From Lepidodermella squamata (lineage: Eukaryota > Animalia > Gastrotricha): 64,000 nucleotides of DNA. Position numbers and translations under genes: made by a program. How positions within the stretch are numbered: position 1 is the first letter of the stretch; each line of letters opens with the position of its first letter. The stretch is taken from the NCBI GenBank assembly GCA_047495785.1, contig JBLDXI010000057.1, forward strand, positions 124,001-188,000. The letters run 5' to 3'. The notes under the pieces were generated by a model. That model was given only the letters and a program-made list of their open reading frames with translations. It made no database searches and was not told the origin of the DNA. Below are positions 1 to 64,000 of the stretch, in pieces.

Positions 1-626
1 ACAAAAGTTCTGAAAATAATTGCGAAAAAAATAAAAAAATCTCAAAATTTACGAAAATCGTGGCCCTCAAGCCCTCGGCTAAATCGATTTGCGGCTTTTT
101 CGGAGAATCCATGAACCGATGGCCATACATGATCGAAGCATGAATAAGGAGCAGAATTAAATCCGCAAATCTTGCGCTGCTGTCGATGACAATTTGAAAA
201 ATGCAAACAGTTGCCGCAAAAATCGTGAGAAAAACGAATTCGGACAGCGTCAAACAACTGATTTTCATCGGAAATAGCGAAAAATAGCAAGCCGCTAAAA
301 TCAGCAGCTGGAAGACAAGCTCGACAATAGTTATTGTCTGAAATAATGAAAACAATTATTTTTTCGCCGAATTATTTCCAACTAACCAACGGAATCAGTC
401 GTAAATAAGCTCGATTCGTCATGTCGTAGTCGTATTTTTTCTTCGACGCTGTTTTTCGTTTTTTGCGTCTAGACGGTTCGAAGTCACATTTTAGGGCGTA
501 GTTGTGGCCGCCAGTTAATTTGAAAAAATTCGAGTATTTAATTTTCGGAAAATCAATCTCATCTCTCGGCTTTGATTGATGAACGGCCAAGCTGAACTTT
601 GATCTATCGTCATCTGAGAACATCAT
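1..626 (-). CDS. Small multi-pass membrane protein, 3' end probably beyond window start (multi-exon)
   Basis: Hydrophilic exon ~626-388 (MMFSDDDRSK...YLRLIPL|gttag), then an exon from ~338 reading TITIVELVFQLLILAACYFSLF...FVFLTIFAATVCIFQIV...LILLLIHASIMY (three hydrophobic segments); same strand and layout as neighbouring genes. Confidence 0.5.
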
Positions 627-892
627 CAATCATCATTAAAAATGAACACTATCAGGGCCAGTTCAAAGACGTGATAAAATAATTTTTCAAATCTTCACAA
701 TAAATTGTAATGCGAGAGTTTGCTCATGAGAATCATGGGAGAAAGAAGATCAGTGCTGAGCGAAAATTCGTTTGATAATGTTTATGAGACAAGTTCCAGT
801 TGGGACGTAGAAAGATGTTAGAATTGTCGATAAAAGCTGCAGGAAAAAAATAATTAATTTCACAATTTTTGGCAGATTTCCAGAAAAATGCT

Positions 893-2023
893 CACCAATA
901 CGGCGTTATAGACAGCGGTGGATGGGCCTCCGTTAGCAGGCGGACTGGTGTGGCCCTTTCCGACCTCCCTCAGAAATATGAGTAGGGCATAAGTGACGAG
1001 AGTTAGCAAAAATAGCAGAGCAGTGTCCTAAATTTAGGAAAAATTATCAAATAAATAATTAAAAAAAGCAAATTTCTCACGTATATTGTGTATTTAATTG
1101 GAGCGGCGTGTAGCAGCCGCGAGATCGAAACAAATGAGACGAGGATGAAAACGCAAGTTGATATCAGCGAAACGAATTTGGTCTCACCATTGAATACCAG
1201 CAAGCAAAAGATGGCGAAAGACAGCAGCTAAAATAGGGAAAAACGGTAGATAACAGATTTAAACAAAGAGGAGCCAAATGCTAACCCTAAATTCGGGGCT
1301 CAAGCTATAGATTTTTTCAATTTGGACTCTATACTAGTTTCGCGTCTTTACTAAAACCTGAATCCTAACTCGATAAATACTTCTGCCTCCAGATCTGATA
1401 TCGGTCCTACTATCGATTTTGGAAATCACTGATTTTTCTAATATCACGAACATTGGCACACAAAATGCAGTGCCAAAATGGAAAAATGGAACCTCAATTT
1501 TAGCGAAAATATGTTGACCTGATTAATAAATTAAATTGCGAATAATTCGAGCGATTTTATTAATTTTTTTCTTTTCAATCCAACTTTTTTTCTACGATTT
1601 TAATGAGCTCCTCAATAATTTGAAGATCGATTTTTCCTCGCTTTTTCCGATTTATTGCAATATTTTTTACGCTTTCATAAGCCTTGAATCATATTCGATT
1701 GATGAAAAGCAACAAACACAAGGTAGAGAGTGGTAGATGCCGATCGAGATTCGGGACATTTGCCGCATGTTCTCAACGCGGTGGTACTCAGTCGCGTACA
1801 AGTGGCACAGCGTCGGGTGGCTCGTAAATGACGTGTCTATTTCGGCGGCGGCGTCTCCGGCACGTGGCGGTTCAACCGTGTACGTATGCACGACAAGCTG
1901 CGGGTTACCAGGAGCTGCCGGGTGGTCGCTAGGCGGTAACAACCGGTTCTGAGCCGGTTGGACGCGCTGTGATCTCGTCGCCTGTAAAAACTCGGCATAA
2001 GCAGGCGGCGAATCAAGCTCCAT
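893..2023 (-). CDS. PPxY-motif small multi-pass membrane protein (family member 1, multi-exon; 3' end approximate)
   Basis: ATG 2023 MELDSPPAYAEFL; downstream hydrophobic exons ~1228-1080 (LLSFAIFCLLVFNGE...VSLISTCVFILVSFV) and ~1027-893 (TALLFLLTLVTYALLIFL). Confidence 0.55.
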
Positions 2024-2261
2024 CTTCCTAGAAAATAAACAACGAAATAACAATGCGTTTAAAATCATTAATTTTTATTAAAATCATCACAAAAATCAAT
2101 GGGTGAAATCAAGTAAAATTGAGGTTAAAATCAAGTTTTCAGGTTCATGAGCGCTTTTTGAGACAAGCAGTTGCAACCAGCGAGAAATAATTGCAAACGG
2201 CGAAAGCTTCCACGACCTAAATATAAAGACAAATTAGTCAGAAAGAAGGCGATTCATTTTC

Positions 2262-3499
2262 TCAACAAACGATTATTGCCAGCATGATGTTGCGACAAAA
2301 CGGCAGTTCCGAGTTTAGCTCTTGTTTACGGAAATGTGAGAAAGCGACCGCCGTAGCCGTACACAAAATTATTCCGATGATATCCTGCGGGAAAATCGAA
2401 TAAAATGAGGTAGACATTTTTCCAACATTAGGATTTTACAGGTGATTTTACAGGTTTTACAGGTATAAAAAATTTTATAGTTTTTATATAAGTATGGGTA
2501 TAAATATTTTCAATAGTGATGGTTCCAATACGTTTGGTAAACGTGAAAAATCACCGATATCGGCTCAGAGTAGGCTTAAACTTACCGAGAGGATGAGTCG
2601 TTCAGGTCGGCCATCGCACCATTGCACAGACGAATGAATCAGTTGGAAAAACAGAAAGAGGACGCCGCCAAGACTCGTATTGGCAGTCGAACTTTCCTTC
2701 GTTCGGCAAGGACATTCCGCCAAAATATTACCGAATTGGAGGCCAATGATGCAAAGCAGCAGTCCCTGAATCCGTGGTCACAATCGATAAAAAAAATTGC
2801 TCAATTCCGGGCTCAAAGCGTCGCCCATATTTGGTTATAAATTCGAACTTGAGCCAAAGGGTCGGATTTTCCCAGGTGGAAATTTCCCGCGGCCCTAGGT
2901 CCGTCTTCGGGGCCCCTAAAATTTTTTGTTAAAATCAGATGGCAGGATTTAGCCCCCGAGTGCTGGACGGAGTAATACCACTGTTTTAACGTTATTAAAA
3001 ATTAAAAAGCTTCTTTGGCGCTTTGGTGGAAATTGCATATAATTTCTACGAATCATTCAAGCGAAGCGAGCAAATTTTTTCGAAATTTCGGTTGAAAAGC
3101 GAGAGTGTCAGAAAATATGGGGGCCCTTATGGCACATGGATCCCCCTCGGGATATTTCTCCGAGGGCCCGAAAATCACGGGGCTCCAAGGAAAGTCGGAA
3201 CTGACGCGAGCCCGGAATTATGCAAAAAAATTAGAAGGGCTAGTTATTAGCTTTACCACTGCAATGAATCGGGCGAATGTTTCGAAGATCACGTGGCAAG
3301 ACGGGGTGCGTTCATTTCGCCGATTCCGATCGCCAACAGCGATAATTTCAGGTCGGCTGGCATCAGCAACGACTTCATAGGCCCGGCTAATATGTGGTCG
3401 AATCACAGGCGGCAGGCGACTAGCCGCAGGGACCGGCACGTCAACATCGGCAATAGCTAGTAAGACATCGTTGTACGTCGGCGGTGATGAATCACTCAT
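2262..3499 (-). CDS. PPxY-motif small multi-pass membrane protein (family member 2, about 3 exons)
   Basis: ATG 3499 MSDSSPPTYNDVLLAI; exon ~2765-2586 GLLLCIIGLQFGNILAECPC...QWCDGRPERLILS|gtaag; last exon cag|DIIGIILCTATAVAFSHF...IIVC-TGA (2262). Confidence 0.6.
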
Positions 3500-3821
3500 A
3501 AAATAAAACCGCAAAAAATGTCTATCGAAATGAATGAAAAATTTATTAAGATCACATTTCGAAGTTTTTGCGCGTCAAACGGCGCCAAATCGTAATTAGG
3601 AGAAGTGAGATGTAGTCGAAAAAGCCGAGGAGCGAGAAAACCTGAAATTAAGAATAAATTAAAAAAAGTGAGCAAATGATGATTGATCAAATTTATTTAC
3701 GACGCTAGCGATCAAAAACTCTCTAGCTTCAATAAAAATGCCGCTCAAATAATTGTCGGACGAGCGAGCGATCGACGACGTGATAACTATTCCAGTCAAA
3801 TCCTATAAAAAATTTTTTTTA

Positions 3822-4228
3822 TCAAATTATGGCAGAGGAAAGGTGATCTATACCGAAAATACGAGGTAATACCACCGACCGTCGTGCCAGCATAGACATG
3901 AGAAAATTAATTGAGCTGCTGAGAAGAATGCTTCGATGAGATTCGTCTGTAACCGAGAAGATACAACTGCTATCATCGCTAGGCAGGTGAAGTTGAACGC
4001 GAGAAATAACTGCGAGACAAAATTTCAACAATTATTCAGAAATTTCGCGAGAAAATTGTCCCGAACAGGCGCGGTAATTCGCAAGCATCGCTCGGTCGTT
4101 AGCAATGGTTGAGATTTTGATGGGCGCCGCCGCGATGGTTCGATATCGGTGGTTTGAACGCCGATTGGCTGATCGAATTCGTAAGCTTTCATTACAACAT
4201 CGATGTAAGACGGCGGTGGATCATTCAT
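3822..4228 (-). CDS. PPxY-motif small membrane protein (family member 3; 3' end uncertain)
   Basis: MNDPPPSYIDVVMKAY; a 57-nt GT..AG intron removes the TGA at 4025; continues LFLAFNFTCLAMIAVV...SCLCWHDGRW, resembling QWCDGRP of member 2. Confidence 0.55.
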
Positions 4229-4575
4229 TTCAAAATTAAAATAAAACCTACAATAATCGCAATAATTTCTAAATATTAAAATTTACGAAGTAAAATTTCG
4301 CTTGACTGTTTTTAAGCATTTTGTCGTTATTAAAATCATGTAAATAGTTGCCGTTATTGAGGAAAGACTCTGCGAAAAATGAGGGTATTAATTTTTCATG
4401 GGAGATTGGGTGTAAAACTCACAAAAATTGTAACAGTCAAATCCAAACAAGAAGATTGAGGATCTTGAAAATTCTCGAAATAATTTCGATACAAATACAT
4501 GTGAACAACGGCGGAAGTGACATATACAAGAAAGCCAACAAAATCCTTTCAAAATGGAAATTAAAAATTGAATAA

Positions 4576-4989
4576 TTAATCAATTATCAAATTTTTTAGT
4601 ACCCAATGAAATATTTTGATTTTATTCCCGCCCTTGCACAGCGTGTAGAAAAATCCTATGATAATTGCGATTGAGACAATGGTGAAAACCAGCGAGATGG
4701 CCCAAGCGCTGCATCGATGCGTTATCATGGAGTTGAGATGAAGTCCAACCATAGACAAAATTATCAGGATAGGAAAACCGCGCAAAAAGTGGCAAATAGC
4801 TGTCAAAGTCTGGGATTTTTCCTCAGCTGCTCGAGCTGTTGTGCTATCGAAGAAACTAGGCTCATCGGGTGAATCATCATCAAATGGCGCGTGTCGATTT
4901 GCTGAGAGTGATAACTGATCGCGGCCACGTGACCCCTCACTGATCGCCAATAACACATCGGTGTAAGACGGCGGCGGTTCAGCCATCAT
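4576..4989 (-). CDS. PPxY-motif small membrane protein (family member 4; may splice to further 3' exons)
   Basis: MMAEPPPSYTDVLLAI is nearly identical to the start of member 2; two hydrophobic segments (FPILIILSMVGLHL; WAISLVFTIVSIAIIIGFFY). Confidence 0.6.
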   Translation of the reverse strand: MMAEPPPSYTDVLLAISEGSRGRDQLSLSANRHAPFDDDSPDEPSFFDSTTARAAEEKSQTLTAICHFLRGFPILIILSMVGLHLNSMITHRCSAWAISLVFTIVSIAIIIGFFYTLCKGGNKIKIFHWVLKNLIID

Positions 4990-5043
4990 TCAAAAATCAC
5001 ATTAAAACAATGAAATAAATCTAAAATAATTTTTAATATTTTA

Positions 5044-6238
5044 TCAATGAATGAGATTTTTAATTTTAGAAAGCAAAAACAAAATGTTGCGTTTAGCTGA
5101 TTTAAGGCGATTTTTCACAATGCTGTCATGGCTTCGATTGTGTAGGCAACAACAGTTGATGGGCAGGTGCAGGATGAGCAACAAAAATGAGATAGCGGCT
5201 ACGTAGCTCGACAGCACTTCGCACCGGCTGCCGTACTTGAATTTGACGGCCGTCAAGCCGCAAGAAATTGTGCAGTTCAAAAAATGAGCGAGCAGGCTGA
5301 TTCCATCCTGGGATAAAATATAATATAATTTGAACAAATATTTTTAAGATATTCACTAAAATTGAGCTTCAAGCACTAAAATAAGTGCTTTTCCCAAATT
5401 TTTTGAATTAATTTTTTTCAATTTTCGATCGATGTAAATAGTGCCCTGGGACTTTTCAATTTAGGTACATGGTAGGGACAGGTATGTAGAAATATTTCAA
5501 TATGAGCTTCCAAGACTGCCGATATCAGAAAAATCACTGATTTGTAAAATCGATAATTGGTATCGATATCGACTCTCTAAGTTTAAATATAACTCTCAAA
5601 TTGCCTGTTGGATTTTGAAATTTTAGTTTGGCCAGGTATTCAAAAAAATTACTTATAATATATTTTTAATTCGTTTTTTCTTGAATTTTCACGCAAAATT
5701 CAAGCACACCCACAAAATTTCGCGATTCAAAGAAGAAAATTGAATTTAATAACAATGTTTCACTTACAAATGCCATGAGTATTCTGCGGGGAGAACGGTT
5801 AAGAACCAGGGAACAAATGACTATGTACGTAGATCCAGAAGTCAACATGAGCAGGGAAATCGGCAAATAAGTGTATCTTGAGCACGACGATAGCATTGTG
5901 ACGACAATGCCGAGATTGACGAGATTGAGAACCAACGACAACACGTGGCGGTACATTTGCCGCTTTCGCCTCGCTCGTTTCCGCTCGAGGGCCGCCAGGT
6001 CGGGTCGAGAGGGCAATGTGATAGAGGTGGGCAGCAACAGATTGCTCGACGATTTAGTCGCAAAAATGGCTGCATGGCGGTGATGATCTCGATCAAGGTC
6101 TGATTTTGAGCCGACATTTTCGCGCAGGTTGGCTCGAATTTCTTCAAGCGTCGACGCCCGGCCTTTGTTGTAATTACCAAGCGCGCCTGCCGGTAACAAG
6201 TCGTCGCCTTCAAAGCGAACCGACTTGGAGTGTTTCAT
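5044..6238 (-). CDS. Multi-pass membrane protein, probably related to the PPxY family but with a different N-terminus (2+ exons)
   Basis: ORF 5666-6238 has two TM segments ending RSPRRILMAF|gtaagt; next exon cag|DGISLLAHFLNCTISC...SYVAAISFLLLILHL. The junction resembles RPERLILS|DIIGIILC of member 2. Confidence 0.55.
5517..5575. repeat. Short dispersed repeat (related copies at ~1397-1447 and, inverted, ~36858-36912)
   Basis: GCCGATATCxGAAAAATCACTGATT...AAAATCGATA at 5517, in reverse complement near 36875-36912, with a similar segment near 1415-1447; all in introns or intergenic DNA. Confidence 0.55.
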
Positions 6239-7087
6239 GGTTGAATAAATAACACGGTGCGAATTGTTGGTTACAATTTTCCAAAAATAAGATTAATTTT
6301 TTGAAAAAAAAGTGTTGACGTGATTTTTTTCTCTCATCATCACACGGGAGCGATTTCAACAATGGTTTTTTTCATCGCTGATCGCGTGCTTCTCCCGCCT
6401 ATATTCTGATCAATCGCGTGAAAAAACGATTGACCTCTGAAATTTAATTTGACAAAAATACGAAAAATAACACTTTAATTGCCCTAAATTTAGCCGTGAC
6501 CGGGCTAATAGTGATGAATGAGAAAAAATGACCAAAAAGCTACGTTTTTTTAGATATCAAGATTACTTTTTTTATCTCATTAGAGCGACTCAAACCGGAC
6601 CGATGATTCATTATATTATCTGGAAAATAAATTCTGATAACTTTCATTTTTTATGCTGCTTAACGCATTGAAGGCGTAATTACATGAAATTAACATGGAA
6701 AAAAAATAAAATAATACTTAATGCTTCCAGTGCAAAACTCTCAGGAAGCAGAAATAGGCTGAAAATATTTGTAAAAAAATTATGAAACAAAAGAAAGTGG
6801 AAATATCAGGTAGACGGACAGGTGTTTTTCCGCTTCCGGCTTGCATTTTTTGGACTGCCGAGCAAATTTGTTAATAATTTTTCACAATTTTTTTCATGAC
6901 TGCGGAGTTCAGCGAATCGCAGAGAATAATGGACCCTTTATCTTTGGACTCAGCCTCGAAATTGAATCGCTTTGCATCGAGTCGAGACGACGTTTCAGCA
7001 ATTGAAGAAAGGTTGCAGTATTTGGCATAATTTCACGCTGAAAATCCTATTTTTTTAATTATTTTCATTTGAAGGCAAAAATCTACG

Positions 7088-7708
7088 TTGGAATATGTGA
7101 CATCAGTTCGGCGGCATATTGATTTAGTTCGTCACTGCAGTTTCAGCAGCGCAGCCTCAAATCCCTCGTCTTCTGATAGCACCTCGAATTTCCGATTTGG
7201 CCAATTGGAAAAACTGGCTCATAGTAGCAAGACGTCATCTCAATTTTCATTGGATGACTGTTCGAAATCGACTTCGTCAATGATAACAAGTGATTATGAT
7301 GATGAAGCGCCATCGCTGAGGAGCCGGCTGGTCGAGGTGACGTACAAACGCATCAGGGCCAACACTTTCAGCACATCACGCCGGGTTGAATTGCCGAAAA
7401 TTGCGGCTAAAACTCATCAGCCGCAACATCATGTGGTGAAATCTCGGTCGCAAAACGCGAGCAGAATTTCATCGATAGATTTCGCCAATGATAAACTGCC
7501 GATTTTCGAGAGCGATAATAATAGTAATAGTCATGGGCGATCGGTGATGGAGCAATGGCCGTCGGAAATTTACATGCCTATCCGTCGTAACAGCTACCTG
7601 CCGCCTGGTTCGAGCGATTTCGCTAAAACAATGTCGGAGCTATCACTTGCAGAACAAACTGATGACGGATTTCTTCATAGCGCTGATGATGAAATTGAAG
7701 GAAAATAG
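7088..7708 (+). CDS. Ser-rich, probably disordered protein (last exon; upstream exon near 6929-7020 likely)
   Basis: 206-codon open frame, Ser/Asp-rich, in AT-rich surroundings; no recognisable domain. Confidence 0.5.
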   Translation: MEYVTSVRRHIDLVRHCSFSSAASNPSSSDSTSNFRFGQLEKLAHSSKTSSQFSLDDCSKSTSSMITSDYDDEAPSLRSRLVEVTYKRIRANTFSTSRRVELPKIAAKTHQPQHHVVKSRSQNASRISSIDFANDKLPIFESDNNSNSHGRSVMEQWPSEIYMPIRRNSYLPPGSSDFAKTMSELSLAEQTDDGFLHSADDEIEGK

Positions 7709-8947
7709 TTCAATCAACCAATGAAATTCTACAACATGTTCGCCGAACATTTATTTAACTCGGAAAATAATTTCTTTGACAACATATAACGCTGGGTTAT
7801 TTAGGACAAGGTGGCCTTAGAACTTGGAACTTCAGGGTTCAGGGTTGATCGATAGAAAATCGCGATTTTTCGCATAACATTTTCCGTTCCATCCTATTAG
7901 ACGAACATTTTTAATTTTCTGAATTGAGAAAATCTAAATTTTTTATTCGAATTCGACCCAAATTTTAGGTGAATCTTGAATTTTGAAAATCATGTCATGT
8001 ACATGTGCATATGCAAATGAGCATGCAAAATTAAATACTAATTAGCCAAACAGAGCCGAAATACGCATAAATGGGGTGAATATAGAAAAATTCCAAAGAA
8101 TTTAAATTTTACAATTTTTTCTCGAAATTTGATTTTTTGTACATTTCGAAGTTCGAGAAGTTCAAAGTTACCCCTCGTTACTGCATTTCACGGAATAAAA
8201 CGCTTCAAAATTCGTGTGAAGAGCATTTTTTAATTGTAATTATTTTTTTCCGGCTAGGGATTGATCCCGTCAGATAGCGATGGCATGTTATAATATGAAA
8301 TAGCAAGAATACGAGCCGGTTCATAGCCTTTTTTGCATGCCTCACAGGATCGAGCAGATGCGTGCTGAAATCGCATCTTGGCTAATAAAACATGAAATAA
8401 AAAACAGCATCTAGGCCTGCCATGAAAAATGTTAGACGAGTATAGTTTTTCCGCGCGCGAATGAGCCCTGTACTCACATATATTATAATAGGTAAATGGC
8501 TGCGGAAATATTATGGCAACAAAGCATCTGCTGCGCATGTATGTATCATTATCGCCGCTGTTTTCCCATAATTCGATTACAGAGAATCAGACGTATCTCT
8601 TTTGTCCAATGTTTAGCTATTTCCCGGTGGAATTTACGATGAAAATTACGGAAAATAATTGCCATAAAATTTTTTAATTTTTATTCATTAAATAATTTCT
8701 AGTATAGAAGCAAAATTCAAGCATAAAATAAATTTCGCCTGGGTTCCTGGGGAAAATGATCACATTTTACGGCATTTCTCACACCAATTAAAACATCATT
8801 TACAGCTATAGACTGTATAACTCTAGACACCTTTCTAATAGCTGACCAAATCATCTGAACTAACACACTTTTATTCAAAACTAAGAATTTCATCATTCGT
8901 GTCTACACATCTTTTCTGCTGCTGTATTTTTTTCCTTAAAACATATC

Positions 8948-9433
8948 ATGTCTAGCTTATCTTCCATTGTAGTCGATGAGCCTCCGTGTTTGAAGTTGGA
9001 TTATTCAAACAATAACAACAATATGGCAGCTACTGTCGATACTAACGGTAATTACTCATCAGCCCGAATCATGCGTCATGTCATGGCCACGCCGTTGAAG
9101 ACCTTTTCGTACACCATCACGTATTCACTGGGCGACAACAGCCAAATCAGCGGGCTGACAATTACGGACAGCAATGGCGCTGTTTTCAACCTGCCGAATA
9201 ACAGCCGCGATTTAGGCGTGCCCGAGAATCAGAAGCTGATCCACAAGGCGTTGAAAATGGCGGGCGATGAACTGCTGGCGGCGATCGATGACCTCATTCA
9301 CGACAATGTGAAGGAAACGCTGGAGGATGCTCGAGATTTCAGGCTGAAATTTCCTCAAATGAAAAAAGACCTGTTGGTGGTCCGCGATGAAATTCGCTCA
9401 CTACTTTCAAGAGAAGCTACTCCTGTCCGGTGA
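8948..9433 (+). CDS. Hypothetical 161-aa protein with helical C-terminal half
   Basis: ATG-initiated single ORF, more GC-rich than its flanks; AATAAA signals downstream (~9712). Confidence 0.6.
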   Translation: MSSLSSIVVDEPPCLKLDYSNNNNNMAATVDTNGNYSSARIMRHVMATPLKTFSYTITYSLGDNSQISGLTITDSNGAVFNLPNNSRDLGVPENQKLIHKALKMAGDELLAAIDDLIHDNVKETLEDARDFRLKFPQMKKDLLVVRDEIRSLLSREATPVR

Positions 9434-9840
9434 TTGGGATTGTTGGAATAGCTCTCTGTAATTAATGAGGTAATTTTACGAAGTTTTTTCCAATTATTTT
9501 TCGCACTTCTGCTATTGACCCAATATCATTTGACACACTTGATGCACATTGCGCACAAAAAGTAATAATAATGCGAGATTTTGTCAAGTGAAAAATGGGG
9601 ATTAAAATAAATTTCCTGTTTTTCAGGTGCTACTTCGACTCAGAATTCGCGAATCGGAAAAATCAAGATGGAACACAAACAACTGCCGCCCTTAATAACG
9701 ATTTTTCACGATAAATAAATAAATAAACATCAATTCACGAGTTTTATTTTACTTCATTCATGAATATCAAGACAAAAAGCGTAATCGTTTTCTATATAGC
9801 AGCGAAATTAATAGGTTTGAAAAACAGTGAGTTTAAATTT

Positions 9841-9994
9841 AGGCTCCAGGGCGTGTCGCTTGTCTCACCAGGCCACGCCCAGTCATCGAAACTTGACCCA
9901 GATTCGTTTAGGCCCAGTCTGTCATAGAGTTACGCACGGCAGCGCAACCTAGACGTGACCTGGCGAGGTGTCATCAAGCGAGCACGGCTGGCCT
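9841..9994 (-). other. Extended multi-helix RNA structure carrying the SECIS at its tip
   Basis: CTCGCCAGGTCACGTCTAG pairs with CTGGGCGTGGCCTGGTGAG (19 bp incl. G-U); CGTG-c-TCGCTTG with CAAGCGACACG; CCAG/CTGG and AGGC/GCCT outer pairs; side hairpin GTTGCGC-tgccgt-GCGTAAC. Confidence 0.75.
9885..9925 (-). promoter_or_regulatory. Putative SECIS element in the TGR 3' region
   Basis: Minus strand reads A-TGAC / AGACTGGGCCT / AAA-CGAATCT / GGGTCAAGTTT / CGAT: AUGAN...NGAN quartet, 11-bp upper helix with one mismatch, unpaired AAA at the 5' side of the apical loop. Confidence 0.75.
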
Positions 9995-10022
9995 TTAATT
10001 GACCGCTGTTAGAATTCGCCAC

Positions 10023-12574
10023 TCAGCCACAGCACGACTGCAGGCCGAGCGATCGCCCGCTCGCCTTGCTGATCTCGAGAAGCACGAACATCTCAGAATT
10101 TGTCGGGTGAATGGCGACAGTATCGTCGAAATCTTGCTTCGTCGCACCGCGTTTCATCGCAACAGCATACCCTGAAAAAATAAAAAATAAAAATTTTAAA
10201 TATTTAAAAATTAAAAATTAATGAAAAAATTGAAATTTTGAGGAATTAAATTTAAAATTTAGATTTTAGAAATTTGGATTTTTAGGAAAAATACCTTGGA
10301 CGACTTCACCGGCGTTAGGGCCAAGGAAATGAAGGCCCACGACTCGCTCGTCGTCCTTGGAATTGCATACTATTTTCAGGTAGCAATTGATCGTATCCTG
10401 GGTGCCTCGGTGCTGTGAAGCCCGCATCGGAACCGACCATTCATAGGGCACGTAAGTGGCGTGGTAGACCTCGATGTTCTCAGCCCCGAAACGCGCGGTA
10501 GCCTCCTCCTCGGACAGGCCACAAGCGCCGTATTCAAGTGGGGTGAAAACGGTTGTAGCCACCTTGTCGTAGTCCATGTTTTCAGTCGCGTGGAAAAACA
10601 GCCGTCTCGCCAACAACTTGCCGGCTTGAATAGCAACCGGCGTCAACTCTGGCCGGCCATCCAGGACGTCGCCGATTGCGTATATGTTCGCAACATTGGT
10701 CTGCTCATTGACAGCCGGAATTTTCCCAGTTTTTTCGTTGAGTTTAACCCCAGCACCTTGCAGGTTGACGTCGCCGTAGATAGGCTCTCGGCCAATGGCG
10801 AAAATCACCGTTTCGAACTCGTCGGTTGTAGTCGAACCATCGCCGTGTTCGAACGTGACTCGAATACGACGTTCGCCGATTTTTTCCAGCTTTTTCGGGA
10901 CAGCAGGTCGCAGGAATTTTACGCCGGTGTCTAGCAGCACCTTGCCAATTCGCTCGGCCATGTCTTGATCGAAGCCGCGGAGCAGAATGGATCGAACGGC
11001 GATGGTTACGTCGAGGCCGAAACCGCGCAGGAATCCGGCGCATTCCAAGGCGACGTAAGACGCGCCGACGACCAGGGTTCGGCCAGGACTTTCGGGCAGC
11101 GAGAACAGGTCATCACTCGTGATTCCAAACTCACGGTCACCGGGAATATCTGAAATAAAAATGAAAAATGAAAATTAATAAATAGTCGAAAACTATTACG
11201 AATTAGTTTGAAGTCTGAAATTCAAAATGTTTCCTGAATACTTTTTTTCCTAAATACTTTTTGTAATTATTTTCATTAAATAACTTTAGGAACCTATTAT
11301 AGCTAGTTGGGATATTAACTCGGCCTCCCGAAATCCGGAAATCCCGAAAGATCGCTTCTTATTTTATAAAAATGTTATTTTTGTAGATTTGGAATTCCAA
11401 TATTAAAGCTTCATAGTTATTTATAGCACCATTATTTCGATGTCGCAAATTCATTGAGCAAAATTGAACTAGGTACAATTTTATTTCGCTCTAAACCCCG
11501 CTTCTCATTTGTCAGCGAATATATGAGACGTGTGCTAAAATAATTGCACATTATTCCATGCCGTCAAATAAAAAAGGGGAGTTGCAAACGAGAGCGCGAC
11601 TCTTCTCAAATTAAATTGTAATAAACTTTTTAAATTATTTAAATTCTAAATTCTCACCTGGGTACTTTGGACGAAGTCCGGTGGCGACCAAGATCTTGTC
11701 AGCCGTCACCACCCGTTTCTTGCCCTTCTTATCCGTCGCCTCCAGCGTGTGAGCGTCGATAAATCGCGCATACGAGTTAACGTACTCGACGTGGCCTTCA
11801 CGCAGCGAAACGCGGTACTTGAAGTTCGACGACATGATGTGCTCTTGAACCGTGTCGCGCAGCGCCTTCCAGTCGTGGTGCTGGTGGGCCTCGTCCGGGA
11901 TCTTCGTCCAACCGCTCGCCTTCGCATCGAGGATAGACTCACCGAGCAGCGATGCTTGGTGCATCAGCTTCTTCGGAATGCAGCCGACGTTGACGCAAGT
12001 GCCGCCGATGCCCCACGTCGTGCCGATCGGGGTCGGCTTCACGAAGTCGAACATGACGGTTTTGGCGCCGAGAATGGCGGCTTCTTTCGACGCGGCCAGA
12101 CCGCCAGAGCCGCCGCCAATAACAGCGAAATCGTACTCGTACGGGTGACGTTTCGGGCTTGATGCATGAGCCTTCAACGCCTCAGCGACCATTGCTTCGA
12201 GCTTGTTCTCCTGGATAATTTTGTCCAAGGCATCGAAACCGCCTTTACAAATTAAAAATTGTCAATTTAATTATTCTACTAATTTATTACAATTTCAAAA
12301 AATTTGAATTATTGAGCTTACCAATGAAAACTTTGTTAAAGAATATTTGAGGGACCGATCGCTGGCCAGTTTTATCGAAAAGCTCGAATTTTACAGCGAT
12401 GCCACTAGGCAGTTTATCGAGCACAACTTCGTGGTAATTGATGTCTCGCTGCTTGAGTGCTTCCTTAGCTTTGACGCAGAATGGGCAGGTTGTCTTCGAG
12501 AAAACAACAACAGGATGGTTGTTAATTTGATCGTTGATAAAGCTGAGGTAACCAGCTTTTTTCTGACTTGACAT
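10023..12574 (-). CDS. TXNRD/TGR: Thioredoxin glutathione reductase (Grx domain fused to large-type thioredoxin reductase), C-terminus SCCG
   Basis: Four exons: 12574-12322 (Grx, [14 protein letters not shown]), 12242-11658 (GGGSGG FAD motif, GGTCVNVGC), 11149-10295 ([15 protein letters not shown] motif, [28 protein letters not shown]), 10171-10023 (IHPTNSE, QSCCG-TGA). All junctions GT-AG and in phase. Confidence 0.95.
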
Positions 12575-13067
12575 TTTCACAACTTGTTTAACTTGAACCG
12601 AAAAAAAGTTGAAATTAAATAGTCTATTAAACATTATCTGCTTAGGAATGAAGGATGCATTGCCAAATTTTTAACGGAAATTTAGCAAAAAAATCGCGGT
12701 GAACGAAAAATTGGCGAAGAAACCGCCCCAGAAACCGTGGACACCATTAGCCAACAAATTGACAAATGAGCAAGAAAGACACAAGGAAAAGAAATTGAAA
12801 AAATTATGAAATTAATTGTATCCCTGATTTCAATTAGCTAAATTGGTATCATTCTAAGCCGAAAAGAGGATGAATCAAACTTCAAACTAATATAAATAAT
12901 TTTTATAAACCTTTGAAATTCTGTAATTGAAAATTACAAATAAGAGAGAAATAAAAAAAATGTTTTATCTTTTGCCTGAAATGAGCGAGGCAAGTGTGCA
13001 AGTCACGCGTTTTTATCGTGGCGGTTTTTTTCTAGAAGCACGAGCACACACGTATCTACACACACTA

Positions 13068-13090
13068 GTATTATTATTATTATTATTATT
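13068..13090. repeat. (TTA)n microsatellite
   Basis: About 7 tandem TTA units. Confidence 0.85.
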
Positions 13091-14085
13091 GAGTGGGCAA
13101 AAACCGCGGGCTCGAAATGGGTCAAAAATGCGCATCCTCGTACAATTATTGCCGTGTTTGCCCCATTTTCAGTATTTTATTCGTTCGCGATGCTGATGCA
13201 TTGTTTACCCAAGGGCTTAACGAAGCCACGGATTTTAATAACTAATCAGGTGACCAATGACGTAAGGCGGGGTCCAATACTCATGCTGACGCACCCTGGC
13301 CACTATGGGAGAAACCAGGCAGTCGTTTTTGGTCAGAGAAACTATCCACAGCAAATTCTGCGGCCAGGATAGTTCAGTTGATAAGCGGGTCTACAATAAC
13401 CGTGGAATAATTGCTAAAACATTACATGATATCCTTACGCTGAAACGAATATCAATACTAGGAAAGAGGCGCCATGTTTTCAAGGATGTGATTTCCAATA
13501 ATTCTGCAAAATTATAATGACTAATGACGCTTTGTTCTCAAACATCAGGCTTGTGATTGAACGAAAAGTGTAAAATTTGAGTCTTGAAAACCTTTGAATG
13601 GGCGATCCTGGCGGGCCAATCTTTCTACCACAGGTAGCTCTTATAGGTATGGCTAATGAACGGTGAAATTTGGCCTCATCGGGTCGTTCATTGTTGCGTA
13701 ATAAAAATTGCAAATTTACACTTTTCCTTCGATCACAATCCTGAAAGTGATGGTCAGAAATAACACAGAAAATCACCCATAATTTTCTTGATATTTATTC
13801 ATATTGCTGTAATTTTTCGTGGAAGATAAAAGAATTGAAAATCTCACTTTTTTGAGGAATAAAATATTGAAATTCGGTTTTGCTTTAAAAATGAAAAATT
13901 CGGGCATTGAAAATGGGAGAAATAAAAAATCAGCTGTCTAAATCAAAACAGTTTCTCATTTTATTTTATTTTTCGAAAAAGAGACCAAGAATCAGCAAAT
14001 AGCACTAAAATAGAGCAAAATTGAATGAATTCGATAGTGAAATTTTCTGGTTAAAATCAACTTGACATATGAAAGTGCTGTATTA

Positions 14086-15053
14086 CTATTGATAAGCCAT
14101 GACCATTTCGGCCGGTAGCTTTTCGCGAATGTAATCTTCGAACTCTGCTAGTAATTTTGGGTCTGTGAAATGCTCCTTCCAGTCCCCAACTTTGCCCTTA
14201 CGAATAAATTCCGCATCCGCACGCCAGGCTCCGTTCTTCAAAAAACGAAAATCATTATTTTTTATTGATTTTAAGGCGGAATTACCGATGCAAAGTACGA
14301 GTTGGCGTAGTCCTTCTTCTTCCGCATTGCCTCTACCGTGGTCGCCTCGCAAATTTTATCAACCAACTCGTCATCACAGTCGACTTGAATAAATTCAGCT
14401 ATCTTCTTGATTGTTGATTTCGGATTCTTCTTCAAATCTTCATAGCGGACGAATAAAATCGGCTTGCCTTCCTGTTTAGCCTTGAATATTTCGGTCAAAT
14501 GGCGATCGTATGGTCCCCAGAACACCTCGCCACGCATGAATTGCCGGACCATGAACTCAAATGGATGATCGTAAGGCCAGGCGATCATGTTTTGGTAGTG
14601 GTGGTACAGCGAGGTGACAACATCCTTAGGATTACGGTACAGGTACAGGACCTTGGCCTTGAAGGCATTTTTAGGTAGAAGCGGCGAGGAGCAGTGGGTG
14701 TCTAGAACACGCGGTGACGGCATTGTAGCGATACGCTTCAGCTGATCAGCAGGCGCCGGCATTTCAATTAACGGCCGTCGTAGTATTTCAGGGATTTCGT
14801 CGAAATTACGAGTGACTAACAACTGGACTATGTAACACAGCCAGTGATTGCCGCTTTTGGGGAAAGCTGAAATCAGCACGTCGTTGCTTTCAAATGGGAA
14901 GTTGTAGGCTCCTGGCCAGAAGAACGGCGTGATTACAGGCAGGTAATAGCCGCGGAATTGAGCCAATTCCATGCCATCCCGAACTGTGCCCAGCTCGCTA
15001 ATAGCGGCATTGATATCAGGGTTGAAAAGTGTTTTCCATTCGAAATCAGCCAT
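14086..15053 (-). CDS. Cytosolic PAPS-dependent sulfotransferase (Sulfotransfer_1, SULT1-like), 2 exons
   Basis: 5'-PSB FPKSGNHW, catalytic His in DTHC, 3'-PB RNPKDVVTSLYH, RYEDLK, C-terminal RKGKVGDWK. A ~50-nt intron (gtaatt...gaag, ~14286-14236) joins the two ORFs. Confidence 0.93.
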
Positions 15054-15579
15054 GCTCTCACGACCTATTTTCTGTTTATACAAAATCAGAACTAGGGTTT
15101 CGGCTAAATTCAGAGGTGTTTTATCTTGTTTTTATCGGTCTTATCTCAGTCATTGTTATCAGTCCTATTATACAGTCCGGTTCCGGATATTCCCAATTCC
15201 CACTGCATCCCGTGAACAGAGCTGACCAATCAATCATCAAGATCTTGACCTTCGATCATTCAACATTTCATTGTCTTCTTCATCCATCTAGCCATCATGA
15301 AGCTTCATTGATGCGTAAACTAGACTTGTGTTGACCTTACCTGTTAATAAATTTGCATTTGACGTCATGTTAGGTCCATTAAAATGGTGTTATCCCTTTT
15401 AATAGCAGGCTTATGCGCCCTCAGATGCTGACCACGAGGCGAATATCACCCACGTAATTCGCCATGGATAGCGCCAGGCGAATGCTGCTGCATGCAAAAA
15501 AATCCCAAATGCACTTGTTTCTGTTCAGCGACACCAGTCTGAGAGTGTTTAATTTCTGAATTTTATCAACAAAATTGCT

Positions 15580-16544
15580 ATGAGAAACTCGATTTTTGTA
15601 TATTTATGCATTGCTGTAGCTTGCTGCTACGCCGCAAGTCGTCATCGCCATCAGTTGGCGAAAAGGAAGCTGTTGCCCATGGATGATGATGACCAATGTG
15701 GCTTGGCGACCAGCACTGAACACCCGAATCCGTGGCTCGCTTCGATTAAGGTCAAATGGCAAAGCGAAGACGAGGCTGGGAAATGTCGGGGCGTTCTAAT
15801 CCATGAACAATGGGTCTTAACTTCGGCAAAATGCATTTACGGTGCATCCGGCAAGAATAAACCGACATCGTAACTATTGGCCTATTTTATAGTCAAATTT
15901 TCAGAATTCCCATATTGACAGAGTCTTAATCCAACTTGGCCAGCCGAATATATTTCTTGAGCCGAAACAAGGCGATGGAAGCATTCAGGTCGAGGTTGAG
16001 CGTGTTGTATCTCACCCAAAAAGAAGTCACGTCGATATTGCGCTGTTGAAGCTGCCGCTGAAAATCGAATCTGACCGAATAATTCCAGCTTGCCTGCCAG
16101 ACCCTAATCTCTGCCAAATGCCGAGTAGCACGGATGAATCTGCGATCGATTTCTGCTCGAATGCTACTTTGATCAGTTCCGGTGATAAGGGACCTCGATG
16201 TACCAAAATTTGTATATAGTCAAGTTGTTCTTTTAGGGATGCGACCTGTGAAATACGCGATTCTATCGAAAGAAGAATGCGATGAAGAACTCGAGGCGGT
16301 TGGCAGTTTCACTGACGAGTCGCGATTCTGCACCTCCTCCGAAGATTCGACCAAGCTTGAGGAGCGAGGCAGTCCTTTGTTTTGCAGCTACACCCATGAT
16401 CCACAGCGAAGCACTGTCATCGGAATCTTATCGCAGGGCCTTGGCCACGCTAGTGTTCATTCTCGAATTTGTTTCGCCCTGGACTGGATCGGCGATCAGT
16501 TAGGAGAACGAATTCGCAGCTTCCAAGTGGAGCTTGACGACTGA
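15580..16544 (+). CDS. Secreted trypsin-like serine protease homolog, predicted non-catalytic (multi-exon)
   Basis: Signal peptide; PWLASI, CRGVLIHEQWVLTSAKC (canonical TAAHC), HVDIALLKL, IPACLP, EERGSPLFC (canonical GDSGGPL). Confidence 0.85.
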
Positions 16545-16881
16545 TGGTACAATGATGCTTACAGGACATTGCCATGATGCTTGATTCATAGTTTGGCCTG
16601 ATTTTCAGGTCAAGTTTATAATAATTATCATAACCACACGGCTTTGGAGGCTATAGACACGAGTAAAGTTATGAATTAAGCCAGCCTTTTTTCACCGTTT
16701 AACGTAAACGACGAGATTTGTGGGCGTTTGGAAGGATTAAACGAAAAAGTTCGTGGTGTTTATTTTTAAACTCCACGACTTGGCATATGAGCACGACAAA
16801 CCGCCAAGAAAAAGGGAGCCACAGATCTTCTGATCGTTCATTCCACAATTGTTTACACCTTTATATCACTTGAAATTTGAA

Positions 16882-17328
16882 ATGCAAACTGTCGTAATAA
16901 TTGTTGGATTAGCTATGTTTCTCGGCGCGGCTATGGCCGCTGCCCCCGGCTTCTTTGTCTACTCAAAATGCACCTTCAAGTCAGACTGCCTGCCAAACGA
17001 TACGTGCCTTAATAGAACCTGCTACAGCCGGGATCCAGTTTGGATGTATGCCAACTGTACCTTTACAAATGACTGCTTGGACGGAGATCGCTGTGTCAGC
17101 CGCGTTTGCAGTACGAAAAACCCAGCAGATCGAACAGCGGGTGCTTATTCTTACGGCGTTTGTACGTTTCAACGCGACTGTTTCACAGGTGACAAGTGCA
17201 TCGGGAAATATTGCTGGACAAAGCAAAGACGCTCTTCGAACACTCGATGCAGGACAGCCGCCGATTGCCCATCTCGGCTGCAGACATGCAGTAGGCAGGG
17301 CTTTTGCTCATTCACTTTACTAGGCTGA
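16882..17328 (+). CDS. Secreted Cys-rich repeat protein A (3 canonical modules + 1 variant)
   Basis: Signal peptide MQTVVIIVGLAMFLGAAMAA; repeats of Yx2CTFxxDCx3DxCx4C; intronless; AATAAA at ~17401. Confidence 0.9.
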   Translation: MQTVVIIVGLAMFLGAAMAAAPGFFVYSKCTFKSDCLPNDTCLNRTCYSRDPVWMYANCTFTNDCLDGDRCVSRVCSTKNPADRTAGAYSYGVCTFQRDCFTGDKCIGKYCWTKQRRSSNTRCRTAADCPSRLQTCSRQGFCSFTLLG

Positions 17329-18077
17329 TATCTGCATTATTCCTTTGTACCGATCTATCGGAAAGATTCCCCGTAATTGTATAACGCAGCCAGTTTTCAA
17401 AATAAATGAATGAAAACGATTACAGATGGAAACGACACATCAGCCGCTTTTGAGTCTCGAAGGCTAGCGAACGATCCGTAACAATCGGTGCGTATTTGCC
17501 ATTTGCTAGAGCGATTGCCTAGTTGGCAGCGGCGCTAACCGGAGTTGAATACGAAAGCCAAAAGCTGTCGAACTGCAATGGAGCTTCTGAATTTACAGAG
17601 CCTTAATTCACTAAACTGCCTTTTCGGCTATGTCAAACTGCAAACTGCGAGAAGTTGATTCTAAGGTTGAATGTAACTTGAATTGCAACCATGGAAGGTT
17701 GCCCCAAGAAGTTGATAAAGTCTTGCATTTTTTATCAGCCTTTCAGTTCCATGATGAAAGCTGCAACGAAGTAGCGATTAGCACGTCGTATCCCCGTAGT
17801 TTAAAGTACCATCCTTCAACTATTGAAGTTTTCACTAGAAAAACTACTGGCGCAGGAGCAGCGTGTTTTCCCAGCCTCTTTTCAGTATATAGAACAAACA
17901 GCGTGCATCGTAGGTGTCAGGAATATAAAGCATCACGGAATCCAAAGCACGTGATTCTTTCATCCCAATTCTTTTGTTTGGCATGAGCACGCATTGTTCG
18001 AACAAATAAGCCGATCCGCTAATTATGCCATCGTTCTTATGCTCATTCTGGCTTTTTCTGCATTCAAGGATTTTAAA

Positions 18078-18551
18078 ATGCAAACTGTAGTGATTACAGT
18101 CGGGATAGCAGCTCTTTTCCTCGGTGCGGCAATGGCAGCAGCTCCGGGATTCTACGTCTACTCGCAATGCACCTTCAAATCAGACTGCATGCAGAACGAC
18201 ACATGCCTGAACAGAACCTGCTACAGCCAGAGTCCGGTGTGGATGTACGCTAACTGCACATTTGCAAGCGATTGTTTCGACGAAGATCGGTGCATAAACC
18301 GAATTTGCTGCACCAAGAAACCGGCAGATCGGACAGCAGGTGCTTACTCTTACGGTGCATGCACATTCGGAAGCGATTGCTTTGATGGCGACAAGTGTTC
18401 TGGCAAGAAGTGCTGGACGAAAAAAGTAGCCTCAACAACGACGAGGATCACACCAGCCATGACTCGGTGCAGAACTTCATATGACTGCAGATACAAACAA
18501 CAATATTGTGACAAGCAGGGCTTTTGCGTATTTTATTACGGCCGAAACTAA
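18078..18551 (+). CDS. Secreted Cys-rich repeat protein B (close paralog of A)
   Basis: Same signal peptide and module order as A (APGFYVYSQCTFKSDC..., PADRTAGAYSYG); AATAAA ~18635. Confidence 0.9.
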   Translation: MQTVVITVGIAALFLGAAMAAAPGFYVYSQCTFKSDCMQNDTCLNRTCYSQSPVWMYANCTFASDCFDEDRCINRICCTKKPADRTAGAYSYGACTFGSDCFDGDKCSGKKCWTKKVASTTTRITPAMTRCRTSYDCRYKQQYCDKQGFCVFYYGRN

Positions 18552-18755
18552 CAACTCAGAAATTTTCATTCCATTTTTAGTGTCCTTAGTTAGTTCCTTC
18601 ACCATCATTTCTGAGTTCGGTTGCCTAAAAAGTGAATAAATGTAATTATTGAAAGTACTTTTGCAAAACTCAGAATTGTGATATATTATCATTTGTAAGA
18701 TGGCTGGCATCCGCCGTTTTGCAATGTAATAAGAATGTACAAGCTTTCCATATTA

Positions 18756-18933
18756 CAGTAAAACCTGTCATCTCAAACAAACATGCTTCAGAAAAAGTAA
18801 TTATGTATTCGAGCAGAACTGTCAGAATACGGGAGGTGCGTTACTCCCCCTTTCTTGAAGTGAAAGGCAATCGATTATCAATAATGAACTCATTACTAAG
18901 GATCATATGCTTGGATGATGTACGGCTGTACTG
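18756..18933. mobile_element. Degenerate pogo/Tigger-like MITE
   Basis: TA-CAGTAAAACC at left; right end reverse-complements to TA-CAGTACAGCC; imperfect TIRs with TA flanks. Confidence 0.35.
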
Positions 18934-19367
18934 TAAAGCTGTGATGCCCCTCTAAGAAAGAAAATCGGCGGCATGTTAGTTTGTTGATTGCAGTTCAACT
19001 ATATACTTCAACTATATTGTTAAAGGTAAAATTAATTGGAATTTTTATCATTCTTGGATGACGAATCGCTGTTGTATGGAATGTCTGATGTCGGTGAATT
19101 TTCTGACTTTTACACCCGGGTCTCAATGGTACCATGTTGAATTCGGTTGCATATCGACATGATGTCAGATAAATAGCCCGGGGCAATAATCTTGTGGCGC
19201 GATAAAGTTGCCATTTTGGGAGGACAAGACAGTTACTGATTACAGCAACAGCAACGCACTCTGAAAAGTGGGTGAAACACCCAATAGCTCTTCCAGAACG
19301 CCCATCGGGCACGACTAGTGGTCAATAAAAGAACCTCTGCGGCAGTCAGAATTGCAGAGGAATTAAA

Positions 19368-19916
19368 ATGCATCTACTTAGCGGCTTGATTTTGTGTTTC
19401 GCAACTCTGGGCGCTGTTAGCGCAGCACCACATTCGACTATTAGTTGGCCGGTCGGGTCATCAACCTCCGCTGGCCAGAGCTCGAATGTACCGCCAGTTT
19501 CCAGCTCTATTTCGCCGATGGGCTCAACTACTAAAAACAACTGGACCACAACTAACAGCTGGCAGACCACAAGTCGCAAAGGGTCAACTGACAAACCAGC
19601 CTCGACGAATCCAGGTTCAACGAGCCCAGCCTCAGCTAATCCAGGTTCAACGAGTCCGGCATCAGCGAATCCGGGTTCAACGAGCCCAGCCTCAGCGAAT
19701 CCAGGTTCAACGAGTCCGGCATCAGCGAATCCGGGTTCAACGAGTCCGGCATCAGCGAATCCGGGTTCAACGAGCCCAGCCTCAGCTAATCCAGGTTCAA
19801 CTAGCCCAGCATCAGCGAATCCGGGTTCAACCAAACCAGGTTCAACACAAGGCTGGTCAACGACGCGCCACGATGCCTCTACACGAAATGCTAGGAGGTC
19901 CATCAGGAGACTCTAG
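19368..19916 (+). CDS. Secreted Ser/Thr/Pro-rich mucin-like protein with SPASANPGST decapeptide repeats
   Basis: Signal peptide MHLLSGLILCFATLGAVSA; tandem 30-bp units; basic C-terminus; upstream region, signal peptide and 3' UTR similar to the gene at 21958. Confidence 0.85.
   Translation: MHLLSGLILCFATLGAVSAAPHSTISWPVGSSTSAGQSSNVPPVSSSISPMGSTTKNNWTTTNSWQTTSRKGSTDKPASTNPGSTSPASANPGSTSPASANPGSTSPASANPGSTSPASANPGSTSPASANPGSTSPASANPGSTSPASANPGSTKPGSTQGWSTTRHDASTRNARRSIRRL
19597..19846 (+). repeat. Coding 30-bp tandem repeat (about 8 units)
   Basis: Unit approximately CCAGCCTCAGCGAATCCGGGTTCAACGAGC, varying mainly at third codon positions of the + frame. Confidence 0.95.
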
Positions 19917-20693
19917 AGACTGAGCGTGAGGAAGATTCAGAGTTTTAGCTTAGCTTGCTTCGCGACATACTGTTATTAATCCTCGACGGTAATATTCTGC
20001 AAATTAAAACCTGCTTTGGCATTTTGACGATGTTGTCTTCTCATAGTTGGTGTGTATCTAAAAAACAGCATGAACAATCCAGGTATGATTTTCGCTCCTT
20101 TGGCGGACAGCGGGCAGAAGAAGAATAAAGAAAGAAGGATAATGTTTTAAAAATTAGGGATAAGTACATTAAACATTATTTATCGCCACAATCGGTTCCC
20201 CTGCGTTTCCATTGGGAAATAATTAAAACTATTTGACGATGAACAGAGAAAATGAAGTCGACAATAAATTCATAGCAGCTTGATTATAACACCTTCAAAC
20301 GATGGTCAATAATAGGCCTTATAAATCGGGATAGCTAGCAATCAGCAATACTAGCAACGACATTTTGAGCCCTCTTCCGATTTCCAACCAATATCGGCCA
20401 TGGCAAAACTTGATTTTAAGCTGCCTATGACCGGTATTAAAGTTGTATGCTGAAGCTAAAAGGTGTATCGATTGAAAAAATGATTCCACAACCATGAACT
20501 GCTATTATCTAATAGAAGCTTCATATAGCTGCTTGTTCTCGAATGCACATTTCCGGGCCCGCCTATGTTTCTCGAATGTGCTTCTCGAATACAGTCTGTC
20601 TGATAAATGATGATTAAAGTTTTTTTGCTTATCATTCCACCAATTCTCAAAATGTTTCCTTAGCCGACAACCGTTGCAAGGAGGGCTCTCGCC

Positions 20694-20987
20694 CAGAGTT
20701 GTCCACGGGCCGAATTTTCGGAACCCGGCCCGGCCCGTAAGAACGAATGTGAAAACCCAGTCCGGCCCGTGTCACTATTAGCTGTATTTCAATTAGTGAG
20801 AAGTTGCATTTTTCAACTAAATTTGTACTGGAAAAAGCGCTCAACTTTAAGCAATAAAATATCATTGTTATATCATTGAATACTGCCATTTGAGGTGAAA
20901 ACGGACGTGTATCTAGTTACCTATAATAGGTACCGCACCACTGGCGACCCGTACCCAGCACCTAAACCCGGTCCGTGGACAAATCTG
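20694..20987. mobile_element. Non-autonomous hAT-type MITE with intact 8-bp TSD
   Basis: TIRs CAGAGTTGTCCACGGGCCG / CGGTCCGTGGACAAATCTG; perfect flanking duplication CTCTCGCC at 20686-20693 and 20988-20995; subterminal CCGGCCCG repeats. Confidence 0.88.
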
Positions 20988-21153
20988 CTCTCGCCTGATT
21001 TTGTTGAGCCAAAGTTCAATGACGTTGCCTACTTTGGTGTTAGATTATGGATTTTTGGAAGAAGCTGGAAATCTCATCAACTTTTAAATACAGCATTCGT
21101 TTCAAAAATATAGCGTTAGCAGGAATGCTCGTGCAATATTTTTTGATACAGCT

Positions 21154-21198
21154 ATATCTCTGTATCTTTATCTGTATCTGTATCTGTATCGGTATCTG
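21154..21198. repeat. (TATCTG)n microsatellite
   Basis: About 7 imperfect hexamer units. Confidence 0.8.
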
Positions 21199-21957
21199 AA
21201 CTCTTTACTCGTGCTATATCAGAAAAATATAACATATCGTTGAAAACGTAAAATTGAGCCTTATATACTTCATACTTCAGATTGAATGTCAGCAAAAACG
21301 TGTGCAGCATCTTAAACATGTAACAAATGCGCATTCAGGCACATTGATCCTGCTCTGTATTGATGGATGTGAAAATCGTCATCAAAGAATAGTTTGTACT
21401 ACATTAAGGTGTTGATATTCTTTCACCAACAGCATTGATCGATCGACAATCGATGTGTAGTGAAATCTGTGCCTGATTGAATTTACCTGCTTCAACTTAA
21501 TGGTGCTCATAAATAAACAACGAAATTCTAGAATCATTATTATTTATATGATGAAGGTTTGGACCGGGTAGGCATCCTTGTCTTCCATAATTCAAGTGGG
21601 CCGGTAGCAAATCTTTGTCATCATTTGAAAAAACGTCCGAAACAAGAATTTGTGACACGCCCTCATAAATATCGGTCTAAGTCGGTTACGTTTCCATGTT
21701 CACATGCTCTTAATGGCGCCACCTTAGAACGTTGATTGCGGTTGTATATAGACTTCTATGTCACTTAATAGCCTGGGGCATTAAATCCACATCGCGATAA
21801 GGTTGCTATTCTGGGAAACAAGACAGTTACTGATTACAGAAACGTACTTAGAATTGCGCATGGAACACCTAAATAGGTTTGCTAAAACGCCCATCGGAAA
21901 CGCCCATGTGGTCAATAAAAGAGCCTCTGCGATTGGCAAAATTGCAAAGAAGTTAAA

Positions 21958-22584
21958 ATGCATCTAATTGACAGCTTGATTTTGTGTTTCGCGGCATTAG
22001 GCTTCGTCCAGCCACGGTACACCGGGCCACAGTACTATTACGCCAGTTGTACATTAAGTAGCGACTGTTTGCCCAGTGACCAGTGCGTTAGCAAGCTGTG
22101 CTACTCCTCAACCGGGGCATGGACCTATGGCCGATGCATCTACACGAGCGATTGCTTCTACAATGACAAATGCGTCGGTGGAATCTGCGCCACCAAGAAC
22201 CCGGCGAATAACGATGTTGGTGCCTATGTAATTGGGAAGTGTGACGGTAGCACTGGCACCTATTCGTGCCGTGCGGGCGACCAATGCGTGCAAGGCACGT
22301 GTTTCACGAAGAACTCGCCGAGCGACGGTTCTACCACTCAGAAACCGTGGTCGACAACAAGCAGTAGCTGGCCTGCTGCGTCAACATCTGGTGCTGGCGG
22401 TTCAACATCTGGCCCCCAAGGGTCAACAAACTGGGGCACGGCAAGTGTAGGCTTGTCAACTGACAAACCAGCTTCGACGAATCCAGGCTCAACTAATGTC
22501 CTGTTGACAACACGTCGCGATGGCTCGTCGAACTGGCCAGCTGCCACCACGCGAAAGACGAGGAGGTCTCAAAGAAAGCTTTAG
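21958..22584 (+). CDS. Secreted chimeric protein C: 3 Cys modules + Ser/Thr-rich tail
   Basis: Signal peptide like 19368; GPQYYYASCT...CVGGICATK nearly identical to 22903; tail STDKPASTNPGST...RRSQRKL like 19368. Confidence 0.9.
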   Translation: MHLIDSLILCFAALGFVQPRYTGPQYYYASCTLSSDCLPSDQCVSKLCYSSTGAWTYGRCIYTSDCFYNDKCVGGICATKNPANNDVGAYVIGKCDGSTGTYSCRAGDQCVQGTCFTKNSPSDGSTTQKPWSTTSSSWPAASTSGAGGSTSGPQGSTNWGTASVGLSTDKPASTNPGSTNVLLTTRRDGSSNWPAATTRKTRRSQRKL

Positions 22585-22902
22585 AGGCATGACGACGAAT
22601 CAGACGAAGAATGAATTGCTTGCTTTATGATCTGCTTTTATTAATCTGCTACCCATTAAAATTAGCCTTGGCATTCTGATTATGGTGTCTTCTCATATTT
22701 TCCGGTGCATACCTTGAATTGCCGCCTTGCCACCCACTAATTGCTCTAATCTCGGGCGCTATCGCATGAGATACTTCATATCTGTTTTCACACGCCGGAA
22801 TTCATGTGTCTGGTTAGATAGGCACGACACCTACCACGCAACATTATTGGGGCATATTTAAGCTACGAAATACAGTGGAATTGTTGTACAATTGTTTGGA
22901 AA

Positions 22903-23412
22903 ATGTATTCTACTCTTGTTTTAGCCGCTATTCTCGCTGTCGCCAGCGCCGGGCCACAGTACTACTACGCTAGCTGTACGTTCAACAGCGACTGCTTGCC
23001 CGGTGACCAGTGCGTCAGTAAGCTGTGCTACTCCTCGACCGGCGCATGGACCTACGCCCGCTGCACCTTCTCGAGCGACTGCTTCACCTACGACAAGTGT
23101 GTTGGTGGCATCTGCGCCACCAAGTCACCGGCCGATGACGACAACGGCGCCTACCCAGTGTCCACATGCACATTCAACAGCGACTGTCGCTCTACCGAGA
23201 AATGCATCGACCGCGTCTGCTGGACTAAATCCCCACTATCGACATCGAGCAGGCCAGGCTCCACAACGACTGGCCGTTATACGACTACCACCACTGCTCG
23301 TCAAACCACAACTACTCCACGTCAGACAACGACTACCCCACGTCAGACGACTACAACCCCTCGCCAGACAACGACCACTGCTCGCCAGTCAACGACTACA
23401 TCCCGCCGCTGA
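22903..23412 (+). CDS. Secreted Cys-rich repeat protein D with Thr-rich tail
   Basis: Signal peptide MYSTLVLAAILAVASA; three modules; about 5-6 units of a 21-bp TTTT[PA]RQ repeat (23281-23400). Confidence 0.9.
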   Translation: MYSTLVLAAILAVASAGPQYYYASCTFNSDCLPGDQCVSKLCYSSTGAWTYARCTFSSDCFTYDKCVGGICATKSPADDDNGAYPVSTCTFNSDCRSTEKCIDRVCWTKSPLSTSSRPGSTTTGRYTTTTTARQTTTTPRQTTTTPRQTTTTPRQTTTTARQSTTTSRR

Positions 23413-23676
23413 AAAATTGAACTGTGCTGTAATTGTTGATTCCATATTCCAAATGGTCACGTTATTTAGTAAATCTTGCAGATGATTTCAGCCGTTCATT
23501 TGAACCTATTAATCATAGCAATGGAATACCTTGTCAGTTCAATATAGCTTCAAACATGTACTGAATAAGTATACTTATTATACTTGGGAATATTTTCGCA
23601 GCAAACGTTACTTAACTAATTCCTGTTTTTAAATTGAGGTCATAGGTCATAGTCAACTTATCTTTATAATACAGCT

Positions 23677-24155
23677 AACTTAAACTTAAACTTAAACTTT
23701 ATTGACGTGCAATTATCATATGCACATAGTAAGGCATACTTATCATAGACACTCAAGTGTTAATCTAGTGGCTATTACTGGCCGAAGGTAGAGGATGTCG
23801 GGTTTGCTGCGCCGTATAGGGTGTGAACCAGAGGGTGTGATGTCGCAGATCAACGGGTATTGCTGTCCGTGTCGGCGTCCATCTTTTGCACCATAGAACT
23901 TTTGCACCGTGCGACACTGCAAGCTCCATTGGCACCATACCGACCTAGAGTGTCGTGAGGCTTCGCTCGGCTATTGCTGACCGAGGTGATTAGTTCCGAC
24001 GAGAAGGATCGGCGACCGATGGTATTGCTGCCACTCAGCCGGAGCAGTAGGGGTAAAGTGCTCTGCTCAGTTACATACGCGCCGTGACTCGGAGACGAAC
24101 CACTGACCTTCAGAGAAAGCACAGCGGACGCTTAACCACTAAGCCACGTTCTCCC
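23677..24155 (-). mobile_element. tRNA-derived SINE-like element
   Basis: Pol III A-box TGGCTTAGTGG (24146-24136) and B-box GGTTCGTCTCC (24101-24091) in a tRNA-like head lacking a proper acceptor stem, then GAGCAGAGCACTTTACCCC (SINE-core-like) and a (TAAGTT)n tail near 23700-23677. Confidence 0.6.
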
Positions 24156-25578
24156 TAACTAACGTCCAGAGTCAGAGAAAAATTTGAAAGAACGATCGCG
24201 GAGAGCAGCTTTCGCAAATGTAAATTGCTACCTGTGGTCGCGGAAACGCGGAACGAAACAATTCAGATCAAAATTCATTCGTATCTTTGTGAGGAAAAAC
24301 ACCACCATCAAACCTGCCTAACGAAACCCTTAGGCTCTTCAAGCACGAATTTGGCTAAAATATTAAAGACGGTTGGAAATGGGGAATGGGGGCGAAAATC
24401 TGGAGTGTATCTAAGCGAAGGTCGCTGTTGGACCAAGTCGCCATACCTGGACCCGCTACATAATACAGTGCGTTTCAGAATTATGTGACCAGTACATCCT
24501 TGTTTGGCGAGATTTTTTTCTTGTGTGCTGCATATTCACCATGTTTACAAAGCCTTTATTGGTATCACGCTAATCAAGTCACAAATACGCCGTATTGCAT
24601 CTATAATCGCAGGAATTTGCTTGAAAAAATTCAGGAGTTAGGCTGTTTCCGGCTATGATTCCGTAAAATTCCGAGAGAGCGGGTAAAATTGAGCAATGTA
24701 GTAAACTTGTGTTGCCGATTTTTAGGGCGATCACGCAAACCCAATAAGCATTTGATTCCTAATCCTGTCTTCAACGCAGACTTCGGAGGAAATTCGGAGA
24801 AACTCACTTTTGGTTCCAACATTTATGCGATTATTTCGTAAAATTTCGAGAATTCTTTCGCATCGTGCAGCACTTCGAAACAGAATTCAATTTAGGCAAA
24901 TTTAATCATGGCTTATTAAGCGGCTCATTTTCATTCGTTTCTTAATGAGGGAGAAAGAAACGCAAATGAGCCCCTCACTAAAAAATGTTGAGAGACTGCA
25001 ATCATGCCAGTTTTATGGGGTAGTAATATGAGCAGCAGGCAGAAAAAAACTAGGTCACCATTTCTTATGACGACACGTCGACAAGCTATTTATAGCCAAT
25101 TAGTTTCAATCTTCCCTGTTACTACATTCAAACTTCTCTGTTACAACGTGCCAAGCTACCAAAAACTACTGACCCGACTGAGCGACTCAAACGCTTTGTT
25201 AATTCATTTGTCATCTGTGAAACAGTCACTCTGAACCGAACAACGGCATACTTTTTAAAGTGATTGCCGGATTTCGGAGATACATACATGCCTTGTGACG
25301 AAGCGATGTGCAAGCAAGAAATTCGTCTCGCCACCTGCTCAACCAGCGAAAAAATCATTAATGCTGTTAATGCTGATGCGTTCGCATTAATTAGTAAATC
25401 AGGCAGTTAATCCCTGGCGTTTGTTTGCACCAATAATAATTTGGATAGCTGGAATACCTCATCAGTACATTTTTGTTTCGGATTATTGGAAACGAGGTAT
25501 TTGTTTACGGGGTGTATTAATTAGGCGAAATTTCGAGATATTACCACATCATTTTGAGCATTTTAACAAGCATTAGCC

Positions 25579-26229
25579 ATGTTTAGCCGCGGGATATTCG
25601 CAGTTATCGTTGTTCAAATAGCAGCGAGCTATACCCGACTTAGCGACTCAAAATACACCTATGGCCGGTGTACGTTTCAGAGTGACTGTTTCACAGATGA
25701 CAAATGCATGAGCAACACGTGTTACAGCAAACAGCCTGTCACTAACTACGGCAAATGCACGTTGAATAGCGATTGCTTTTCTGGAGATAAGTGTCTCGTC
25801 AGCCTTTGTTACAGCAGAAGTCGAAAAGTAAAACCACAGCACGACAACAACTTCATGATCGCTAACCAACCTGCTACTGGTGCTACTTATGGGATGTGCA
25901 CTTTTCAGGGTGATTGCCTTTTCGGTGATACATGCCTGATGTCGAAGCGATGTGCCAGCAAGAAATTCGTCCCGCCACCGTACGGCAAATGCACATTCAA
26001 CAGCGACTGCTTAACCAGTGACAAATGCATCGCAGGTACATGCTACGGACGGAATACGGTTGTTCCTGCGGCGAACAAGCGTGCTAACTCATATTCGGCC
26101 ACCCAGTTCTCTGGAAGCAAGGACTTTTCGAAATGTACATTTCAAAGTGACTGCGTCAGCGGCGACAAGTGTATAGCAGGCAGTTGTTACAGCAAGAGAG
26201 TGACTCGTTTTTCAGTCAATCAGCCATAA
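25579..26229 (+). CDS. Secreted Cys-rich repeat protein E (5 modules)
   Basis: Signal-like N-terminus; five C-x5-C-x5-C-x4/5-C modules with basic linkers (RSRKVK, NKRANS). Confidence 0.9.
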   Translation: MFSRGIFAVIVVQIAASYTRLSDSKYTYGRCTFQSDCFTDDKCMSNTCYSKQPVTNYGKCTLNSDCFSGDKCLVSLCYSRSRKVKPQHDNNFMIANQPATGATYGMCTFQGDCLFGDTCLMSKRCASKKFVPPPYGKCTFNSDCLTSDKCIAGTCYGRNTVVPAANKRANSYSATQFSGSKDFSKCTFQSDCVSGDKCIAGSCYSKRVTRFSVNQP

Positions 26230-26254
26230 AGCAATTACGCCTAACACTAAATTA

Positions 26255-26440
26255 CTCCCTCGATAAAAACACCCTGCCTAAAGGCACTTTCTAATATGTA
26301 GGGCTGTTTACGATCGAAAAGGATAAGCTCCCCTGATGGTGCCAATTGTACGCTTTTTTCGTAATAAATGTACGATGACCTTGATAAAACCACCCCTTGT
26401 TCAAAGAACGGGTCTGGACCCCGTGCCTGTATCGAGGGAG
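26255..26440. mobile_element. Tc1/mariner-type (Stowaway-like termini) MITE
   Basis: TA-CTCCCTCGATA ... TATCGAGGGAG-TA: perfect 11-bp TIR with TA target duplication; inserted just after the stop of gene E. Confidence 0.8.
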
Positions 26441-26735
26441 TACTGTACCCCGATAATTTAATTGAAGTTAAACCCCGTTCTCGCTTGTCTATAATGCCCT
26501 AATTTGGCTGTAAAGTTCAGAGCCGGAAACGCTATTCACCCAATCAAAACTGCTGATGAATCACTTTGACAAACATAAATAGTATGCTGTTGTGCCCATG
26601 CGAGGCTATTCTATTGCAAATAACGTTACGCACGACTTGAGGAAATTGAGCACAGCAGCCGTGCAGATTTTTAGCAGAAATCCTCGATCTGGATTAGCTA
26701 TTATATCTACATAAGCAATTTGACAATCGTCAGCT

Positions 26736-27164
26736 ATGTTTAGTTCGGTAGTAATATATGCATTTTTAGCTGCTCAAGTCGGATCATGCTACGCGAGTAA
26801 TAACAACGAATACATTGGCATGATCGCCAACCAACCTGCCAATGGTGCTACTTACGGGATGTGCACCTTTCAAAGTGATTGTCTTTCCGGAGATAGATGC
26901 ACGATGTCGAGTCGCTGTGTCAGTCAGAAATTCGTTTCGCCACCTTACGGAAAATGCACGTTCAACAGTGACTGTTTCACGGCCGACAAATGTATCGCAG
27001 GGACCTGTTACGGGCGGAATTTAGTCGTCGCTGGGGCAAACAAACGAGCCAACTCATTCTCAACGGGCAACGACCTTTCGAAATGTACATTTCAAAGTGA
27101 CTGCTTTAGTGGCGACAAGTGCATAGCAGGTAATTGTTACACTATGAGAATGCTCGCCAAATAA
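26736..27164 (+). CDS. Secreted Cys-rich repeat protein F (3 modules; paralog of modules 3-5 of E)
   Basis: MIANQPAxGATYGMCTFQ..., PPYGKCTFNSDC..., NKRANS and SKCTFQSDC shared with E. Confidence 0.9.
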   Translation: MFSSVVIYAFLAAQVGSCYASNNNEYIGMIANQPANGATYGMCTFQSDCLSGDRCTMSSRCVSQKFVSPPYGKCTFNSDCFTADKCIAGTCYGRNLVVAGANKRANSFSTGNDLSKCTFQSDCFSGDKCIAGNCYTMRMLAK

Positions 27165-27504
27165 AACTATGAAACCAAGTCATTGCCTGAGGTTGTAGCC
27201 ACATTGTGTAACAACTTGACTTTCTGACGTTTCTGACGTTCGAGTTCATTTTCCTCTCATAATAGCTGACCTATGAAAACGGTATTAATCGGATTTAACG
27301 TTAATAAAAGCTCGGTTTCTTATTTCACTGAAACTCTGACTGTAAGCGTTCTGTCACATGCACCATTAGTAGCTTATTTTTCTATGAAATCACTTTGAAA
27401 TCTGAAACAAGCCTCTCGTGTTTATCGGAAGTGTGTCGCGCCTACGTCCCATAGATGTTAATCTGTGCAATTTTTCTGAGAGTTGGAATATATTGAAAGA
27501 AATT

Positions 27505-30283
27505 ATGGAGCTACTTATAATGACATTCGCTAGCGTTTTGCCGTTAGCCTCCAGCCTGGTACCGATGAATACACCAAGGCCGCGTTACGCAATGTCAACC
27601 GTATTTTCAAACTACTTGAAACTTTCCAACTCATCTCTCGACATCGAACTGCCGAAATATGTCGATATAGTAGGTGAGGGTCGAAGGTATATTGTCAAAG
27701 TAGTCACAAGCGTAATTTACAATTCGCCCGACTACCCGATCGGGCCGGTTTCTACGACGACAGTGAGTTTCGCCCTAGACCGCCTCCGAACTTTACCAAA
27801 TTGGTTGCCGAACTATGAACTTGTGTTCGAAATCATTGATGACCAGGTAAAGCCGTCTCTTTTTTAATAATGAAGTTAAAATCCGGCTACAGTGCACAGA
27901 TGACGTTACGGTCAAAGTCATTACTGAAATACTAAGAGAAAATGGAGACGTGGAAGACAGATTACCTCTTATGGCCCTAACGGAATGCTCCGCCCAGCCG
28001 CAATCCATATCTGCTTTAATGGCTAAACCTAACAATATGATTGCTGTAAGTTGCTTAGTTATGTCTCTTCGACGAGATTCAATTAATAAAATTGCGAAGA
28101 TATCTGCCTATGCGAGCGATACCAAGCTATTCTTCGAGCGGGGAAAATTCTCAAATTACATACCTTTAGGGGAGCGAGGTGACTACTACTGCTTGGCCAT
28201 GGCAGATTTCATTGCTAAAATGGGTTGGAAACGTGTTGCTTTGATTTCGGATACGCACCTGTATGATAACATGGTAATAACTCATTTTGAAGGCAATCAC
28301 TTTATTCGATATTTTTTGCAGCTGGACGCTAGTTTTCTCGATGCGCTAGATCGTCGAAACATGTCGTTAGTATATTACGGCAAGGTTCCTCTGGGATCGG
28401 AAAATGAAGAAGAATTGGATACAACATTCAAAGAGCTGGCTAGATCTCAACCCAGAATTATTGTACTCCACGTTTATGGTATTCAGGTGACGATGCCCTG
28501 CTTCCTACATCGCTACGGTCTTCACGGGCCAAGTTACGTCATCCTCACATTTTCGTTTCTCCTCTCATTTGATGAAAACTCCCCCGTCCCTCCTTTTCTT
28601 TCACACTGGTGCAGCCAAGGCATGTTCGCCGATGTTTTCAGCAGTTTCATATTTGCTGCCGATGCGCCCCTTAGCGAAATCTACGGCGAAAACAAAACAG
28701 ATTCAAGCGGGGTTACATTAGCAGACTTTTACAACCATTTGACCTCGACGGTTGATAGCCCAGAGAAAGCAGTCGGCTGGGACTACTGGGGTCCGGCATA
28801 CTACGACCGCCACATGGCAATAGGGCTAATATTGAACGAAACAGAAAATATTCTGCGAAGCAGTAAGCTTTTCTACTCCACGTCTTATTATTCTAATATC
28901 GTTTATTCTACCAAGGAAACTCTAGCCTTTCGGATTGGACAACGTCCAAACTAAAACTAAGCATGGTAAACAGCTCTGAAATCTTAAAAGTAATTGAGAA
29001 AGCGGCAGGTGCTTTTTCGTTTACTGGCTTTAAAGGCGAATATTCATACGACGTTGCAACCAAATGGTCCTCGGGTTGTATGCCGATTATTTTTCGGCAA
29101 GGCGTTATCGATATCGTGAATGGCTCGACGAAATCGCGAACTCAGATGGTTGGATACTACAAATCCAACGAAAAACCTAACGGACCGATGATTATTCTAA
29201 GGGATCGATTCGCGTGGAAGACTTTCAATAAGCAACCTCCAAAAGATGCCTTGGTTGTAGAGAGGGTAATTGTTCCTCAGATTTCGGAAGGGGCTAATGT
29301 CGCAATGAAAGGTTTTTTGTGATGATCAGAAGTTATTTCCATCTTTCTCTTCTTTTTATTCAGCTTTGGCAAGCGTCATAACGATCTACATGCTGCTATT
29401 GGTATTGGCGTACAAATTTGGCCGTCTTAGGCCACTCAAAACCAGCGATTTGATTAGCATGTTTGGAAATATTGCTATTTTGTGCTATGTCTTCGCGGTT
29501 TCTCCTGGTCTCTCGAGCGATCTCCAAATCAGCTGTACTGCATCGATAATTTTCATATTGTCCGGTTCTGTCATCCTTTTCTATGGTTTACTGCTGAGAT
29601 TGAGACCTGACGAACACCTCAGACCATTTCAAATTTGGGAGGGAATGCTGCTAACATCAATTCCTTTATTCGTCGCAAGTTTGACTTTGAGCCCTGTGAA
29701 ATCAGCACCATTCTACTATCCTATCAAACAGTCGACTACTGACATGAGCTTGGCTTTTCAGATGGTCCGGTTCGATTGCCAAATCGCTCAATCAATAGGC
29801 GCTTCAAAGACCGCCCTGGGGCTCATGATTGCGGCTATAATTTTGTTCATAGTTTTGCTCGGGCGGACTTTGTTGCTAGCTTTCCTCAACCAATCGCGTT
29901 ATAAGATGTTGACCGCTAAACAGTATCAGTCACTACCGATAAGTCGCGGGGAGTTGCGGCGTCTCAAAGCTCTGACAAAATACTCGTTATTTATTTACTT
30001 CGTTTTTACGATTTTCATCGCCGCCTTGTTGATTGGCACCTTATTTGGAACTGACGGGCGGGCTGTTATAGAACTGACTTCATCTGTTGCGATAATTGTC
30101 ATGATAGCGCACCTGACTGTCGTTACTTCGGATCGTCTTTCGAATAGTGCAGTTCCGGCTGTATCTCGACCGGATACAGGGGTGGCAAATGTGCGAGTTG
30201 GCAGTGGCGGTGTGCGCCAAAATAGCTTCGACGTCTCCAACGCGAAGTTGTCATCTTTTCGGGGCCGTTCACGCCTACACTGA
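27505..30283 (+). CDS. Divergent class C GPCR, GABA-B-like architecture (Venus flytrap + 7TM, no Cys-rich domain), multi-exon
   Basis: Signal peptide; LPNYELVFEIIDDQ|C, KMGWKRVALISD, PRIIVL, C..HRYGLHGPSYV, FTGFKG, WKTFNKQPPKD, then about seven hydrophobic segments with an extracellular-loop Cys (RFDCQ). Confidence 0.8.
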
Positions 30284-31431
30284 ACGCTACTGCTTCCGAG
30301 GCGATATAATGGGTTCTAATTATAAAAAATGTCAGTGCAATAATAGCTCTAATAGAATTTGAGTCATTGTCTGAAAGACTAATGCTAAGATAACGCACCT
30401 GTGAAACGTAAAAATCATGTTTCCCCACTGTACAAAACGTGTTGATGACAAGTGAGCAATCTGGTGTGTGTTATAATAGAATGTAGATTATCAGATTACC
30501 TATCCTATAGAGCAAATAAATGTGCCACATGTGTAAAATCGAACGCAAATTCTAGTTCTATTTTCCGAGTAACTTTTTCTGAATATCTGAAAGCGAATGC
30601 AAACTTGCCTGTTGCAGAATCAAAGCTGGAGCGGAACCAAATGTCATTTTCAATTTTTGAATTATTTTTATAGATAATGGCAGTGCCGCGTTCTGGAAGT
30701 TAGGACCAGGCCTTGTAAAGAATATCGCAAAGATTTTGAGCGTTTCAACAGTTTATTTTGTGTTTTCAAATTAATCGTGAAATTCCAGAATATTCAGTAA
30801 ACGAAGAAGCCAATTTTATTTTGATCGAGCATTTCCTTTAGCTTTGATTAAACCAGGGTGCATTCAACTGCGAGAATCAACGGCAACATTTCTAATTGAA
30901 ATTGGCAGACTTCAAGGAAGCATCAGGTGGGTTTTCAGGTTGATGGTTCCAACAATTTTCGTGAATAATTCAACAACACCTGGCACTCAGTAAATATGTT
31001 GGAATCATCGAATTGTTATGCATCGTCCCCGTTATCTCCAATATAACCATGTTACGCCTCTTCAGATAAAATTCGGCACGAATGAGGCTATCGCTGAGAA
31101 CTTGTTTGATAACATGCTTTTATCATGCTATTATTTACAGTAGTTGCGGTAATTTGTTTTGTTAGCGTGCATGAAATGTCAGGTGTGCGGGGTCAAATCG
31201 CCTAATTTTATTTAAACGCCTAAAATCACAACGTGCGTGATAAAAAGTAATCGCCCAACTATTCCCATCATGTATTGCATGATAAATGCAACGAGATGTA
31301 GCAAAAACGACATTCACGCTTCGTTTTATGAATATATTAACACCTATTCGCGAATAAATGGGGCGGCACTGAGTAATACAGACCGGAATGACAGCACGAC
31401 TCATCATCAGCTCATTCCTGCGAATTCTCAG

Positions 31432-32865
31432 ATGGCCTTCTTCGTGCTTCTAGCTTTAATAGTCGTAATTCTCATCTATGGGTGGCGCAGATACCTGCTC
31501 GACCTCAGATTCCGACTTCCACCTGGACCTCTGCCGATTCCCTTCCTGGGCAATTTAAGCATCTCGAAGAACAACCGCAGGAAACCTTGGGCTAATTTTG
31601 CAAAATTCGGCCCTATTTCAACCCATTATCAAGGCCAATCTCGCCTCGTCGTCATTAATGACGTTAAAATAATGCAACAAGCTCTACTCGACCGGTCTCA
31701 GCCTCTGATCAATCGACCCGATTTCGGGCCAATGGCGTGTAAAATGTTCAAACTCGTCAATACCGCAAACGGCGAAATGTGGCGGAAATTGCGCCGATTT
31801 TCAGTTCAAGCCATGCGCGATTTCGGCATGGGCAAACCAGCCATGGTCTCGGCTATTCACCAGGAGCTCGGTTATTTATTTGAAATTATTGATAAAAACA
31901 ACGGCGAGGTGACAGATTTGCTTGTTTACAAAGCCTCGGCAAACATTTTAGCTCCTATGTTCATCGGGAAACGTTACGAATATGACGAGACGAATTTTTC
32001 GAATTTAATTCAAGCCGTTCAAGACTTCAATCTCTGCGAGGACTACTCCTTCTATATTTTTCCAATTTTAAGGCAATTTCGACTCCCGTCAAGCACTGCC
32101 ATGCTGCGGAAGGCTAAATCTATCACTCAAATTTTACTCGAGCAAAATGTGAAAGAAAAACATGGAAAATATGAAAAGCCGGCTCAAAATTTCGTCGATT
32201 TGTACCAGGCTCAAAGTTTCCCGTTCGAGATCAATTTAGATGCCTTCGCAGCTTATGTTGCTGATTTATTCGGAAATGCGATAGACGCCTCGGGGAACAA
32301 CTTGAATTGGTGCCTGCTTCTCCTCGCTAAATTTCCAGCCATTCAGCAGCGTTGCCACGAGGAACTGGACCGCGAAATCGGGCGAGATAGCCAATTATCG
32401 CTAGAAGACCGCGAGCGACATGTCTACCTTGAAGCTGTCATATACGAATCATTCCGCTTCGGAGTTACCGCGCCACTAGCCCTGCCCCATGCGACGCTGG
32501 AATCGGCGGCAGAAATCGGCGGCTATAAAGTTCCACCACAGACATTAGTTCGCTACAACATCTGGGCCGTGCATAACGACCCGGCTTATTGGGGCGATCC
32601 GGAATCGTTCAGGCCTGAGCGATTTATAAGCGATGAAGACGGCCGATTGTTGAAGCATTACACTCACTTCATTCCGTTCGGAATCGGGGCTAGGAGTTGC
32701 CTTGGAGAACCGCTGGCTCGGCAACTCCAGTTTCTGTTTGTCGCATCTTTGCTACAACAATACGAATTCAGGCTTGATGGCGATGTTGACCTAGATAGCG
32801 GCGCTCAAATATCATTTCATGCCCCGCCGCCTTTCAAACTGCTGGCAACAAAAAGGTTGTGGTAA
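31432..32865 (+). CDS. Cytochrome P450, CYP2 clan, intronless CDS, atypical I-helix
   Basis: N-terminal anchor, LPPGPLPIPFLGN, WRKLRRF, ExxR (ESFR), FRPERF, heme motif FGIGARSCLG; ATG 31432 directly after a ctcag acceptor-like sequence. Confidence 0.95.
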   Translation: MAFFVLLALIVVILIYGWRRYLLDLRFRLPPGPLPIPFLGNLSISKNNRRKPWANFAKFGPISTHYQGQSRLVVINDVKIMQQALLDRSQPLINRPDFGPMACKMFKLVNTANGEMWRKLRRFSVQAMRDFGMGKPAMVSAIHQELGYLFEIIDKNNGEVTDLLVYKASANILAPMFIGKRYEYDETNFSNLIQAVQDFNLCEDYSFYIFPILRQFRLPSSTAMLRKAKSITQILLEQNVKEKHGKYEKPAQNFVDLYQAQSFPFEINLDAFAAYVADLFGNAIDASGNNLNWCLLLLAKFPAIQQRCHEELDREIGRDSQLSLEDRERHVYLEAVIYESFRFGVTAPLALPHATLESAAEIGGYKVPPQTLVRYNIWAVHNDPAYWGDPESFRPERFISDEDGRLLKHYTHFIPFGIGARSCLGEPLARQLQFLFVASLLQQYEFRLDGDVDLDSGAQISFHAPPPFKLLATKRLW

Positions 32866-32980
32866 TAAATTAACGCTGACTCATCGCTTTGGTATTTTCA
32901 ATTCATTCACGCGTTTTTATTGCTTGAAATAAAATATCTCGGTTATTGAATACATTTTTCAATCATTTATTTCATGGTCA

Positions 32981-34350
32981 TCATAATCGGGTAAAATTAT
33001 ACCCGAATAGTTGATAATCAATAAAGTAGTGTTTTTCAATCACTTGATTAATGAGTTTCCTAAGGTCATTCGGCTTCAAAAGTGGATTTTTTATTAGAAC
33101 TTTATGGTTTTCTTTATTGTCCCTTTGAGGCTTCTCTTCACTCGGACTTGGAACTCGGGGAACTTTGCTGCGGCCTGTGGCTCGTCGGGCGAAGTATTGA
33201 AGGTCACAATCCATGTCTTCGGATGAGCCGATAAAATCGTAATCGATCGCGCAAAAACTGCAAATGTGCACCTGTGGCCGGAAATGAATTTCGAAGAATT
33301 TATTCGTTTCAATAGCATCGAGTGCCATTAGAAATTCCTCAAATCCCATCGGATAGCCCAGTTCGATTTCATCCAACGTAGCTCGAGGTCGATGTGCGCC
33401 GATAATTGGCCTTGATACCCGCTGAAAAACTCCGATTTTAACTTTTTTTAATAATTCATTTAATAATTACCATCCAATATCCCGCATCAACACCATCAGC
33501 CTCCTTAGTCGTGAATTTGTCAGCCCATGCCGATAGGAGGCGCTCGAAAGGATCACGAATGAAGGCGAATTTTCGAAAATTGCCCATTATCGCCCTGGCT
33601 TTATTGACCGGCCAGTCTTTCAGTGGCTTCAAGTGGCGAGATCCATTTTTATGAATTTGCATCATTTTCAGCCTGTCATATTCGTAGGTTTCGACGTCTG
33701 GATTTTCGCTCAATATCGACAGATAATGCCTCACATTTGTATTAGCAACTTTCGGCGTCCTTCAAGGTAATGATTAACATTTTTTCGCGAATAATTTTCA
33801 AAAAATTTAATTACGCGCAATAAACCAGCCGATTTTTTTCGTTGACAACAATTTCGTTCCACCACGCATGCCAGTTGCTACAAAAATCGGAAAATTAATG
33901 AATTTAAATTATTTGTTCGTGAAAGAGGGGTTTGTGCTTAAGGAGCCAAAGAAAAATGTAATTAAAATTACGTATTAAAAAATCCGTCGTTTCGATGCGA
34001 GTGAAAATAATGCCAGTCCAGCTTTCGCTTCACCAGGCTGCCATTTTGCAAATTTTTCATATTGATTAGTGATCGGCAAACTTGCCGTATTCGCGCCCGC
34101 CTCGCCTCTGACCTTGCGGCAATAACAGAATCGGGCTGAAAAAGGAGGATTTAGATGCATAATTTTATCAATTATTAATAATTAATTATATTGATAATCT
34201 TACCGCGCAAACCGACTTCGAATCAAGGGTGAATTTCGACCAGTCGCGGGTCACAACTACGGCTACGCCAAAAAATGCAGCCCATGTAACTACGGCGAGA
34301 AATGTCGAACGGCGTTTATGATTCAGGTCAAATTTTGAACGGAAAAACAT
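32981..34350 (-). CDS. Golgi carbohydrate sulfotransferase (Sulfotransfer_2; CHST11/HNK-1ST-like), multi-exon
   Basis: Type II anchor (TFLAVVTWAAFFGVAVVV), LVYCA|PKVANTN (5'-PSB), FIRDPFERLLSAW (3'-PB), HFRPQ..C..C..DYDFIG, Y..DYQLFGY. Confidence 0.88.
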
Positions 34351-34741
34351 TTTTTACTCTGATTTGTAAATATTGAATTTTGTCGCAAATGAACAAAGAA
34401 ATCGCACGCGTTCGAATATCGAATAAATAATTTGAAAAACTCGGAAAATTATATGCAATAAGGCGCACATTTTTCTCCGCCGTAAATATGAAAAATCAGT
34501 TGGAAAGAAATCCTAAAATCGAGACATTGCTCTCTTGAAATTAAAATAATTGGAATTGCCGAAAAATGTGAAAATTCTTTTAATAACTTGGCAATGGAGA
34601 TACTGGTGTTTAGCAGCAGCATTGCTTTGTTTCAATGAATTGGTGAAAAAAATCGAAGAAATTGAGCTGAATGTTACACGCGATCATTCAACCCATTGAG
34701 AACGTTTTTGAAGCCCGCTAGGTTCTTGGTGAATCAAACAA

Positions 34742-36613
34742 ATGAGGAGACGAGGACTGCTGCCATACCTAGTTATAACGCCTATAATTTGCTTGGCAAT
34801 TCAATTTTTATCCAGCCAGCGACGACTATCACACGAAAATGTGATAACTTTAATTAAAATTATAAGACAATATTTGTATGAATAATTTTCAGGTGACACA
34901 ACGACAATACAAATCCGTTTCTCAAGGAGAACTTCCTCAACCAATCAACTCAGTGCGAAGCTTTGTAAGTTTTTCAGTTTTATCACGGAAAATTCGAAAA
35001 TTCGAAAAATGAACCCACCAGTCATAGGTGGCATTTACAACAGCTCTAATAATTTCGTATTTCAGATCGAACCCAAGCTATTATTTGAGAATGAGGACGA
35101 TCGAAAAATGAACGAAATCGTCGAACGAGTGGTGGCAGAACTTCGCGAAAATTATTTCGCTCGATTCACAAAATTCAACGCTACAAAATCGCTGAAATTC
35201 GTCACTTCAACGTGCAATTTTCCGAAAAATCTCACTTGCTACGACGATTTATTTTTGTCATTCCGGCGGCAAAGGCCGGAATCGAGCGACTGCCAAGTTA
35301 CGCAACTTCATTGTTATGGCCTGAGCGATCGGATCCGAGGCACAGTGTTCGCTTTTTACCTGGCTGTGGCAACAGGCCGCGTTTTCCGTTTCGATTGGCC
35401 GTTTCCGGGTGATTTATCACAATTTTTCAACGTCAACCAATTTCTTTACCCTAACCTTGAGCTGTCAAATCGTGAAAATTTCGGAAAATTGATTAAATTT
35501 GGCGACGAGTTGATTGACACTTCGAAATGGGTGTTACATGGCGATGCGATACCCCACGGGCCTTTCATCGAGGCGATTGGCGACGTGGCCTTTCCGAATT
35601 TTATCAACGACGCGTCGAATGTCAACGTTATGCTGAATCGGTACACGGGCATCGATGCCATGTTTCGAAGCCAGTCGTTGAGTTGGCGACTTCGGAAAAT
35701 TGTTCCAAGTCTATTTCAAACTGAATTGATCGATCACCGGCTGACTATTGCCGCGGCGATGCGAGTTTTGATGTCGCAACCGAACGCAAAGTTACGGCGA
35801 CTTTTCGATGACGTCATCGATAGAACCATTGGCCGCGAATTCTGGGCCACCTCGCGCAAAATCGGAGTTCAAATTCGAGTATGGAGTAAGTAAAAATCAA
35901 ATAACAAACTTTTTGAAAAATGGAAAAAAATCTCGAAAATTCACAAAATTCACAAAAAGTCGAAATAAATTTGACAATGGGGAATCTTTTACTTTGGCAA
36001 CATGATTTCGAGATCGTTATTTTTTTAATATTTTTGTTTTAATTTCTCGCCTCTTATTATTATGGATTAAACTGTTCCCATTTCTCTATTAGCAATTAGC
36101 GGCGACGATCTGAGCGTTTTCAGAAGCAACTATCTTGGCTGCTACGTTTCCGAGACAAAGCGAATCATCGATGCTGAGCCCGTTTTCACGTCGACGAATT
36201 TGTCGATATTCATAACGGCCGATGACAATAAAGTGTTGCGAAAATTCCAAGATCTCTTTGAAGCCGATCCGCCAGAATTCGTGAAAACAGGCCTTATCAC
36301 TGTGAAATTGTTTCAAGTCGACATAAAGCCGGCTCATCTGGACCATTTGGCGAAGGAAACTCGAGGCTTTGGCGACGAGCAAACGGCGTGGCTATCAGCC
36401 GCGAAAACCTACGTCGACTGGGCGTTTTTGAGCCGCATGCACCGGCTCGTGGTCAGCTTCAGCGGGTTCGGCATCTCACCGGCTCGGATGAACCTGCTTC
36501 AAGCGCGCCGATTCATGTCGCTGTACAAAAATGTGACCGAATGCGAATTCGACGACTTCCCATCGCGGCCACTCTATGACACATCTATGGATAAATGGAC
36601 AAATTCAATATAA
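34742..36613 (+). CDS. Golgi fucosyltransferase-like protein 1 (alpha1,2/alpha1,6/O-FucT GT-B superfamily), multi-exon
   Basis: Type II N-terminus MRRRGLLPYLVITPIICLAI; GLSDRIRG...YLAVATGRVF, motif I KIGVQIR, motif II IFITADD, motif III DWAFLSRMHRLVVSFSGFG. Confidence 0.75.
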
Positions 36614-37287
36614 ATATTTAATAAAATAAAAAAATTGAATAAATTAGACAACTGGTCAATTTTTTTTAGAAAATACGAACGTTCAGTATTATAAGGGATT
36701 ATACTTTTAGCGGAACTGAATATTATAAGTAACCGGATGGGCAAAAAGTGGCCACAAATTAATTTCCAGCGTTAAATTTGAGGCGGCACCACTAAATTTT
36801 CTGAAAATGTGATTTTTTGAATTTCAAGTCGTTTTTATAATATTTTTTCTTTTTAATCGAGATCGATTATGAGTATCGATTTTAAGAATCAGTGATTTTT
36901 CAGATATCGGCAAACTAGGTTAATTTTTTCCCACATTTCTCAGGATGCCAGGTAGCTCGTGGGCCTAATTATCGATCAAGACATGAAAAATCCGACATCA
37001 AAAATAAATTGGTGAAATTTATCGCTGCTAGAACCTTAAGTTTACTCATGCAATGTTAAGACCCTAACAAAATGAATTAAAAAACTTCAAAGCAAATTGA
37101 GATAAATTTCCAGGAAGTTCTTCAGGATTTTCACCACATGGTTTGATCATCGCATCGAGAACACGGGGTTACCGCGATTAAAAAAAATCATTCGGAAATT
37201 AAATTTTAAACATTGTTCAGGTTATGAAATTGTTTTCCGCCGAAAAAGGTGAATAAGACTATTCTTGGTATCAAAAAATAATTTATT

Positions 37288-38819
37288 TCAGTGTCTATTC
37301 GCGAATTTCATATCTTGAAATGCAAAATTATCGCCAAGCCTGTTGTAAAAGTGAAACGGGCAAGTTAAATTCTGCTGAGTTATCGGCTTTTCGATACGCC
37401 ACTGGCCGTAGCCATGCCGCCGGCCGTCAACGAAAGGACCGTGTTCGAAACGCCACGTTGGAACCAGCGACTTCAACGACGCCGTCTCGCCGTAGCCGCT
37501 TCTCGTAATCACCAGCTCATCCATGCTGGTTAGGACAAACCAGTCGAGATACGTCTTCGCATAGATCAGCCATACATTTTTGCCCTTGGAAAATATCAAC
37601 TTTTCAGCCTTCTTATTGTGAAGAGGGTGGTTCGAGTGGAGTGAAATTAGTTCTGGGCAGACGTCAGAGCTGGTAATAATTTGATAATTTTCAACCGCTT
37701 GCGCCGCCAGTTCGCGACGGAACATTTTCATCGTCAACTCGACCTGTTCATCGATCGTGACGAAAATTAAAACTCGGCGATTCACCCGGCGGACGATATT
37801 AGCAACAGACGCCGCGAAACAGGACACTTGATGCTGGGAGACGCGTTGGAATCGCTGCTCGCCGCGCCGAATTTGCACGCCGATTTTATGAGCTGATGTC
37901 CAGTTATTCCAACCGCCCATCGGATTTATTACACATTTATCGAATAATTGCAATAGCTTCAAATCAGGGTGATCGGTGATGACATGCAAGGCAGCTGATA
38001 CAAAGACAGATCCGTCAATTTTTTCGCGTGTTCCAATCGAAGTTAGGATTTTTCGGAAAATAGGTTGAAAAGTTGGATTTTTTAACGCAGCGCCGATACC
38101 AGCCAGTTGATTTGTTGAAATTGCGTAGTACGTTGAGTTGTCGATACGCAACGCCACGTTTTTATCCGAAGCCCATTGCTGATAGTTGACGTGGCCTTTC
38201 AATCGTGTTATATTCACGTGCTGCTTTTGAATGGCCGATTCAATGAAGCGTTGGTAGTCAGTTCTTGATTTATTGTAAATTTCCCCAGTGAAGCCGTGGT
38301 TGAAATAGTCTTCAAGTCGATGCAGGTGAACCCAATTGATGTGAAAAATGCGTTCAAGACCGATTGCGAGGTATAAGATACCCAAGACACCATTAATGCG
38401 ATCGCCGAATCCGCCGCAAAACTGCAATTGAGACGAACAATCGTAAGCGATGACCTAAATAAAATCCAAATTTCCAGCATGAGAAATATAGGTCGTTTTC
38501 AAACTTTCAATTCGGATGACTCATTCCGCACTGTATTTCCAATGTGCCGTATGATGGCCTTTGAAAGGTTTACGGCGAGTCTGCTTCGTTGAACCGAGTC
38601 GTTGTATATTGATTCGAAACTACAGTTCGGGTCGATGCCATAACTTGGATCTGGCTGTATCAAATCAGCTGTTGCGGCGGAAGAAGCGGGCGAATCTCGA
38701 GAGCCGAAGTAGAATGTTTCGCGTTTCCACATGTAAATATTGACGATGGCAGTGGCTAGAAGCCCAACTATCACGATAGCTAGCGCGACGTTGTTGGATT
38801 TACTATCGCTGACGTGCAT
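37288..38819 (-). CDS. Golgi fucosyltransferase-like protein 2 (paralog, 2 coding exons)
   Basis: Type II anchor in exon 38819-~38502; CGGFGDRING...YLAIGLERIF, KIGVQIRRG, IFVTID, TYLDWFVLTSMDELVITRSGYG. Confidence 0.8.
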
Positions 38820-39451
38820 TCAATTACTAAGAGATCATTACCTGGAAATCCAATGAACAGTGAATGCTAATGCGTTTAGGTAAATCATGAATAATTGCAA
38901 CTATTATTTCCATGTCCGCAGAAATCTTGACAAAATTAATCATTACTTTCATGAAATAAATAATTATCCATTTTTGACGTAGTTCGAAGTAAAGGAGGCG
39001 AGCCTATTCTAAGTTGTTTAGTTATTTGAATACTACGAAAATTGTAAACTTTTTACCCACAAAAAAACCCATTCACTGAATCGGCAAGAACGGCACGCGA
39101 TTCAAAATATTTTCCACCGATACTCCTGCGGTTGATTTGATAAAATTTAAATGCATCATTTCACATGCGAGCTACATCAGGCAAATGGCCGACACTTTGT
39201 AGTGTTTCTAAAGATTCTACTTGAGTGAGGATCCTCGATAGCTCGATGGCTCGATGGATATTATGCCAGCTATCTGATACCTTGAAAAAAGCACATAAAT
39301 GGTTGCATCCTGATTTATTTTTGGCCTGAGCCACGCTATGTTGGAAACTTAAAAGCTTAAAGATTTAGAACGCAGGTAAGTGCGCTCCAGTTATATAGCT
39401 GATATATATCTGCATATTGCTACAGTGAAGAGCGGAGTGCATTCTTATCGC

Positions 39452-39945
39452 TTAGAAGAAGACACACTTGAGGGAGTTGGGGCAGCACTTGGGGACGATG
39501 CCAGAGCCCTCGGGGACGCGGACGTCCTTGCAGGGGTTCAGCTCAACAGCGTCCTTGCGCCACTGTTCCATCTTCTTGGGGTCGCTGGGAGGGCGGAGGG
39601 GAGTGCACTCAACGAAGTCGACGCAATAAGCCTTGTTGTTGGCCTTGTCGCCGTTGGGCTTGGTGCTGTTGTGGCACAAGCAGTTGCCCTTCATACCCTT
39701 GTTGACGGGGATGCAGAGAGCGTTCCAGGTGGCACAGTCGTCGTGGGTGTCGCAACCGGTCTGGTAGTGAGTGATCTTGCCTTTTCCGTTAGAGCCTGGG
39801 GGTTTGGGCATAACGCCTGATGAAACGACAGCATTTTGAAGTCTTGTTCAGAAATTGCTTCAAGGTAAAACTTACTCCAGTCGATATCAGCCAGAGCGAC
39901 AGCGACGAGGCAAGCGGCGCCAATAGCGTAAACGTAGGACTGCAT
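39452..39945 (-). CDS. Small secreted 10-Cys protein, copy 1 (2 exons)
   Basis: Signal peptide MQSYVYAIGAACLVAVALA; intron gtaagt...catcag; mature part GCDTHDDC...KCCPNSLKCVFF; strongly GC3-biased codons. Confidence 0.88.
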
Positions 39946-40027
39946 GATTCCGGATAGGAGTGTGATGGACAAGCTGACTTGATAACTTAAACTTAGAACT
40001 GATGCTTTGCCGCTGTAACTGGCGGCA

Positions 40028-40035
40028 TTTTATAG
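40028..40035 (-). promoter_or_regulatory. TATA box of copy 1 (equivalent TATATAA at 41790-41796 for copy 2)
   Basis: CTATAAAA about 90 bp upstream of the ATG, conserved in position within the duplicated promoter. Confidence 0.65.
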
Positions 40036-40847
40036 CCGATAAACTGCCCTCGACGATGCGTGCATCGATACCAGCTAGTCGCGATACGCCCGCACAACGC
40101 AGCTGGAATCACAACCACCCCCGGTTACGGATTCGCGACTCGTCACTCAGCCCCTAAAATGGGGGCGATATCTGCTACAGCCCCAGCTGATCACACGACA
40201 CATTCGCGCAACTTCATGCAGATTTATGATGGAGAAATGCCATGAGTAAATATTAGATAGACCAAATCATGCTCATCTGAAATAGCTATGCGATGCAAGT
40301 ACCAAAAAGTAGGCGTCCTATTTGTTTTATTTTATATCTATCATTCCTGGCGCGTTGCACCGGTTTTCAGCATTTGCAAAAATCTTGAACCTTGATGAAG
40401 CTATCGTAGCTATCGAGTCGAAGCTAAAGCAAGGCTATCCATTTTTCATGACTCAAGACTCAAGAGTAATAGATTCGAGGCTATTGCTGATATCTCACTA
40501 TTCTCCAATGATATTCCCGATGAATGACAACGATTAAAAACCCAATACTAGCTCAATGCATTTATACCCGCTGGAATCATGCTTCGGTGTAGGCCTTAAG
40601 TTCTAACTTTTGTCAGTTGATTTGTTTAAATTTAGAACCGCCATTTCACATGCAAGCTAGATGAGGCGTAATACGTCTTTAGGCATTTTACTATTTTTAT
40701 GTTGGTTCCACGTTCGGCGAACAATGGCTAACATCAGCTAAATTTTTATTTACAATCTATCAGCTGCAACAGTTACATACTTGAGCTGTTGTATACGAGG
40801 TCACTTATGTTTTTCGCTTTTCTAGACGATTTCCTGAAATTGAAATA

Positions 40848-41014
40848 CCGTATTTGTTCCAATAATAGCCCATTCACTAATAGTCGCCCATCTCTAATAG
40901 TCGCCCATCTCTAATAGTCGCCCATGTCAAGGCATCAGGGTCAAAGAAATCGCTCATCTCTATTTTTGGGGGTTGAAAATTTAGTAGCCCGGGCTGCTAT
41001 TGGAACAAATACGG
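40848..41014. mobile_element. Tc2/pogo-like MITE with internal tandem repeats
   Basis: TA-CCGTATTTGTTCCAATAATAGCCC ... GGGCTGCTATTGGAACAAATACGG-TA (~24-bp TIR, TA TSD); three copies of CTAATAGTCGCCCAT inside. Confidence 0.85.
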
Positions 41015-41207
41015 TAATACTTATTAAATGTTACATGAAAACTTTAAATAAAGCATACAAATAATTTATCTTGATTTATTTGTCGCAAAAGCCACGCTAT
41101 ACTATAGAATTAAAAGCTGAAGCTATCGGAGCGCAGGTTAGTGCGCTCCAGTTTGAAATAGATCAAAATATTGCTACTGCAATGAGTAGAGTGGATTTAT
41201 ATATTGC

Positions 41208-41704
41208 TTAGAAGAAGACGCATTTTTCCAGCCTGGGGCAGCACTTGGCGACGATGCCAGAGCCCTCGGGGACGCGGACGTCCTTGCAGGGGTTCAGCTC
41301 AACAGCGTCCTTGCGCCACTGTTCCATCTTCTTGGGGTCGCTGGGAGGGCGGAGAGGGGTGCATGGAGTGTAGTCAACGCAGTAGGTCTTGTTGGTGGAG
41401 ACGTCAATGTTAGCCCTATATCCGCCGTGGCACAGGCAGTTGCCCTTCATACCCTTGTTGACGGGGACACAGACAGCGTTCCAAGTGAAGCAGTCGTTAG
41501 GGGTATCGCAACCGGTCTGGAAATGGGTGACCTTGCCAGAGCCATCGGAACTGGGCGTTTTGGGGATCGCGTCTAATCAAATGACAACATAGTTTCCTTA
41601 TATTCTGTTGGTGGACAAAAAAACTCACCCCAATCGATTGCTTCACCAGCAAGAGCGACGGTAACAAGGCAAGCGGCGCCAATAGCGTAAACGTAGGACT
41701 GCAT
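41208..41704 (-). CDS. Small secreted 10-Cys protein, copy 2 (2 exons)
   Basis: Signal peptide MQSYVYAIGAACL; C-terminal PLRPPSDPKKMEQWRKDAVELNPCKDVRVPEGSGIV identical to copy 1. Confidence 0.88.
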
Positions 41705-43050
41705 GACTTCGGGTTGAATTGCGAGGGAGAAGTTGGCTAAATATCTTAGACTGAAGACTGATGCGTTTTTCCTGATGTAACTGGTGGCATTATATAGCCG
41801 ATCAACTGCCCTCTAGACCACGTGCATCGACATTAGCCTGTCGCAATACGCCCGCGTATCGCAGCTGGAGATACATTATACACCTTCGGAACAAATTCGC
41901 GACTCGCCAGTCAGCTCGAAAATGGACTCCAAATCTGCCTCGGCGGCAGCTGATAACTCGAAGGATCCGCTACACAGCCGGAGAAAACAAACGTCATGAA
42001 GCTTTATGATGAAGGAATGTTAAGTAAATATTAGATGTACGAATCATGCTCATCTGAAATAACTATCCTATTTGAGTACTAAAAAGATGCGAGTGTCGTG
42101 CTTTTTATGCTGTTTCTCTCCGGCTGGGCCGGCGTGGCTGTTGCACTGGCTTTCAAATTTGTCCTTAAACTTTGATGCGTTGGCTAATGATCAATGAAGA
42201 CGAGTGAAGGAGAGGTAACTGTTGCTCTGAGCTAGGAAGTCCCTTTAATTTCATCTATGGCGATGGCAGCCAGGTTTACCGAGTATGCCATGGTCATAGA
42301 TCACTTCGTGCTCCATGGCCATGGTATATTATCATAACTGAATTCATTAGCCACCGACAATTCGTGACGATTTAATCCATTTGCTTCCTATTTATCGATA
42401 TATTCCATATATTCGTGTAAATGAAATTGCTAATGCTTTCACATCGACATGCTATGGAAACAACGGACATCTTCGCCCCTGGTTAATTATGCAAAAATTG
42501 ACCGACCAACTCCCAGTGGGGCCGGGAAAGTCATGCTAAAGAAGAAACCCATCTTCAGCTAATCAATAATCATATGTAATATTGAGTCATTGAGTTCGGC
42601 AGCATTGAGTTTTCATATTTTATCTATAAATAACTTCACCATACAATACGGCTCAACAAAATGTACTGATCGTTCGGTTGGAATGTTAATTCGAAACATT
42701 ATGAATCATCTGTCTTTTTCGATGCAATCTTCCAGTCTAATCTTTACTTTTTGTGCAGCCGAATCGGCAACTACGTTTACACACCTGTTTGCGCTTTTCA
42801 TCTCCTAAAAAACGCATTAATTCTCTTGCGATCCGCGCTGACAGCTGCCGGTCTATTTGTTTGCTCACTAGGCCCTACCGCCCACGTACCAAGTGTGTAA
42901 TATTATTTACTCGACTCTCCTAGTGCACTGTTGAGAAAAAAGCGGAAGCTGTCAAAAGCAAAAAGCGCCTTGGTTTTTTGGCAGCCGATATTAAGGCTAC
43001 GATATTAATGCGTATCGGTTGCGATTAATTGCTAATGTAGCCTCGGCGCT

Positions 43051-43764
43051 ATGAAGCGCGTGTTCACGATATTCGTCTTCTATCTGATGACGAATTTGCT
43101 GCTACTGCCTTTTGCAACCATGTCGCTTTCCAGTGCGCTCGAGGTGAAGGAAGAACTCGACTACAAGTACTTTGTTCCGCCACTCCTAGTCGCCACCACA
43201 TTGTCCACCATCCAGCTGATGCTTCTCGGCTTCTTATGCCTTATCGGAATATGTTTCAACGACGATGCTGATGATAATGATCACTGTTGTGGTGCTTCAA
43301 GTAAGTTGTAATAACAAGAAAAACAATTCGTAAAACTAGTAAAATCGTCTGCTTTTCTATATCAAGGCCTTGGCATGGCTCTATCCATGGCAGTCATGTT
43401 TACCGCGGCAGATGTTGTTTGCGGCTTGTGGCTCGGTAACGTCATCACAACTTCACGGTTGTATCGTGCTTACGTAAGACTAGCTGCCTCAACTCTCACG
43501 TCGGCAATCATCTGCCTGTTCCGTGCTGCCATCGGCATCGTATTCGTCCTAGTCGCCACATGCTCACTGAAGAACATGATTTTCCGCGCGTCTGCTGCTA
43601 AATCAGCTGGTCGGTGCGACAAGCCATCCAACGATACCGAGAGCAGCAACAGCAATCTTCTCCCCAACCAACTGTCGGGATCTAAACAGTCGAGCGAATT
43701 GACGCAGTCGCAGCAGAATCAACACATCGGCAATAAGCTGGCACTTTCAGAAATCGACGATTGA
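43051..43764 (+). CDS. Small four-TM membrane protein (2 exons)
   Basis: Two hydrophobic helices per exon, intron gtaagt...caag (~43301-43367), polar C-terminal tail. Confidence 0.6.
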
Positions 43765-44073
43765 ACATTAACGATAAATTCAGATGATTATTTTCTGGAA
43801 CTTTCATATTCTCCTTAGCAAACTTGAATGTTTTTTAAATAAAAACGAGAACAATCGTTTGCTGTATAACGACGTATAAGCGACATGCTCCTCTGCCGAC
43901 GTATTATCTACTAGGCACGCAAATGTTTACAGCCAAGAACTGCCGGTGTTTACGGCACATTGTTACAAGCAAGGACGGCAAAAAATGAATGTTTTGTTAA
44001 GCGAGCATCTACCGAGAACCGAGCGCATATGTGAAATTATTGGCCAACTTATTTAAGCATTTTATCAAACAAA

Positions 44074-44576
44074 ATGAAGCTCGTTCATGTGCAGTTTCTT
44101 TGCGCCGTGCTTCTCATCAACTTGGGTGAGCTTAAAACCGCTGATCATGATGTATCTATAACTCATTGTACCGCCTCCAAGTCTCTTTCAGCTCAAGTTG
44201 TAACAATGGAGGTGGCGGATCGAAAAATGTAGGCAGTTGATTGGTGTTGATTCATCTTTTCCTATTGTTCTCATTACAGTATTACTACATCTGCGTAAAA
44301 GGCGTGACATTTAATTGCCGTCAGAAGTGCAACAATGACGAACAGAAGGTCTGAGATCACTTATGTTAAGCTTTCCTGAATGATGTTAACCTGAAATGAT
44401 TACAGGTCACAATCGGTTTTTCCAATCTAAGCGACTGCGAAAAGGCGATCACAGCTCAAGCGACTACTACTGCTCCAACTGCATCAACGACGGTGAGTTC
44501 TGCGCAATCATTGTTACATAAATTTGTTAACAATTTATTATTCCAGACACTACTCAATGTTGCTGGAAAAGCTTAA
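44074..44576 (+). CDS. Small secreted Cys-containing protein built from micro-exons, copy 1
   Basis: MKLVHVQFLCAVLLINL| ... |YYICVKGVTFNCRQKCNNDEQK|VTIGFSNLSDCEKAITAQATTT...|TLLNVAGKA*; GT-AG introns of ~50-60 nt; absent from the ORF track. Confidence 0.65.
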
Positions 44577-44670
44577 CCATAGCTTTGCTTTATTTACACC
44601 ATGCTAATATTAGATTATAAATCAAGGATTGAAATCAGCATTCCAATATTAGAAATAAATATCACCCGAG

Positions 44671-45257
44671 TTGAATAAATCATCAATTTGCCACCGGCTT
44701 GATTTCGCTCAAAACTTGAAGTTCCCGGCAGGCTTCGCCTGCATTCGTTTCATGCTGATGACAAAGCATTGCCGCACAATTTTGATGTTTCCTGCATCGG
44801 TGTCGTCATTAGTAGCCTTGTGCTTCTTTGAAAATTTGGCCTACAAAGAATCAAGTGAAAATATTTCAACTTAGATTAGAAATATCTCTCATACCAGGTA
44901 TCCCGACGATCGATTCGTTGCGAGGGAATCGCGCCTTATTTTTGCCATTGAGACGTTCATAGCGTTGACAGAATAAGTGCGCTCTCGCTTTATCATGGTC
45001 ACCTCCCTTCGAAGCAGAATTTGCGCAACGGCGAAATTTTTCTGCAGTTGATTCCGAATCGATTGAGACAGAATAGCGCCCAGCGTATCGCGTTTGACAT
45101 GCCCTTTCGCTTTGTTCGCCTCTATTGCGATTTCATCATCAAGCATTATCTCTGGCGACGAGCATTTTGACAACGAATCGCCAGCGTCACTGCTTGGAAT
45201 ATCTTCGTATTCGTCGACAAGTGTCTCATAAGGGTCGAATTTGGTTATAAAAGCCAT
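44671..45257 (-). CDS. Hypothetical protein (first exon 45257-~44895; downstream exon boundary uncertain)
   Basis: 122-codon ATG ORF ending near a gtatga donor; no recognisable domain. Confidence 0.45.
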
Positions 45258-46019
45258 GGTTGTTAGGGATAAAAAGTTGACTGAAGTCGCATTTGCCTTG
45301 CGACGAGATTACGTTCAGCCCAATTTCCGGAGTTAAATTTTTCTAATCTAAGTCACACTTCCCGAAGTGAGCCCACGAATTTCCTGAATCGCAGACTGCA
45401 TGAAAAGCAAGAAACACAAAAGAGGTTTCATAAAATCCTCGAATAACATAGGATTTCGCTATTGGACATTATAGCGATTGATGCATGACTGGGTGTTGCA
45501 GCGTGTGAATCGGCTCATGGTCATGGGCGCATGCCCCAATAAGCCTTTTTGATCATGGGGGCAAGGAGATCGCAACAACAGAGATTGGCTACCTTTAAGG
45601 CAATACTTTTCCTGATAAGCGCAAGTTTCATAAGATGGAGAATGTAGCTTGAAGAGTTAATGAGCGTGCTCTGAGAATATTAGTGCAAAGTGTAGCCGGT
45701 CTTAACGAGTCTTTAAATTGAGAGCCTATTAAAAGTGAACTTGTGATGAAAAAGCATTAAAGCATTCATTATGATACCTCAAATCATCAAATCTAATTAG
45801 TTATCCACACAGTACCGGGTAAATAAATTCATTGCATGTCATTTTATCAACAGGAAAATGAAGCTGTTTACTAAATAATTAAGGTAAAGCCAATTAACTT
45901 GCACCAATAAGAGAAAACAAACAAGTGGTAAGGCCATCGCCAAATTAGAGATCTCATAACAAGTTTCAACGTTGTAAAGGATCTTTGTTAATATTTTTGA
46001 GATAATCTTCTGAATAGAA

Positions 46020-46536
46020 ATGACAGCTGCGGGTATCATGACAATTCTTGCTATTGCATCAATTCCTCTTGGTATGTTCGGAAATCTTCTATCCATCATA
46101 TTTTGTGGAAGTAATCCTAACAACAACTATACTACTATATTCATGTAGTTTCGAGCTGCCCACCAAGCAAATCCGAATCAGAGGGCAAACAGGTATGTGA
46201 CTATTTTTCAAATCTGAGACATACACAATGACCAAATCCCATCAATTAAGTATTACTTCATCTGCGTGAAAGATTCGACGTTGACATGCCGCTGGTCTAA
46301 ATGCATGAGCGATGAGTATTTGGTATGAACTTTCGCAGACTCGAAGCATTATTTGATTGTGTTATACACAGGCTCCTGTCGGCTTCACTACCGTGGAGGA
46401 CTGCATGAAAGCTATCTCGACTGGCGAGTCGGTTGCAACCACAACCATGGATGTAAGCCAATATGATCTGAGTCTCTGTAATTTCAAGATAATTTCCCAT
46501 TCACAGCCATTCAAGGATGTCGCCGCTAAAGCGTGA
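46020..46536 (+). CDS. Small secreted Cys-containing micro-exon protein, copy 2
   Basis: MTAAGIMTILAIASIPL| ... |YYFICVKDSTLTCRWSKCMSDE|APVGFTTVEDCMKAIST...|PFKDVAAKA*; same exon plan and Cys spacing as 44074-44576. Confidence 0.65.
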
Positions 46537-46659
46537 TCAACTTCGTCCGCAAAAGCGTGAAAAGCGATCGAATAAAACAGTACATGCATAATTCTATTAT
46601 TTATTGGTGTGTAAGGCATCTTTCCCAGCACCAAATACCGCGAGCAGCAGATGCTCAGT

Positions 46660-47027
46660 TTAATTCCAACCGGGGAAGCAGTTGCCAGACCAGTGGCACT
46701 TGTTGTTGACCTTATCCCCCTTGCAGTCATCGTGCTTCTTGCAATCTTTCTTGGGCAGACAACCAAAGTTACCATCAGGCTGGCCGAAGTGGATGTTCTT
46801 GTCGTCCTTAGTGTCGCAGATGCAAGTTCTGTTAAGTATTGGTGGAACAATAATTATATTTTAATCACAGCTGAATGACGCCTAAATTACCCTTCGGAGC
46901 AAGTTGCAGAAGAGCCAGTATGAAGGGCTTTGCAGTCATCATCAGATGAGCAAGGGCCCCAGAGTCCGGCAGCCGCGGTGGCTGCAATCAGGCAGGCCAT
47001 GAGAATAGCAACAGTGATAGTTTGCAT
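46660..47027 (-). CDS. Small secreted Cys-rich protein (2 exons)
   Basis: MQTITVAILMACLIAATAAAGLWGPCSSDDDC...CSEG|TCICDTKDD...GCLPKKDCKKHDDCKGDKVNNKCHWSGNCFPGWN*; TATATAAA about 90 bp upstream. Confidence 0.8.
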
Positions 47028-48078
47028 GTTTCGAAGACTTGACAAAATACTCTCTTGAGATTTGATAGAGGCGAATAAGCTGATATCTGTGATTCGCAAT
47101 TCTACGCTGTTTATATATCCTTAGAGTGTCGCAAATAGATTTGACGCTGAGATTAAACAGCTGCTTGTCGCACGTCGCAAGGACTCCTACTCCATATCGT
47201 CGTTATCCCCCTCAATCTAGGGTTCCATCTTTATGACTGACATTAAGCTTTGCGTGTTAAGCGGTGCTGGCTCCAGCAGATAAAGAATTATTCCCAGGGT
47301 TTGCAAATAACAGAACTTGCAAATTGCGCAGACTCCGATGATTTTCAGACTGATGTGAAGCTTGCTCTCATGAAAAATTGTTCAGCTGCCCATTACGTAC
47401 CGCTCATCCCAGTCTTTTGCGCGGCTACGTAACATAAAACAGCTCATCCTGATTCGCATTATCTGTCTTTACATCATAATCTCAAATGTCACTCCCACAC
47501 GTCTGGTTACCCATAGACATATTTTAGGATCCATCAGCCAAACCCTTGGGAAAATCGAAACCGCCACGGAACCAGTAAAAAGAATCGAATATTTTGTTTA
47601 CTTTTCCTCCAAGCGCTGATGAATCAGCTGACCATCTGGCGCCCATGGCGTAGCACCCTTTTTCTCGTGTAGTAAGCAGTCTATCCTAAATTTTATGTCT
47701 ACGGGTTACCACACGACCAAGGAATTATCCAGAATTATTATGTCTAAGAATTCTTCTTCCAAAATCAAAATCCATTTTCAAACGTTAAACGGCGCAAAAT
47801 AATTTATTAATATGCCGTATTTTCGAGATATCCGCATGAGTGAAAGGAAGAAGAGAACATCGGTAGCTGCGAACCGGAAGGAAATCATGCTATTAAATAT
47901 TGCTGCCATGGCGAGAAAACATTAATGTTATTAAAGCACTTGACTGTTGTTCTCATCATCATGTGTAGCCTATAAAGCGCAAACATGTGCTCACCGCCCA
48001 TTTAAACCCGCATTCTCATCAGGACAGCGGCTACAAACACTTTTAACTGCGACAGAAACATGTGCTACTTTTGTCATC

Positions 48079-51000
48079 ATGAGCTATGAATATCAGCCAG
48101 ACGAGGATGAAGAATATGAACAGCGATTATTCGAGCAACAAGATCCGGTCATCAGGGAGATATTCAAGAGGCACGAGTTCGCTAAGCGAGAGCGACGTGA
48201 GCGGTATTACCGAATTGAACTCGATAAAGTTATGACTCGGGTGTCGAAAATCTGCTCTCAATTCGATAAAAATGGCGCAGAGGAGGGGAAATTCGTCAGA
48301 GTGATAGACGACCTGGTAAGACAAGAACATTGATGCTTTACAAATTTAGCTGTTGATATCAACTTTCAGGACGAATTTGAAGCTGAACTGTTAGATCCGG
48401 AGAAGAAGAATGCTCACCGACACGAAATGCTGGTTCTGATAATTGGCTACCAAGTCAGCAACAAAGAGCGTTTTGGCTTGATTAAAAATGTTGGCGATGT
48501 AAGTAATTTGTTCAACGGTATAGCAATATCTTCATTGATTTATACTTCGACCAGTTTTTGAGAACAACCACGCAGAATTTGGTGGAGGAAGATGAGCCTA
48601 GCACAGGAGATCAGGTAAATTTGGTCTCGCCAACTTACGACCCGGATCACGGATTTCAAGAATTTGACTCTGCATTTCGACAAGCGATTCTTAAGGCCGA
48701 ACAGCTGAAAATTATCTTCGAGCAAACAGTCGATTGCCTCGTCAAATATGCGACCGCAAAAGGAGGAAAGCTGCATAAAAAAATAGAAGGAACTCTAAAT
48801 CAAGCGAAAAATGAGATCAAGATGCTTCAAGACAAGCTAACTGCGGCGCATAATGAATTGGAGGACAGAAAGGACGCCCTGGTGAAGAACTTACGCGAAC
48901 TGGAAGCCAAAAGAATAGAGATTGCGAAATATCGGAATGAGCTGGAAGAAGCTCAACGGAATCAAACTCGATTGGCCAACTTGGTCGAAGTCGTACAGGA
49001 AAAAGAGTCTCAAATTGAGCGACTGAATAGCAAGATAATGAACATGCAGTTTGATATCGACGACACTCACCATCAAATGGAAAACTTGCGGGCGTCAACT
49101 GAAGCTGAGATACTTGCATACCAGGATAAGGTCGAAGGGTTGGAAAAGCAGCTGCAGAAGAAGCAAGCCGCCCTTGAGAAGGCCAAAATGGACATGCAAG
49201 ATTTACTGGATAAAGTTGTCCGAGAGCTGAACGAGAAAAACGCGGAAGCTCTAGACGCAATGGAAGCAGAGTATGAAGAAAAGATCGCCGCCATGGAGGT
49301 ACGCTTTTTGGTTTTGATGATTGTTTGGCGTTTAATCTGATTGTATTTCTCATAGGAATCTCATAGAGCAGAGCTGCAGGAAATGAGTAATAAAATTACG
49401 AAAATCATTGAAGAAAGTATGCAGCACCGTAACGTAAGTTCGACCAATTATTGAAAAAGGTGCCGATGCTAATTGTTAGATCTCAGTCTATTACTCCTGA
49501 AGATGGCGCGAAGCCAGCAGCTGATAAGCCGATTCTGAAATTGGTAAGGTTGAATAAATAATGCGTTGAACAATTAATATCAGGTTTGTTCTAGCTATCG
49601 GTCGTGACTCAAGAAGTCGCTGAGAAGGCTGAAAAACCTCCAGAAAAGCCTCCTGAAAAACCGAAGAAGAAGAGAAAAGTACCATCGATATCCAGCACTG
49701 ATATCATACGTGAAAACGCAGCTCTTCTTGCGACGGGGGGTGTTAACATTTCAATTTCTGACGACTCGCATTTCAGCACAACCTCAGATGCAGACGAACT
49801 AAAGGCGAAATTCGCGAGATATAAAGAAAAAGTAAACAGTCAATGACATCAAGTCAAATACAAATTTGTAATATTGTTATTTTCAGGCTAAGGCGAGGAT
49901 AAAAGAGCTTGAAGCTCAGCTAGCCGCAGCTGGCGTGGCCGCGAAGCAAGAAGCAGCAGAACTGGCGGCCGCTGAAGCCGCCGCTGCTGATCTAGTTGCA
50001 GCTGATAAAGCCTTGGAGGCAGAGCTTGCAAAAGTTGAAGTTGGAAGTACATCCTCAAGTGTATTTGCGAAGCAAAAGCCGGCATTGCCTGGTATAATTG
50101 AGTCCACTCCAATACCGGATACTGATTTGCTGCCCGTACCCGTCATCGAGCCGAAAGTGGACACAGTGAGCGCATTTTTAATATCGAAACCAGCTCGCTC
50201 ATTTTCTTATCGTTTCAGATTCCTTCTCTTGGATCCAGCGATGAATTAGGACTAAAAACCTCTTTGACACTCCAACCATCAGTCTCGGCAGAGCCTCAGG
50301 AGTCTAAAGACGATGCAGCAAAAAAACCGGAGCCACCTCCTCGCAGTACTAAATTGAGCCATGCTGTATATAACACGGTATGATCTGATGATTTCATAGC
50401 ATGAGTATGACTTCAGGTTTTTCTCCCAGCTTAAACGACCTGACATCGGTATTAAACTTGCATCTATTGAAATTCTTGAGGAGCTTAAACGTAGCTATGC
50501 CGCTATTATCCAGCTTGGACAAGATACCTTTGATACGATACGCCATCTTGATTCCCGCAGTCTCAAAGGATATGATTTTCAAAGCAGCTTATGGAAGAGC
50601 ATTTCTAAAAAATTGGATAGAAAGCTGCCAGGTAACTGGAGGCCAAGCAAAGAAGCTACTTCGTTTGGAATCGGAAGTAACCTGGCAAGAGTTCTTTCTG
50701 ACCTCGAATATATGGAGGACGACATTGAACTGGCGGCGCGAATCACAGCTCATGTGAACGCCGTCGTTCAACAAATTCACTTCGCTTTTGATCGTTTGAT
50801 CATTTTCTCGGGGAAAGAGCATGTAAGAAGTTATCTCCAAAAGTTGAGCTTAATATTCAAAGTTATATTTAGTCTGAGCATGAAGATGACAAGAGCTTGG
50901 ATGTGTAAGTTCTTTTCTGGGTATGAGAATAATGGCTTAAACATTGTTACTTGAACAGTTCGATAAGACTTGAGAAGCAGAAGAAAGAGTTCGAACGCAC

Positions 51001-52134
51001 ATTAAGTGAAAAGGAACGGAGCATAACAGAGTTGAACGATAGAATCGAGCTGCTCAAGTTTCAGGTCGAACATCTGATGGCGTCGCAAAAAGCCCATGAA
51101 TACGCAGTGATGTTCACGCGCCTGGATTTAGATAGAAATTCTCGCATCTTACAGCGAATGCCGGCAAATAAGCGAATCTCAACGCAGCAAATCGAAGACG
51201 CCATACGGACCATGGAAGAATTTGTCGACATGCCCGTTCAAAGATTAGTGCAACTTATTGCTCAGCGCCGAAGAGAAGAGCTGCCAAACGCAAGTCCGCG
51301 AGCCGTGAAGGCAATTCTAAACGCAGCTGCTAATGACGTGGCGGAAGCTGCAACTGAACTCGGCCCGCTACTCGCAAGTGATATTGAAAAAATGGCTGAA
51401 GAGCGCATAAAATTGGCTGAGAATGTCATGGTGAAACTTCAAGAAATTGAACGTGAATCGGGTACATTTCTGATCAAGCCTTACTTCAGCTATCCAGGGC
51501 AGCAGATACAGGACAGGGAGAAATTCAAAGTCAAAACGAGTCGACCAATGCAGGAATTTGAGCCTGTTTTGGCTGTAAATCAGCCAAATTCGAAGCAGCC
51601 ACAGCAGACGACTGAATCTTGCAACACGTCAGCAACTCGCCGGCCTGTCCCGGCAGTTCTTGTTCAGAAGAGACGAAGTGGCAGTGTGAGCAAAGTTAGC
51701 GATATTACGAGCGGAATTAATGGTGAGAAGGTAGCTAAGCAACCGTCGCCTCCTCCACCTCAATGGCGCATGGATGAATCGGCCCATGTTGGGGATTTAG
51801 CGACAAGTATCATATCTCAATCCTCGCGACTTGAACAAATGGATGTGAAGCGTTATGTCGTGGCTCAAAATGCAGTAAGCACTACCTTCCCGACAGAGCT
51901 GAAGGACAGTGCCCCGCCTGGTATGAAAACGGCTCGTGCATACTTCGGTCTAACTCGGGATCCTGTCATTCGTCTGTCAGGTCTGTCAGCATGTTGATTG
52001 GGCCTAGTTTGCATTACTTTTTTATTTCAGAGAATCCCGTTACATTCGTTTCTGTCACGCCAAATTACGCTACCCCTTCAATCACGCCAGCAACTTCTGC
52101 ATTGCCTCCCATTGCGATTCCAAAATTCTTCTAA
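48079..52134 (+). CDS. Large coiled-coil protein (many exons; ends approximate)
   Basis: Chain of Glu/Lys/Gln-rich helical ORFs (47947, 48558, 49604, 49935, 50613, 50951) separated by ~50-nt GT-AG introns. Confidence 0.7.
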
Positions 52135-52295
52135 AATTCATCAGAATTACACTTGAATTAAGTCTACCGGCACATCCAATTTCAAAAGAATCGCACACAT
52201 TTTGATCAGTCGCTGAAACGAACCATTGATTTATTTTATTCAGGTTACATATTCAACTAACCTCTGATTGAGTCACACAAAAATAAATATGGATG

Positions 52296-54021
52296 TTATT
52301 TTCCAAAGTAATTAGTAGTTATTTGCTCCGATTTTATGGCAAGATCTTCTTCGCTCTCGGCTGTAAAGAATTCATCCGGCATGCGCAAGTAGCCGACCAA
52401 CGGAACACTGACGGTAGCCAAAAAACATACAGCGAACCCGATCCAATTGACGGCGTACGCAACATACCAGGCGGTTTTGTTTCGCCGCAACCGACGACCG
52501 GCTTCGTATTCATGCTCTTTTGGGTCTGAGATTGCAGAGCGACGCCGCCACAGACGGTATCTCAACCTATTTAACGACCTTCTTGCTGAATAGATTGATG
52601 AGCGACTCGAAGGTCGGCTTTGTAAGATGTCCTGACGAGTGAAACGCTGACCACTTGGTTTCAGTGTCTGCATTGACGAATGGCTAGATCCAGTTGTTGC
52701 TGAAGATGCGTCGGAATCTTTGAAATGAAATTTAGCAGGATACGCAGCTCGTTTTAGAGATTTTAAGCCAGACACCAACATTTCGCCGATGTTGGGCAGC
52801 CCCCAGGGTGCTTTTATATATTCGCCTGGATCCACAATTGAAAGGCAGAGCGTTGTTGTTAGTATTGTAATAGCTGATGTGCATAGAATAACAGTGAGGT
52901 AAATTGTTAGTAAACAATTAGCTGAGTTGTTAGGCAATTTTTCAGCGACCGTGACCTCAAATATCGCAACAGCCAGTACCGTTGTGACTGATTGAACAGG
53001 CCTGTCAACATAATGAACTGGGACCAAATAGGTCAGTAGGCTAATGACTGCCAGGACGCATGTTGGAATCAACACCGTAACAATAAAGAAAACAGATTTC
53101 CGCTTAATGACTAGCACGAAGTGAACGCGACTGAATGATGTTCTTTCGCCGCTTTTGTAGAGCGTTGCGTAGCCAACACTCCTGTCAGCAACGAGCTCCC
53201 ATACTTCTGCAATTTGAATGAAATATTTAAGTCAGAAGTTGTCATCGCTGTTAGCCTCACCGTTCTCAGCCAGCATGCCCAAAGAGACTGCATTAGGTCT
53301 GTCGTCTGTTCTTGTAATTAGCTTCAGCTCGCGGTCTTGATAAATGACCGATTCAAGAATGATCAAACATTGCTGAACGTCAAATGGGTAGAACCTGAGG
53401 TCGAAGTGGCAGCGCGTTGATGCTCGGCCGGTCGGATGATACCTTTCAATCCAATTTAACGTTCGAGATTCGAGGTACGACTAATTAGCGATAATTCTAA
53501 AGATCTTACCACACGTTTCCATCGTGAAGGACACGGAATGCGAACGAATAATCCTTCAATAGATCAAAGCCGCCAATAGAATTGGCAATCTGTAATTGAG
53601 GAATCCATAAGACACCAGCTGGAATAACAATCTCGCGGAGGCCACCGAAATCTTGAGGAGCCCAAGCTAGACGAGGATCTTGCCAATTCTACGTTATCGT
53701 AAAAATGACACATGATGAAAATCATGAACAACTCACGAGCTGCAGTCGAATCGTAGAATGCAAAGTTTCAGCGGCTTCATCGACTTGTTGAATGCGGACA
53801 ATGTATAGCCGAGTTTTCACTATGAGAGTGAAGTTTCCCGCGAGTGGTACAGGCTTTGCTAGCTTTGAATAGCCAACTGAAGTTAACTTTCGAACGAGAT
53901 CCAGTTCGTATGTTCGTGGCTTGCTGTTGATGGATGCCTCCCAGCTCGCCGGTAATCTCGCGAATGCCAGTTGAGTTATTTGAGTAAGAGCGATACCAAT
54001 TAAAATATAATATTGAAACAT
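52296..54021 (-). CDS. Divergent Cys-loop ligand-gated ion channel subunit (nAChR-like, non-alpha), multi-exon
   Basis: Signal peptide, GYSKLAKPV, WQDPRLAW, LWIPQL, Cys-loop CHFDLRFYPFDVQQC, KRKSVFFIVTVLIP (M1), M2-M4. Confidence 0.9.
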
Positions 54022-54955
54022 CGCGCACTTGTCCCTGATTGAAAACTAGAGCGGCAGCAATTTCACTCCGCGCTCATCAACCCAGTCAGTCCCACAGGGC
54101 AAAGCGAGTAGATCTTTCCGCACTTACTTATAAGTCTATTCGCACTGCATGTGAATAAATTCGATAACAACACTTTCTATACATTGCGAGCGAAGAAGTT
54201 TTAGGGCGGTACCGGTTTCGAATCGCCAAAATTTATTTCTAACACATATTGTTATGATACCTCACTTCGCAATACGAAACGGTTTAAGATATAAACAGCA
54301 AACCGTTCAATGAATAAACAATTTAGTATAGTTTCGCTTACTTCCCTAGCTTCTTGCTCACAATTCGGAGCTTCAGTATAAACAGTAAACAATAAAACAG
54401 TATTTTTTCCGATGGGCAGAAATCGAATTACTGATACGCTTTACTTGTAGTCGTACTGTAGGTGTGAAGTCGTACTGTATAGCTTATAAGATAAACCGTA
54501 TTTGCCCAGGAAAAATACGACTTCCGAGACCAAAAAACATAATTATCCTGCTACTTTGCTCATTCAATTCAGATAGTAGTAAGGGTCATAGATAGTATGA
54601 TTAGGGCGCAAATTTTTTTTCGGTGCAAGTTCGAGGGTTTAATTCTTCAAAAAATGCAGGGTAAGCGGGTAATAAAGAAAGAGGAAATCAATCACTGCCA
54701 TTTTCATGTTTTATTGCTCTTCATGCTGCGCTTTCCTTGACTTATGCCGAGAGTTTCATTTCCGCGATTGCTTTATCGCTTATAATTGACCGGAGTAATG
54801 AGTATTCGGACGCGGCTAAAACAATTAATTGTAAAACCAAGGTATAATATTTATTCCAATTACTATGACTCAACATTATAGGAAAATGACTCGTCAAAAT
54901 GTTAAGTAATCGTTTATTCCTCTGAGTTCTCACAACGTTGGGCGTAAGACCTAAG

Positions 54956-57900
54956 TTACATGCGGGTCATGTATATTGGTGGGATACTGCCGCGTTTGTG
55001 TCCAGTCAATAAATCCCCAAAGCCCTCCGTATGAGAGTATCCAAAACCCGTTCCCGAGTCTCGGAATGAATCGCCGCTCAGACGAGGTCGAGTTCGCCGG
55101 CGCATGGATGTCGTCGATCGCACACTTCCCGAAATCGGTAGAGATACAGTATCTCGAATTGGCGCAGGGTGCATTTCTACGCTCTGCTGAGTCGTCAATT
55201 TTGGTGCCGCTTCCTGCTGTTCCGCTTCCTTTCGCTTCTTGCCACCTCCCAGCAGCAGCCGGAATACTTTGACTATGAAAATATCTCTTTCGCCATTTTC
55301 TTTCTCTCTGACTGCGTCTGTCAGCGTTGGCATAATGCAGCGAACAGCGTAGGACAATGCGATGCCAGGTAGAATCGCCATCGTAATCGCGCTCAAGGAA
55401 GCAAGCCACGTTGGGCCAAAATTCAGAGCAGCATATTGGGCGCCTTCGTAATCGTACTGAGCTCCGAATAGCCAGTAAACAACTGGGCCGAAAGCAAAAA
55501 CGCTGATCCAATAGATCAGAAGGGAACCCCATAATGTGATATGGCTCCAAATTGTCCAGTAGGCTGTTTCCTGGGCACAGCGAATCGTAACCAATGACAG
55601 TGTGGTGAATCCTAAGGTGAATGAAAAAGTTCGAAGATCAGCCAACTCAACTGAAGCTGCGGCCCAACGGGATCCACTTGACGGAATATTGTACGCCGAT
55701 GTCCCATAATGAACAAAGAAAACACAGGCAGCTGAGTACAGACTGTCGATGAAAGTCAATGTTAACGAGCGAATGTTGAGCATCGAATTAGACAGGCCGA
55801 CTTCATACAGCAGGGGGAAAGAGAGCAAACCAGTCGAGCTGACATCCTGGTCGCTAGCACCGAGAATAATGCATGGCAAAGCCGTGTAGATTGTATTGAA
55901 TAGACCAACAAATAGAGGGTCAAATGCAGTCTAGAAGTCACATGAGCGGTTATAAAACGTAAAGATATAATAATACTATTTACTTGAGCAGTACCGCCGC
56001 AAAAAAACGCGAAGAAGAAATGCCCCAGTGTGAATGTAAGGTTCTTGTAGAGAAAATAAAGCACAAATGTCGCCATTCGAGCATAGCTCCAGCGGCCGTG
56101 GACAAGGAGTAATTTGGCAAGAAACCGAAACTGGGCGATAGCATAGTCACTAGATAGTACAGCTTGAAGCCCTTCTCGTCCAGCTATTCCAACACCGATA
56201 TTCGCAGCTGTTCGAAGGGAAAATTCATGTAAGTAGGCACTGAGGCAATAAATTTACCTCGAATCATGGGCACATCGTTTGCTCCGTCTCCAATAGCGCA
56301 AGTTCTCGCATGCAGCTGGCGACGAAATAGCTCAACCACTCTCGCCTTAGATAACGGGGTCATCCGGCAGCAAATTACGGTAGAACACCGCCCGGCAACC
56401 TTAACGAATAGATCAGTCAGATTACTTCCACCGACCTCGTTGCCCTCTTCATCGTCTTCTGTGTCTGAAAATACGTCGCTTCCAGTTGCATTCGTTGGAA
56501 TAGTCCCCGAGCTGGTTGGGCTTTCTGTGGCTTTCTTCTTATTCAAGTGAGGCAAGATGGAATCCTAAATAAAGTAGAAAATGTGCAAAAGCTTCAATTA
56601 ATAATGCAAATTTTACCAATGCCCCGCCGGTTATTGATAGCCCGAAAACTGGACCCTCGCCATTTTGAGCCTCGCTTTCGCGTGGTTTCTTATCAGTCGA
56701 GAAGAAGCCGTCGAATGTTTCCGCCATGTTCGTGCGAAAACGCTGTAAAGCACTCATGTCACGTCTTGCTACACTGGGGCGAGGTGGAGCTTTGTACGGC
56801 TTGCCTTCCATTTCCTGGTACAACCGTGCCAACATACCTGGAACGCGGTGTTTCGCAGCGTCATCGTCGTTTATCACGGTTAAATTTGTGTCTGCAGCCA
56901 GCAAATTGCAAGAATACCCAATATTGATAGCCGTCTCTTGCTTGTCTCCAGTTAGAACCCACATCCTAATACCAGCATTAAGAAGCTGCTTAATAGCCAG
57001 CGGAACCCCGTCTTGCAGCTTATCCTCGATGGCCGTCGCGCCGATTAGAGTAAAATCACGCTCTATTTCGTTGTAGACCTCTCGAACCTTTTCGTCTCGT
57101 TCACCAATCGCAGACTCGGCTTCTTCGCATCTAGCCTTCCACTGAGCAAACTCATGCTCCTTCAAGATGCGCATTCCAAATACCAAAGTACGAAGTCCCT
57201 TCTCTGCGAAGTCTCTCAAGTGACCGGTGGTTCTTTCGATCATTTCCTCTTGGTTCGGGGCTGCGAACGGAAACAAAGACGAATCGGCACCTTTGCAATA
57301 CAAAATTATGACCGATTCGTCATCAGGGTCACGAATGATCACGGACATCCGTTTTCGCACGTTATCAAAATCGAGAAGATGCAACAGCTGAAACTTGATG
57401 ATGCGAGACGATCTGTTGGTATTTGGAACAGGCTCTGCTATTGTTAAAGATTCAGCATCACGTTCCTGAAGTACGTAGCCGAATGACCTTGCCCCTGATA
57501 TTAAAGCGTTCTCGTCAGGCGACTGAGCTTGGTATATGAATGTTGTAGAGCCATCTGTTGAGTCTGGCCTCGGTACACGACTTGGTACAACCGTGCTGCA
57601 TAGTGCCATAAGTCTAAAATAGTGCTGCAGCATTCTCCCGTGAGTTGAAAGCGAGCCTAAATTAATTAGCCGATTAACTACATGTTTCTATATCGAAGTT
57701 TGAAAATATGTTACCTTGTTGCAAAATTGCTTCGACCAAACGACTGTCGTAAAATACAAAAGATGGATCTGCGTCGGGGGTGAGGGTCGAAATCAAGTCG
57801 AGACGCGGGAAAGTTGCGCCCTCTTCATATGGGTCGACATCAGTACCAGTGGCCTCGTCCAAAACATCACCGTATTTCACGCCGTAAATCGAACATTTAT

Positions 57901-59546
57901 TGAGGGTCATTACATTTTGCGTCAATGTGCCAGTTTTGTCGGAAAAGACGTACTGAATCTGGCCGAGTTCCTCGCTCAGGCTGGTATTTCTCACATCAGC
58001 AGCTGTATCAGTCTCCTCGTACCACATGTCCTTGTCCCACATTATGAAGAAACTTTGAGCCAGACGAACGATTTCAACACTAACGTAAAGTGATACCGGC
58101 ACGAATGTATTGAAAAGGATGAAATAGCTCAAAAATTGCATGATCGCACGCACTATGAAAGCTCCGGCTATGTTGCTAGGCATGAATGACTCCCAAGGCT
58201 GGTAAATTTGAAACCGCATTCCAGTATCACGTTCCCAGGCCAGGCTGTAGAGTGTGCAAATGAAACAGCACACTAACATTGATATGAAAATTCCGATGAC
58301 AGCGCGGTTCAGGAATACGTCGACAGAAGTTGTTTTGAACCGCTTCGCACCTGAGTTTTTCATCAACTTCGTATCCTTGCCGGTGAAAATGACCAAGCCG
58401 TAGACCCACTCTGTTGCTCGCAAGGTGCAACCTCTTAGAAGGATGTTGTCGTTAGTTAGCGCCTTTTTCGAATACATGCTAGCATCGGGCGCTTTGGAAA
58501 CAGGCCCATTCCAAAGGACCCCTTCAAATTTCGATAAATTATTGTTTGGAGGTTCGCAGTGTACTTCGCATCGATAGCCAGAAATTTGCTCGCGGATTAA
58601 TTGCGAGTTACTAGCAATGCTGGCCGGAAGTACGTCCGTAGCTTGCCGAACTTTCAAATTCGTTTCCCTTAAATATTAAATAGCTGTGAAATTAATAATA
58701 TGATAACTGAGCTCGCTTGGTTTTACCCGTCCAATTCAGCAGTCTCAATTAGGCAAAATCCACTTGGCTCACTAGTTAGTAATACTACCATGTCCGCCTG
58801 ATGAGTCATATAAACTGTCAAGATCTCAAGAGGGAGAGGTTAATCATCGCTTACCGTTACAGCTTCGTCTTTTTTCAGCAGTACTATATCACCGACTAGG
58901 ACATTGTGCCAGGCTTTGACAACTTCCTGACCATGTCTGAGCAACGTGACTTTTCGATTGTTGATTTTTTTATCACTGGTGTGTCTCCTCTGGGAATTAA
59001 AAAGAGACATTACATCCACCCAGTCATCGTTAAATTATTATGTTACCAAGTCATCGACTCCATCTTTTATAGCAGTTACCGCCAATACGAAAAGAAGCGG
59101 CAGCAGTGTTGTGACCGGGTTGAGTGATGTGATTTGTGGAATAAACTGTTTAATTAAGGGAAAAATTCATTATAAAATCGGAGCATTTGTTGGGAAAACA
59201 GGGTTACCTGTAGGCCTAGAAGTAGAAGAAAATACAAATTCGCAAACCGATGAAATTGCTCAAACAGATTGAGTGGCAGGAATGTGTAGAAAGTATATTT
59301 GGAAGTTTTAATTCTGTTATTCTGAGCGTTCAAAAATAATGCGTAAACGAAAATATTTCCGTGAATTATTAAAAAATTACAGCATATTTTTTGGCGAAAT
59401 TAGCCTCGGGATCGTTTGATGCCACTATTCTCAGCGTCTCTGCCTCTGGCTCTAAATTTTATATTAAAAATAAATAAATCGCGCTGGTGCAAAAATGTCA
59501 ATTTCATACGTTTTCGCTTGAAGAAATTTCGGAACCAAGCCGCCAT
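54956..59546 (-). CDS. ATP8B: P4-ATPase phospholipid flippase, ATP8B-like (multi-exon)
   Basis: [95 protein letters not shown]-terminal GFGYSH..GFGDL. Confidence 0.93.
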
Positions 59547-60274
59547 GGTGAATTTCTTATCTAAATTAAGTTCGCTTGTTTCTTTGCATCTAACCGAGGT
59601 ATAGCTGTGAGAACGAGACATTTGAATCACAGCAATTTTTATCACTGGCTCCGTTAATATTTTAGCATAATTGCCTTGCTAAGCAATATTGTCCGGGCGT
59701 TACGCTAAGAAAAGCAGGGAAATGGGCGGCAATAAATCGTAACATTCCTCGAGTGCGTGTTTGTGGGTAAATATACCTTGAGATGGATATTGCAGGTATG
59801 TAGCAAAAAACGCAAGCGAAGTCACGCTACACGGCACACGGCTAATAACTGTGAGATGAATTATTCCGGCTGTATGTGGGGCAATGTCACTCGCTAGTGC
59901 CGATTTACAATACTACACATCCTACAACCAAGTGCGCGAGAGCCGCCTTATCTTCGACATCCCGCTGCCGCAGCGATAACCGGTCTCATATTAGTGCCGT
60001 AATATTGAAACAAGTCGCCCACGCACATCTGCTGGCACATTTCTTATCGCTGACCAACTGCGGTGAGCTGTCAGCCACTAGGCGTTTAATCAGAGTGCTT
60101 ACTCTTGAAATTGCACTGAATCAGCGTCGTGTTCTCAATGGCGGTCACCTTAAAGTGGCAAATCATGTTTTATCAGGTCACACCTCGCATGATTCAAAAC
60201 TTGAAAAATTTTATTCATTGCAAGCGAACTAGTAACAGACAACTAGAAAGTCCGAAAAATTGAGCAGCATTGTT

Positions 60275-61823
60275 TCATAACTCGGTACCGTTCAGCTCCT
60301 GTAATAATAAAAAGTGGTTTTTATTTCAATGAACGGCATTCAAGAAGCATTTACCTTACTTGAGTCTTGCTGGGTGAAGTATTGCCGCCTTCAACTGGCA
60401 AGACGCCGCTGGCAGTGATAACTGGTGGCTGGACGGGGCGATCGTTCGAGTCAGTCGCAAGGTTATTCATGCGATTGTATACTTCGAAGCCTTCCAGCAA
60501 ACGGCCGTATACGACGTGCTAAGATTTTCGTAAAGAAAATATTTAAAATTCGATATTTAAATATTAAACTTTTTAAAAATTGTAGGTAATCTTGAAAATG
60601 AATTTTCGCATACAGAAAAATAAGCTATCAGAGTTTTGTGCTGTTTTTGTAGTGAAGATTTAATTTTCTATCAAAAAATAATCAATTTCCTATTTTATAT
60701 CAATTTTCATTATTTCTAAATGTTGGCCAAGATTTTTTTATTTTATTTTAATTTATTTCCAGTTCTCACTTTGCCGTCGAGCCATGGCGTCGGTTCAGCA
60801 GTGATCGAAAATTGGCAACCGTTCGTATTAGGGCCGTGATTGACAGTAGACAACAGGTAGCCTATGGATATTTATTTGAATTTCTTCAAATTTGAGTCGG
60901 ATTTCGTTTGTTAATTACCTTGGCTGTGTTGTAACGTGAAGGCTTCGTCGTCGAAGTAGCGCGTGCCATAAATCGTAATGAATCCGTAGCCATCGCCCGA
61001 AATTATATCACCGCCCTGAACAAAATGTAAAAAAAAATATCGAATGATTCACAAGCTGGGAATATAAAATATTGCACGCAAACAACCAACTTGAATTTAC
61101 ATTAAAAACTTAGCTCCATACATTTTAAAATCGGATGATTATTCACAAATTTGATTTGGAGAATTTCAGCGAAATTTATTTGAATTTTTTAAATTAATCG
61201 GGAAATTCCAGAAAATTCGGAAAAGGCAGATTTTGGTGAATTAACTGTTATTTCAAATTTGGTGCCGCTTCCAGTCAACTTTGGCGCCACAATAGGCAAT
61301 TCGGTTCGGCTGGAAATTAGGAAAAAAAAACAAATTTATTTAAAATTGTAACAATGTCTCTATTTCTAACAAATCCAGTCTATTTTCCCAAAGTGTGTTC
61401 GCAAATTCCAATTTGTTAAAAGCAACGTATTCGCCTCGCAATTTGTCAGCCCGATTATTATACCTGGCAGATAAAATTCTTGATGATTCGATGGAAAATC
61501 GAGTTGACGTAGGTGAGTTTTCTGCCAGAGTAAGAATCGCGTTTCTTGCCCTCGGCCATCGTCTTGAAGTTCAGCACAGTCTTGGGCGCCACCTCGCCGA
61601 ACAGGCCGATGACCAGCCGGCCGATCGCCTCATTTCCAACTGAAATGTCGAAATATACTTTGTCCGTAATTTTCGCCTTCATCGGATCCTAAATTGTGGC
61701 GGAGAAAATGAATAAAATTGTAGAAATCGAGCTAAGATTGAATAAAATAAAGCGCACCCTTTCTGGTGGGACATCGGCGATAACGGCGGTTGCAAAAATG
61801 GCGAGAAGAATTAACCGCGACAT
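60275..61823 (-). CDS. Secretory-pathway cyclophilin (PPIB/PPIC-like) with divergent active site, multi-exon
   Basis: Signal peptide [16 protein letters not shown]; [34 protein letters not shown]|GGD, NTNGCQF, WLDGK|HVVYG; last micro-exon ELNGTEL*. Confidence 0.88.
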
Positions 61824-62615
61824 ATCTGTGTAATAATTTTCCTCTAAATGTTCAGTGCAGAGTCGAAAAATGAAAAATTGTGCTATGCGACGTGCTGTCA
61901 AGTGGCAACAGTCTGGCACGTGAGTGCGTCAATAGGTCAACGGCGTAACAACGAGGCATTACGTGCGCTAACATGGCGCAGATCCGACTATGTTTACTCA
62001 GTAGCAGGGGCGGTTACTCAATGCTGTCAAGTGAGAAAATTCTAGAACATGGAATTTTATTCAGCGAAAAAATCGTTTCTATTACTGGTAATATTTCACG
62101 GTTCATAGAGCAGCTACAGAAATTGATTGGCCGGAAATGGGTTTGAAAAATGTAGCGATTTTTTTTATAAAAAACAAGAAATTTAATATGTCATTAGATT
62201 TCATGAATTTTCATATATTTTCTCATTGAAGAAATATTAAAAATATTAGGATGAACCGCTATATATTTTTTTCTACGCGCCACAAGCTGTGATTTTATTT
62301 AAGCATGCTGTCAAATAAATCCCAAATTATTCATGTCAAATATGTGTTGAGAAATAAAAGAAATGTTAATGAAGTTATTTCAATAATTCTCAGCGACATC
62401 ACGCTCAAGGCTGGAACTCGACCGGCTTTGTGCGCTGATTTGTAGGAAATATTTCAAAAAGACATGATCAGAAAGAGTGTCATTTTTAGAGAGGTCATTT
62501 TTATTGAAAAAAATAACAATAAAAGTAATTTTATCATTCTCAAATAAGTATAAAAATATTGAATAATTGGCTTTACGCTGTTTCAAGGTTGATTCATTTA
62601 CATCCGCCGGAAGAA

Positions 62616-63580
62616 TCAGTGGCCGTAATACTTCCACGCCATCATAGTCTCCTTGTTTTGATACGTCTCTTTGAAGAGCGCCTCTTCATCCTCGGCATGA
62701 TCGTCGCTGGCGTAAAGCCGCGACAAAACAAACAACGGAAGTGTTATTGTCGCAGTGAGGCACAAAGCAAACGACAACCAATTGACCGCATACGCCGTCA
62801 TCCAAATGCGCCGGCTTGTCACCAGGTGCATTTCCGGCTGGTATATGTGCTTAGGAATGACGGTCGAGTATGTCGCTAGAGCCGGCATCGACAGCCGGTT
62901 ACTCGCGGCGCGACTCGCCCGCCTCTTCAACAGTGACCGGGTCGGGGCGAGTGAGACGGGCGGCATCGCAACGTCATCGCCGCCGCAATCATCGTCTTGG
63001 CCATTTTCATGACACAGCGCTGAGCCGTTGTTGTTATTAGCGTTATTCTGCGGCGTTATTTGATCTACTACAACCGCCTCGAGAGTTTGGTCATTTTTCG
63101 GAAAATTAACCGACTGTTTTCGACGACGCCACGGCAGCAACGACCACAGCCACGAGGCCAAATTAGGTATGCCCCACGGTGGTGAAATGAACTCGCCCGG
63201 GTCGATCAATGCTAGGCAAATTGTGGTGGATAAAAGAGTTGCTCCAGACGAACACAAAATAATAGTTAAATAGATGGTGAGCAAGCAGTTGGCAGAATTG
63301 TTAGGCAAATTTTCAGCGATCATCGATTGGAAAATTGCGATGGCTAAAATTGTCGTGACACTCTGCACTGGGCGGTCGATGTAGTGCACAGGTATGAGAT
63401 AGGTGAACAGGGTGATGAGCGCGAGCAGGAAAGTCGGGATGATGACGGTGACGACGTAGAACATGGGCCGGCGCTTCATAACCAGCCAGAAGTGCACGCG
63501 GCTGAAGACCGTCGACTGGCCGCTGCGAAAACGCGTCGCCATGCCGCCGACTCGTTCGTGCAGCAACTCCCACACCTCTG
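62616..63580 (-). CDS. Second divergent Cys-loop channel subunit, 3' exon only (5' exons beyond window end)
   Basis: EVWELL...FSRVHFWLVMKRRPMFY; PVHYIDRPVQSVTT and ENLPNNSANCLLTIYL nearly identical to the 52296 gene. Confidence 0.88.
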
Positions 63581-64000
63581 AGAACGAAAACGAATAAATA
63601 AATTCGATCAATAAACAGTTCGAATTGGAAAAAATCAGAAAAATTCCTCCTAAAATTCAATTCTTTTGATGCAAATTCATAAAAAGACGTAGGTAAAATA
63701 TGATGTTTTCCAATTTTTTTGTAGGAAGTTTCACATGTAATATGACCGATTTTGCAGAAAATTCAGCGAAAGCTTCACGCCATGCGGGTTTCGCATTTTT
63801 CTTCAACAAGTGCCATTACTCATTTAACAATTTTTTCAAAAAATGCCCTAGCTAATTAATCAAATTGAAAAATGTTTAATCGATTTTAACCATCCGAGCA
63901 AGCAACTTTTCCGTAAGTTTCCCCGAAAAAAACGAATTGCTTAATTATTCGGTATTTACGGTAACTAGTAGCTTAGTTATCGTCATCATTAATGTAGAAA

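Follow-up and report, generated by a model that had tools for sequence, protein, structure and literature searches.

Known TGRs end in G-C-U-G with Sec, whereas the TGR (Grx-TrxR) gene described here, from the minus strand of a 64-kb stretch of the Lepidodermella squamata genome (hereafter the window, meaning the whole stretch that was analysed), ends in S-C-C-G, with Cys at the Sec position. Its stop codon is TGA, and an intact SECIS element lies downstream of it. The question that this locus raises is what such an element does behind a gene whose Sec codon is gone, and in particular whether it can turn the stop itself into a Sec codon, as was first proposed for this TGA. We will argue that the alternative offered along with that proposal, a SECIS left behind by a Sec-to-Cys change, fits best.

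The Cys-type TGR gene

The gene has four exons and an intact ORF of 613 codons, and its spliced CDS (12574-12322 + 12242-11658 + 11149-10295 + 10171-10023; 1842 nt) translates with one stop, the TGA at 10025-10023. The final codons, TCG TGC TGT GGC TGA, read S-C-C-G-stop on the minus strand, and TGT is the minor Cys codon of the gene (two, against eight TGC). The original prediction had described this ending, with Cys at the usual Sec position, and had found no other in-frame TGA; codons, coordinates and the single stop are all borne out. Accordingly, no in-frame UGA stands at the conserved Sec/Cys position within the ORF, the only TGA being the stop. An alternative Sec-encoding last exon was not seen either: the sole TGA trinucleotide between the stop and the SECIS core is out of frame, in the ATGA at 9974-9971.

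All the domains and catalytic motifs of a TGR are found, namely the Grx domain with its CxxC (CPFC), the class I pyridine nucleotide-disulfide oxidoreductase part with CVNVGC, and the dimerisation domain with the His/Glu dyad in IHPTNSE. The same fusion of Grx to a large TrxR, with CPxC, CVNVGC and the HPxxxE dyad, is known from mammalian TXNRD3 and from flatworm TGR (Schistosoma, Echinococcus; PDB 2v6o, 3h4k), and exon 3 scores 266 bits to Schistosoma TGR and 306 bits to rat TrxR1. Since the C-terminal redox pair at the homologous positions is a vicinal Cys-Cys rather than Cys-Sec, the gene is a Cys-type TGR. The coordinates of all features are collected in Table 1.

Cys-type large TrxRs occur in Drosophila (SCCS) and other insects and in C. 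elegans (TRXR-2, GCCG); endings of both kinds are also present among the database representatives of large TrxR. In these enzymes, as in the window TGR, a vicinal Cys-Cys replaces Cys-Sec, and the Ser before the Cys pair is common to the window TGR and the insect enzymes. Their genes are not known to carry a SECIS, and several belong to lineages in which Sec use has been lost or reduced. The window gene differs from them in all these respects, because it keeps an intact SECIS, resides in a Sec-using organism and coexists with a Sec-type paralogue.

Table 1. Features of the TGR gene and of its downstream region (positions within the window)
Feature	Position	Strand	Basis
Exon 1: start codon and glutaredoxin domain, CPFC active site, GT donor	12322..12574	-	PF00462 Glutaredoxin, E 7.8e-18
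Exon 2: FAD-binding part, CVNVGC redox centre	11658..12242	-	PF07992, E 1.2e-16
Exon 3: NADPH-binding part and start of dimerisation domain	10295..11149	-	rat TrxR1 1h6v, E 2.6e-90; PF07992, PF00070, PF02852
Exon 4: end of dimerisation domain (IHPTNSE), tail …LGLQSCCG, TGA stop	10023..10171	-	translation; aligned to paralogue
TGC TGT, Cys-Cys pair; TGT (10031-10029) at the position of the paralogue's Sec TGA	10029..10034	-	alignment
TGA stop, two codons past the former Sec position, 97 nt before SECIS ATGA	10023..10025	-	sequence
30 open codons and TAA, hypothetical extension, probably untranslated 3'UTR	9930..10022	-	sequence; codon score
Helix I, 5' strand, extended, under the SECIS	9949..9990	-	folds: -71 kcal/mol, z -5.4
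Side hairpin, 7 bp, 6-nt loop, between helix I and SECIS core, includes TAA	9929..9948	-	fold
SECIS proper: ATGA 9925-9922, helix II arms 9920-9909/9900-9889, AAA at 5' edge of apical loop, GA 9887-9886	9883..9928	-	Rfam SECIS_1, 18.5 bits; pattern scan; paralogue motif
Helix I, 3' strand, extended	9847..9882	-	folds
AATAAA, likely polyadenylation signal	9744..9749	-	read from sequence

The SECIS element and the open frame before it

A SECIS core had been placed about 100 nt downstream of the stop, and it is present there, with ATGA at 9925-9922, AAA at 9909-9907 and GA at 9887-9886. The 12-nt arms of helix II form standard or G-U pairs at 10 of the 11 scored positions, the exception being one G.A mismatch. 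No sign of decay was found in the core, the spacing, the AAA or helix II, and helix I is very stable: upon folding, 9990-9949 pairs with 9882-9847 over 33 bp, including an uninterrupted run of 19 bp, and the stability exceeds that expected for the composition both over 146 nt (z -5.4) and over 301 nt (z -3.5). The possibility that this helix is a repeat or a transposon was rejected, since it is single-copy in the genome. The small hairpin between helix I and the SECIS core has a counterpart at the matching place in the Sec-type paralogue, and the 3' arms of the three TGR SECIS elements (those of the window gene, the paralogue and a metagenomic relative) differ in length in the RNAalifold alignment.

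It is extremely improbable that an ordinary 3'UTR has produced this element by coincidence, although its Rfam SECIS_1 score, 18.5 bits (E 3.3 in 2 kb), falls short of the cut-off of 35. The model is a poor judge in this lineage, with two sites genome-wide, and misses altogether the genuine SECIS of the Sec-type paralogue, locus L010, as well as that of the metagenomic relative, L012. A pattern scan over both strands of the window (128 kb) returned a single match, the one behind the TGR gene, where 0.85 is expected per 128 kb of Markov sequence and about 0.002 for a 300-nt 3'UTR. Moreover, the position and the motif are common to the SECIS of the paralogue, and this homology by itself contradicts chance. 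Judged from the sequence, the SECIS exceeds chance, and we take it to be a real and intact element that descends from a Sec-type ancestor.

Regarding its presence in the transcript, the AATAAA, as the likely polyadenylation signal, would give a 3'UTR about 290 nt long that includes the SECIS. Of the words of the whole gene, 0.66 occur in run X2 (labelled 'RNA?'), vs 0.85 of those of the exon-rich stretch; these shares fit a spliced transcript with most of the 3'UTR, and they differ by roughly 2 SE from what one stopping short of the SECIS would give, which is suggestive at best.

The frame does stay open for 30 codons after the TGA (VANSNSGQLKASRARLMTPRQVTSRLRCRA), as had been pointed out, and ends with TAA at 9932-9930, just before the SECIS core. 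However, neither its length nor its codon usage shows coding constraint. An open frame of this length is expected by chance with a probability of (61/64)^30, or about 0.24, and the codon score of the extension, -0.205, falls under that of every in-frame CDS window (minimum 0.037) and is typical of off-frame sequence. In addition, two thirds of the extension (codons 11-30) go to make up the side hairpin together with the 5' strand of helix I, and therefore translating the extension would unfold the base of the SECIS.

Sec decoding and the Sec-type paralogue

The genome was searched for tRNA-Sec, SecS and SPS2, as had been recommended, and all were found: three tRNA-Sec(UCA) genes (70.5 bits in Rfam; they went uncalled by ARAGORN and were identified by Rfam and by direct reading of the anticodon), SepSecS, and an SPS2 that is itself Sec-type (LKG-U-GCKV). 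A Sec-type GPx (VASQ-U-G) with a SECIS is present as well. From this gene set, the genome is read as one that decodes Sec with working machinery.

The Sec-type paralogue, on contig C24, ends in SAC-TGA-GGT-TAA, and its tail, …LGKSAC-U-G, aligns position for position with the …LGLQSCCG of the window gene, the Sec TGA falling on the TGT. The metagenomic relative (P0151) has the same SACUG-TAA ending, and thus Sec stands at the aligned position in both. The SECIS likewise occupies a homologous place in the 3'UTR, the distance to its ATGA being 106 nt from the TGT in the window and 103 nt from the paralogue's Sec TGA, and the two copies have in common the motif ATGAC.GA....GCCTAAAC, the remaining 3'UTR being unalignable. 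The dS between the Cys and the Sec copies is about 2.8, near saturation, and the arms of helix II differ from those of the paralogue yet pair perfectly save for the one G.A mismatch; we therefore infer that pairing was under selection for a long time after the duplication.

In the tree, the three genes group as (Cys copy,(Sec copy, Sec relative)) with support of 100/99, nested among Sec-type animal TrxR1/TGR, and therefore Sec is ancestral; their TGR clade branches outside Trichoplax, cnidarians and bilaterians. The protein branch length of the Cys copy is 0.53 vs 0.15, and its dimerisation domain bears an insertion of five to nine residues, a candidate adaptation to the Sec-to-Cys change. Two further differences concern the end of the gene. 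The stable hairpin directly after the Sec codon, which the Sec-type paralogue and its relative both have (z -4.4 and -9.0), is absent in the Cys copy (z +0.6), and the Cys copy stops at TGA, vs TAA in both Sec-type relatives. Because of the latter, the TGA stop is probably a second change, one that restored a UGA within reach of the SECIS.

An orthologue of the Cys copy was not found. The best match was 63% in the representative search, and in two word-indexed searches it was P0151, which reaches 64% against the Cys copy and 77% against the Sec copy; the exon-4 ORF, looked up as an exact sequence, gave no match, the exon 4 queries being 10026-10163 or 10026-10157. A scan of metagenomes with the last-exon alignment returned just bacterial glutathione reductases and protist Sec-type TRs. 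For a P450 encoded elsewhere in the window, the matches retrieved were all at about 30% identity.

Why an intact SECIS follows a Cys codon

We consider it probable, though far from settled, that the window gene is a TGR paralogue converted from Sec to Cys fairly recently, that its SECIS is a young relic, and that any Sec insertion at the stop is unselected. An ancestral Sec-type TGR (…C-U-G-stop with a SECIS) would have undergone duplication in this lineage, after which the contig C24 copy would have stayed Sec-type, while in the window copy the Sec TGA would have become TGT, yielding an SCCG enzyme with a vicinal Cys-Cys, independent of selenium and terminating at the TGA. Since the inherited SECIS is still structurally intact, this copy has probably encoded a selenoprotein during most of its history. 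Some ribosomes may decode the stop as Sec and extend the protein by about 30 residues, given an intact SECIS 97 nt after a UGA stop in a Sec-decoding organism, and such a product would be a by-product rather than a designed isoform. The gene model, the Cys codon, the homology and integrity of the SECIS, the Sec machinery and the Sec-type paralogue are observations, whereas the direction and the recency of the change, like any insertion at the stop, are conclusions that we infer.

Residual SECIS elements after a Sec-to-Cys change are documented (PMC2500217, PMC7409322). In the fossil SECIS of Drosophila SelK (PMC2500217) and in canarypox GPx4, which has Cys and a SECIS (reviewed in PMC7409322), the Sec codon is lost or replaced by Cys, the SECIS remains recognisable, and the situation is read as a recent conversion. 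The Drosophila fossils, however, show lost conservation, whereas the SECIS of the window is undecayed, has a 33-bp helix beneath it and is preceded by a UGA stop at a spacing compatible with recoding. Such preservation means that the conversion was recent or that selection has retained the element. Fast decay would be expected of a neutral relic, yet this SECIS is undamaged and its helix I looks maintained, and the long branch of the Cys copy could mean an old functional divergence of the two copies rather than a recent change.

Retention by selection is what the dual-use proposal offers: the UGA at 10025-10023 would either terminate, giving SCCG, or become Sec, giving C-C-G-U with a basic tail of 30 residues, in a ratio that follows the selenium supply. 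Part of this proposal stands, since the Sec machinery, a real SECIS and a workable distance are all there. The SECIS elements of TR1/TGR act on UGAs among the final few codons of the ORF, with a minimum spacing of 51 nt (PMC3737529), and the stop of the window gene, 97 nt before the ATGA and two codons from the ancestral Sec site, lies within that zone, as do the late UGAs served by the 3'UTR SECIS elements of Euplotes crassus TR, human TR1 and mouse TGR (PMC3737529). For these reasons, namely an intact SECIS, Sec machinery and suitable spacing near the ancestral site, Sec insertion at the stop is mechanistically possible. Those three enzymes, however, recode a conserved Sec UGA inside the ORF, whereas the only UGA of the window gene is its predicted stop, and insertion there is hypothetical. 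The strong structure of the SECIS region, the TGA in place of the TAA of the Sec-type relatives and the frame that stays open to just before the core also speak for dual use. What finds no support is a selected CxxU isoform or a selenium switch: the open frame is within chance length, its codon usage is non-coding, its codons 11-30 are explained by RNA helices, and the gene lacks the hairpin that its Sec-type relatives have after the UGA. Furthermore, the redox pair is at the extreme C-terminus in all sampled large TrxRs, and we reason that a 31-residue addition would probably hinder the swing of the tail to the active site of the partner. Overall, a selected dual-use stop is unlikely, and it is slightly less likely still that the UGA is read as Sec often enough to matter biologically, which would produce a selenium-dependent, extended C-C-G-U isoform beside the selenium-independent SCCG enzyme.

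The undecayed SECIS could also be accounted for if the TGT reflected an assembly error or one allele only, with TGA in the species or on its other haplotype; the gene would then be an ordinary Sec-type TGR ending in S-C-U-G. One assembly was examined, and TGT, the minor Cys codon of the gene, is a single substitution away from TGA. Against this, substitution errors are uncommon in polished assemblies, the assembly holds no second haplotig copy of the 3'UTR of the window TGR, and the Logan contigs of run X1, which may be the source sample, contain all sampled 31-mers. A Sec-type reading would also leave two UGAs two codons apart (…C-U-G-UGA), an arrangement seen in neither Sec-type relative, and we regard it as decidedly improbable. 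Much the same doubt applies to the idea that something other than recoding preserves the SECIS and the long helix, for example SBP2/L7Ae-type binding or recognition of the 19-bp duplex, which would control the Cys-TGR mRNA in its stability, localisation or translation. For its composition the structure is exceptionally stable; it is also single-copy and hence no repeat element, and it has been retained despite the loss of the Sec codon; however, the literature searched offered no precedent for such a role, and retention is more simply explained by a recent conversion.

If the reading as a converted paralogue with a relic SECIS is right, the locus is an ordinary though neat case of a known process; if instead the stop were redefined, it would be a natural selenoprotein whose Sec occupies a former stop codon. 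Sec-to-Cys conversions are common, but a perfect SECIS behind one in an organism that still decodes Sec is rarely seen, and the gene bears on how fast unused SECIS elements decay. It also bears on what a TGR requires to change from Sec to Cys, for which the candidates are the Ser before the Cys pair, the dimerisation-domain insertion and the long protein branch. Finally, with the Sec-type paralogue as an internal control, the pair provides a natural test of whether a SECIS alone redefines a genuine stop in vivo.

The Cys-type gene and its Sec-type relatives

The window's gene is a spliced ORF of four exons, a clean 1842 nt with 613 codons plus the stop. Domain searches show that its product joins a glutaredoxin (Grx) domain (PF00462, E 7.8e-18), bearing CPFC, to a large thioredoxin reductase (TrxR) module that contains CVNVGC, the NADPH domain, and the dimerisation domain with IHPTNSE; exon 3 matches rat TrxR1 with E 2.6e-90 and Schistosoma TGR with E ~1e-78. 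As the original prediction had it, the last codons on the minus strand read TCG TGC TGT GGC TGA, with the TGT at 10031-10029 and the sole in-frame TGA at 10025-10023, after which a further 30 codons are free of stops, up to the TAA at 9932-9930. A loop of the dimerisation domain (window 10400-10450, minus strand, residues ~513-531) carries extra residues: six relative to the Sec-type paralogue, nine relative to the metagenomic relative, and eight relative to rat TrxR1.

Only one further large TrxR-type gene occurs in the genome (L010, on contig C24); it is also Grx-fused, is 69% identical, and has a single fused exon in place of the window gene's exons 2 and 3. This paralogue ends K-S-A-C-TGA-GGT-TAA, i.e., SAC-U-G, and its tail, KASGKPLGKSACUG, aligns residue for residue with that of the Cys copy, so that the window's TGT falls exactly at the Sec position. 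The ATGA of its type-2 SECIS (L010:2660) is 103 nt downstream of the Sec TGA; in the Cys copy the corresponding ATGA is 106 nt downstream of the TGT, or 100 nt when counted from the first base of the stop codon. A metagenomic relative, P0151 (L012-L015), is 78% identical to the Sec copy and shares its SAC-U-G-TAA ending and type-2 SECIS. Upstream of its TrxR module, L012:6773-8443 has two separate glutaredoxin ORFs, which could represent a split first exon or alternative first exons.

In a maximum-likelihood tree, these genes form a (Cys copy,(Sec copy, relative)) clade with 100/99 support, nested among Sec-type animal TrxR1/TGR; this nesting indicates that Sec is the ancestral state. The topology places the duplication before the split from the relative, and the near saturation of synonymous differences between the copies (pS 0.73, dS ~2.8; dN 0.26) makes it old. 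Protein representative, word-indexed, and metagenome searches found no orthologue of the Cys copy.

Features of the window and of related loci in the genome assembly (G000) and metagenomic DNA
Feature	Location	Strand	Remarks
Exon 1	window 12574-12322	-	part of spliced four-exon ORF
Exon 2	window 12242-11658	-	part of spliced four-exon ORF
Exon 3	window 11149-10295	-	part of spliced four-exon ORF
Exon 4	window 10171-10023	-	part of spliced four-exon ORF; ends with TGA stop
Helix I	window 9990-9949 with 9882-9847	-	predicted; 33 bp including 19-bp uninterrupted run
Side hairpin	window 9948-9929	-	predicted; 7 bp
Sulfotransferase	window 14271-15083	-	neighbour
ANF-receptor-type ligand-binding domain gene	window 27950-28954	+	neighbour
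CYP2-clan P450	window 31237-32865	+	neighbour; single exon, ~30% identical to any named protein
P-type cation ATPase	window 56539-57633	-	neighbour
Sec-type TGR paralogue	L010:150-2720 (C24, ~624,000-626,600)	+	Grx CPYC; ends SAC-TGA-GGT-TAA
Post-UGA hairpin, paralogue	L010:2565-2601		-27 kcal/mol, z -4.4
Post-UGA hairpin, metagenomic relative	L012:11654-11755		-57 kcal/mol, z -9.0; 65-nt insertion
tRNA-Sec(UCA)	C24:2817779-2817864	-	
tRNA-Sec(UCA)	C24:2819371-2819456	+	
tRNA-Sec(UCA)	C24:3874590-3874675	+	
Selenophosphate synthetase	L021 (C33:1822199-1823011)	+	LKG-U-GCKV (SPS2 type)
GPx	L017 (C15, ~4,465,000-4,466,554)		VASQ-U-GFT; SECIS 29.7 bits

The SECIS element and Sec decoding

The canonical-looking SECIS core proposed at 9925-9885 is borne out: ATGA (9925-9922) is followed by 12 nt, AAA (9909-9907) and the apical loop, after which a 12-nt 3' arm leads to GA (9887-9886), and the arms pair at 10 of 11 scored positions, with one G.A mismatch. 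A simple pattern-plus-pairing scan of both strands of the 64-kb window returns this site only, the chance expectation being 0.85 matches per 128 kb of Markov sequence, or ~0.002 per 3'UTR. Rfam SECIS_1 gives it 18.5 bits (cut-off 35), but the model has low sensitivity in this lineage: it misses the SECIS both of the Sec-type paralogue and of the metagenomic relative, and finds just two sites in the whole 121-Mb genome (34.6 and 29.7 bits), one of them in the GPx gene. Both are recovered by our scan. The SECIS of the Cys copy is real and inherited.

The 3'UTRs of the two copies align only around ATGAC.GA....GCCTAAAC. In the Cys copy, the predicted fold of 9990-9845 reaches -71 kcal/mol (z -5.4; none of 200 shuffles as stable), is kept when embedded in 301 nt (z -3.5), and leaves the SECIS core strands unpaired at the junction. 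The paralogue is likewise predicted to have a small hairpin just 5' of the ATGA and a helix I, so this architecture is common to both copies although their sequences differ. A repeat origin of the Cys-copy 3'UTR was rejected, as it is single-copy in the genome.

Regarding Sec machinery, which the original prediction asked to have checked, tRNA-Sec, SecS (SepSecS, three exons), and SPS2 are present, and the organism decodes Sec. There are three tRNA-Sec genes, all identical, which reach 70.5 bits (cut-off 47), with the anticodon loop CTTCAAA and a T run after each; two of them form an inverted pair 1.5 kb apart. None of the three is called by ARAGORN. Some 45 sub-threshold matches were rejected as ordinary tRNA-Ser(UGA) genes, present in dozens of identical copies, and contigs C15 and C29 hold dense tRNA clusters (e.g., nine genes in 1.6 kb at L006:960-2540). 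Of two SelD/SPS loci, one has LKG-TGA-GCKV, which is the Sec site of SPS2; the second, SelD-like, on C46, is without TGA.

Origin of the Cys-type copy

The reading that we consider probable is a Sec-to-Cys converted paralogue: a Sec-type TGR would have been duplicated and the window's copy switched from Sec to Cys, giving an enzyme that would work with a Cys-Cys tail and leaving the SECIS as a presumed relic. It coincides with the fossil SECIS after a recent Sec-to-Cys change offered earlier as the alternative, even though the element is without any decay. The arms of helix II differ from those of the paralogue and yet pair well, which implies that pairing was under selection long after duplication, and the intact SECIS argues that the conversion was recent relative to it.

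The leading proposal had been a selected dual-use stop, at which UGA both terminates and is recoded as Sec. Its premises hold, in that the UGA is at a workable distance from an intact SECIS in a Sec-decoding organism, and the complete lack of SECIS decay, the unusually strong helix I, and TGA here versus TAA in both Sec-type relatives all favor it; however, the extension does not look translated, and we regard this proposal as unlikely. A run of 30 open codons arises by chance with a probability of about one in four. The codon-usage score of the extension (-0.205) is within the off-frame distribution (mean -0.32) and below every in-frame 30-codon CDS window (minimum 0.037), in a small test whose training set included the window's own CDS. 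Codons 11-30 are the 5' strand of helix I plus the side hairpin, which encloses the TAA, so RNA pairing accounts for the sequence. Moreover, in the Sec-type genes a very stable hairpin, resembling a Sec-redefinition element, begins a few bases after UGA-GGU-UAA and is kept between the two species with compensatory changes, whereas nothing comparable follows the stop of the Cys copy (z +0.6). That the TGT is an allele or an assembly artefact seems just as improbable.

Under the converted-paralogue reading, some Sec insertion at the UGA stop would be plausible as a by-product, though less likely than not, because the UGA is two codons past the former Sec position, with the SECIS core 97 nt away, and because TR1 and TGR SECIS elements allow insertion at the natural site and nearby sites (Turanov et al., PMC3737529, who cite a minimum spacing of 51 nt).

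The Ser before the Cys-Cys pair of the window's protein recalls the insect enzymes that end SCCS. Cys-type large TrxRs are already known, as seen from the C-termini of the database representatives compared, and so are residual SECIS elements (PMC2500217, PMC7409322). What stands out in the Cys copy is a pristine SECIS together with a UGA stop and a coexisting Sec paralogue.

Follow-up and report, generated by a model that had tools for sequence, protein, structure and literature searches.

The canonical type 1 SECIS (Rfam SECIS_1, RF00031) is a 3′UTR structure with an AUGA/GA kink-turn core, a helix 2 of 12 positions, an apical unpaired AA 13 nt past the core, and a helix 1 that closes the internal loop; a U stands three nucleotides before the AUGA. 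The consensus model is unbranched. Helix 1 has been described as "variable in size and composition" (PMC2761289), and SECISearch, in the form used in one earlier study, removed Y-shaped candidates (PMC1802603). A literature search of incomplete coverage returned no published description of a SECIS branch.

Within the thioredoxin reductase (TrxR) family, the SECIS elements of TR1, TGR, and Euplotes TR serve a Sec codon at the penultimate position, lie close to the stop, and restrict the insertion of Sec to its natural site at the C terminus (Turanov et al. 2013, PMC3737529). SECIS elements of the mitochondrial TXNRD2 type are reported to be non-restricting. The feature of the SECIS behind this C-terminal restriction was left unidentified in that study, in which removal of the stable structure after the UGA of Euplotes TR1 left UGA coding unchanged (PMC3737529). 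SECIS elements may also outlast the Sec codon. Fossil elements after a Sec-to-Cys change have been described in canarypox GPx4 (PMC1802603) and in SelK of Drosophila willistoni and Drosophila persimilis (PMC2500217), and the Drosophila SelK fossils show lost conservation.

The locus described here lies within a 64,000-nucleotide stretch of Lepidodermella squamata DNA (the window). Its gene belongs to the same family as TR1, TGR, and Euplotes TR, and its SECIS, like theirs, is close to the stop, the core lying ∼100 nt after it in a TrxR/TGR 3′UTR; unlike theirs, the gene no longer has a Sec codon. As in the canarypox GPx4 and Drosophila SelK fossils, Cys stands at the Sec position of the homologs and the SECIS is recognizable in place, but in contrast to the Drosophila fossils the window element is without visible decay.

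The host gene and its C terminus

The host gene is a TGR, a glutaredoxin-thioredoxin reductase fusion: A Grx ORF (with CPFC) is followed by TrxR pyridine-nucleotide disulfide reductase exons, and the best protein matches are TrxR/TGR. The sense strand is the minus strand, on which all element coordinates are given (Table 1). The nearest relative is a metagenomic animal contig (L001-L003) with a protein identity of 64-67%; a 284-aa exon word search, a representative search, a metagenome scan, and a relative-seeded search yielded no close orthologue and nothing exceeding 64% identity. The relative (L003) shares the last intron with the window in position and phase, and its protein ends ...KSACUG, encoded by TGC TGA GGT TAA.

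We compared the C terminus with a panel of homologous TrxR/TGR cDNAs from metatranscriptomes. Three entries without a Sec ending (L043-L045, one of which derives from a skin metagenome) were left out, and the counts of endings cover the 74 cDNAs in which the end was found. The Sec TGA of the panel lies 45-50 codons after the equivalent of the exon junction (47 codons in 66 out of 74) and is followed by one codon, mostly GGN, and the stop. In the window, codons 48, 49, and 50 after the junction are TGT, GGC, and TGA. The codon aligned with the window TGT is a Sec TGA in all 74 panel cDNAs and in L003. Since the window TGA aligns with the ordinary stop of the homologs and the TGT with their Sec TGA, the gene is a Sec-to-Cys TGR that retains an intact SECIS, rather than a gene with a recoded UGA, and a single base change, TGA to TGT, has turned the Sec codon into Cys. 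The first-pass annotation of this DNA had assumed readthrough of the TGA; by descent this TGA is neither a Sec codon nor a readthrough codon but an ordinary stop, and the true Sec site, two codons upstream, is now TGT. No alternative or second last exon was found in the window. The last intron (10172-10294) is extremely AT-rich simple sequence (GC 0.11).

TrxRs of the Cys type end in SCCS in Drosophila and in GCCG in Caenorhabditis elegans TRXR-2, and to our knowledge the genes for these two proteins carry no SECIS. The window protein resembles them in having a C-terminal Cys-Cys dyad in place of Cys-Sec, with Ser on the N-terminal flank, and differs from them in that a Grx domain is fused to the reductase and the SECIS of its gene is complete. 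Gromer and colleagues, in 2003, reportedly tied the Ser flank to Cys-type TrxRs such as Drosophila SCCS. S-C-U-G is likewise present in our panel.

Table 1. Features of the TGR 3′ end and its SECIS domain, with neighboring genes (window positions)
Feature	Position	Strand	Basis or detail
Last coding exon of the TGR gene	10026..10171	-	Translation; ends ...LGLQSCCG; intron position and phase as in L003
TGT (Cys) at the Sec TGA position of homologs	10029..10031	-	Codon 48 after the exon junction
TGA, ordinary stop	10023..10025	-	Aligned with the TAA/TGA stop of Sec-encoding relatives
In-frame open stretch	9930..10022	-	30 codons, closed by TAA 9932-9930; no coding signature
Outermost AU-rich helix, 5′ strand	9992..10008	-	Pairs with 9800-9815; absent from the first-pass annotation
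Extended helix 1, 5′ strands of the 4-bp and 11-bp helices	9975..9991	-	Partners 9846-9849 and 9852-9862; the 11-bp helix, with one bulge, pairs 9986-9975 with 9852-9862
Asymmetric internal loop AUGACAC	9968..9974	-	Opposite A9863
19-bp helix, 5′ strand	9949..9967	-	Partner 9864-9882; 4 G-U, 0 mismatch
5′-side hairpin of the three-way junction	9929..9948	-	7 bp, 9948-9942 with 9935-9929; loop UGCCGU
SECIS proper	9886..9928	-	UCU linker, AUGA 9925-9922, helix 2, apical loop, GA 9887-9886
Helix 1, 3′ strands	9800..9885	-	9882-9864, 9862-9852, 9849-9846, 9815-9800; small hairpin 9834-9822
AATAAA, likely polyadenylation signal	9743..9748	-	Sequence; mRNA end near 9725
Neighboring genes	14271-15083, 31237-32865, 56539-57633, 15580-16544	-, +, -, +	Cytosolic sulfotransferase ORF, cytochrome P450, P-type ATPase exon, trypsin-like ORFs

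Fold of the 3′UTR domain

RNA folding of the minus strand of 9841-9994 gives -75.2 kcal/mol, compared with -54.0 ± 4.3 kcal/mol for 200 dinucleotide shuffles (z = -4.9; none of the 200 as good), whereas the plus strand of the same interval reaches only -58 kcal/mol (z = -2.0). The same helices form when 226, 361, or 501 nt are folded. Pair probabilities are 0.95-1.0 in the main helices and 0.65-0.97 in the outermost AU-rich helix. Across the whole fold we count 62 Watson-Crick pairs and nine G-U pairs, with no A-C juxtapositions; this census, together with the strand asymmetry, indicates pairing at the RNA level, not a palindrome of the DNA. We found no further copy of the element in the window, and a repeat search reported no long inverted repeat.

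The first-pass annotation had proposed a three-way-junction RNA on the minus strand, selected for pairing as RNA, and both its fold and its strand are borne out by these energies and pair counts. Its individual parts were also found in place: the 19-bp helix with G-U pairs, the 11-bp helix with a bulge, the short outer helices, and the 7-bp side hairpin, whose 3′ arm contains the TAA (9932-9930) that closes the open stretch. So was the GC-rich island in an AT-rich 3′ region, with a GC content of 0.60 within the element against 0.27 downstream; the start of the element, put at ∼30 nt past the TGA, measures 29 nt for the interval as annotated. The domain is, however, larger than 9841-9994: It spans 10008-9800 and takes up ∼70% of a 3′UTR of ∼300 nt.

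The SECIS core

At the center of the fold is a well-formed SECIS core in canonical register, as had been claimed for the region above the junction. The AUGA faces the GA across the kink-turn quartet and the two flank helix 2, in which 9920-9909 pair with 9900-9889 over twelve positions with one mismatch. The apical loop of 8 nt at the top of helix 2 opens with the unpaired AA (9908-9907), 13 nt after the AUGA. Helix 1 closes the internal loop, the 19-bp helix starting 3 nt after the 3′ GA. In all these respects, as in its 3′UTR location and in the U three nucleotides before the AUGA, the element is like the canonical type 1 SECIS.

It differs from the canonical form below the core. On the 5′ side the AUGA is parted from helix 1 by the 7-bp hairpin and the UCU linker, so that the internal-loop strand bears a branch and the whole is Y-shaped, in contrast to the unbranched consensus model; and helix 1 reaches about 45-58 pairs. 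The host frame, too, is unlike that of a canonical SECIS in having no Sec codon: We found no in-frame Sec UGA in the frame upstream, the Sec position being TGT and the only in-frame UGA being the stop.

The element was also picked up by the pattern-plus-folding finder written for this analysis. The Rfam SECIS_1 model scores it at 18.5 bits, under the gathering score of 35, but this low score carries little information because the same model reported only three out of 20 panel cDNAs that have a Sec codon (17 went unreported, and only one reached at least 35 bits).

The register of the 19-bp helix rules out a second kink-turn at the AUGACAC loop (9974-9968). An 8-mer from the region of this loop, GAUGACAC, is also present upstream of the SECIS in L003, at about 5730-5740; its sharing between the window and L003 is probably chance.

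A branched base in TrxR/TGR SECIS elements

SECIS cores in the 3′UTRs of the panel were located with the pattern-plus-folding finder, which did not find every locus and gave a few wrong calls (its output for L063 and L067 was discarded, and L031 comes from its first version). Each locus was folded with 80 or 100 nt of flank per side, the SECIS being held fixed, and was compared with shuffled flanks. A junction counted as tight when a single stem-loop lay within 3 nt of helix 1 and ended 1-7 nt short of the NUGA, and the 3′ side was bare.

With 100 nt of flank per side, the minimum-energy predictions contain a tight 5′-side single-hairpin junction in 17 out of 38 TrxR/TGR 3′UTR clusters, which are independent in sequence and related phylogenetically, against 1.4 expected from shuffled flanks (P about 6e-15, binomial). 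The mirror form, with the hairpin on the 3′ side, occurs in none of the 38 (1.1 expected). More generally, tight branches are absent from the 3′ strand where it joins the SECIS GA to helix 1, and any hairpin at all occurs there in just three of the 38 clusters, whereas the 5′ strand is often branched. Given the size of the effect and its handedness, the recurrence of the predicted junction is unlikely to be due to chance. On these models a long helix 1 with a 5′-side hairpin is the usual base of a TrxR/TGR SECIS in many eukaryotes. The first-pass annotation had regarded helix I as "normally short" and the structure under it as an extra device; that view does not survive the comparison, since the same arrangement is found at a frequency so far above expectation in the family.

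The window has a tight junction of this kind, as do 1% of its flank shuffles. The junction was also found in the relative L003, in a transcript very like the Mactra gene and likely molluscan (L085), in Lingula, in Mactra, and in a millipede, and folding places a hairpin at the corresponding position in quail TR1. Helix 1 has 28-46 enclosing pairs in the invertebrate members, compared with 58 in the window. The flanks of the window fold with a z of -5.6 to -5.8; the panel median is near -2.2 and several loci reach -5 to -7, so that the window value is high and not unique. That the branches of TrxR/TGR SECIS elements lie on the 5′ side is itself unexpected from the textbook SECIS.

A whole-domain MAFFT alignment across animals misregistered helix 1 as well as the arms of the hairpin; the models therefore cover the hairpin and SECIS only. 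A covariance model built from Mactra and L085, with the window unused (R1), matches the window over its full length at 9883-9947 on the minus strand (19.1 bits, E = 0.02), its sole match in the window below an E of 1; it also finds Lingula and canary TGR. When these two were added (R2, the window again unused), the window scored 14.5 bits with an E of 0.43, a Sec-encoding gene of the millipede scored 15.3 bits and quail TR1 32.6 bits, and six further Sec-encoding mRNAs were found. Both window matches, that of R1 and that of R2, lie where the element was expected and are weak. The bird genes, canary TGR and quail TR1, both match the hairpin-plus-SECIS model. In the side hairpin, four out of five pairs are changed on both sides, and 92% of the cells are paired compared with 28-44% for slid partners, in an alignment that was fitted to the structure and favors pairing. 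The assignment of the window to this class is supported mainly by its predicted anatomy and position, and weakly by score.

In the predicted folds, the TrxR/TGR SECIS elements of very different eukaryotes share a branched base, unlike the textbook SECIS, which has no branch; Y-shaped candidates are thrown out by at least one standard pipeline. It is conceivable, if unlikely, that the conserved 5′-side hairpin, with its three-way junction, is what limits Sec insertion to the C terminus in TR1/TGR-type mRNAs. If the branch does restrict insertion to the C-terminal codon, a restriction that has been demonstrated and left unexplained (PMC3737529) becomes directly testable.

Origin and present state of the element

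The structure is probably an inherited TGR-type SECIS domain in the branched form typical of the family, now orphaned or nearly so. As modeled, a long helix 1 leads to a three-way junction whose 5′ branch is the small hairpin, followed 3 nt on by the kink-turn core, helix 2, and the AA loop. In Sec-encoding relatives such a domain would recruit the Sec-insertion machinery to the penultimate UGA. Here that UGA has mutated to TGT, giving a Cys-type enzyme ending ...SCCG-stop, and the domain would have been inherited, not invented for readthrough. The one possible substrate left to the SECIS would be the stop UGA ∼97 nt upstream. What counts against a relic is the state of the element: Decay would be expected, but no core motif has been lost and no helix is broken. 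A SECIS that is orphaned and still perfectly folded may have been orphaned recently or may be retained for a minor role; the intactness fits continued selection and a very recent switch alike, and "retained" describes the element better than a visible "fossil." The locus is a clean natural example of a TGR in which Cys has replaced Sec while the entire SECIS domain persists; it can help to date and explain the loss of Sec, and it offers a setting in which to study how an orphan SECIS behaves beside a UGA stop.

A different possibility is that the SECIS is at work now and directs Sec to the UGA of the stop (10025-10023), two codons past the old Sec site. The product, a minor isoform, would carry 29 residues after ...SCCG-U and stop at the TAA of the side hairpin, and recoding could limit itself if ribosomes in the extension melted helix 1 and the hairpin, an idea that goes back to the first-pass annotation. 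Like this feedback, the stalling of ribosomes and the tethering of the SECIS that were put forward there are speculative. The geometry is favorable, in that the intact SECIS lies ∼97 nt downstream from the UGA, above the 51-nt minimum, and elements of the TR1/TGR type tolerate Sec insertion at the natural C-terminal site and in its vicinity (PMC3737529); moreover, the outermost helix begins 14 nt after the UGA. However, the TGA occupies the ancestral stop position, and in ciliate-type homologs, which end UGA-GGY-UGA, a UGA at the same offset occupies the stop position in spite of a SECIS. The open stretch that had been annotated as a readthrough frame is no longer than chance, stretches of at least 30 codons occurring in 31% of dinucleotide shuffles; it has no counterpart in L003, and it is Arg-rich, as GC-rich noncoding RNA would give. 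The C-terminal redox arm of TrxR is mobile, and a tail of 30 residues would presumably sit on it. Stable structure 3′ of a UGA is likewise found in the SelenoN Sec redefinition element and in viral readthrough stem-loops and pseudoknots. Those elements start ∼6-8 nt from the UGA and act without a kink-turn core, whereas in the window a spacer of ∼31 nt separates the UGA from the GC-rich helices, a weak AU-rich helix being all that lies nearer, at 14 nt, and the structure is the SECIS itself. On balance we consider such active recoding unlikely.

The unusual perfection of the fold could instead reflect selection for a Sec-independent job, such as mRNA stability, localization, or the binding of SBP2 or another protein that tunes TGR translation. 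The 58 enclosing pairs, the flank z of about -5.6, and the mismatch-free 19-bp helix all agree with such a role, as does the share of the 3′UTR that the domain occupies, which is most of it. However, a recent TGA-to-TGT change would give equal perfection, and the domains of Sec-encoding relatives are comparably structured (z of -5 to -7 in L047, L072, and L079), so that we hold this repurposing to be quite improbable. It would take a single base, given the intact SECIS, for the gene to be a selenoprotein gene still, in some or all individuals, with the TGT at 10031-10029 standing for TGA either as a polymorphism between strains or through a mistake in the assembly or consensus. One sequencing run (X2) has 18 out of 19 sampled words of 9780-10040, one word differing somewhere in the interval. 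Even so, runs X1 and X2, from two studies with two organism labels, are near-identical to the window over this interval (shares of 1.00 and 0.95; X1 may be the source sample of the window), and the preceding Ser (SCCG) recalls the flank of Cys-type enzymes, although S-C-U-G occurs in the panel too; we regard this as very unlikely. Finally, two arms that pair across ∼200 nt could belong to a DNA inverted repeat or MITE-like insertion that fell by chance into the 3′UTR. The unequal folding of the two strands, the presence of G-U and absence of A-C oppositions, and the failure to find a long inverted repeat or, within the 64-kb window, a further copy all speak against this, and the center of the structure is a canonical SECIS homologous to that of the relatives. 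A transposon origin is close to excluded.

Sequence around the stop in related genes

In animal TGR/TrxR mRNAs (L084-L088, L091, and L094), we note a near-invariant UGA GGU UAA followed by [A/G/U]CC CUG CU(G/C). Genes of bivalves and brachiopods have this post-Sec stretch, as do several animal transcripts of unidentified origin, and canary TGR has a shorter version, UAA GCC UGC UG. The stretch may be a sequence context conserved for recoding or termination. In the window it has been lost (10022-10005; TGA GTG GCG AAT), and L003 keeps only UAAGCCC.

The TrxR cDNAs of organisms that use TAA and TAG as sense codons (L006, L010, L012, L018, L021, L030, L033, L038, L071, and L082) end UGA-GGY-UGA. 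These ten cDNAs have a conserved long-range stem ∼7 nt past the stop, in which GGCA(A/G)CUGA pairs with UCAGUUGCC 60-150 nt downstream. L003 has a separate hairpin of ∼100 nt (5654-5755) that runs from its TAA stop, ahead of the SECIS domain, and a similar strong hairpin directly follows the stop in L072.

Expression and neighboring genes

Run X2, which carries another organism label, comes from another study, and is guessed to be RNA, contains 0.95 of the words sampled from 9780-10040, and for 9500-11200 the share is 0.72. As judged from word shares rather than reads, the deficit is about what would be expected from a spliced mRNA ending near 9725.

The neighboring genes include a cytosolic sulfotransferase ORF, a P-type ATPase exon, and, by eye, ORFs that look like trypsin-like proteases. 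None of the window proteins gave a close match with a name, which suggests an animal lineage that has been poorly sampled. A further neighbor is an apparently intronless, CYP2-like cytochrome P450, which in a protein search is at most 33% identical to anything named.
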